Notes under the pieces: generated by a model | Told to the model about the DNA's origin: nothing | The model's input: only the letters and a program-made list of their open reading frames with translations | Database searches by the model: none | Assembly: GCA_964556805.1 (NCBI GenBank) | Contig: CAZKXF010000001.1 | Span: 1 to 24,353 of the forward strand | Origin: an uncultured Candidatus Saccharibacteria bacterium | GTDB lineage: Bacteria > Patescibacteriota > Minisyncoccia > Phycocordibacterales > UBA918 | Length of the DNA: 24,353 nt | Direction: 5' to 3' | In this document: positions 1 through 24,353 of the stretch, one piece after another | How the letters are laid out: the number at the start of each line of letters is the position of its first letter | Numbering within the stretch: the stretch's first letter is position 1 | Made by a program: the position numbers and the translations under genes

Positions 1-38
1 TAATGAGTAGGTCGTCGGTTCGAATCCGACAGGTGGCT
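1..38 (+). tRNA. 3' part of a tRNA, truncated by the window start; probably tRNA-Thr
   Basis: Reads as T36-AA, anticodon stem 3' strand TGAGT, variable loop AGGTC, T arm GTCGG-TTCGAAT-CCGAC, acceptor 3' strand AGGTGGC, discriminator T; CCA not encoded. An implied 5' GCC acceptor start, U36 and U73 fit tRNA-Thr. The first two anticodon bases lie outside the window, so identity is inferred. Confidence 0.75.
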
Positions 39-71
39 CTCAGATTTGAAGAGCAGAGAAACACGGGTGGT

Positions 72-101
72 TAATGAGTAGGTCGTCGGTTCGAATCCGA
101 C
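72..101 (+). repeat. Exact 30-bp second copy of the tRNA 3' segment (positions 1-30)
   Basis: TAATGAGTAGGTCGTCGGTTCGAATCCGAC occurs at 1-30 and 72-101. The flanks diverge (AGGTGGC vs CGAGGCT) and no matching acceptor stem exists for the second copy. Confidence 0.9.
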
Positions 102-110
102 CGAGGCTTC

Positions 111-1706
111 ATGGAACGAGACGTACAGAACGGTCACCTCTTGCCGTACGCGCGACGGAAAGATTTTAAGGTAGGACGTGCCGCCGAACTCTCGGGACGA
201 GACCGCTGGGTCTACCGAGCACTTGAGGTGCTGCCTGGGGCGCTCTCTTGGGCAACGCTCGTCGGCGTCATTGTTGCATCGGTGTACTTTCCGATTTTTG
301 CCGCATACTTTATCATCGCCTTTGCTCTCTATTGGCTCCTCAAGACTCTCTTTCTCTCCATCCACCTCCGACACAGCTGGAAGCGGATGCGCCACACGCT
401 GGCGTTGCCGTGGCAAGAGATGCTTGCGCCGCTGAAGCACGAGCACCTCTACCACCTCATTATTCTGCCGTTCTACAAAGAGCCAGAGGAGGTGATCGAC
501 GCAACCATACGATCGCTCAATACAGCTCACTACCACAAGAAGCGCATGAGCATCGTGCTCGCTGCGGAAGCGCGCGCCGGAGAAGGGGCGGTTGCAATTG
601 CGCGACGTATCCAGGAGCGGTGGCAGGACACCTTTGCGCACTTTATTGTTACCGTACACCCCGACGATATTGTAGGGGAGATGCCTGGCAAGGGATCGAA
701 TGCCAGCTGGGCGGTAGAAGAGGCGCGTGGCGCGCTGCTCGATGGCCACCACATTCCGTATGAAGACGTGATCGTCTCGATCTTTGACGTCGATACGGTA
801 GTCTACCCCGACTACTTCAACTGCTTGACGTGGAATTTTCTTACCGCCGAAAAGCCGTACAAAACTTCTTTCCAACCAATCCCGATTTTCAATAACAACG
901 TGTGGGAAGCGCCAACGCTCTCTCGCATCGTGGCGATGTCGAGCACCTTCTGGGAAATGATCCAGCAGGAGCGGCCCGAACGCATGTCGACCTTCTCATC
1001 GCACTCCGTGAGCTTCAAAGCGCTCTACGAGGTCGGGTACTGGCAGACCAACATGGTGAGCGAAGATTCCCGCATCTTCTGGAATCTCTACGTAGCGAAC
1101 GACGGTGACTACCGCGTGGTGCCCCTCTCGTTTCCGGTATCCATGGATGCCAATGCCGCTCCGACACTGTGGCAGACTGTCAAAAATATCTACAAGCAGC
1201 ACCGCCGGTGGACCTACGGCGTCGAGAACTTAGTCTACATCGCCTTCCACTTCACGAAAAATCATCGGATTCCACTCGGGCAACGGCTCAAGTTTGTCCT
1301 CATTCAGCTTGAGGGACACTGGTCGCTCGTCACGAATCCCATCATGCTCTTCATTCTTGGCTGGGCGCCGATTTTCTTAGGGAGCCGTGCATTCCATGAA
1401 ACAATCCTCTCGTACAACCTGCCGATTGTCGTACGCAATCTGCTCATTTTTGCCATGCTCGGTCTCGTGGTATCGGCGGTCATCTCACTCTCCCTCCTGC
1501 CTGCGCGGCCTCAGAACCGTAGCCGGTTCATGTACGTGGTGCTTGCGCTCCAGTGGGTGCTCGTGCCGGTGACCATGATTGTCTTTAGTGCGCTGCCGGG
1601 CTTGGACGCACAGACCAGGCTTGCACTGGGGCGCTACCTGGGATTCTGGGTGACGCCAAAAATGCGATCGGCGCGGACGGCGGTGCGTGCTACCATAGCC
1701 TCGTAG
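111..1706 (+). CDS. Membrane-embedded family 2 glycosyltransferase (processive synthase-like)
   Basis: 531 aa; N-terminal TM pair, GT-A motifs (IILPFYKE, GKGSN, FDVDT as DxD, SEDSRIF as ED, QHRRW as QxxRW) and several C-terminal TM helices. Confidence 0.85.
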   Translation: MERDVQNGHLLPYARRKDFKVGRAAELSGRDRWVYRALEVLPGALSWATLVGVIVASVYFPIFAAYFIIAFALYWLLKTLFLSIHLRHSWKRMRHTLALPWQEMLAPLKHEHLYHLIILPFYKEPEEVIDATIRSLNTAHYHKKRMSIVLAAEARAGEGAVAIARRIQERWQDTFAHFIVTVHPDDIVGEMPGKGSNASWAVEEARGALLDGHHIPYEDVIVSIFDVDTVVYPDYFNCLTWNFLTAEKPYKTSFQPIPIFNNNVWEAPTLSRIVAMSSTFWEMIQQERPERMSTFSSHSVSFKALYEVGYWQTNMVSEDSRIFWNLYVANDGDYRVVPLSFPVSMDANAAPTLWQTVKNIYKQHRRWTYGVENLVYIAFHFTKNHRIPLGQRLKFVLIQLEGHWSLVTNPIMLFILGWAPIFLGSRAFHETILSYNLPIVVRNLLIFAMLGLVVSAVISLSLLPARPQNRSRFMYVVLALQWVLVPVTMIVFSALPGLDAQTRLALGRYLGFWVTPKMRSARTAVRATIAS

Positions 1707-1714
1707 CCTTGCGT

Positions 1715-2659
1715 ATGGCACCGTATCCACACCTCATGCCGCTCTCGCGCACACGCCGCCGTCTCTACTTCGGCGGCCTCCTTTTGATTTTCCTCATTGC
1801 CGTCCCCATTCTCTTTCTATATGCCACCGGCTACCGCTTCGGGGGATTCAACACGCTCGTCAAAACAGGCGGCATGTACATCGGCGCAGAGCGAGCGGGG
1901 GCACAAATCTATATAGACGATACGCTCATACGAGAGACCGGCACCTTCCGTCGAGCATTTTTTGTGCAAGACCTCGAACCTGGCACCTACACGGTACGCA
2001 TTACGAAAGAGGGGTACCACCCGTGGGGAAAGACACTCACCGTGTATCCGCACATTGTCACTGAGGCACAGGCCTTCAACATGCCGCTCTCTCCGCTCCT
2101 CACGCTCATTCCTCCCTCTATCGCCACGCCGTCTTCAAGCACCTCGACCGCCCCTACGATGCCGAATCCCGTCTACGAACGCATCTACCAAGCCTTTGCG
2201 ACAACGAGCGCAACGAGCACCATCGACGTCGTGCCGCCCCGCCGTACGCTCCAAGTCGAAGGGCGTTCCGCCCTCAGTGCAGATGAAGAACTCGCGGTTG
2301 CGACGACAACGAAAGAGTTTGGTGGCATGCGCCTCTACGAAACTAAGGATCTCGTGATTGCGCGGTGGGTGCGGGGGGAGAGCGAAATTCCTTACTACTT
2401 CTGCATACCGGACCGTCCGTGCGCGAGCGAGATTCCCCTCAACACCAAGGGGGCAAAGTCCTCGTACTTCGACTTCTTTCCGGGAAGTAGGGATCTTGTC
2501 GTCGTCACGCTCCCTGACGGGGTGTACGTTACCGAACTCGACAACCGATCGGGGCAGAACATTCAGCCTATCTTTATAGCCGAGGGCGCGGATTTTCGCA
2601 TTGTCGACGGACAGATCTACGTGGCGCTCGAAAAGCGTCTCTACGAGCTCGAACTTTAG
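1715..2659 (+). CDS. Membrane-anchored PEGA-domain protein
   Basis: Basic N-terminus, one TM helix (LYFGGLLLIFLIAVPILFLYA), PEGA-like segment (GAQIYIDD...QDLEPGTYTVRITKEGYHPW), Ser/Thr/Pro linker, beta-rich C-terminus. ATG 1715 preferred over TTG 1709. Confidence 0.7.
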   Translation: MAPYPHLMPLSRTRRRLYFGGLLLIFLIAVPILFLYATGYRFGGFNTLVKTGGMYIGAERAGAQIYIDDTLIRETGTFRRAFFVQDLEPGTYTVRITKEGYHPWGKTLTVYPHIVTEAQAFNMPLSPLLTLIPPSIATPSSSTSTAPTMPNPVYERIYQAFATTSATSTIDVVPPRRTLQVEGRSALSADEELAVATTTKEFGGMRLYETKDLVIARWVRGESEIPYYFCIPDRPCASEIPLNTKGAKSSYFDFFPGSRDLVVVTLPDGVYVTELDNRSGQNIQPIFIAEGADFRIVDGQIYVALEKRLYELEL

Positions 2660-2667
2660 TCGTTTTC

Positions 2668-2676
2668 TGCTATCAT
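2668..2676 (+). promoter_or_regulatory. Putative extended -10 promoter of pheS-pheT
   Basis: TGC-TATCAT ending 7 nt before ATG 2684; no clear -35. Confidence 0.45.
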
Positions 2677-2683
2677 GGCCCGT

Positions 2684-3400
2684 ATGTCCGCCACTACTCC
2701 TGGCCACCTCCACCCAATCTCGCGGATGATCCGCGAGATCAACGGCATTTTTGCCGAGCAGGGATTCGTGTTCGCAGAAGGACCAGAGATGGAAGAGGTA
2801 CGCTACAACTTCGACCTCCTCAACGTACCCCAGGATCATCCTTCCCGCGACATGCAGGACACCTTCTACGTTGCAGGCAAGCCGGACGTGGTGCTCCGGA
2901 CGCACACCTCGCCGGTGCAGGTTCGCTTCATGCTCTCGCATGAACCGCCGATCCGCATGATCTGTCCGGGCAAGGTGTTCCGGAACGAAGCAACCGACGC
3001 GACGCATGAGGCGCAGTTTTTCCAACTCGAAGGACTTGTCGTCGACCGCGATACATCACTTTCGCACCTGAAAGGAACGCTGGAGTATTTTTTCTCGAAG
3101 TTTTTCGGAGGCGAGGTGTCGGTCCGATTTCGTCCGAGCTTCTTTCCCTTTGTGGAACCGGGCGTTGAAGTGGATATGAAAATCGATATGCCGGGCAATA
3201 AGCTCTCGGGTAGGTGGATCGAGATGATGGGTGCCGGTATGGTGCATCCGAACGTGCTTCGCGGCGCGGGGATTGATCCCGACGTCTACCAGGGGTTCGC
3301 CTTCGGCATGGGTATCGAACGGCTGGCGGTCCTCAAGTACGGCATCGACGACATTCGCCTTATGTACTCAGGCGACCTGCGGTTCGTTAACCAATTTTAG
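2684..3400 (+). CDS. pheS: Phenylalanine--tRNA ligase alpha subunit, short form without the N-terminal coiled coil
   Basis: GHLHP, HPSRDMQDTFY, LRTHTSPVQ, GKVFRNE, FRPSFFPFVEP, GFAFGMGIERL. ATG 2684 chosen because ATG 2675 overlaps the putative -10. Confidence 0.97.
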   Translation: MSATTPGHLHPISRMIREINGIFAEQGFVFAEGPEMEEVRYNFDLLNVPQDHPSRDMQDTFYVAGKPDVVLRTHTSPVQVRFMLSHEPPIRMICPGKVFRNEATDATHEAQFFQLEGLVVDRDTSLSHLKGTLEYFFSKFFGGEVSVRFRPSFFPFVEPGVEVDMKIDMPGNKLSGRWIEMMGAGMVHPNVLRGAGIDPDVYQGFAFGMGIERLAVLKYGIDDIRLMYSGDLRFVNQF

Positions 3401-3402
3401 CG

Positions 3403-5304
3403 ATGAACATTTCCCGTAACTGGCTCCAGACATTTTTTGACACCCCGCTGCCCGATGCGGCGTCACTTGCAGAGCTGCTCACCTTCCACTCGTCTGAAAT
3501 TGAATCGGTGATCGACGGAGAAGGCGATACGGTACTCGACGTAAAGGTTTTGCCCGACAAATCGGCATGGCTGCTCTCGCACCGCGGCGTGGCAAAAGAG
3601 CTATCGACGATGCTCAGTCTGCCGCTTGCCGATCCGCTGCAGCAAGAGCTCCACCTTACACCAGATGCGGCGTCGCTCTCCGTGGTGCTCGACACCCCGC
3701 ACGTTCTTCGCTACGCAACAGCCGTGGTTCGCGGCGTACGGGTAGGGGAATCGCCCGAGTGGCTCAAAACGCGCCTTGCGGCTGTCGGACAGCGATCGAT
3801 CAACAACGTGGTCGATGCGACAAACTACGTGATGTTCCATATCGGACAACCGCTGCATGCTTTTGATGCAGGCAAGCTCGCTGTGCAGGAGGAGCGATGC
3901 CGCATCGGCGTGCGGCAGGCACGTGCGGGGGAGTCTATTGTCACGCTCACCAATGACCGCTACGAACTCACTGCAGCGGATATGGTCATCATCGACGGCG
4001 TGACAGACGTTCCGATCGGCATCGCGGGGGTGAAGGGTGGACAGCGAGCGGCGGTGGATGCACATACCACCGACCTTATCATCGAGTCGGCTAACTTTGA
4101 CCGAGTTGCCGTACGTAAGACCTCGCAGCGGCACAAGCTGCGTACCGATGCATCTGTGCGGTACGAGAACGGCGTAGTACCGGAGCTCGCAGGCTACGGG
4201 CTCGCGGAAGTCGTGCGACTTATCTGCGAGATCGCGGGAGGCACGCTCGAGGGCTACGTTGATGTCTTTCCGTATCCCCGCACCTCGCACCCTGTCTCTG
4301 TTTCGCTCGAGAAGCTCAACAGCGTACTCGGTGTCTCGCTCACTACTGCCGAGGTAGCGGATATCATCGGGCGGTTTGGGTACCACGCTACGTGTACGGA
4401 CAGCGTAGTGACCGTCGTACCGCCCTTTGAGCGTGATGACCTAGCTATTCCAGAGGATCTCGTCGAAGAAATTGGACGCATGTACGGCCTTGAGCACGTG
4501 CCCTCGCGTCCGCTTGCGGCCCGGCCCCTGACCGAGTACAACAAGCGATTTTTCTATGCTGAAGAGGTGCGCGATGCGCTCCTTACGCTTGGCTTTTCAG
4601 AAGTCTACACGAGCTCGTTTCGTAGTCGCGATACGGTGGAGCTCCAAAATGCGCTTGCGGCTGACAAGGGGTGCTTGCGCAGCAACCTACGCGAGAACTT
4701 GGATGAGGCGCTCTCCCGCAATGTTCTCAACAAGGATCTGTTAGGCCTTGCGCAGATCGCGATTTTTGAAATCGGCACGGTGTTTGATGCTGAGGGCGAG
4801 CACGTCGCCCTTGCTCTCGGGGTACGCGCCGGGCAGGCGTATAAGGCGAAAGACGATGACTCGCTTCTCGATGCTGCGCTTGCTGCAATCGAGGGGGTGG
4901 TGGGTGCAGAGCATGTGGAGCGCACAGAGGGAATCGCGGAGATCGACTTTGACGCAGCGATTGCCGACCTGCCCGAGCCTGCGGCGTACGCGCCGTATAA
5001 GCGAACGGAAGGGGATGCGACCTACGTACCGTTCTCTCCGTACCCACACATTACGCGCGACATTGCCCTGTGGGTGCCGACCGACACCACTGCAGGAGAG
5101 GTGGAAGGAATGATTCGCGAACGTGCGGGTCCCCTGATGGTGCGACTTGCTCTCTTCGATGAATTTAAGAAAGAGAATCGAACCTCCTACGCCTTTCGGC
5201 TTGTCTTTCAGTCGCATGAAACAACGCTCACCGACGCCGAGGCGAATGCCATCATGGACGGCATCACCGCGGCAGCGGGTGAGCGGGGCTGGGAGGTGCG
5301 ATAA
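3403..5304 (+). CDS. pheT: Phenylalanine--tRNA ligase beta subunit, compact form (633 aa)
   Basis: MNISRNWL start, B3/B4 editing motif INNVVDATNYVMFHIGQPLHAFD, B5 motif DLVEEIGRMYG, C-terminal anticodon-binding domain (ITRDIALWV...SYAFRLVFQSHETTLTD); directly follows pheS. Confidence 0.96.
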   Translation: MNISRNWLQTFFDTPLPDAASLAELLTFHSSEIESVIDGEGDTVLDVKVLPDKSAWLLSHRGVAKELSTMLSLPLADPLQQELHLTPDAASLSVVLDTPHVLRYATAVVRGVRVGESPEWLKTRLAAVGQRSINNVVDATNYVMFHIGQPLHAFDAGKLAVQEERCRIGVRQARAGESIVTLTNDRYELTAADMVIIDGVTDVPIGIAGVKGGQRAAVDAHTTDLIIESANFDRVAVRKTSQRHKLRTDASVRYENGVVPELAGYGLAEVVRLICEIAGGTLEGYVDVFPYPRTSHPVSVSLEKLNSVLGVSLTTAEVADIIGRFGYHATCTDSVVTVVPPFERDDLAIPEDLVEEIGRMYGLEHVPSRPLAARPLTEYNKRFFYAEEVRDALLTLGFSEVYTSSFRSRDTVELQNALAADKGCLRSNLRENLDEALSRNVLNKDLLGLAQIAIFEIGTVFDAEGEHVALALGVRAGQAYKAKDDDSLLDAALAAIEGVVGAEHVERTEGIAEIDFDAAIADLPEPAAYAPYKRTEGDATYVPFSPYPHITRDIALWVPTDTTAGEVEGMIRERAGPLMVRLALFDEFKKENRTSYAFRLVFQSHETTLTDAEANAIMDGITAAAGERGWEVR

Positions 5305-5318
5305 AAGCAGATGGTGCT

Positions 5319-5840
5319 ATGAAAAGAAAGTATCTCGTTACCGGTGTTGCAGGATCAGGAAAGACTTCGCTGTGCAGGGCATTAGAACAGATGAGCTACG
5401 AGGCGTACGATATTGAAGATATCGAAGGAATGTTTGCCATGTATCGAAAAGATACTGGCGAACTCTATGTTGATTATGAGAACGGTGATCCGGAAAAAAT
5501 AAAAAACTCCGAATGGCGCTGTCATGTAGAGAAGTTGCAAGATCTATTAAGTCGACAGAAGAGCGAGCGGGCATTTTACTGTGGTGTTGCCTCGAATATG
5601 GACGACCTCTTTCCTCTCTTTGACAAAGTGATTGTGTTGTCTGTTAAGTCGGAAGCGCTCCATGCGCGTCTTTTGTCTCGGGAAGGAACGGAAGATATGG
5701 GAAATACTGAAGAAAGCCGACAGATGGTACTCGGATGGAAAGCATGGTGGGAAGAAGAGATGGAGAACAAAGGTGCCATCGTTGTCAAGGCCGAAGGAAG
5801 TCCTGTCGAGGTGGTTCAGCGGGTCGTTCGAGCGCTCTAA
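5319..5840 (+). CDS. Small P-loop NTPase / nucleotide-kinase-like protein
   Basis: 173 aa; Walker A GVAGSGKT near the N-terminus and a kinase-like lid segment (LHARLLSRE). Substrate not assignable. Confidence 0.7.
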   Translation: MKRKYLVTGVAGSGKTSLCRALEQMSYEAYDIEDIEGMFAMYRKDTGELYVDYENGDPEKIKNSEWRCHVEKLQDLLSRQKSERAFYCGVASNMDDLFPLFDKVIVLSVKSEALHARLLSREGTEDMGNTEESRQMVLGWKAWWEEEMENKGAIVVKAEGSPVEVVQRVVRAL

Positions 5841-5846
5841 TTTGAA

Positions 5847-5875
5847 GCGACAAGTAACGGTTTCTTTGCTAGAAT
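5847..5875 (+). promoter_or_regulatory. Putative gyrB promoter
   Basis: GCGACA-N17-TAGAAT with extended TGn (5867-5869). Confidence 0.4.
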
Positions 5876-5887
5876 AGGAGGTACAGT

Positions 5888-7963
5888 ATGCCGAAGAAAG
5901 GGTCGGAAAAAGAGACTAAAAAGAGCTCGTACAGCGCCTCTGCCATTACCGTTCTGGAGGGTCTCGATCCGGTGCGCAAGCGCCCCGGCATGTACATCGG
6001 TACCACCGGTACCGATGGTCTTCACCACCTCATCTGGGAGGTGTTCGATAACTCGCGCGATGAGGCGATGGGCGGCTTTGCCGACCGTGTGGAGGTAGCG
6101 CTCTTGCCCGGCAACCGCGTACGCGTGGTCGACAATGGTCGCGGTATTCCGGTTGACATCCACAAGCAGACGAAGGTCTCTGCGCTTGAGACTATCATGA
6201 CGACGCTGCACGCTGGCGGCAAGTTTGGCGGAGAAGGGTACAAGGTTTCGGGCGGCCTCCATGGCGTGGGCGTCTCCGTGGTGAACGCGCTCTCAACCTA
6301 CGTGCGCGCCGACGTGCATCGCGACGGCGGCCACTACATGCAGGAGTATGCAATCGGCAAGCCAAAGAACAAAGTAAAAAAGCTCGCGAACTCCACGCAG
6401 CAGGGCACCATCATTACGTTTGAGCCGGACATCACAATTTTCAAAGAAATTTCATTCGACTGGAACCGCATCGTTGCGCATCTTCGCCAGCAGGCCTACC
6501 TCGTGAAGAGCATGCACCTTGCGGTGATCGACGCGCGGGAATTCTCCGGAATGCTCGACCTCTCGGACGTCTTCTACCTCGCCGATGAAGACATTGAGGT
6601 GCCGTCGCAGACCTTCTACTTCGAAGGGGGTCTGCGTTCGCTCGTTGCGTTTCAAAATCAGCACCAGAAGCCCATCCACCGGAACATTTTTTACGTGGAA
6701 AAGGAAAATATCGACAGCGCGGTGCTGTCGGTGGAGGTGGCGCTGCAGTACGTCGACGATATCTCGGCGCGCATGACGGCCTTTGCGAACAATATCTACA
6801 ACCCCGAGCACGGTACGCACGTCACGGGTTTCAAAACTGCGCTCACCCGCACGCTCAACAGCTACGCGCGCAAGAACAACCTCATCAAGGAGAAGGACGA
6901 ATCGTTTACCGGTGAAGATGTACTCGAAGGTATCACGGTGGTGATTTCGGTGAAGATGCCGGAGATACAGTTTGAGGGGCAGACGAAGGGGAAGCTCGGA
7001 TCGGTGGAGGCGCGCGGCGCCGTCGAGTCCGTGTTCTCAGAGGCCTTCTCCACTTTCCTCGAGGAGAATCCCGATGATGCTCGCGCTATCATCGGCAAGG
7101 TGGTGATCGCGGTAAAAGCCCGCAAGGCCGCGAAAGCAGCAAAGGACAGCGTGCTCCGCAAGGGTGCGCTCGACGGCATGACGCTTCCGGGCAAGCTTGC
7201 CGACTGCCAGACCAAGAGCGCCGAGGAATCGGAGCTCTTCATCGTAGAGGGAGATTCCGCAGGCGGTTCGGCGAAGATGGGGCGGGATCGCCGTACGCAG
7301 GCCATTCTGCCGCTGCGCGGCAAGATTTTAAACGTCGAGCGTACCCGTATCGACAAGATGCTCGCCTCTGAGCAGATCAAGAATCTGGTGGTGGCACTGG
7401 GCGCCGCGATCGGCGACGTCTTCGATATCTCGAAGCTTCGGTACCACAAGATCATCATCGCCACCGATGCCGATGTCGACGGCGCGCACATTCGCACGCT
7501 CCTTCTCACGCTCTTCTACCGCTACTTTAAGCCGGTGATCGACGATGGCTACCTCTACATCGCCCAGCCACCGCTCTACAAGATTCAGAAAGGCAAGGAG
7601 GTATTCTACGCGTACAACGATGCCGAGAAGGCCTCGATCGTAGGAACAGCAGCGCCAGAAGAGACCGTCGAGGAGACGGCTGCGGAAGACGAGCCCGTTG
7701 CTGAGGGTGGAGAGGAAGAGACTGAGGAGGTGACGGCAAAGAGCGCGAAGGTGCGCATCCAGCGCTACAAGGGGCTCGGTGAGATGAATGCCGAGGAGCT
7801 GTGGGAAACGACGATGAATCCGGCAAACCGAGTGCTCAAGCGCGTGCGCGTCGAGGATGCGCAGGATGCTGACAAGGTCTTCGACATCCTCATGGGCACG
7901 GACGTCGGCAACCGCAAATCCTTCATCCAGTCAAACGCCCACATGGCGAATTTGGATATCTAG
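5888..7963 (+). CDS. gyrB: DNA gyrase subunit B (type IIA topoisomerase B subunit)
   Basis: LEGLDPVRKRPGMYIG, EVFDNSRDE, DNGRGIP, SGGLHGVGVSVVNALS, EGDSAGG, PLRGKILN, TDADVDG, QRYKGLGEMN, C-terminal NLDI. ParE cannot be fully excluded without a tree. Confidence 0.93.
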   Translation: MPKKGSEKETKKSSYSASAITVLEGLDPVRKRPGMYIGTTGTDGLHHLIWEVFDNSRDEAMGGFADRVEVALLPGNRVRVVDNGRGIPVDIHKQTKVSALETIMTTLHAGGKFGGEGYKVSGGLHGVGVSVVNALSTYVRADVHRDGGHYMQEYAIGKPKNKVKKLANSTQQGTIITFEPDITIFKEISFDWNRIVAHLRQQAYLVKSMHLAVIDAREFSGMLDLSDVFYLADEDIEVPSQTFYFEGGLRSLVAFQNQHQKPIHRNIFYVEKENIDSAVLSVEVALQYVDDISARMTAFANNIYNPEHGTHVTGFKTALTRTLNSYARKNNLIKEKDESFTGEDVLEGITVVISVKMPEIQFEGQTKGKLGSVEARGAVESVFSEAFSTFLEENPDDARAIIGKVVIAVKARKAAKAAKDSVLRKGALDGMTLPGKLADCQTKSAEESELFIVEGDSAGGSAKMGRDRRTQAILPLRGKILNVERTRIDKMLASEQIKNLVVALGAAIGDVFDISKLRYHKIIIATDADVDGAHIRTLLLTLFYRYFKPVIDDGYLYIAQPPLYKIQKGKEVFYAYNDAEKASIVGTAAPEETVEETAAEDEPVAEGGEEETEEVTAKSAKVRIQRYKGLGEMNAEELWETTMNPANRVLKRVRVEDAQDADKVFDILMGTDVGNRKSFIQSNAHMANLDI

Positions 7964-7982
7964 TAGTAGCTACTGCTCTCTC

Positions 7983-8027
7983 AACAAAAAGCCCCGCGGC
8001 CTCTGGCCGCGGGGCTTTTTGTTTTTT
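7983..8027. terminator. Bidirectional intrinsic terminator between convergent genes
   Basis: 19-bp perfect inverted repeat AACAAAAAGCCCCGCGGCC-TCT-GGCCGCGGGGCTTTTTGTT with A/T tracts on both sides. Confidence 0.9.
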
Positions 8028-8029
8028 GT

Positions 8030-9067
8030 TTATCGGATGTCGACGTTCGTAGAGAATCGGTTATTGGCAGTGCGGGTATCATCGCCGCCCGTCGCGCGTA
8101 CCTCGATGCGCTCGTCGCGATCGGACACGTTGTCAAACTGCAGGGTGATGATCTGGCGCTCGTTCGGTCGGAGACCATCCTGGCGCGATGAACTGAAGGT
8201 AAACGACGGGTCGGTAGGGAGCTCGGCGCTGAAGTACCACTCGCTTGAGGTCTTGGTACCGACGTTGCGAACCGCAAACTGCAGTGCCCCGCGCTCGCCT
8301 TCTTCGAGGTACGAGCGTTTCGTGAAGCGGTTGCCGCTGAGGGTGCCCACGCCGAGGAAGGTAACCTCGAGGTCACTGTAGCCGTTCGGATTGGAGACGG
8401 GGTACTCGGTGACCACGGTCGGCACGGTAATGTAGCCGCCTACCGGTCCCCGGCCGCCCTGGCTGCCGCCTGTTTGCGGTGCGGGCTCCTCGTTTGCTCC
8501 GCTCCCAGGAGCGGGTGAGCCGCCGGTAGTAGGTCGGTTTTCAGAGATGTCGGGGTTGACGAGGGTGATGAGGGCGCTGCGCTCGAACGAAAGATCCTTC
8601 TTATCCGCTGCAAAGCGCACGGTGTAGCGCACGTCGGTGAAGCGGTTCTTCTCCGATTCGAAGGTCACCTGCGTTCGATTCTCGTCTGCAGGCAACGTCA
8701 CCTCACTGTCACAGTCGATAGAGACGGTTGCTCCGTTGGCCCGGCGAATCTCTGCAGAGATTCCTTCGGCACACTCGTAGGAGAAGGTATACTCGCCCTC
8801 GGTGCGCAAGAGAGTCCACGAGAGCGTGATCGGTTCTCCGCTGTTGACGATGCTCTTGTCGGTTGCAACGGTAAACTCAGATTCCTCACCGCTGCGGAGA
8901 TTCTCCGCGATAGAAGCAAGCGTGCTGAACGCTGAAGGGAGGAGGCGTACGGCCTGTACGGCAAGCCATACGGCGAGCACCAGCCCTACAATAAAGCCAA
9001 TAATTGCGAGCGTTTTAATAATCGCGTTCTTTGTGTCGTTTCCGGTCGACTGATGCATATCTGGCAT
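8030..9067 (-). CDS. Membrane-anchored surface protein with Ig-like/CARDB-like domains
   Basis: 345 aa; N-terminal TM (LAIIGFIVGLVLAVWLAV), beta-sandwich-like region, Gly/Pro linker, C-terminal DLEV...FAVRNVG...NNRF pattern resembling CARDB. Domain call is by motif resemblance only. Confidence 0.7.
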   Translation of the reverse strand: MPDMHQSTGNDTKNAIIKTLAIIGFIVGLVLAVWLAVQAVRLLPSAFSTLASIAENLRSGEESEFTVATDKSIVNSGEPITLSWTLLRTEGEYTFSYECAEGISAEIRRANGATVSIDCDSEVTLPADENRTQVTFESEKNRFTDVRYTVRFAADKKDLSFERSALITLVNPDISENRPTTGGSPAPGSGANEEPAPQTGGSQGGRGPVGGYITVPTVVTEYPVSNPNGYSDLEVTFLGVGTLSGNRFTKRSYLEEGERGALQFAVRNVGTKTSSEWYFSAELPTDPSFTFSSSRQDGLRPNERQIITLQFDNVSDRDERIEVRATGGDDTRTANNRFSTNVDIR

Positions 9068-9076
9068 AGTGCGGGG

Positions 9077-9105
9077 ATGTTACCATACCCACATAGTTCT
9101 GTCAA
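9077..9105 (-). promoter_or_regulatory. Sigma70-type promoter of the 8030-9067 gene
   Basis: Minus strand TTGACA(9105-9100)-N17-TAACAT(9082-9077) with extended TGn. Confidence 0.65.
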
Positions 9106-9125
9106 GTATCCGTCCTGCACTCACC

Positions 9126-9145
9126 TTAGTACCGATTAGTACCGA
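9126..9145 (+). repeat. Tandem 10-bp direct repeat between divergent promoters
   Basis: TTAGTACCGA x2, ending 5 nt upstream of TTGACA at 9151. Confidence 0.75.
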
Positions 9146-9150
9146 GGAGA

Positions 9151-9179
9151 TTGACAAATTTATGATAATGATGTATTAT
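9151..9179 (+). promoter_or_regulatory. Sigma70-type promoter of the sortase gene
   Basis: TTGACA-N17-TATTAT. Confidence 0.7.
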
Positions 9180-9204
9180 TCCCGGCACCATTCTACCAAG
9201 CACT

Positions 9205-9846
9205 ATGCCGTACGTACCCCAGCAGGACATGTTTGATCGCATCCTTGAGCGGAAAGGGGCCTTTTTTGTGGTCTTTTTCTTTGTCTTTATGGCGACCTAC
9301 GGTGTACTCTACGCGATCGATTTCGTACCTGAGGCGCCTGCAGCGGCGGAGCCTGTTGTTGAGGTGATCGCCCAGGAGGAGCCTGCAGTAGTAGAGGAGA
9401 CGCGCTTTCCGTACCCTGAACGCATCATTATCGATTCGCTCGATCGCGAGGTGGTAGTGCAGAACCCCCAGAGTCGTACGGTGAAAGATCTCGATGCCGC
9501 TCTCCTGAAAGGCGTTGTTCGCCATCCCGATTCTGCCGATTTCGCCGATAAGGGTAACATCCTCCTCTTTGGACACTCGAGCGGCCTACCGACGGTATTC
9601 AACCAGAACTTTAAGGCATTCAATGGTATTCAGCACCTCGTGTGGGGCGACACCATTCGTCTGCAGTCTGCAGACACCGAGTACGTCTACCGCGTGCAGC
9701 GCGTGTACAAGGTGAAGGCAAGCGAAGCGGATGTGGCACTCGACAACAGCGCGCCGCGCCTCACGCTCATCACCTGCAACTCCTTTGGCACCAAGGACGA
9801 TCGTTTTGTCGTTGAGGCCGATCTCATCGAGACCCGCCCGCTCTAA
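9205..9846 (+). CDS. Sortase
   Basis: 213 aa; N-terminal TM anchor and the His-Cys-Arg triad in canonical order: FGHSS, LTLITC, DDRFVVEA. Class not assignable by eye. Confidence 0.88.
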   Translation: MPYVPQQDMFDRILERKGAFFVVFFFVFMATYGVLYAIDFVPEAPAAAEPVVEVIAQEEPAVVEETRFPYPERIIIDSLDREVVVQNPQSRTVKDLDAALLKGVVRHPDSADFADKGNILLFGHSSGLPTVFNQNFKAFNGIQHLVWGDTIRLQSADTEYVYRVQRVYKVKASEADVALDNSAPRLTLITCNSFGTKDDRFVVEADLIETRPL

Positions 9847-9891
9847 CCGCCTACGCGCACCGCGTATACGCGCGTGCTAGCATACAAAGCA

Positions 9892-11133
9892 ATGCCTAAG
9901 CTCACGAAGCGAATGCGTATAGTTCTGCTCACGATCGTGGCGCTCGTTGTGCTTTGCACTCTAGGGCTCTTTGTCGTCGGCGCACTCATTGCGCGGGAAA
10001 AAATCTGCATCGCACGGACTGGGGTCGAGCCGCCGCAGAAGCATTTTGATGATCCGTCGTCTTTTGGGGCGTTGGCAGGCGAGATTGAGAAGCGAGCGTT
10101 GGCGTCGCTCGTGGGACAGTTTGATACCACCACAGGTTTCTTTATCTACCTTGCAAACCCGAACGGCACCGTAGCATATGAGAACAACGACATCCGGCAG
10201 CTCTTGGCGTCGCGCAGCTTAGCGCTCGCAAGCAGGGAAGACGAATCGCTCTACGCGCTCCATACGCAGAACCTCGAGTCGATTATGGAGGCATGGTACC
10301 GAGAAGAGAACGGGCGGGGGTACGTATGGGTCGACGAAAAATCAAAGCTCGGCGCAAACGCACTCTTGCTGCGACTCATCGTCGCAAGTCCTGCGTTTGA
10401 AACGTACCAACCGCAGGCGCGTGCACTCGTGCGAGGCATCGAGTCGCTCGTTACCCCTGAAGGCGCCTTCCGGCCCTGGTACAAGGAGCCATCGTATAAG
10501 TACGATGCCGACTACCTTCTGACGTTCTACTCGGGCGAGGCGCTCTTGGCGCTCTTCGAGTACGCCGAGAAAACCGGAGATGCTCGCGTATTCTCGCTCG
10601 CTTCCCGCATACAAGATACGTACGTCGAGAAGTACGCAACGCGCATCGATGAAAACTACTACCCGGCGTATGTGCCCTGGCACACTCAGTCTCTTTAAAA
10701 GCTATACGAAGCAACGGGGTATATGATTTTCGCGGAGGCGATCTTCATGATGAACGACCGGGTGCTCGAGCTCCAGGACACAGAGCGTTTCGTCGGCCGT
10801 TTCTACAATCCCGATACGCCGCACTACGGCTCACCACATGGTTCCTCCGATGCGGTGTACACCGAAGGGCTCGCGTATGCCTATGAAATAGCACTTAGAG
10901 AAGGGGATACGGAGCGCTCAGAGATATACGAGCGGGCAATTGTGCTTGGCGTGCATAATCTCTCTCGATTGCAGTACGAGCCGCGCTTTTGGATACTCGA
11001 TGCGAGGGAAGCGGCAGATCGTCTTGAGGGCGGTATCATGACGCACCTCTGTAATCGATCGGTCCGCATCGACACCACCGCACACACCCTTGATGCACTA
11101 GCTAAAATAACGGCTCTGTGGAGCGCTCAGTAG
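9892..11133 (+). pseudogene. Membrane-anchored exported protein, possibly (alpha/alpha)6 six-hairpin fold, interrupted by an in-frame TAA at 10696-10698
   Basis: ORFs 9874-10698 and 10723-11133 share one frame and read through as PWHTQSL*KLYEATGYMIFAEAIFMMND. N-terminal TM; helical motifs FYSGEALLAL, SDAVYTEGL, VRIDTTAH. Fold assignment is tentative. Confidence 0.65.
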
Positions 11134-11146
11134 GCAAGCGGTGCTA

Positions 11147-11174
11147 TTGACAAAATAGTGTTTTCGTGTATAAT
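11147..11174 (+). promoter_or_regulatory. Consensus sigma70 promoter of the 11234-12858 gene pair
   Basis: TTGACA-N16-TATAAT; a leader hairpin TGATCCT-CGAC-AGGATCA follows at 11186-11203 and SD GAGGTG at 11223-11228. Confidence 0.8.
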
Positions 11175-11233
11175 TGTAGATAGAGTGATCCTCGACAGGA
11201 TCAGATAATGCAACCGCAACACGAGGTGCTCAG

Positions 11234-12211
11234 ATGCCGAAGACCCTGTTTGCCGCGCTTGTCGTGTTCGTGCTTTTCGCGAATTACGACATCAACGCTC
11301 AGCAGCGCGATAATGCGCCGCTGCAGCTCGGCCTGCAGCCGCCTGTCTCCCTGAAGCAGCGTCCGTCGACCAGTGCGTCGGGAACTTTCTTCTGGGGGCA
11401 GGACTTCCTTGCCAACCCGACCGAGCCCGTACGCCAGTACGTGCCAGTTGATCCGGCCAAAATGCCGGTGGATTGGGATCCGCGCTCCGATAAGGTGCGG
11501 ATGCTCATGGCGACGCTCAACGCGTCCATTTGCCCGCAGGGAACGAACTTCATTAACTGCTGGCAGATGTCGCCGCCGCATCCGGTCAACCCGCTGCGTC
11601 GGGCAGACTGGATGGAGGTGATGGCTATCTTCTACGAGGAGAACGGAACGATCACTAACCGTATTACGCAGGGCAAGCTGCCCCGCGACTATGGCCGCGA
11701 GCTCTTCGAGGCGAGCAAGGACCCCCGGTCCGGTGTCGTTCGGGCCGACTGCGATACTGCCTGGTTTGAGTTCACCAATATCAAGCCGGGTATGCCGCTC
11801 GGGCCGTACCCGATCGTCAACTGGGGCAACCAGCTGCGTGGATCGGAGTTCATCGACACCGTTCCGCGGCCGGAGAGCAAGCCGGGCTACGGCACGCACC
11901 AGATCATGGTAGATGTCTATCGCGGCCAGGTGCGGATCGCGCTACCGGAGGTCATTTTCACCGAGTGGTCGGCAAACCCGATCGCGCGCGTGGATGCTTT
12001 CCACAGCCGGCGCGCACTGCAGAGCCAGCGACTCCCGAAAGGAGCACCTGGACTCTACACCATCCCCGACAACGAGGACCGCGGCTACGAGAACGACTTC
12101 CGCCGCGCTCGCGCGACGGGACAGCTTCGCCTCGCAGTCCTTGTCAAGAAGGGCGAATGCCCCAGCTTCGACTATGCACGTTACCTGCAGAAGCAACCCG
12201 TAGGAGGATGA
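11234..12211 (+). CDS. Hypothetical secreted protein (Sec-type signal peptide)
   Basis: 325 aa; MPKTLFAALVVFVLFANYDINA signal-like N-terminus, SD present, four Cys; no family recognised. Confidence 0.75.
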   Translation: MPKTLFAALVVFVLFANYDINAQQRDNAPLQLGLQPPVSLKQRPSTSASGTFFWGQDFLANPTEPVRQYVPVDPAKMPVDWDPRSDKVRMLMATLNASICPQGTNFINCWQMSPPHPVNPLRRADWMEVMAIFYEENGTITNRITQGKLPRDYGRELFEASKDPRSGVVRADCDTAWFEFTNIKPGMPLGPYPIVNWGNQLRGSEFIDTVPRPESKPGYGTHQIMVDVYRGQVRIALPEVIFTEWSANPIARVDAFHSRRALQSQRLPKGAPGLYTIPDNEDRGYENDFRRARATGQLRLAVLVKKGECPSFDYARYLQKQPVGG

Positions 12212-12213
12212 GC

Positions 12214-12858
12214 ATGGATTACCACAGACGGAAGTTCCTGCAGGTCAGCGGTGCAGCGATCCTCGTAACGATCGCTGCACCGCTCGTGCATGCAGCCGAG
12301 GAAACGGTCCACGTGTGGCGTGGGCCGGTCATGGGCAGCGAGCCTTTCATCAAGCCGGCGGAGTTCGAACAGTGGGGGCCGAGCGAGGTGAAAATCCGCT
12401 CGGCCATCGACCAGCTGTCGGAGGAAGCCCTCCGACATGTCTGGAAGAAGCCGCCGGAAGAGCGAGCACAGCTTGCTGCGCAGATAAGGGAGGACAAGCA
12501 GCAGTTCCACGACGAGTTGCCGCGACTCCGAGAGCAGAAGCAGATCCTTCTCGACCGCAAGACTCCCATTCCTAAAGGGTGTCAGATCGAGGAGATGCAG
12601 CAGGGAGAGCTCTTCTTCGCCCAGCTGTATGCTGGCGGTCGGATGCTGCGCAACGTCGTCGCCGATCTGCGCGGGCTTCCAGAGAACATCTCGAACCGGG
12701 AGTTCGTGATGCTCGGCAAGGCCATGCGTCAGGTCATACCCGGGGTCTGCAAAAACTGCGGGTTTCAGATCGTCGAGAACCAAACCTCGGCGATCTGCGT
12801 GCCCATTCCGACCGGCCCGAACGTTCGGACGGTCGCAGAGGGCTTGCGGCGGGCCTGA
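12214..12858 (+). CDS. Hypothetical protein with twin-arginine (Tat-type) signal peptide
   Basis: AGGAGG (12202-12207) lies 6 nt before ATG 12214 (alternative ATG 12208 overlaps the upstream TGA). MDYHRRKFLQVSGAAILVTIAAPLVHA matches RRxFL + h-region + AxA-like site; CKNC near the C-terminus. Confidence 0.75.
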   Translation: MDYHRRKFLQVSGAAILVTIAAPLVHAAEETVHVWRGPVMGSEPFIKPAEFEQWGPSEVKIRSAIDQLSEEALRHVWKKPPEERAQLAAQIREDKQQFHDELPRLREQKQILLDRKTPIPKGCQIEEMQQGELFFAQLYAGGRMLRNVVADLRGLPENISNREFVMLGKAMRQVIPGVCKNCGFQIVENQTSAICVPIPTGPNVRTVAEGLRRA

Positions 12859-12901
12859 TTCTGTAAACCTAGACAAAAGGGAAGGGAGGTGTAGTATCTC
12901 G

Positions 12902-12935
12902 ACAGGGGGATCGCGCAAGCGAACCCCCTGTTTTT
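12902..12935 (+). terminator. Intrinsic terminator
   Basis: ACAGGGGG-A-TCGC-GCAA-GCGA-A-CCCCCTGT followed by T tract; GNRA loop. Confidence 0.85.
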
Positions 12936-12941
12936 AATGTA

Positions 12942-12969
12942 TTGACAAAATATTATTTTGTGCTATGCT
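12942..12969 (+). promoter_or_regulatory. Sigma70 promoter with overlapping palindrome (candidate operator)
   Basis: TTGACA-N16-TATGCT with extended TGn; perfect 8-1-8 inverted repeat ACAAAATA-T-TATTTTGT at 12945-12961. Confidence 0.75.
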
Positions 12970-13074
12970 TGCACATAGGAAGAGGTATTGGCAGGGTGCC
13001 TTGAAATACTCTCCCAATACCTCTCTCTGAGTGCAGAGAGCGCTCTTCGACTCAACCAAAAGGAAGGAATCACC

Positions 13075-13824
13075 ATGCTCAACCCGATTCTCATCGCGAG
13101 CGCCTTGTGCGTCCTGTTGAATGCGTGCGGCGGCAACTCCGGCATGGTCTCTGGCCAGTCGGTCCCGGCGTCCCCGACGGTCGCCGCTTACAAGCCTGGC
13201 GACAAGGTTGTCTACAACGAGCAGATGGCCCTCCATCTCGAGCCCTTCCTGGCTCCCAACCTCCCGGTCACCCGGGCGATGTTGGAGGGCCGGGACAATC
13301 CGGTCATGCAGAAGAAGAAGGAGATTCGAGCGCGGGACGGGAAGGCTTCGACCTACAAGGAGGACTATCCCGAAGCAAGGGCGTACGACGTCTTTGACGC
13401 CATCGTGGTGCCGCAGTTCAAGCATCTCGGCGTGCATTTCCTGCCGGGCGGCCGGAACGGATGCGTCTTCGATGTCATCCTGCATGACGTCAATCCGGCA
13501 GCCTTCGGCCCGGTGATGGTGCTCGACAAGCACGATCGCTTCACGGGCGGCATGCTCACACCGCATCCGCACTCGTCGCGCAGCGTGCGCTACGAGAACC
13601 TCAAGATCATGGAGGCGGCGCCGATCGTGCTGCCGAAGGGTCGCGGTGTCTACGGGGAGAATCCGGCAGCGGAGTTCGTCGTGAAGGCAGGTTCGACCTG
13701 CCGGATAAAGAACCCCGGCTCGGACGGCAAGCACCTCATGGTGTCGATGCGGCATCGCCTCGACAACAAGGGGCAGCTCGTCGCCATTCTCATCGACGAG
13801 AGCGCGAGCCTCGCCAGCCAGTAG
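13075..13824 (+). CDS. Hypothetical lipoprotein
   Basis: 249 aa from ATG 13075 (SD AAGGAAGGA upstream); MLNPILIASALCVLLNAC-GGNSG has a lipobox-like LNAC followed by a Gly/Ser/Pro tether. Confidence 0.7.
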   Translation: MLNPILIASALCVLLNACGGNSGMVSGQSVPASPTVAAYKPGDKVVYNEQMALHLEPFLAPNLPVTRAMLEGRDNPVMQKKKEIRARDGKASTYKEDYPEARAYDVFDAIVVPQFKHLGVHFLPGGRNGCVFDVILHDVNPAAFGPVMVLDKHDRFTGGMLTPHPHSSRSVRYENLKIMEAAPIVLPKGRGVYGENPAAEFVVKAGSTCRIKNPGSDGKHLMVSMRHRLDNKGQLVAILIDESASLASQ

Positions 13825-13840
13825 GGTTCGGCTGAAGGAA

Positions 13841-13875
13841 GGGAAGCGAGCAGGAGGCTCGCTTCCCACCCCCTT
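13841..13875 (+). terminator. Terminator-like hairpin after the lipoprotein gene
   Basis: GGGAAGCGAGC-AGGAG-GCTCGCTTCCC (11 bp); the downstream T tract is displaced and imperfect. Confidence 0.6.
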
Positions 13876-14005
13876 ACTTTCTTTGGTTGTACTGAAAGAT
13901 TGTTGAGAAGCGTTATCGTGGCAATGTATGCATTGCCACTATGTGCTTCTTTGCAAACGCAAAGAGGGTGTAAGAATTATTAAATTTATTGGAGGTTATT
14001 ACAGT

Positions 14006-16546
14006 ATGAAATTTATTCAGGATACGCTCGCGTACGTGTCACTACGAAAGAAGCTGGTTGCGGCCGGCGTGTTTTTGGTGGTGCTCTACGTGGTAGCCGC
14101 TGCGGTCATTCCGTATGCTGACATCCACGTTTCATTCGACGACTCCGCTTCTGTTGCGCTCGCAATGGGGGGTGACGGCGATGGCGATGGTGACGGCGAT
14201 GGTGACGGCGATGGTGACGGCGATGGCGATGGTGACGGTACTGGCGGTACTGGTACCGACGGCGGCGGTGGCTGCTGTGGTGGAGACGATGGAGAAGGGG
14301 ACGGCGGTGGTGATGATGGTCCCGGCGAGGCACCTGGTCCAGATCCGGGCCCAGGACCCGGCCCAGGACCCGACACAAGTGGCGGTGATGGCGACGGAGA
14401 CGTTGTCTGTCCAGTGCCTGCTCCCGTAATCTCGGCAGTTGGTAACAAGACCGCAAAGGTTGGCCAGCCGTTCTCGCTCTCGCTCCAGTTCGGAGCAGTA
14501 GACAGCGTGAACGTAACCGGCCTGCCTTCCGGATTGCGCTACGACAGCCGACTCATTTCGGGCACTCCCACCTCAGCGGGTACCTTCACGGTACGCATCG
14601 CAGTTTCAAATGAGTGTGGTAGCGATGTGGAGACCTTCACGATTACCGTGAATGAAGATGTCTGTCCCGTACCTGCTCCGGTTATCTCAACCGTCGGCAA
14701 CAAGGCTGCGAAGGTTGGCCAGCCTTTCTCACTCTCGCTGCAGTTTGGCGCTGTCGACAGCGTGAACGTAACGGGGCTCCCGTCAGGTCTCTCGTACAAC
14801 AGCCGCGTGATCTCGGGCACTCCTACTTCAGTAGGCACCTTCACGGTACGTGTTGTTGTTGCAAACGAGTGTGGTACTGACACCGAAACGTTTACCATTA
14901 CGGTAAGCGAGGTGGTCTGTCCCGTACCTGCCCCTGTGATTTCGACGGTGGGTAACAAGACGGCGCGAGTCGGTCAGCCATTTACGCTCAACCTCCAGTT
15001 CGGAGCAGTCGACAGCGTGAACGTTACCGGACTCCCGTCAGGGCTCTCGTACAACAGCCGCGTGATTTCTGGTACGCCAACGGCTGCCGGAAATTCGACG
15101 GTTCGCATCGAGGTGGCCAACGAGTGTGGTACCGACACGGAAACCTTCACGATTACAGTGACGCAGATCGAAGACAAGAAGCCGTTCTGTGACCTTGCGG
15201 TGAACGCCGAGGCGCTCGAGCAGGGACAGAGCACTCGCGTCAGCTGGAACTCACAAAACGTCAATCGTGTCGTGATCACGGCAACCGACCGCAACGGTAC
15301 GCGTACCGTGCAGGATACGAACGCACTCTCCGGATCGTTCGTCGTAACGCCTGAGTTTGACACCACGTATAAGGGTGTCTTCTCGGGAGACTACGGCACG
15401 ATTGAGTGTTTGGACGCCGTCGTGGTAACCAAGAAGCCTGTCGACACACCATTCCGCTGCGATTACTTCAATGTATCGCCAAGCCGTGTCGATGAGGGCG
15501 ACAGCGTTCGCCTTGAGTGGGAGACTACCGGCGCAACGTCGGTATCGATCAACCAGGGCGTCGGCTCGGTATCACTCGATGGCACTACGAATGTACGCGT
15601 CTACGATGACACCACCTTCACCCTTACCGCACGTCGCGGCAGCGACACGGTTACCTGTTCAGACTTCGTCGACGTTGACGAAGATGATGATAAGCCGCGC
15701 AAAGACGCGCCGCGCTGCGAGTACTTCCGCGCATCAGACACGCGCATTACCGCAGGCCAGCGCGTTGAGCTGCGATGGCGCACCGATGATGGTCGCGAGA
15801 TCACCATCGAAGACGATCGCGGAAACGAAATCTTCGAGTCGCGTGATCGCGATGACGTAGAATCCGGATCGGTTAATGTCCGTCCGACCCGCGACACCCG
15901 CTACACCCTGACGGTGGAGAATGGTCGCGACGATGACGAGTGTACGGTACGCGTCGAGGTAGATGATCAGCGTGTCACGCTTATCACCGACCGCGATCGC
16001 CAGCCGCTCACCTCAATCTCACTGACGCAGATTCCGTACACCGGATTCGACGCAGGGCCGTTCCTCACCTCTCTCTTCTACACCCTTCTTGCTCTCTGGA
16101 GCGCCGCCATCGCCTACGTCCTCGTGATTAAGCGGGGTTCGGTGTTCGGCTTTGCGCTTCCCGGCAGCGGCCGCATCGTCAATGAGTCTGCGGTTGGTGC
16201 AATTCCTCATGCGGAGTACCAGGCGTATGCCGCTCCGGCAGCGGAGGCACCGGTTGCACCCGCCAACCTTCCGACCGGAAGCTACGGCGTGCCACGCTAC
16301 GAAGCTCCAGCTACTGAGATGACGGCAACCACTGACGCGCTCGGTGCGCACCTTGAGGCACACGCACACGCGCACAATGTGCTCCTCTCGAGCGATGCCA
16401 TTCGCCTCATCATTGGACAGGCCGATTCTGCAGAAGAGGAGATCGAACTCCTCGATGCGGTGATCGCACGCGCAAAAGAGGCATACCCACGTGAAGACGG
16501 CTGGGTAGTCCTCAACCGCGAGCGTATCGTAACGCTCTTCCAGTAG
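14006..16546 (+). CDS. Large Ig-repeat cell-surface protein with IPYTG sorting-like motif, TM helix and cytoplasmic tail
   Basis: 846 aa from ATG 14006 (GGAGGT at 13991-13996). N-terminal hydrophobic segment, Gly-Asp and Gly-Pro low complexity, three 85-aa putative-Ig (He_PIG-like, GLPSGL...ISGTPT) repeats, three further Cys-flanked beta-sandwich repeats, IPYTG at 16031-16045, TM + KR, then about 135 aa more. Confidence 0.85.
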   Translation: MKFIQDTLAYVSLRKKLVAAGVFLVVLYVVAAAVIPYADIHVSFDDSASVALAMGGDGDGDGDGDGDGDGDGDGDGDGTGGTGTDGGGGCCGGDDGEGDGGGDDGPGEAPGPDPGPGPGPGPDTSGGDGDGDVVCPVPAPVISAVGNKTAKVGQPFSLSLQFGAVDSVNVTGLPSGLRYDSRLISGTPTSAGTFTVRIAVSNECGSDVETFTITVNEDVCPVPAPVISTVGNKAAKVGQPFSLSLQFGAVDSVNVTGLPSGLSYNSRVISGTPTSVGTFTVRVVVANECGTDTETFTITVSEVVCPVPAPVISTVGNKTARVGQPFTLNLQFGAVDSVNVTGLPSGLSYNSRVISGTPTAAGNSTVRIEVANECGTDTETFTITVTQIEDKKPFCDLAVNAEALEQGQSTRVSWNSQNVNRVVITATDRNGTRTVQDTNALSGSFVVTPEFDTTYKGVFSGDYGTIECLDAVVVTKKPVDTPFRCDYFNVSPSRVDEGDSVRLEWETTGATSVSINQGVGSVSLDGTTNVRVYDDTTFTLTARRGSDTVTCSDFVDVDEDDDKPRKDAPRCEYFRASDTRITAGQRVELRWRTDDGREITIEDDRGNEIFESRDRDDVESGSVNVRPTRDTRYTLTVENGRDDDECTVRVEVDDQRVTLITDRDRQPLTSISLTQIPYTGFDAGPFLTSLFYTLLALWSAAIAYVLVIKRGSVFGFALPGSGRIVNESAVGAIPHAEYQAYAAPAAEAPVAPANLPTGSYGVPRYEAPATEMTATTDALGAHLEAHAHAHNVLLSSDAIRLIIGQADSAEEEIELLDAVIARAKEAYPREDGWVVLNRERIVTLFQ
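14171..14236 (+). repeat. (GGY GAY)11 hexamer repeat encoding (Gly-Asp)11
   Basis: Eleven GGTGAC/GGCGAT units, in frame. Confidence 0.9.
14405..15169 (+). repeat. Three tandem 255-bp intragenic repeats (Ig-like domains)
   Basis: Units start with GTC TGT CC (VCPVPAPVIS) at 14405, 14660 and 14915; high protein identity with many synonymous differences. Confidence 0.92.
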
Positions 16547-16602
16547 ACTTCTAGAAGCGTAAGCGACAAACGAGGAGGGTGCGAGCTCCAAAAAGAAGGT
16601 AT

Positions 16603-16631
16603 GAAAAAACCGCCATCATGGCGGTTTTTTC
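16603..16631. terminator. Bidirectional intrinsic terminator
   Basis: GAAAAAACCGCCA-TCA-TGGCGGTTTTTTC, 13-bp perfect inverted repeat between convergent genes. Confidence 0.9.
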
Positions 16632-16650
16632 GTACTCGACCCTTTCTCTC

Positions 16651-17901
16651 TTACAATCGCTCAGCCACTTCTTTGGTAAGTTTCTCTGCAAGGATTTCTA
16701 CCGAGAGCTGCGTCGAGCTACCATCTCGCGCCTCGAGCGTTACACTGCCTTCAGCAACTTCCTTGTCGCCGATGACGAGGAAGTAGGGAAGCTTGTCCTT
16801 CTTGGCGTTGCGGATCTTCTTGCCGAGCGACTCGTTGCTAGCGTCGAGCTCGGTGCGGATGTGCGCCGCTCTGAGCTTCGCTTCTACATCCTGTGCGTAG
16901 CTCAGATGTTTTTCCGATACCGGTAGTACCTTCACGTGTACCGGCGAAAGCCAGACGGGGAATGCACCGTTATAGTGCTCGATGAGGAATGCCATGACCC
17001 GCTCGATGGCACCGATCGAGGAGCGGTGTACGACGAATGCGCGTTTCTTAGAACCGTCTTCGCTCACGTAGGTGAGGTCAAATCGTTCCGGCATGCAGAA
17101 ATCGTACTGGACGGTAAAGGCGGTATCTTCCTTGCCGTTAACGTTCTTCATCTGGACATCGATTTTCGGCCCGTAGAATGCTGCTTCGTCCTTCGCCTCC
17201 TCAAAGGGGGATCCGCGGGATACGAGGTGCTTGCGGAGCAGGTCTTCCGCTTTTTCCCATGCCGCATCATTCGTGTAGTACTTCTCTGTATTTGTCCGAT
17301 CGCCAAGCGAGAGACGGAAACGGTAGTGTTCACCGAGTTTCAGCCCCAGTACGCCTGCCACGTACTCGATAAGGTCGAGGGCCGTGCCTACCTCGGCCAC
17401 CGCCTGCTCTTCGGACGCACACACGATGTGGGCGTCCGAGAGGCAGAAGGAGCGGACTCGCTGGAGACCCATGAGCTCGCCAGACTGCTCGTATCGGTAG
17501 AGTTTGGCGATCTCGGCAATACGCATCGGCAGCTCGCGGTAGCTGCGCGGCCGCGATAGAAAGAGTTAGAAGTGGTGCGGACAGGTCATTGGGCGCAACA
17601 TGAATTTTTCCTCGTCAATCTCTATCTGCGCGTACATCGAATCCTTGTAGTGCGGATAGTGGCCCGACTTGACGTAGAGATCGAGCTTAGCGATATCCGG
17701 CGTGCACACATGGAGGTACCCGCGCTTAATCTCTTCATCGATGATGAAACGCTCAAGTTCGCGCCGAATGGTTGCTCCTTTGGGCAGGAAGAGGGGCAGG
17801 CCTTTACCCACGGTATCCGAGAAGGTGAAGAGCTCGAGTTCGCGGCCGAGTCGCTTGTGGTCTCGCTCTTTGAGGTTTTCGTCAGGCACGTTGGTATTCA
17901 T
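16651..17901 (-). CDS. thrS: Threonine--tRNA ligase lacking N-terminal TGS/editing domains; frame interrupted by one TAA at 17566-17568
   Basis: Two same-frame ORFs join as RPMTCPHHF*LFLSRPRSYRELPMRIAE. Motifs RDHKRLG, YRYEQSGEL, RVRSF...DAH, FYGPKID, VHRSSIGAIER and a C-terminal anticodon-binding domain. Whether it is intact in vivo is unresolved. Confidence 0.93.
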
Positions 17902-17920
17902 GGGGTGATGTGGTGATGGT

Positions 17921-18099
17921 AAATAAAAAACGTCCGAGCAAAAATTCAATCTGCATTGAATTTTTGCTCGGACGATCTTTCGACCGCGGTTCCACCGAGC
18001 TTCCGCGCATACATATGTGCGCGACGCTTGTGCAGAGGTTGGGTGTGCGACACGCTCTCGTCAGAGCCCCCGGGTGGTAGCCGAGGCGATCCCTCCTGT
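17921..18099 (-). ncRNA. T-box riboswitch leader (transcriptional attenuator) of thrS
   Basis: Minus strand: antiterminator GCUCGG-[UGGAACC bulge]-GCGGUC-GAAA-GAUCGU-CCGAGC (18000-17966) overlaps a 20-bp terminator hairpin (17974-17931) followed by UUUUUUAUUU; Stem III-like hairpin CGCGCA..UGCGCG just upstream. Confidence 0.88.
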
Positions 18100-18105
18100 A
18101 GGTCT

Positions 18106-18133
18106 ATCGTACCGGGTAACCGTGTGTTGTCAA
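18106..18133 (-). promoter_or_regulatory. Promoter of the T-box-thrS transcript
   Basis: Minus strand TTGACA(18133-18128)-N16-TACGAT(18111-18106), just downstream of the dnaE stop. Confidence 0.65.
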
Positions 18134-18147
18134 ACCCACTCCGTTTC

Positions 18148-21100
18148 TTATAGCAGCGATTTCACCGCCTCGGCAACAATCGACGGCTGGCCGTTGCGGA
18201 AGGAGAGCCTGCCTTTGACGGCAATGCAGCTCTGGGGCACGAGGATGTCATGCTTCTGTTTGTAGAGGTCGGTAAAGACCACCATCTCAATCGAGTGCTG
18301 CCAGTCGGCGAGGCGGATAAACGCCATTTTATCTCCTTTTTTCGTGAGAATCTCCTTAACCTCCTCGATGAGCCCCGAGGTTTTCACCGGAATGCCTTCG
18401 CGCTCTTCGGTGATGATCACGGAAAGCGGAGCATACTTTTTCATTGCCTCCCGGCAGCGGTCGAGCGGATGGCCGGAGACGAAGATACCGAGCAGCTCTT
18501 TTTCCCACAGGAGCTTCTGCTCGGGCGAAGCAGGTGCTGCCGGGGCGAGTACCAGGTCTGCCTCAGTGTGTGCAGAGAGCGTTGCGAAGAGCGAATCGTG
18601 GCCCGAAACAAGCGAGGCAGCGTGTTCCTTGCTGTACTCAAGGAGCTTGTCGATGTTGGCGAGCATAGCGCCGCGCTCGGCGAAGCGGTCGAGAGCGCCG
18701 GCCATGATGAGCGCTTCAAGCGATTTCTTGTTGAGGTTGCGATTCTGCACACGCCGAAGAAAGTCCGCAAGCGACGCGTACGGCCCGTTCGCTTTACGCT
18801 CCTCGATAATTGCCTCCGTGATGCCGGCGCCGAAGTTTTTAATCGTCGTCAACCCGAAGCGGATCTCGCGCTTCTGCGCATCTGGGTGTGGTACCACCGA
18901 AAAGTCGGCGAAGCTCTCGTTGATATCCGGCGGCAGTACGTCGATCCCCATGCGCGTGCATTCGTGAATGATTTCTGAAATCTTTTCAATGTCGCCGGAG
19001 TCTGCGGTGAGAACGGCAGACATGTAGGCAACAGGAAAGTTTGCCTTCATGTAGGCTGTCTGGTAGGCGACGCGGCCGTAGCTTGCGGCGTGCGCCTTGT
19101 TGAACCCGTAGGCAGCAAACGGCTCAATGAGCTTCCAGAGCTTTTCGGCGACGGTGCGTGAGAGCTTCCCGTACTCCACAAAGCCGTTGAGCAGCTTCTC
19201 GCGCTCGGCCTCCATCACCTTTGGAATCTGTTTGCCCATGGCCTTGCGGAGCATGTCTGCCTCGAGCCAGGAGTAGCCGGCGAGCTCGCGGGCGATCATG
19301 AGCACGTCGTCCTGGTAGGTCACCACGCCGTAGGAGCGGTCGAGGATTTTCTTGAGACGCGGGTCGATGTAGGTGATACGAGCCGGATTGTGCTTGCGCT
19401 CGATGTACTGCGGAATCGATTCCATGGGCCCTGGGCGGTAGAGGGCGACCATGGCGTTGATGTCGTGGATAGAGGAGGGCTGGAGGTCTTTGAGAAAGCG
19501 GGTCATACCTGAACCGTTCAATTGAAAGAGCCCCATGGTTTCGCCGCGCGCAAGAATTTCAAAGGTCTTCTCATCGTCGAGCGGAACGTTCTCGATGTCG
19601 ATCTCGATGCCGTGAATCTTGCGCACGCGCTTGACCGCATCGGCAAGGATAGAGAGGTTCTTGATGCCGAGGAAATCGAACTTCAGGAGCCCCACGCCGT
19701 CTTCGCCCACCGCGTGCATGTCGTACTGCGTAATCATTTTGCCGCCGTCGCCTTTTGCTTTTGGGTCCGGTTGCAGGGGTACAAAGTTCACCAGCGGTGC
19801 CGGCGCAATCACAACGCCCGCGGCGTGCACGCCGACGTGCCGCACGCGCCCCTCTATTTTCTTGGCAAGGTCGATGACTTCTCGCGTCTCCGGGTCTTTC
19901 TTGTAGAGCTCCTTGAGCTCTGGCTCGATTTCCATTGCACGCTCGATGGTCATGGGAAAGCCCTGCGAGCCCATGGGGATGAGCTTGGCGATTCGGTCGC
20001 CGGTGGCGTACGGGTAATTGAGCGCGCGAGCCACGTCGCGTACCACGGCGCGCGCGAGCATTTTTCCGAACGTGCCGATCTGCGCCACCTTGTCTTCGCC
20101 GTACTTCTGCTTGGCGTACTCGATGATCTCGTCGCGCCGGTTGTCGGCATAGTCCATATCGATATCCGGTGCTGACGGCCGCTCGGGATTGAGGAAGCGC
20201 TCAAAGGGAAGCTTGTACTCGATCGGGTTTACGTTCGTGATGCCAAGTACGTAGGTGGTGAGAGAACCCGCGACTGAGCCGCGGATGGTGGTGAGAATCT
20301 TCCGCTCTCTCGCTTCGCGTAAGAGGTCGCCCACCACGAGGAAGTACTTTGCGTACCCTTTCATCTTGATGATGTCGAGTTCGTAGGCAAGGCGCTCCTT
20401 GATCACCGCGTCCTCAGGGTCAAGCCCGCGCCATCGTATGCCCGCGTAGGCGAGGTGCGCGAGCTCCTCGTCGGGCTCGCGCCCGCTCTCGATCCGATAG
20501 TCGGGAAAGTACCAGGTGCCAATCTCGATTTCGGCTGTACACTGCTCTGCTATTTTTTGCGTGTTCTCGAGCGCTTCGGGACTGTCCTTGAAGTACGCTG
20601 CTGCCTGTTCTTGCGAAATGAAGGAGAAGTCTTCTTCGCGCTCGTCAAAATCGCTCGTGGTCTCTACCGTGCCGCCGGTCTGGATCTTTACCATGGTTTC
20701 CCGCGCGAGCCGGTCGTCGGGCGTAATGTAGTAGACGTCGTGTGCGGCAACGAGCGGCGTTGCGGTATCGGCGGCGAGCATTCGAATTTTTTCTTGGAGC
20801 TCCATGTGGCCGGGAATCTCGGGATGGTGCGAGATCTCGAGGTAGCAGTCTGCGCCGAAGATGCTCTTGTACCAGGAGAGGAGTTCGTGGGCACGCGACC
20901 GGTCGCCGGCCTTAAGGGCTTGTACCGGTTCTCCGGCAAAGGAGGGAATGATGCAGAGCAGATTTTCTCTGTGCTCTTCTATGAGGGCGCGATCGAGCCG
21001 CGGGCGGTAGTAGAAACCGTGGACGTACGATTCGGTAACGAGCGTAATGAGTACCTTGTAGCCGGCGGTGTTCTTTGCAAGCAGTACGACGCGGGCGCGC

Positions 21101-21351
21101 GGCTTGTCGATCGAGGCTTCGCGATCGAAGCGGGTGCGCGGCGCGAGGTACGCATCAATGCCAATGATCGGCTTGATATCTTCTTTCTTGCACGCCTGGT
21201 AGAACTCTACGGCGCCGTAGAGGTTGCCGTTGTCGGTGAGCGCAAGGGCAGACATGCCATCGGCCTTGGCTGCTGCGACGAGTTCTTTGATGGTCGGGAG
21301 GGCGTTGAGGAGGGAGTAGTGGCTGTGGGTGTGGAGGTGGACGAAGCTCAT
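18148..21351 (-). CDS. dnaE: DNA polymerase III subunit alpha
   Basis: PHP domain (FVHLHTHSHYSLL, ALTDNG), RGSVAGS, PDIDMD, KFDFLG, YAFNK-like YGFNKAH, C-terminal OB fold. ATG 21351 preferred because ATG 21363 overlaps a TATAAT box. Confidence 0.97.
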   Translation of the reverse strand: MSFVHLHTHSHYSLLNALPTIKELVAAAKADGMSALALTDNGNLYGAVEFYQACKKEDIKPIIGIDAYLAPRTRFDREASIDKPRARVVLLAKNTAGYKVLITLVTESYVHGFYYRPRLDRALIEEHRENLLCIIPSFAGEPVQALKAGDRSRAHELLSWYKSIFGADCYLEISHHPEIPGHMELQEKIRMLAADTATPLVAAHDVYYITPDDRLARETMVKIQTGGTVETTSDFDEREEDFSFISQEQAAAYFKDSPEALENTQKIAEQCTAEIEIGTWYFPDYRIESGREPDEELAHLAYAGIRWRGLDPEDAVIKERLAYELDIIKMKGYAKYFLVVGDLLREARERKILTTIRGSVAGSLTTYVLGITNVNPIEYKLPFERFLNPERPSAPDIDMDYADNRRDEIIEYAKQKYGEDKVAQIGTFGKMLARAVVRDVARALNYPYATGDRIAKLIPMGSQGFPMTIERAMEIEPELKELYKKDPETREVIDLAKKIEGRVRHVGVHAAGVVIAPAPLVNFVPLQPDPKAKGDGGKMITQYDMHAVGEDGVGLLKFDFLGIKNLSILADAVKRVRKIHGIEIDIENVPLDDEKTFEILARGETMGLFQLNGSGMTRFLKDLQPSSIHDINAMVALYRPGPMESIPQYIERKHNPARITYIDPRLKKILDRSYGVVTYQDDVLMIARELAGYSWLEADMLRKAMGKQIPKVMEAEREKLLNGFVEYGKLSRTVAEKLWKLIEPFAAYGFNKAHAASYGRVAYQTAYMKANFPVAYMSAVLTADSGDIEKISEIIHECTRMGIDVLPPDINESFADFSVVPHPDAQKREIRFGLTTIKNFGAGITEAIIEERKANGPYASLADFLRRVQNRNLNKKSLEALIMAGALDRFAERGAMLANIDKLLEYSKEHAASLVSGHDSLFATLSAHTEADLVLAPAAPASPEQKLLWEKELLGIFVSGHPLDRCREAMKKYAPLSVIITEEREGIPVKTSGLIEEVKEILTKKGDKMAFIRLADWQHSIEMVVFTDLYKQKHDILVPQSCIAVKGRLSFRNGQPSIVAEAVKSLL

Positions 21352-21361
21352 ACGGGCACTC

Positions 21362-21390
21362 ATTATAGCGCTTCGCGTGCGTATTGAGAA
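21362..21390 (-). promoter_or_regulatory. Putative dnaE promoter
   Basis: Minus strand TTCTCA-N17-TATAAT(21367-21362). Confidence 0.5.
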
Positions 21391-21554
21391 AACGGTGCGC
21401 GAGGTGCGATACTACAGAGGCGCTCCGGGCAAGGTGCGACCGCTCGCATGCTCACTGCGGCTTTGGCGCAAATTTCGGCACTGCAGAAAACCAGGCTTTG
21501 CGCCTACAGATGCTCGCACCTTGCCGGTGCGCCTTTGGATGAAAAGAATCGTAC

Positions 21555-22142
21555 ATGAAATATATTATTGGCATTGATGAGGCAGGAAGGGGTGCGCTTG
21601 CAGGTCCGGTGGCAGTGGGCGTTGCGGTCGTACCGGCTGATTTTGAGTGGGCGCTGCTTCCCGGCGTTCGTGACTCAAAGCAGCTCTCGCCGACACGCCG
21701 GGAGGAAATCTTCCGCGCTGCACGCAGTTTGGAGCGGCAGGGCCTTATCGAGTGCCGGGTGGCGCTCGTGGGTGCGGCAACTATCGACCGCATCGGGATC
21801 AGCAAGGCGGTTGCGTGCGGCATCGAGCGTGCGATGGCAAGGATCGGATGCAGCCCGGACGATGCCGATGTGCGCCTCGACGGGTTGCTGCGTGCCCCGG
21901 CGCACTATGCGCGGCAGCAAACTATTATTCGTGGCGACGAGACCGAGCCTGCTATTTCGCTCGCCTCCATCATGGCCAAGGTGACGCGCGATCGGCACAT
22001 GGTGCGACTCGCCTGCAGAGAGTCTCGCTACTCCTTTGAGGTGCACAAGGGCTACGGGACGCTCATGCATCGCAGCGCGCTACGTGAGTACGGGATCTCT
22101 GACGTGCATCGACGGAGCTTCTGTAAGAGCTTGCAGAAGTGA
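21555..22142 (+). CDS. rnhB: Ribonuclease HII
   Basis: IGIDEAGRGALAGPV, DSKQLS, RLDG, GDE...ISLASIMAKVTRD, HKGYGT, HRRSF. Confidence 0.96.
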   Translation: MKYIIGIDEAGRGALAGPVAVGVAVVPADFEWALLPGVRDSKQLSPTRREEIFRAARSLERQGLIECRVALVGAATIDRIGISKAVACGIERAMARIGCSPDDADVRLDGLLRAPAHYARQQTIIRGDETEPAISLASIMAKVTRDRHMVRLACRESRYSFEVHKGYGTLMHRSALREYGISDVHRRSFCKSLQK

Positions 22143-22158
22143 GGAGGTGTTGTAGAAT
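22131..22158 (+). promoter_or_regulatory. Putative promoter of the small ORF after rnhB
   Basis: TTGCAG-N16-TAGAAT. Confidence 0.45.
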
Positions 22159-22203
22159 TTGATACAGATAGTTCTGCCCGCAACAGGAAGGGGAGTTGCA
22201 TTC

Positions 22204-22509
22204 GTGGTAGCACAAGGAGAGAAGGGGGGAGTTCGGTCCCCCTGTGAGTCCTGCCCTGTCGGCAGTGTCGTGGGGAAGTCGGGTGTCGACAGTCGACCGC
22301 CGGTGTTTTGCCCGCCGGTGATGGAACAACAGGAAGATCCAAGACTGCTCGTCACGTCGCTGCCGCCGGGATCGAAATGCTGGGTACGAGCTCAGCGGGA
22401 GGTGATGGCGGCGTACGCCAGGGCGGAGGAGCAGGGAGAGAAGATCCCCCCGCACCTGCTGTGGTTCGCCCATTTTCTGGTGCTGCCTGGTGGCCATCAA
22501 GCAGCATGA
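22204..22509 (+). CDS. Small hypothetical protein with CxxC
   Basis: GTG 22204 preceded by a GGAG SD; about 101 aa with CESC plus two more Cys and a helical-looking C-terminus; fills an otherwise empty gap of about 490 nt. Start uncertain (TTG 22159, ATG 22321 possible). Confidence 0.45.
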   Translation: MVAQGEKGGVRSPCESCPVGSVVGKSGVDSRPPVFCPPVMEQQEDPRLLVTSLPPGSKCWVRAQREVMAAYARAEEQGEKIPPHLLWFAHFLVLPGGHQAA

Positions 22510-22538
22510 CGCTGCAACAGCCGGGGATAGGGAAAGGT

Positions 22539-22581
22539 GGGTAGGGGTGTGGTACACCCCTGCTCGGCCTTTTTTGTTTTT
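22539..22581 (+). terminator. Intrinsic terminator
   Basis: GGGT-AGGGGTGT-GGT-ACACCCCT-GCTC hairpin followed by GGCC-TTTTTTGTTTTT. Confidence 0.7.
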
Positions 22582-22592
22582 CGAGAGCCGTA

Positions 22593-22621
22593 TTGCCATG
22601 TGCGGCTTATTTTGATATAGT
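22593..22621 (+). promoter_or_regulatory. Promoter of rpmF
   Basis: TTGCCA-N17-TATAGT with extended TGn. Confidence 0.65.
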
Positions 22622-22630
22622 CTTGCCACT

Positions 22631-23026
22631 ATGGTTATCCGAATGCGCCACAACCGCTCTCAGACGCGTCAGCGTCGGAGCCACCACGCCCTCAAAGAGG
22701 CGAATTTTTCAACCTGCACCAACTGCCAGGCCCTGCATCGCCCGCACCACATGTGCCTCTCCTGCGGCTTCTACAAAGGTCGCCAGGTGATGGATCTCGC
22801 AGCTGAGAAAGCAAAGCGCGATGCGCGCCTCAAGGCAAAGCGCGAGCGAATCGAAGGTGATGTTGGCGTGCCGGGAGAAGTATCGGCGCAGGCGCCTGCA
22901 GGTGCTCCTCAGCCCGTGGTGGATGAAAAGAAGCCGGCGCGCGCGGAAGCTCGTGCCGCAAAGGCGAAAGCCTCTGCAGTCAAGCGACAGGACTTTGCGC
23001 CACCGCGCACCGATGGGGGACAGTAG
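22631..23026 (+). CDS. rpmF: 50S ribosomal protein L32 with long C-terminal extension
   Basis: RRSHHAL, CTNC...HHMCLSCGFYKGRQV zinc-type L32 core (residues 1-56) plus 75 extra residues. Confidence 0.93.
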   Translation: MVIRMRHNRSQTRQRRSHHALKEANFSTCTNCQALHRPHHMCLSCGFYKGRQVMDLAAEKAKRDARLKAKRERIEGDVGVPGEVSAQAPAGAPQPVVDEKKPARAEARAAKAKASAVKRQDFAPPRTDGGQ

Positions 23027-23040
23027 CGGACAATCCCCAG

Positions 23041-23064
23041 AACGCCCCGCCTGTGCGGGGCGTT
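23041..23064 (+). terminator. Hairpin between rpmF and nusB (weak terminator or processing site)
   Basis: AACGCCCCGC-CTGT-GCGGGGCGTT, 10 bp, only a short T tract. Confidence 0.5.
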
Positions 23065-23107
23065 TGTAGAGGGAAGTGGTAGGATAGAGACAGTCTCGAA
23101 GACTGGT

Positions 23108-24013
23108 ATGGCAAATCGGCACCTCTCACGAAGCATCGTTCTTCAATCCCTCTTTGAGTGGGACATTCAGTCGTTGGAAAAAAATGCCGTCCAGAGCGTG
23201 CTCGAGCGAAACATCGATGAGTTTGCGCCGAACCGATCGGACCTCCCCTTCATGGAGCGCCTCCTCGACGGCGTTCTGCAAAAGCAGAAAGAGCTCGACC
23301 TCGTGATCGAGAAGGCGGCTCCCGAGTGGCCGCTCGACCGCATTTCTCCGGTCGACCGTAACATTCTCCGCCTCGGGCTCTACGAGCTCCTCTTTGCCGA
23401 TCGCAGCGAGGTGCCGGCAAAGGTTGCCATCAACGAGGCGATCGAGCTCGCCAAGCAGTTTGGCGGCGAGAACTCAAGCCGATTCATAAACGGCGTGCTC
23501 GGCGCCGTGTACAAAGAGATCGGCGAGCCGGGCAAGAGCGAGAGCTCGAAGCGCAAACGGAAAGACGTGCCGTACGAGCAGATGCCGATTGAACACCTCG
23601 TGGGCGCTGTGGTGTACGCCGAAGAGGGCGGCGATCTCTACCTCGCGCTCGTCCATGACATCTTTGGCCACTGGACCCTCTCCAAGGGCGGCGTCGAAGA
23701 GGGCGAAGACCTAGCCGATGCAGTGGTTGGTGAAATCAAAGATGAGCTCGGTCTCTCGGTTGTCGTTGAAGCGAAACTTGGTGAAAACGAGTATGTAGCT
23801 TCTGATCCTGAGAAAGGAAAGAAGCGTAAGCATGTGACCTACTTCCTCGCCCGTACCGAGTACACTGAGCTCGTGCTTGAAAAGAAAGGGGGCCTCGACG
23901 ATGCACAGTGGTTTAAAATATCGAAGATCCTCGAACTCAATTTCTATGAGGACATTCTCCCTATTGTCACGAAGGCCGTGACCATGCTTGTCGGAAAGGG
24001 AAGAACGTCGTAG
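23108..24013 (+). CDS. nusB: Transcription antitermination factor NusB fused to a C-terminal NUDIX-fold domain
   Basis: Residues 1-140: RHLSRSIVLQSLFEWD, DRNILRLGLYEL, AINEAIELAKQFG, RFINGVLG. Residues about 161-301: NUDIX-like strands and box GGVEEGEDLADAVVGEIKDELGL. Confidence 0.9.
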   Translation: MANRHLSRSIVLQSLFEWDIQSLEKNAVQSVLERNIDEFAPNRSDLPFMERLLDGVLQKQKELDLVIEKAAPEWPLDRISPVDRNILRLGLYELLFADRSEVPAKVAINEAIELAKQFGGENSSRFINGVLGAVYKEIGEPGKSESSKRKRKDVPYEQMPIEHLVGAVVYAEEGGDLYLALVHDIFGHWTLSKGGVEEGEDLADAVVGEIKDELGLSVVVEAKLGENEYVASDPEKGKKRKHVTYFLARTEYTELVLEKKGGLDDAQWFKISKILELNFYEDILPIVTKAVTMLVGKGRTS

Positions 24014-24022
24014 ACTCGGCAT

Positions 24023-24353
24023 ATGCTAGAGACAGAGGGAAAGCTGCAGAAACTCCAGGAACACCTCGGGGTGACGTTTTCTGATACCCAGTACTTGCTC
24101 TCAGCGATCACGCACCGCTCCTTTCTCAATGAGAATAAGGATGCAACCCAGGCGCACAATGAACGGCTCGAATTTTTAGGCGACGCGGTGCTCGAGCTCG
24201 TGGTCACCGACCACCTCTTCCATGCCTATCCTGAAAAAGCGGAAGGTGAGCTCACGGCCATCCGCGCTGCCCTCGTGAATACAAATACGCTCTCAGAGAC
24301 CGCAACAGCGCTCGGCATCAACGACTACCTCCTCCTCTCGAAAGGAGAATCGA
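24023..24353 (+). CDS. rnc: Ribonuclease III, 5' part (runs off the window; absent from the ORF track)
   Basis: Hand translation from ATG 24023 gives AITHRSF and the signature HNERLEFLGDAVLELVV, then EGELTAIRAALVN. Confidence 0.95.
   Translation, partial: MLETEGKLQKLQEHLGVTFSDTQYLLSAITHRSFLNENKDATQAHNERLEFLGDAVLELVVTDHLFHAYPEKAEGELTAIRAALVNTNTLSETATALGINDYLLLSKGES

Follow-up and report, generated by a model that had tools for sequence, protein, structure and literature searches.

A sortase and a putative adhesin with an internal IPYTG motif followed by a conserved, clamp-loader-like tail domain in an order of Patescibacteria

Introduction

The textbook definition of a cell wall sorting signal (PMC12445088) combines an LPXTG-like pentapeptide, an adjoining hydrophobic segment and basic residues with a position at the extreme C-terminus, where the protein ends in a short charged tail. 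In canonical LPXTG systems such as S. aureus SrtA and protein A or B. anthracis SrtA (2kw8), the substrate carries an N-terminal signal and, further on, a TG-terminated pentapeptide with an adjoining hydrophobic helix and basic residues at the inner face, and the housekeeping sortase is a membrane-anchored enzyme with a His-Cys-Arg triad and a TLxTC motif. Dedicated sortases, such as those of class GN (TIGR03784) and class D/E, are encoded side by side with a single substrate and the two genes are co-inherited. To our knowledge, the substrates of the class GN and class D/E systems have no cytoplasmic domain. In S. gordonii, the C-peptide that is left after sortase cleavage is sensed by the cell and has a function of its own (PMC11326707); this remnant is a short peptide and the sensing is carried out by a separate kinase (the SGO_1180 two-component system).

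An enrichment of sortases among CPR/Patescibacteria has been reported (PMC6744442). We found no paper that names a sortase substrate or signal from CPR/Patescibacteria, and the literature searched for VPYTG, IPYTG, LPYTG or sortase together with CPR, Patescibacteria or Parcubacteria held nothing relevant.

In this study we analysed a stretch of 24,353 nucleotides (the window) from an uncultured Candidatus Saccharibacteria bacterium of the order Phycocordibacterales (assembly GCA_964556805.1, contig CAZKXF010000001.1). The window encodes a sortase and a substrate that share with the canonical systems all of the features given above except the position of the signal, and that resemble the dedicated systems in lying on the same locus and being inherited together. 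The locus differs from canonical LPXTG systems in that the signal is L-x3-[VIL]PYTG with an invariant Tyr, and in that the protein runs on past the basic residues, by 136 aa here and by ~300 aa in most relatives, and ends in a folded module inferred to be cytoplasmic. Unlike a housekeeping sortase, the enzyme is paired with one adjacent substrate and falls below the NCBIfam class A-F cut-offs. Whereas the S. gordonii remnant is a short peptide, the remnant here would itself carry a folded domain of 70-200 aa.

The Sortase and Its Genomic Neighbourhood

The genes and elements of the locus are as follows.

8030 to 9067, minus strand: P0082, divergent neighbour, surface protein anchored by its N-terminus and containing two Ig-like domains (from the translation; no Pfam match)
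9205 to 9846, plus strand: "type 1" sortase, dedicated, 213 aa (PF04203 at 4e-20)
9874 to 13869, plus strand: genus-specific four-gene insertion between sortase and substrate (absent or present in relatives)
14006 to 16546, plus strand: substrate gene, 846 aa (likely start ATG 14006; frame open from 13928)

The preliminary description of this DNA had proposed an intact sortase with a His-Cys-Arg triad and a substrate gene about 4 kb downstream of it, and both proposals are borne out. The match of the sortase to PF04203 (72.3 bits, cut-off 26.6) is above the curated threshold, a membrane anchor is located at the N-terminus (aa 18-41), and His124, Cys191 (TLITC) and Arg200 align with the GHN, TLITC and RYVV segments of B. 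anthracis SrtA. This is the only sortase found in the genome, the assembly of which is 75% complete. The enzyme does not reach the cut-off of any NCBIfam class A-F model; the best match is to class D (38.8 bits, cut-off 165), followed by class E (36.5 bits, cut-off 160) and TIGR01076 (31.3 bits, cut-off 39.35). The match to TIGR03784, the class GN "marine" sortase, is weak (29.6 bits, cut-off 158), and the signal of that system is different from the one described here.

The sortase stop codon and the substrate start are separated by 4.16 kb because of the genus-specific insertion, and the two genes are adjacent in relatives. The insertion, which contains a gene interrupted by an in-frame TAA (10696-10698) and the genes of three exported proteins, is absent between sortase and substrate in the relatives G231, G158, G055 and G119. 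It is present in G301, a genome of the same genus, where its first gene is intact and encodes 434 aa. The four-gene insertion is not part of the sortase system. As a separate observation, the position of the locus between gyrB and thrS-dnaE is conserved across the order.

The Substrate and Its Sorting Motif

The ATG at 14006 is the likely start of the substrate gene since GGAGG is located 10 nt upstream of it, but residue numbers in the substrate are counted from 13928. The parts of the protein up to the inner membrane face are listed below.

14054 to 14119, plus strand: signal peptide or signal anchor, aa 43-64 (RKK followed by a hydrophobic core, read from the sequence)
14408 to 15127, plus strand: PKD/He_PIG-like repeat of ~85 aa in three almost identical copies, each enclosed by a Cys pair (PKD PF00801 at 3.7e-6; Cys spacing)
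15188 to 15943, plus strand: three membrane-proximal Ig-like domains with a TLxWxT motif (Cys pairs; homologue consensus)
16022 to 16045, plus strand: sorting motif L-T-Q-I-P-Y-T-G (invariance in homologues)
16055 to 16129, plus strand: transmembrane helix, aa 710-734 (helix pLDDT above 90; hydrophobic by sequence)
16130 to 16135, plus strand: Lys-Arg stop-transfer, aa 735-736, placed on the cytoplasmic side (read from the sequence)

The Cys pairs of the PKD/He_PIG-like repeats are 161/230, 246/315 and 331/400, with the PKD match at aa 260-326, and those of the membrane-proximal domains, which carry TLxWxT and are conserved in homologues, are 421/494, 511/577 and 597/672. The ectodomain repeats were identified by reading the sequence and from Cys spacing; a self-BLAST of the ectodomain returned only the identity match and no internal repeats. 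The substrate also carries a (Gly-Asp)n tract. All of the elements previously ascribed to this protein, namely six Ig-like domains, IPYTG, a hydrophobic helix and KR, are present in the open reading frame at 14006-16546, and the extension past KR, estimated earlier at about 135 aa, was counted as 136 residues.

The IPYTG motif (aa 702-706, nt 16031-16045) belongs to the only xPxTG-plus-TM candidate returned by a scan of the genome, and no second substrate or second copy of the module was found in this incomplete assembly. The stretch of the substrate at the sorting site, where cleavage is only predicted, is SLTQIPYTGFDAGP. Sortase is inferred to cut between T705 and G706. Of the two parts of the textbook definition, the first is fulfilled (an LPXTG-like pentapeptide, an adjoining hydrophobic segment and basic residues) but the second, an extreme C-terminal location with a short charged tail, is not, as 136 residues follow KR here and a median of 317 residues follow the motif Gly in family representatives. 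The NCBIfam LPXTG anchor-domain model gave no match in the substrate at E <= 0.01.

The motif is more than a chance occurrence because it is observed to be invariant in homologues, which is the conservation that the preliminary description required. [VIL]PYTG was present in 76 of 76 close homologues, in which L-x3-PYTG is invariant and the ectodomains are varied, and the motif was kept in 142 of 145 distant cluster representatives, these being the best of a family with 1554 clusters. When 24 modules from across the order were aligned (24-40% identity), L, P, Y, T and G were the only invariant columns. The motif is stricter than a typical LPXTG as Tyr is kept at position 3 and F-[DE]-A-G-P often follows the Gly. 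This strict conservation of Tyr and FDAGP could reflect a role other than, or beyond, sortase recognition.

It is inferred that the tail is cytoplasmic, and thus not extracytoplasmic, an outcome that would have counted against the original proposal. The inference rests on the N-terminal signal, on the basic residues past the helix (a mean of 2.5 K+R in the 15 aa after the helix versus 1.1 before it in 219 family members), on the Cys content (2.25 Cys per 100 aa in the ectodomains versus 0.30 in the tails) and on the kinship of the tail to a family of cytoplasmic proteins. Each computational check put forward with the original proposal spoke in its favour, and no refuting condition that can be computed was fulfilled.

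The Tail and Its Similarity to Clamp Loaders

The tail of the window protein consists of two parts.

16136 to 16324, plus strand: Ala/Pro-rich disordered linker with a semi-conserved "P-x-NLP" patch (pLDDT 48-64; alignment)
16325 to 16543, plus strand: cytoplasmic domain A, AAA+ lid-like alpha/beta fold with LLSSDA and YPxEDGW motifs (pLDDT 89-98; fold comparison)

In homologues, the same tail domain is again found after the motif and its membrane helix, which is the recurrence that the original proposal asked about. It was initially described as a compact, helical-looking domain; domain A (aa 800-872) is indeed compact, with a predicted pLDDT of 89-98. It has an AAA+ lid-like alpha/beta fold and represents the short form of a two-domain DnaX-like tail. 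In relatives a collar-like domain B follows domain A, whereas the window copy has the lid only. Domain B was found neither in the window protein nor in the rest of the 75%-complete assembly, and it has also been lost in about a third of the close homologues. The motifs LLSSDA and YPxEDGW are observed to be near-invariant in domain A at an overall identity of 25-40%.

The similarity of the tail to clamp loaders was observed in both folds and profiles. Domain A of the window protein gave VIA Z scores of 9.5-7.7 over 64-71 residues against the lids of Hda, DnaA III, clamp-loader delta and RuvB, and its top Foldseek match was the N-terminal domain of the Pol epsilon B-subunit; Z scores of 8-9.5 for the lid fold are in the range where VIA warns of a merely common arrangement. 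The A+B model from relatives (pLDDT 88) had only clamp loaders among its top ~40 Foldseek matches (best E 8e-4). A VIA Z of 10.5 was obtained for both domains of this tail, and domain B against the delta-prime collar gave a Z of 10.1 (rmsd 3.0 over 104 residues). By hhalign, the tail matched the lineage's own DnaX with 87% probability (P 4e-6; reversed control P 0.4) and the match covers DnaX residues 158-301. In profile comparison with DnaX, domain A of the window on its own did not reach significance (P 0.1). When the tail was scanned against Pfam and NCBIfam with permissive E-values, no family was found; the sub-threshold Pfam matches were to DNA_pol3_gamma3 and AAA_assoc_2, each in 2 of 24 members. 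A predicted complex of three copies of the A+B tail scored 0.00 without controls, which carries no weight in either direction on self-association of the tail.

By fold, domains A and B match the lid (II) and the collar (III) of DnaX (gamma/tau) and of delta/delta-prime, in the same chain order. In contrast to DnaX, the tail has no AAA+ ATPase domain I and no P-loop (Walker A) region, the alignment shows no conservation of the sensor-2 motif GSxRDA, a family-specific YPxEDGW insertion is present, and the domains are predicted to be tethered to the membrane behind an adhesin, with the collar missing from the window copy.

Distribution in the Order

The module profile matches 116 of the 301 genomes of the order, and a window-type (type-1) sortase orthologue is encoded in 113 of them. 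By hand count, 106 genomes have both, 10 have only the module, 7 have only the type-1 sortase and 178 have neither; any Pfam sortase was found in 111 of the 116 module genomes. The genome counts are not phylogenetically independent, and several of the module-only and sortase-only genomes are fragmented assemblies. The pairing of the genes is observed directly: the sortase gene is usually the one immediately upstream of the module, and in at least 37 genomes it is located 0.1-5.5 kb upstream on the same strand. All 20 module-adjacent sortases sampled scored 95-145 bits against the window enzyme, while most other sortases of the order scored <15 bits or did not match. These data link the module to a single subtype of sortase throughout the order. 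The idea that the module might recur throughout sortase-encoding CPR genomes did not hold; the system is restricted to one order, the module not being found at E <= 1e-5 in ~363 genomes from other orders and classes of the phylum.

A "split clamp loader," in which the tail would be the collar missing from short delta-prime-like proteins, was also considered. It was rejected as a correlate because these proteins (207-277 aa) are equally common in module-positive and module-negative genomes.

Proposed Model and Alternative Explanations

We consider it fairly probable that the locus encodes a lineage-specific system of three conserved genes, in which a dedicated sortase is accompanied by its one cognate adhesin and by the divergently encoded membrane protein with Ig-like domains. 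As inferred from the sequence, the adhesin would be exported by its N-terminal signal and the C-terminal helix would place L-x3-[VIL]PYTG just outside the bilayer. The neighbouring sortase would then most likely cut between Thr and Gly and move the six-domain ectodomain to an envelope acceptor, although both cleavage and acceptor are inferences. Peptidoglycan is the default candidate for the acceptor because the genome encodes three PBPs, which indicates that a wall is made. The remnant would consist of the membrane helix and the conserved cytoplasmic module derived from a DnaX-type lid without the ATPase domain, together with the DnaX-type collar in most relatives. This membrane-tethered remnant would most likely serve in protein docking or in assembly at the inner membrane face, a function that is inferred only.

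Cleavage at PYTG may also have an outcome other than wall anchoring: the substrate could be polymerised into a pilus-like fibre or ligated to P0082, or its ectodomain could be shed in a regulated way. This is unlikely, but one dedicated sortase with one substrate per genome is reminiscent of pilus or class GN-type systems, and P0082, which may be an accessory or acceptor, is a conserved neighbour of the sortase. Homologues of P0082 were found in 108 of the 301 genomes. In 104 of these a window-type sortase is also encoded, and the two genes are adjacent and divergent in nearly every case. However, the presence of PBPs makes peptidoglycan available as an acceptor, and the consensus of 45 ectodomain sequences contains no conserved pilin-motif Lys (YPKN-like), although, given how variable the heads are, this absence is not firm.

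Alternatively, the protein could be an uncleaved bitopic receptor, with an ectodomain that binds a host or surface ligand and a clamp-loader-like tail that signals inward. On this view PYTG would have a structural or docking role next to the membrane, and the sortase would act on it without catalysis or have other targets. The conservation of the motif, including Tyr and FDAGP, exceeds what a sortase usually needs, receptors typically have a large and conserved domain in the cytoplasm, and the tail is joined to the head in >1000 clusters. We nevertheless regard this explanation as distinctly unlikely. The catalytic His-Cys-Arg triad is intact in the window sortase, and all of the module-adjacent sortases sampled retain the Cys motif and Arg. 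Furthermore, the motif decays or vanishes exactly where the sortase is lost: there is no sortase at the syntenic site in G136, where the motif has decayed to APYIG, nor in G172, where the head is gone and only the TM plus tail is left. In G055, a VPYTG-TM protein has an 11-residue basic tail, that is, a canonical signal, and a separate headless TM-plus-tail gene adjoins the sortase, which argues that covalent linkage of head and tail is not needed.

These natural variants also bear on the tail in the three-gene system proposed above. Since the tail is kept after loss of head, motif and sortase, the remnant appears to be a functional unit in itself, and since headless forms exist, the tail can work without sortase processing, so that cleavage may be dispensable for its function. 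A more specific and speculative proposal, to which we give only a slim chance, is that the DnaX-like lid and collar are a clamp-loader mimic or dock that recruits or sequesters parts of the clamp loader or replisome (DnaX, delta-prime, beta clamp) at the membrane, after adhesin processing or during host engagement, coupling surface display or host attachment by this episymbiont to DNA replication. That the tail has no separate function, being a long spacer or gene-fusion fossil that merely provides a charged stop-transfer end, is very improbable despite the disordered, variable linker and the loss of domain B from some members, as its two signature motifs are near-invariant, G055 and G172 retain it in a headless gene of its own, and the matches to the module at E <= 1e-30 comprise 520 clusters.

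Significance

A layout with an internal IPYTG-TM and a conserved cytoplasmic domain was not found in any paper or curated family, and it departs from the textbook rule that the sorting signal is the end of the protein. The system supplies a defined signal, L-x3-[VIL]PYTG, a dedicated subtype of enzyme and, in each genome, a single cognate adhesin that is highly variable. The order is large and uncultured, and the adhesin offers a direct handle on the surface decoration, and probably the host attachment, of these ultra-small cells. If the adhesin is cleaved, two functional products would result, an adhesin linked to the wall and a cytoplasmic domain of clamp-loader origin that stays tethered to the membrane. 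Sortase processing could in that case also serve as a step in transmembrane signalling or in assembly.

The sortase locus

The window belongs to contig 1 of a Patescibacteria assembly of 557 kb that is 75% complete, and among named organisms a homologue search places the substrate closest to 'Candidatus Kaiserbacteria'. The preliminary description placed here a sortase and an IPYTG-helix-tail substrate, and its coordinates and features for both are correct. The locus comprises the following features.

8030-9067, minus strand: divergent Ig-domain neighbour, with homologues in 108 of 301 genomes of the order
9205-9846, plus strand: sortase (PF04203 match, 4e-20)
9874-13869: four-gene insertion splitting the sortase from the substrate, genus-specific and also present in the same-genus genome G301
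13928-16546, plus strand: substrate ORF, with a probable start at ATG 14006, preceded by GGAGG

In the sortase, which carries a membrane anchor at its N-terminus, His124, Cys191 of the TLITC motif and Arg200 are aligned to the catalytic positions of B. anthracis SrtA. The window enzyme scores under the cut-off of every NCBIfam class model and is the sole sortase detected in this incomplete genome. The substrate begins with a signal anchor and a (Gly-Asp)n tract, followed by an ectodomain of three near-identical PKD/He_PIG-like repeats and three more Ig-like domains; a Cys pair bounds each of the six. The sequence LTQIPYTG then leads into a hydrophobic helix of 25 residues and KR. Because the canonical sorting signal is defined as closing with a short charged tail (PMC12445088), this substrate, which runs 136 residues past KR, clearly departs from it in layout. 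After the signal anchor and before the first Ig-like repeat, positions 14170-14400 (ORF residues ~81-160) encode a long in-frame (Gly-Asp)n stretch followed by low-complexity Gly/Cys/Asp and (Pro-Gly)n sequence; varying repeat length in this tract could alter how far the stalk extends.

Across the order the syntenic locus consists of gyrB, the divergent Ig-domain membrane protein, the sortase, the substrate, thrS and dnaE, and less than 100 bp separates sortase and substrate in relatives. Within the insertion, 9874-11133 holds two ORFs (274 and 136 aa) in one frame, split by a single in-frame TAA at 10696-10698 and without a Pfam family match; the G301 counterpart is a single intact gene of 434 aa (L121 1174-2475). 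The interruption is a pseudogene, a sequencing error or a read-through. Three exported proteins of no known family, all common to G301, are encoded at 11234-13824 with Sec-type, twin-arginine-like and lipoprotein-like signals, respectively. Downstream, adjacent ORFs of 291 and 127 aa (16651-17949, minus strand) each match the one ~590-aa thrS of relatives, so thrS appears interrupted in this assembly.

Conservation of the PYTG module

We refer to the PYTG motif, the membrane helix and the tail C-terminal to it as the module. The preliminary description proposed looking for the tail behind [IVL]PYTG and a helix elsewhere, and it does recur: substrate residues 690-872 matched 76 homologues with differing ectodomains (DUF11 and others), and all 76 keep [VIL]PYTGF[DE]AGP, the helix and the tail domain, with PYTGL instead in one. 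In 24 modules aligned from across the order (24-40% identity), the only invariant columns are the L, P, Y, T and G of L-x3-PYTG. A profile search over 1.8 billion cluster representatives matched 1554 clusters at E <= 1e-3, of which 520 reach E <= 1e-30. PYTG is retained in 142 of the best 145 representatives, the exceptions being one PHTG variant and two truncated sequences, and the median length C-terminal to the Gly in the representatives is 317 residues. Among 371 genomes sampled across the phylum, all those in which the module was detected belong to the window's own order. Published work notes an enrichment of sortases in CPR (PMC6744442), and we found no description in the literature of CPR sortase substrates, the PYTG signal or the cytoplasmic extension.

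Structure and topology of the tail

The compact domain suggested after the helix was modelled with confidence. Residues 690-872 are predicted to form the helix, a disordered Ala/Pro linker and a 73-residue alpha/beta domain (domain A, pLDDT 89-98), whose structural neighbours are all AAA+ lids (Hda, DnaA III, clamp-loader delta and gamma, RuvB, Lon) or lid-like N-terminal domains of polymerase B subunits (VIA Z 9.5-7.7 over 64-71 residues; best Foldseek E-value 0.09). The window protein and its closest relative, in G302, have domain A only, and about two-thirds of homologues have a second domain of six helices (domain B). For an A+B model from a same-family genome (pLDDT 88), every one of the top ~40 Foldseek matches is a clamp-loader subunit, aligned over ~200 columns (best E 8e-4), and the VIA Z is 10.5 for both domains; the large rmsd of the pair is due to the flexible linker between them. 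Domain B alone matches the delta-prime collar (VIA Z 10.1, rmsd 3.0, 104 residues). A tail profile aligned with a same-lineage DnaX profile (tail 6-172 to DnaX 158-301) with 87% probability and P 4e-6, against P 0.4 for the reversed control, and the only recurrent Pfam matches, both sub-threshold, are DNA_pol3_gamma3 and AAA_assoc_2. Unlike DnaX, the tail lacks the ATPase domain, does not conserve the sensor-2 motif and has an inserted family-specific YPxEDGW element.

The delta-prime-like (PF13177) proteins of the order are only 207-277 aa (G231:C4:30879-31253, G086:C1:397382-397615, G010:C3:24104-24331 and others), seemingly too short for a full collar domain, and matches to the Pfam delta (HolA) model are no more than weak and fall mostly on DnaX itself. 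Clamp-loader composition in the order may be unusual.

A cytoplasmic location of the tail, as first proposed, is inferred rather than measured and is supported by four lines of evidence: an N-terminal signal with just one helix after it, a K/R content of 2.5 after the helix and 1.1 before it, a Cys content ten-fold below that of the Cys-paired ectodomains, and kinship to a cytoplasmic protein family.

Association of the module with a sortase subtype

Among 301 genomes of the order, the module profile matches 116, a Pfam sortase of any kind occurs in 138, and the window-type (type-1) sortase (E <= 1e-15, >= 79 bits) occurs in 113, almost always as a single copy. By hand count from the tables, 106 genomes have both module and type-1 sortase, 10 the module only, 7 the sortase only and 178 neither. 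One unpublished genome, G250, is included in these tallies, and no conclusion rests on it. The counts overstate independence because the species are related; despite this kinship, the presence/absence pattern changes state repeatedly from one family to another. At least 37 genomes encode the sortase 0.1-5.5 kb upstream of the module and on its strand, and the homologue of 8030-9067 nearly always adjoins the sortase, with 104 of its 108 genomes carrying type-1. All 20 module-adjacent sortases extracted score 95-145 bits against the window enzyme and share TL[ST]TCN[ST]FG...ER[YF]VV, whereas most other sortases of the order are of a different subtype (NLITCEG.W...RLVV) that scores below 15 bits or not at all. 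This second subtype occurs independently of the module in other genomes of the order (e.g., L071, L074 and L080), with up to three extra copies per genome.

Natural variants and proposed mechanism

Three genomes depart from the common arrangement. In G136 (92% complete) no sortase was found at the syntenic site or elsewhere in the genome, and the motif reads APYIG. G172 has no sortase, and its conserved site holds only a headless protein of membrane segments and tail A+B. G055 keeps the sortase beside a headless helix-A-B gene and encodes elsewhere a 605-aa protein with a C-terminal VPYTG, helix and basic tail of 11 residues, a textbook sorting signal. Together, these variants indicate that PYTG plus helix is the sortase signal, that motif integrity depends on a sortase being present, and that the membrane-tethered tail can be separated from the rest as a unit and is kept by itself. 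The head of the G136 APYIG protein (G136:C49:8819-9982; L036 4802-6001) resembles the divergent Ig-domain neighbour (26% identity over 152 aa), and a single gene there appears to join the head of the neighbour to the tail of the module.

Polymerisation of the head, or its ligation to a different acceptor (for example the conserved neighbour), is not excluded. The substrate could also be an uncleaved receptor, a reading disfavoured by the same three variants, which likewise speak against a functionless tail. Three PBP genes are encoded, so a wall exists, and the S. gordonii C-peptide sensed by a two-component kinase is a precedent for functional remnants (PMC11326707). The best reading, in which cleavage and attachment are inferred, is that a dedicated sortase would cut its single adhesin at T|G and join the head to the envelope, and the remnant would stay behind as a membrane-anchored docking module derived from a clamp loader.

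Follow-up and report, generated by a model that had tools for sequence, protein, structure and literature searches.

We predict that thrS, the threonyl-tRNA synthetase gene of an uncultured member of the Patescibacteria, lies behind a conserved, atypical and minimal T-box that very probably senses tRNA-Thr and attenuates thrS transcription. The leader runs from about 18099 to 17921 on the minus strand (about 175 nt) of the window, the whole stretch of 24,353 nucleotides that was analysed. The assembly has 556,590 bases in 110 contigs, is 75% complete and has a GC content of 57%. The original prediction for this DNA placed it in a probable CPR genome, and the genome is indeed a Patescibacteria/Parcubacteria-type MAG whose nearest relatives are all CPR MAGs. 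It also read the region ahead of thrS as a T-box. This reading is supported by the hallmarks of the discriminator domain, a Thr specifier, U73 in tRNA-Thr and conservation of the element before thrS. The folds, conservation, covariation, codon, U73 match, promoter and gene described below are shown by the sequence analysis.

The expression platform

The discriminator hallmarks of T-boxes have been defined in a review as a 7-nt UGGN-ACC bulge, the helices A1 and A2, a G.U pair at the end of A2, RRRxG and AA sequences around Stem III, and a competing terminator (PMC7583486). The leader contains the following parts on the thrS-proximal side:

18001-18029, minus strand: Stem III and its purine flanks (AAGCG at 18029-18025, a 7-bp hairpin at 18024-18003 and AA at 18002-18001)
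17966-18000, minus strand: antiterminator, composed of A1, the T-box bulge and A2 (Rfam alignment and folds)
18000-17995, minus strand: 5' strand of A1, GCUCGG, which pairs with the 3' strand CCGAGC at 17971-17966
17994-17988, minus strand: T-box bulge UGGAACC, 7 nt, between A1 and A2
17987-17972, minus strand: A2, GCGGUC-GAAA-GAUCGU, 6 bp, with a terminal G.U pair (G17987.U17972)
17921-17974, minus strand: intrinsic terminator, with a hairpin at 17974-17931 of 20 perfect bp and a 4-nt loop (pattern scan)

The antiterminator anatomy given in the original prediction (A1, UGGAACC and an A2 helix capped by GAAA, on the minus strand) is all in the sequence at 17966-18000. The same is true of the perfect 20-bp terminator at 17974-17931, which was said to share the 3' strand of the antiterminator and to end in a U tract. 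Directly after the terminator hairpin, at 17930-17921 of the minus strand, is UUUUUUAUUU, which contains a run of six U. Nine nucleotides of the 3' side of the antiterminator are also used by the 5' strand of the terminator, so the two structures are mutually exclusive, as they are in T-boxes. The 7-nt bulge of the UGGN plus ACC type sits between A1 and A2 in the T-box manner; Stem III has the expected RRRxG on its 5' side (AAGCG) and AA on its 3' side, and the last pair of A2 is the G.U pair of T-boxes.

Folded separately, the terminator reaches -31.4 kcal/mol and the antiterminator -15.6 kcal/mol, and the fold of the full leader has a z-score of -5.5 relative to shuffles. When the 3' strand of the terminator is blocked, the minimum-energy fold consists of the P1-P4 junction described below, Stem III, A1 and A2. 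The thrS ATG (17901-17899) follows the U-rich tract at a distance of 19 nt and the run of six U at 23 nt; the close spacing proposed earlier stands, with these distances in place of the 20 nt given. The switch had been called complete at 17921-18000. That interval holds the expression platform, and the full element extends over about 18099-17921, with a promoter at 18133-18106.

A comparison with the Rfam T-box family (RF00230), suggested as a check on the original prediction, recovered one half of the element. In a local search, RF00230 positions 159-216 align to 17968-18029 with 27.5 bits (E = 2.6e-4), a stretch that comprises Stem III and the antiterminator and is thus the discriminator half only. 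The alignment in the window includes nothing 5' of Stem III and no part of Stem I, and at the gathering threshold (93 bits for RF00230) there is no Rfam match in the window or in the whole genome. We consider the resemblance to a T-box to be greater than chance because of the Rfam match and because the same arrangement, with compensatory changes, precedes thrS in dozens of relatives.

A compact decoding module

Upstream of Stem III, the leader and its flank contain a promoter and four short helices:

18106-18133, minus strand: sigma-70-like promoter (TTGACA at 18133-18128, a 16-nt spacer and TACGAT at 18111-18106)
18092-18098, minus strand: 5' strand of P1, CAGGAGG (the register of the family is GAGG; here C-A offers one more possible pair)
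18087-18091, minus strand: junction J1/2, GAUCG (family consensus GAUUG)
18068-18086, minus strand: P2, the specifier hairpin, CCUCGG / loop CUACCAC / CCGGGG, with 6 bp and a 7-nt terminal loop (folds)
18054-18067, minus strand: P3, a variable hairpin, GCUCU-GACG-AGAGC (folds)
18043-18053, minus strand: P4, a variable hairpin, GUGU-CGC-ACAC (folds)
18039-18042, minus strand: junction J4/1, CCAA (family consensus CUAA)
18033-18038, minus strand: 3' strand of P1, CCUCUG, which pairs with the 5' strand (the folds give GGAGG/CCUCU, 18096-18092 with 18038-18034)

The predicted transcript start, at about 18099, is right at P1, and in the folds the first 67 nt of the leader form four helices, P1-P4, around one junction. 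The loop of P2 contains the specifier ACC (18078-18076, minus strand) followed by the purine A at 18075. This is a Thr codon plus a purine ahead of thrS, the arrangement expected of a T-box. A long Stem I does not fit here, because only 67 nt separate the predicted start from the linker and all of them are filled by P1-P4. No K-turn, Specifier Loop with an S-turn, AG bulge or distal T-loop elbow platform is recognisable in the leader, which sets it outside the class I architecture. Among the arms after the specifier hairpin we recognise no Stem II S-turn (a 5-purine string), IIA/B pseudoknot or F-box; across relatives these arms are hairpins of 3-12 bp without a conserved internal loop or sequence.

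Two other pairings were considered and dropped. A P1 register of AGAUU/AAUCU does not accommodate the variants CGGA/UCCG, CAGG/CCUG and UAGA/UCUA, which fit the CAGA/UCUG register only. A conserved decoy, in which the specifier loop pairs with GGUGG in the T-box, would use the CCACC found in the window, a sequence that is missing in most relatives.

The match to tRNA-Thr

The only tRNA-Thr in the assembly (ARAGORN, 75%-complete genome) has the anticodon UGU and is encoded at positions 5959-6034 of another contig, C30. It has U73 and an encoded CCA, so the UGGA of the bulge can pair with its UCCA. The bulge base is complementary to the tRNA discriminator base (UGGA to U73), as in other T-boxes. 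The original prediction deduced U73 from UGGA. The tRNA-Thr(UGU) of this genome has it, as do 10/10 tRNA-Thr genes (UGU, GGU and CGU) read from six relatives (G013, G023, G024, G031, G062 and G399). U34 of tRNA-Thr(UGU) would face the C of the specifier ACC. The GGU isoacceptor, a perfect fit to ACC, was seen in relatives only.

The start of the window also contains part of a tRNA gene:

1-39, plus strand: 3' fragment of tRNA-Thr, positions 36-73 and one further base, with U36 and U73, cut by the contig end

This tRNA end had been described correctly as having U73 and U36 and as Thr-like. It is only a contig-end fragment, and the intact gene is on C30: window positions 1-39 are identical at 39/39 nt to C30:5994-6032, inside the complete tRNA-Thr(UGU), and ARAGORN finds no complete tRNA in the window. 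Positions 31-50 of the window, read as the reverse complement, exactly match 20 nt across the 5' flank and the acceptor start of the C30 tRNA-Thr gene (C30:5946-6034). The inverted copy may be a fold-back or an assembly join at the contig end. Positions 72-101 repeat positions 1-30 and are followed by a different acceptor-like strand.

A single leader departs from the usual codon and bulge. In a Nomurabacteria-labelled MAG (G399, locus L047:2264-2389), the specifier is ACG and the bulge is UGGG. The CGU, GGU and UGU tRNA-Thr of this genome all have U73, so the last G of UGGG would form a G.U pair, and the case is consistent with pairing between the bulge and U73. In G023 (contig C3, locus L172, about 2402-2460), a gene resembling tRNA-Thr(GGU) is not called by ARAGORN and seems to be interrupted directly behind the anticodon loop; the interruption may be an intron.

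Conservation and covariation in relatives

In a DNA search of 60 related genomes, the expression platform was matched in 27/36 genomes of the same family. A thrS homologue is downstream in 25/25 of the loci examined, and thrS also follows the element at five order-level loci (L175, L177, L178, L181 and L183). We built a covariance model, R1, from 24 leaders. R1 covers P2, A1 and A2 only; pairing in P1, Stem III and the terminator lies outside it and was counted by script. Covariation was assessed on an alignment of 50 R1 matches, and the script counts refer to 47 leaders.

Pairs are strongly maintained in the 50-sequence alignment, in which 96.7% of the paired cells can pair, vs 84.0% in column shuffles and 33-42% when the partners are slid. 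Changes on both sides occur in 9/16 of the modelled pairs, including 5/6 in P2 and 4/6 in A1. The terminal pair of A2 is G.U in 33/50 sequences and G-C in 14/50. P1 has 4 bp in the 47 relatives, and three of its four positions have changes on both sides: position 1 is C-G, U-A or G-C, and positions 2 and 4 are A-U or G-C. The pairs of Stem III also covary; an RRRxG-type motif precedes this stem in about 40/47 relatives, and AA stands after it, before A1, in 47/47. RNAalifold run on a MAFFT alignment missed P1 and Stem III.

The specifier is ACCA in 46/47 relatives and ACGA, also a Thr codon, in the remaining one; the P2 loop reads NNACCAN in 46/47, and the bulge is UGGAACC in 46/47. J1/2 is GAUUG in 41/47, and J4/1 is CUAA in 41/47 and CCAA in 4. 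The segment from P2 to J4/1 forms two hairpins in 34/46 relatives and one in 12/46, and neither its sequence nor its length is conserved. Of the 47 relatives, 45 have a terminator hairpin followed by a U run, with medians of 19 bp and -30 kcal/mol for the hairpin, and the distal sequences are unrelated. In 42/47, a TTGACA-16/17-TAnnAT promoter stands ahead of the element, with 5-9 nt between its end and the element. The shared plan thus begins with the promoter, CAGA, GAUUG, a 6-bp hairpin with the loop NNACCAN, one or two variable hairpins, CUAA and UCUG. It continues with a short linker ending in AAGYG, Stem III and then GAAGCUCGG-UGGAACC-GCG.

The regulated gene

The gene after the leader was identified as thrS in the original prediction, and its domains and relatives agree with this:

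16651-17901, minus strand: thrS, the regulated gene, 416 codons, a short form with a class II core and an HGTP anticodon-binding domain

The TGS and editing domains are absent from this thrS. It is most closely related to threonyl-tRNA synthetases from MAGs of Patescibacteria. Short-form thrS occurs widely in Patescibacteria, with 325 confirmed loci.

Codon 112 of the gene is an in-frame TAA (17568-17566). The switch could, on this account, be a relic that precedes a thrS pseudogene, an explanation that we regard as unlikely. On its side may also be counted that a search of the assembled 75% of the genome gave no second thrS, and that genomes of the same genus use a different, long-form thrS. 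However, threonyl-tRNA synthetase is essential, and the thrS frame is otherwise intact, with 79% identity over 418 aa to its closest uninterrupted relative (G023, locus L142, from another genus). Of 80 relatives, 49 encode E in place of the stop, 28 Q and 3 R, with GAA, GAG, CAA or CAG codons, and TAA is one base from GAA or CAA. Read support is also thin. For the probable source sample, Logan contigs reach 2.5-5x, none spans 17497-17805, and they break across the TAA site. A base error or minor variant is therefore plausible, and a recent mutation is a further candidate. All conserved features of the leader are intact, and it scores 93 bits on R1. We favor a working T-box over a relic.

The four genomes of the same genus have no such T-box element. 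They encode a long-form thrS of 588-659 aa (loci L143-L145 in G001, G002 and G004) that is 45-47% identical to the one studied here and lacks a T-box. This long-form gene adjoins dnaE in G001 and G004, as thrS does in this window, and is on a different contig from dnaE in G002. DnaE is 80-82% identical to that of the same-genus genomes. Together, these comparisons suggest that a cassette of T-box and thrS was replaced or exchanged.

In G023, the DnaE homologue aligns as two separate segments inside one open frame of 1193 aa (G023:C1:7052-10369), which suggests that it carries an insertion, possibly an intein. In the window, a single frame of 301 aa at 23108-24013 combines a NusB domain and a NUDIX domain, and pheS at 2675-3400 is short (241 aa) and comprises the catalytic core only.

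Distribution and related T-boxes in Patescibacteria

A survey of leaders across Patescibacteria, proposed with the original prediction, was carried out with R1. The genome studied here has one match (93 bits) and no second T-box (R1 at E <= 1 and a motif scan). R1 matches 88/100 genomes of the same family. Among genomes of other families in the order it matches 27/149 (a sample that leaves out G000 and G009), and 17 of these matches are full-length, with at least 34 bits. In a phylum sample of 150 genomes, made up of other classes and six genomes of the same class (one of them of the same order), there are matches in 21 genomes, mostly weaker and to the discriminator half. Eight of the 11 phylum-sample loci inspected are before thrS, with a UGGA discriminator domain as here. 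Elsewhere in Patescibacteria, a T-box is present at 7 of the best 80 short-form thrS loci, so its distribution is patchy.

Five thrS leaders from other classes (L186, L187, L188, L192 and L195) share the UGGA discriminator domain with the leader studied here, whereas they align over the full length of RF00230, with 59-68 bits, and have a specifier region of the AGUA...GAA type. Their form seems closer to that of canonical T-boxes. Because they fit the whole of RF00230 and yet score below its cut-off of 93, T-box control of thrS seems to be broad in the phylum and unannotated.

These leaders demonstrate that longer forms exist in the phylum, and the leader studied here comes directly after dnaE (stop at 18148, P1 start at 18098). 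Both observations could fit a canonical T-box with a long Stem I located farther upstream, within the last part of dnaE, and with the small junction as only part of its decoding domain. We consider this very unlikely. A strong promoter stands between dnaE and P1, and its distance is kept in 42/47 relatives; many relatives have another upstream gene and unrelated upstream sequence. In addition, the Rfam alignment stops at Stem III, and the conserved ACC-A is in the P2 loop. The compact module from P1 to P4 remains the preferred decoding domain of the predicted T-box.

A second T-box precedes aspS in many of the family's genomes (L146-L153, for example G007:C15:11769-11889 and G024:C1:131401-131472). 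It has a UGGC bulge, which fits G73, and GAC-A in a hairpin loop, and it scores 36-55 bits on RF00230. The aspS and thrS types both present the specifier in a hairpin loop, while the aspS type has a different decoding region. The aspS gene of the genome studied here (on contig C7) has no leader and abuts the upstream gene. It is highly improbable that the leader senses no tRNA and is a dnaE terminator or protein-controlled attenuator with UGGAACC by chance: the terminator would also end read-through transcripts of dnaE and the element is below the Rfam cut-off, but the match takes in Stem III with its two purine flanks as well as A1, the bulge, A2 and the G.U pair, the element is conserved only before thrS and always has a codon for Thr and a bulge base suited to U73, and its sister before aspS has GAC and UGGC instead.

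Comparison with known T-box classes

The predicted thrS T-box has much in common with class I T-boxes (RF00230, such as those of Bacillus subtilis thrS, tyrS and glyQS). It shares with them the discriminator domain, a mutually exclusive terminator, a specifier followed by a purine, control of a synthetase gene and a match between the bulge base and the tRNA discriminator. A Stem II domain is absent, as it is from B. subtilis glyQS. Unlike class I, it is without a long Stem I, a K-turn, an internal Specifier Loop with an S-turn, an AG bulge and a distal elbow platform. The codon is instead presented by the 7-nt loop at the tip of a hairpin with 6 bp, and this hairpin is one of the arms that meet in a four-way junction; the whole switch comprises only about 175 nt.

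The ileS T-boxes of Actinobacteria (Mycobacterium and Nocardia) have an ultrashort Stem I (Sherwood et al. 2015), and in N. farcinica the codon occupies nucleotides 16-18 of a 29-nt Stem I (PMC7583486). These forms are translational and hide the Shine-Dalgarno sequence, and they depend on Stem II's S-turn as well as on the IIA/B pseudoknot (PMC7583486). The thrS leader resembles them in its short hairpin without an elbow platform, in a codon near the tip and in neighboring helices that abut flush. It differs in its output, which is a terminator whose U tract lies 19-23 nt ahead of the ATG and not a platform that hides a Shine-Dalgarno sequence, and in that an S-turn, pseudoknot and F-box are not recognisable. 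Its hairpin is also enclosed by P1 and two short variable hairpins, its amino acid is Thr, and it belongs to another phylum.

Proposed mechanism

We propose that transcription starts at about 18099 and that the first 67 nt would fold as the four-way junction, with ACC and A displayed in the 7-nt loop of the second arm. The anticodon loop of tRNA-Thr would pair with this P2 loop. If the tRNA is uncharged, its 3' UCCA would pair with UGGA in the bulge and stack on the antiterminator. The weak antiterminator (-15.6 kcal/mol), once bound by UCCA, would resist replacement by the terminator (-31 kcal/mol), which would lead to readthrough into thrS. With a charged tRNA, or with none, the terminator would form, as it does in the default fold, and transcription would stop at about 17925-17930. 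We predict tRNA binding, sensing of charge and readthrough from the canonical discriminator domain and the established behavior of T-boxes (PMC7583486; PMC7778990).

According to a review, transcriptional T-boxes generally need a platform that binds the tRNA elbow, and forms with a truncated Stem I need Stem II (PMC7583486). Binding of tRNA could be weak here, since neither an elbow platform nor Stem II is recognisable. We speculate that the junction nucleotides GAUUG and CUAA support the codon-anticodon helix. We give roughly even chances to a stronger version of this model. In it, two tRNA contacts suffice, one by kissing of the anticodon loop and the 7-nt loop and one between NCCA and the bulge; GAUUG and CUAA replace the S-turn of Stem II, and the element is the standard, previously undescribed control of thrS in a large branch of the Patescibacteria.

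Significance

Most documented T-boxes come from Firmicutes; fewer are known from Actinobacteria, Chloroflexi, Deinococcus-Thermus and a small number of Proteobacteria (PMC2494555). Full-text literature searches found no papers that link T-boxes to CPR/Patescibacteria. The predicted thrS T-box would act through a terminator and, at the same time, have a smaller decoding module than any that has been characterised. It provides a test of the view that co-transcriptional T-boxes need the elbow platform for fast binding (PMC7583486). If the two-contact form is true, it would overturn the elbow-platform rule and represent the smallest natural tRNA-sensing scaffold. The element is short (about 175 nt) and has many natural variants behind it. 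Annotation at the Rfam cut-off appears to miss a whole branch of the T-box family. CPR/Patescibacteria have very few regulators, so a protein-free sensor on thrS would be one of the few circuits in these bacteria that can be read from the genome.

Follow-up and report, generated by a model that had tools for sequence, protein, structure and literature searches.

The 24,353-nt stretch of DNA analyzed here (referred to as the window), from a Patescibacteria bacterium with a tiny genome, contains a leader between two minus-strand genes, dnaE (21363-18148) and thrS (16651-17901); the leader lies on the same strand, and thrS is the gene that it would regulate. This thrS is of a short form that codes for the catalytic and anticodon-binding domains only and lacks the N-terminal editing domain. 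A promoter scan returned a single site in front of the leader (10/12 matches versus 0.2 expected in shuffles), a σ70-type promoter at 18106-18133 on the minus strand that is composed of the −35 box TTGACA (18133-18128), a 16-nt spacer, and the −10 box TACGAT (18111-18106). Transcription is predicted to start near A18099, 50 nt after the end of dnaE and 99 nt upstream of the antiterminator described below, in agreement with an earlier note made from the letters of this DNA, which had put about 100 nt between a start at ∼18099 and the antiterminator. The promoter is shared by relatives of the leader: a TTGACA-like box, a spacer of 16 to 18 nt, and a TAnnnT box lie directly upstream of 106/117 related leaders, and in 103/117 the −10 box ends 7 to 11 nt ahead of the first base of the outermost helix, P1 (7 nt in the window). 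This conserved position indicates that the RNA begins at P1, without a canonical Stem I upstream, and speaks against a true start further upstream that would leave room for such a stem. The relatives keep the same leader behind differing upstream genes.

The 3′ part of the leader (all coordinates on the minus strand) begins with a Stem III hairpin at 18003-18024, supported by the predicted fold and by compensatory changes in all six of its pairs. It is followed by the antiterminator (17966-18000), which consists of helix A1 (GCUCGG/CCGAGC), a bulge formed by the 7-nt T-box sequence UGGAACC (17994-17988), helix A2, and a GAAA loop; in the alignment of 27 leaders introduced below, helices A1 and A2 covary or are invariant. 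The intrinsic terminator (17921-17974) has a 20-bp stem (17974-17931) followed by the U-run UUUUUUAUUU, which ends 20 nt upstream of the thrS ATG, and its 5′ arm (17974-17955) overlaps with the antiterminator, whose 3′ half (17974-17966) it reuses. With a predicted −31.4 kcal/mol (z = −8.7), the terminator is much stronger than the antiterminator (−15.4 kcal/mol), as is also the case in known transcriptional T-boxes (TBDB preprint). The earlier note had taken the output to be a transcription terminator; the 20-bp stem and its U-run agree with this, as opposed to a Shine-Dalgarno sequestrator.

The conserved promoter and the linker in front of Stem III are separated by no more than 66 nt, which form the predicted decoding domain, a four-way junction of the helices P1, P2, P3, and P4 in which a long Stem I is absent. 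When 18099-18033 is folded alone, both the minimum free energy (MFE) structure and the centroid give exactly this junction. Given that the folding energy of the domain is no better than that of shuffled sequence (z = −0.6), support for the fold was drawn from the comparison of relatives. The junction is closed by P1, whose 5′ strand CAG(G)AGG (18092-18098) pairs with the 3′ strand CCUCUG (18033-18038) in the MFE structure, with two possible registers for the outer pairs; the 3′ strand is further supported by covariation. The junction strand J1/2 (GAUCG, 18087-18091; GAUUG in nearly all relatives) leads into P2 (18068-18086), a hairpin with the 6-bp stem CCUCGG/CCGGGG and the 7-nt loop CUACCAC (18080-18074). 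This loop contains the threonine codon ACC at 18078-18076, followed by the purine A18075, and P2 is therefore referred to as the specifier hairpin. Two small hairpins, seen in the fold and in relatives, come next without any linker: P3 (GCUCU-GACG-AGAGC, 18054-18067) directly after P2 and P4 (GUGU-CGC-ACAC, 18043-18053) directly after P3. The junction strand J4/1 (CCAA, 18039-18042; CUAA in most relatives), which is presumably joined to J1/2 by non-canonical pairing, then returns to P1, and the 8-nt single-stranded linker CACAAGCG (18025-18032), which contains a conserved AAG(Y)G, connects the domain to Stem III. The parts named in the earlier note were all recovered on the minus strand, namely, the hairpin at 18086-18068 with ACC and a following purine in its loop, the two small hairpins (18067-18054 and 18053-18043), and Stem III (18024-18003).

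A BLAST comparison with 60 relatives placed a T-box together with a terminator in some 27 genomes that belong to the same family. These leaders share one upstream plan, which runs from CAGAGAUUG through a 6-bp hairpin with the loop CUACCAA and one or two variable hairpins to CCUAAUCUG, the AAG(Y)G linker, Stem III, and GAAGCUCGGUGGAACCGCG. When 27 leaders of the family were aligned with MAFFT, 93% of the cells paired, and compensatory changes were seen in 16 of the 26 pairs, including 5/6 pairs of P2, 3/4 of P1, and, as mentioned, 6/6 of Stem III. None of 500 shuffles of this alignment reached any of the five measures used, and sliding the 3′ partners cut pairing to 30 to 40%. The covariation that the earlier note had proposed to look for among aligned thrS leaders is thus found in P1, P2, Stem III, and the antiterminator. 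For P1, it concerns alignment columns 1/85 and 5-7/82-84 (CG/UA, AU/GC), which shows that the outer helix is real and compatible with the specifier hairpin. The earlier note had offered this CAG-GAGG/CCUCUG helix as an alternative fold; the helix itself stands, but it coexists with the hairpin, as P1, instead of replacing it.

Several other pairings of these strands were considered and rejected. The base of the domain was not called a K-turn, since, with the covarying P1 pairs in place, there is no 3-nt bulge ahead of the G-A. Changes in the leaders L003, L004, L014, and L025 contradict a second register of P1, made up of CA/UG and GAUUG/UAAUC and an AG bulge. Pairing of the linker AAG(Y) with a strand of A1 is unsupported, with mixed counts in the alignment as read by eye. 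The full-length MFE structure also pairs J1/2 with the 5′ strand of A2; this is not supported, given that J1/2 stays constant while A2 varies.

Some relatives depart from the common plan. In one genus of the family, the 5′ domain is of another, shorter kind (L026:1443-1540 and L027:1481-1582, minus strand), in which ACC stands within GUAACCAAG, directly after a 5-bp helix and not in the CUACCAA hairpin; the score of the Rfam model RF00230 on L026 is 39.6 bits. The distance from the T-box terminator to the start codon is 200 to 370 nt in many relatives, and in L003, L006, L010, L013, and L021 a common sequence beginning AAATGAGCAAACGA is found between the terminator and thrS. In a genome of the same order (L169:1501-1571), the spacer between dnaE and thrS retains, after a promoter-like site, no more than Stem III and the antiterminator; it lacks a decoding domain and a clear terminator and may represent a decayed T-box.

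Beyond the family, we ran an exact-pattern scan over one genome per species (185,579 species), using AGAGATTG, a gap, CTAATCTG, a gap, and GGTGGNACC as the pattern and leaving the hairpin and its loop free. This yielded 115 stretches, nearly all of them in Patescibacteria metagenome-assembled genomes (MAGs), with labels that comprise Patescibacteria, Parcubacteria, Paceibacterota, and Kaiser-, Nomura-, Campbell-, Adler-, Vogel-, and Taylorbacteria. Where the open reading frame was readable, the gene downstream of the Patescibacteria matches was almost always thrS, either in a long form or in the short form seen in the window. The 118 distinct leaders with the same build are likewise almost all from Patescibacteria and nearly all located upstream of thrS. 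As judged from these sequences, the putative minimal thrS T-box design is widespread in Paceibacteria-type Patescibacteria. Three scan matches in Lagierella (Firmicutes) lie within longer, more canonical thrS T-boxes and were treated as coincidental; the thrS T-box of Lagierella massiliensis (L080:2033-2191, minus strand) is 159 nt long and scores 64.7 bits with RF00230, for which the cut-off is 93. A covariance model (R1), applied to 150 genomes sampled evenly from the class, found only 5 genomes, under filters so strict that this number is a poor guide to absence.

Positions 3 to 5 of the P2 loop read ACC in 116 of the 118 distinct leaders and ACG in the other 2, both of which are threonine codons. 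Position 2 is mostly U, and position 6, directly after the triplet, is a purine (A or G) in the listed loops. The stem around this loop is highly variable, with 92 distinct P2 stems among the 118 leaders and at least three Watson-Crick types at every pair. The earlier note had singled out conservation of ACC as a point on which its reading depended, and the counts above speak in its favor. Between P2 and CUAA, the sequence varies and the length ranges from 14 to 46 nt, and this stretch is more structured than shuffles (mean z = −1.95). The base at which the stretch begins is paired in 91/118 leaders and the one at which it ends in 82/118, suggesting that P2, P3, and P4 follow each other with flush ends.

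The R1 model also picked up a second leader, upstream of the gene for glycyl-tRNA synthetase (GlyRS) in another Paceibacteria family. It is present in eight genomes of that family (L173 to L179 and L181; e.g., L173:1562-1710, minus strand) and consists of an outer helix and a 7-bp hairpin with the 6-nt apical loop N-U-GGC-N, after which come another hairpin, Stem III, an antiterminator with UGGA, and a terminator. The GGC triplet is found in 8/8 of these leaders. Which codon the apical loop holds thus depends on the regulated synthetase, ACC at thrS and GGC at the GlyRS gene, and it is this dependence that defines a Specifier.

At the other end of the tRNA, the T-box bulge matches the tRNA-Thr genes of the group. 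All tRNA-Thr genes examined in relatives (anticodons UGU, GGU, and CGU) have the discriminator U73, which pairs with the A of UGGA, and UGGA is present in 114/118 leaders. One genome with an ACG specifier has tRNA-Thr(CGU), in addition to GGU and UGU. The only tRNA-Thr found in the 75%-complete assembly that contains the window has the anticodon UGU and the 3′ end GGC-U-CCA, again with U73, and no gene for tRNA-Thr(GGU) was found in it. In an incomplete assembly, this missing isoacceptor is a gap and does not contradict the ACC specifier.

From the comparison of these sequences, the leader is very probably a T-box that senses tRNA-Thr through a minimal decoding domain and attenuates the transcription of thrS. 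The earlier note had described it as a T-box with an ultra-short Stem I and ACC in an apical loop, a description now backed by codon conservation across 118 leaders and by covariation. In the proposed mechanism, transcription would start near 18099, and the first 66 nt would fold into the four-way junction, such that the anticodon-loop-like loop of P2 (C-U-ACC-A-C) offers its ACC to the anticodon GGU of tRNA-Thr. If this tRNA is uncharged, its 3′ end U73-C-C-A would pair with UGGA in the antiterminator bulge, and the tRNA-held antiterminator (18000-17966) would let RNA polymerase read into thrS. With charged tRNA, or with none, the stronger 20-bp terminator (17974-17931 plus the U-run) would form and transcription would stop. 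Both tRNA binding and the response to charging are what we infer from this architecture, in which P3, P4, and the conserved junction strands would help to hold the anticodon arm of the tRNA. Counted against the attenuator reading are the shuffle-like folding energy, the missing GGU tRNA, the in-frame TAA in thrS and the same-genus genomes without the leader, which are both discussed next, and a published rule that rapid capture of tRNA by transcriptional T-boxes generally depends on the platform of a long Stem I (PMC7583486).

The thrS gene of the window has an in-frame TAA at 17568-17566 (minus strand), at a conserved Gln position of a conserved motif (MTCPHHF*LF). Read depth at the locus is ∼3-5x, and independent contigs miss the TAA site; contigs of one DNA run match 17300-17496, 17806-17977, and 18038-18300 without differences. 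Given the low read depth and the absence of an independent contig over the site, the stop is possibly an error, so that thrS may be either broken or misread in this genome. The minimal T-box leader is absent from the four genomes of the same genus. Same-genus genomes (L188 to L190) have a long-form thrS without a T-box at the same dnaE-linked place, which is only 45-46% identical to the thrS of the window while their dnaE is 80-82% identical. Together with the absence of the leader, this difference in identity makes the cassette look like an in-place replacement, and the pattern suggests that the T-box and the short thrS were acquired laterally from another Paceibacteria lineage. Both the stop codon at a conserved motif position and the divergence of thrS from its same-genus counterparts would also be expected if the leader belonged to the same class of elements but were decaying or idle here, as part of a recently arrived thrS cassette that carries a nonsense codon and is not under selection. 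We consider this unlikely: all parts of the leader are intact and pair well, the 557-kb assembly, which is 75% complete, yielded no second thrS, and the stop, at this depth and with no independent contig at its site, is possibly an error.

A different kind of control at the level of RNA is exemplified by the thrS operator of E. coli, through which the gene is autoregulated by ThrRS. By analogy, ThrRS or another protein could bind the P2 hairpin and autoregulate the gene with no involvement of tRNA, and the hairpin does resemble an anticodon stem-loop in its 6-bp stem, its 7-nt loop, its U at position 2, and its purine at position 6. However, this loop holds a threonine codon (ACC or ACG) and not a threonine anticodon (GGU, CGU, or UGU), and the glycine sister leaders carry GGC, likewise a codon. 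Since the leader also has a full T-box bulge that is complementary to the tRNA 3′ end and discriminator, we regard such a protein operator as highly improbable.

An ordinary class I T-box, with its long Stem I further upstream, in or after dnaE, on read-through RNA and with a short hairpin that is no specifier, is the least credible reading and can practically be dismissed, because even though dnaE ends close enough (50 nt before the proposed start) for read-through transcripts to be possible, RF00230 has no match in the window at E values up to 10, a strong promoter with a conserved position in 103/117 relatives separates dnaE from P1, the threonine codon of the hairpin loop is conserved (ACC in 116 and ACG in 2 of 118), and relatives have the same leader after different upstream genes.

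Returning to the attenuator, we compared its build with the T-box classes described to date. RF00230 gave no match in the window, at the gathering cut-off or with E values up to 10, or in the whole assembly; an Rfam scan with E values up to 10 returned only chance miRNA-like matches on the terminator hairpin. Relatives of the leader score 21 to 40 bits with RF00230, against a cut-off of 93. These results, and the mere 66 nt available, agree with the earlier note, in which no canonical long Stem I platform (AG bulge, distal T-loop) had been seen. The T-box catalogue TBDB was built on RF00230 plus a model of actinobacterial ileS T-boxes (TBDB methods). Being invisible to RF00230, the family has therefore most likely been missed by such catalogues. 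A search of the accessible literature for T-boxes in CPR/Patescibacteria, and for a terminal-loop threonine specifier joined to a terminator, returned no description. The suggestion in the earlier note of an unusual, possibly undescribed class is consistent with this search, but the design is not unique to the window, as it is widespread.

Four classes of T-boxes have been distinguished (PMC10482949). Class I, which is transcriptional, combines a long Stem I with an elbow platform, an internal Specifier Loop, and Stem II; Gly-specific T-boxes that are otherwise like class I but lack Stem II make up class II; in class III, which mostly acts on translation and depends on Stem II, Stem I is short and presents the Specifier in an apical loop of 5 to 6 nt; and in class IV the length of Stem I is intermediate (PMC10482949). 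With class I (RF00230; e.g., tyrS and thrS of B. subtilis), the leader shares the T-box sequence, the antiterminator-terminator switch, Stem III, a purine after the Specifier, and an aminoacyl-tRNA synthetase gene as target. Unlike class I, it is devoid of a long Stem I with its K-turn, of an internal Specifier Loop, and of an AG bulge and distal loop, and neither the S-turn of Stem II nor the IIA/B pseudoknot is recognizable in it. With the class II glyQS T-box of B. subtilis, it has in common that it is transcriptional and shows no recognizable Stem II domain, whereas the long Stem I with elbow platform and the internal Specifier Loop of glyQS are both absent here.

In its decoding domain, the leader resembles the translational class III ileS T-boxes of the Actinobacteria Nocardia farcinica and Mycobacterium (PMC10482949), which also have a short Stem I with an apical-loop Specifier and no elbow-binding platform, as well as a 3′ half made up of Stem III and a UGGN bulge sensor. 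In these T-boxes, Stems I, II, and IIA/B abut with flush ends, the linkers between the three helices having zero length, and the place of the pseudoknot can be taken by a plain hairpin (PMC10482949); P2, P3, and P4 are arranged in the same way. Based on this shared topology, P3 and P4 may be seen as shrunken counterparts of Stem II and IIA/B. The two designs differ in several respects. The output is an intrinsic terminator here and a sequestered ribosome site in ileS; the amino acid is Thr here (Gly in the sister family) and Ile there; and the specifier loop is 7 nt here and 5 to 6 nt there. Moreover, P3 is a tiny hairpin of variable length without a recognizable S-turn, and P4 is a plain hairpin in which we saw no pseudoknot motif, in contrast to the pseudoknot of ileS. 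Finally, the hairpins of our leader are enclosed by an extra helix, P1, with the conserved junction strands GAUUG and CUAA, which together would lock the geometry of P2 to P4. Truncated Stem I forms are reported to barely bind tRNA without Stem II (PMC7583486).

On balance, we lean toward the view that these leaders constitute a further T-box class of Patescibacteria, which would combine terminator control with the absence of both an elbow-binding Stem I platform and a canonical Stem II. In this class, the codon would be presented in a 7-nt anticodon-loop-like loop for a loop-loop contact with the tRNA, the junction strands together with P3 and P4 would stabilize the codon-anticodon helix, and there would be at least Thr and Gly versions.

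A decoding domain of ∼66 nt joined to a terminator would put to the test the rule that transcriptional T-boxes cannot do without the platform of a long Stem I if they are to catch the tRNA ahead of the arrival of the polymerase at the terminator, as well as the rule that forms with a short Stem I regulate translation and depend on a complete Stem II (PMC7583486, PMC10482949). It would also be the smallest known natural tRNA-sensing module and, as such, useful for structural work and for engineered switches. For the organisms themselves, it would show that RNA-based control of at least thrS has been retained in the ultra-small genomes of Patescibacteria.
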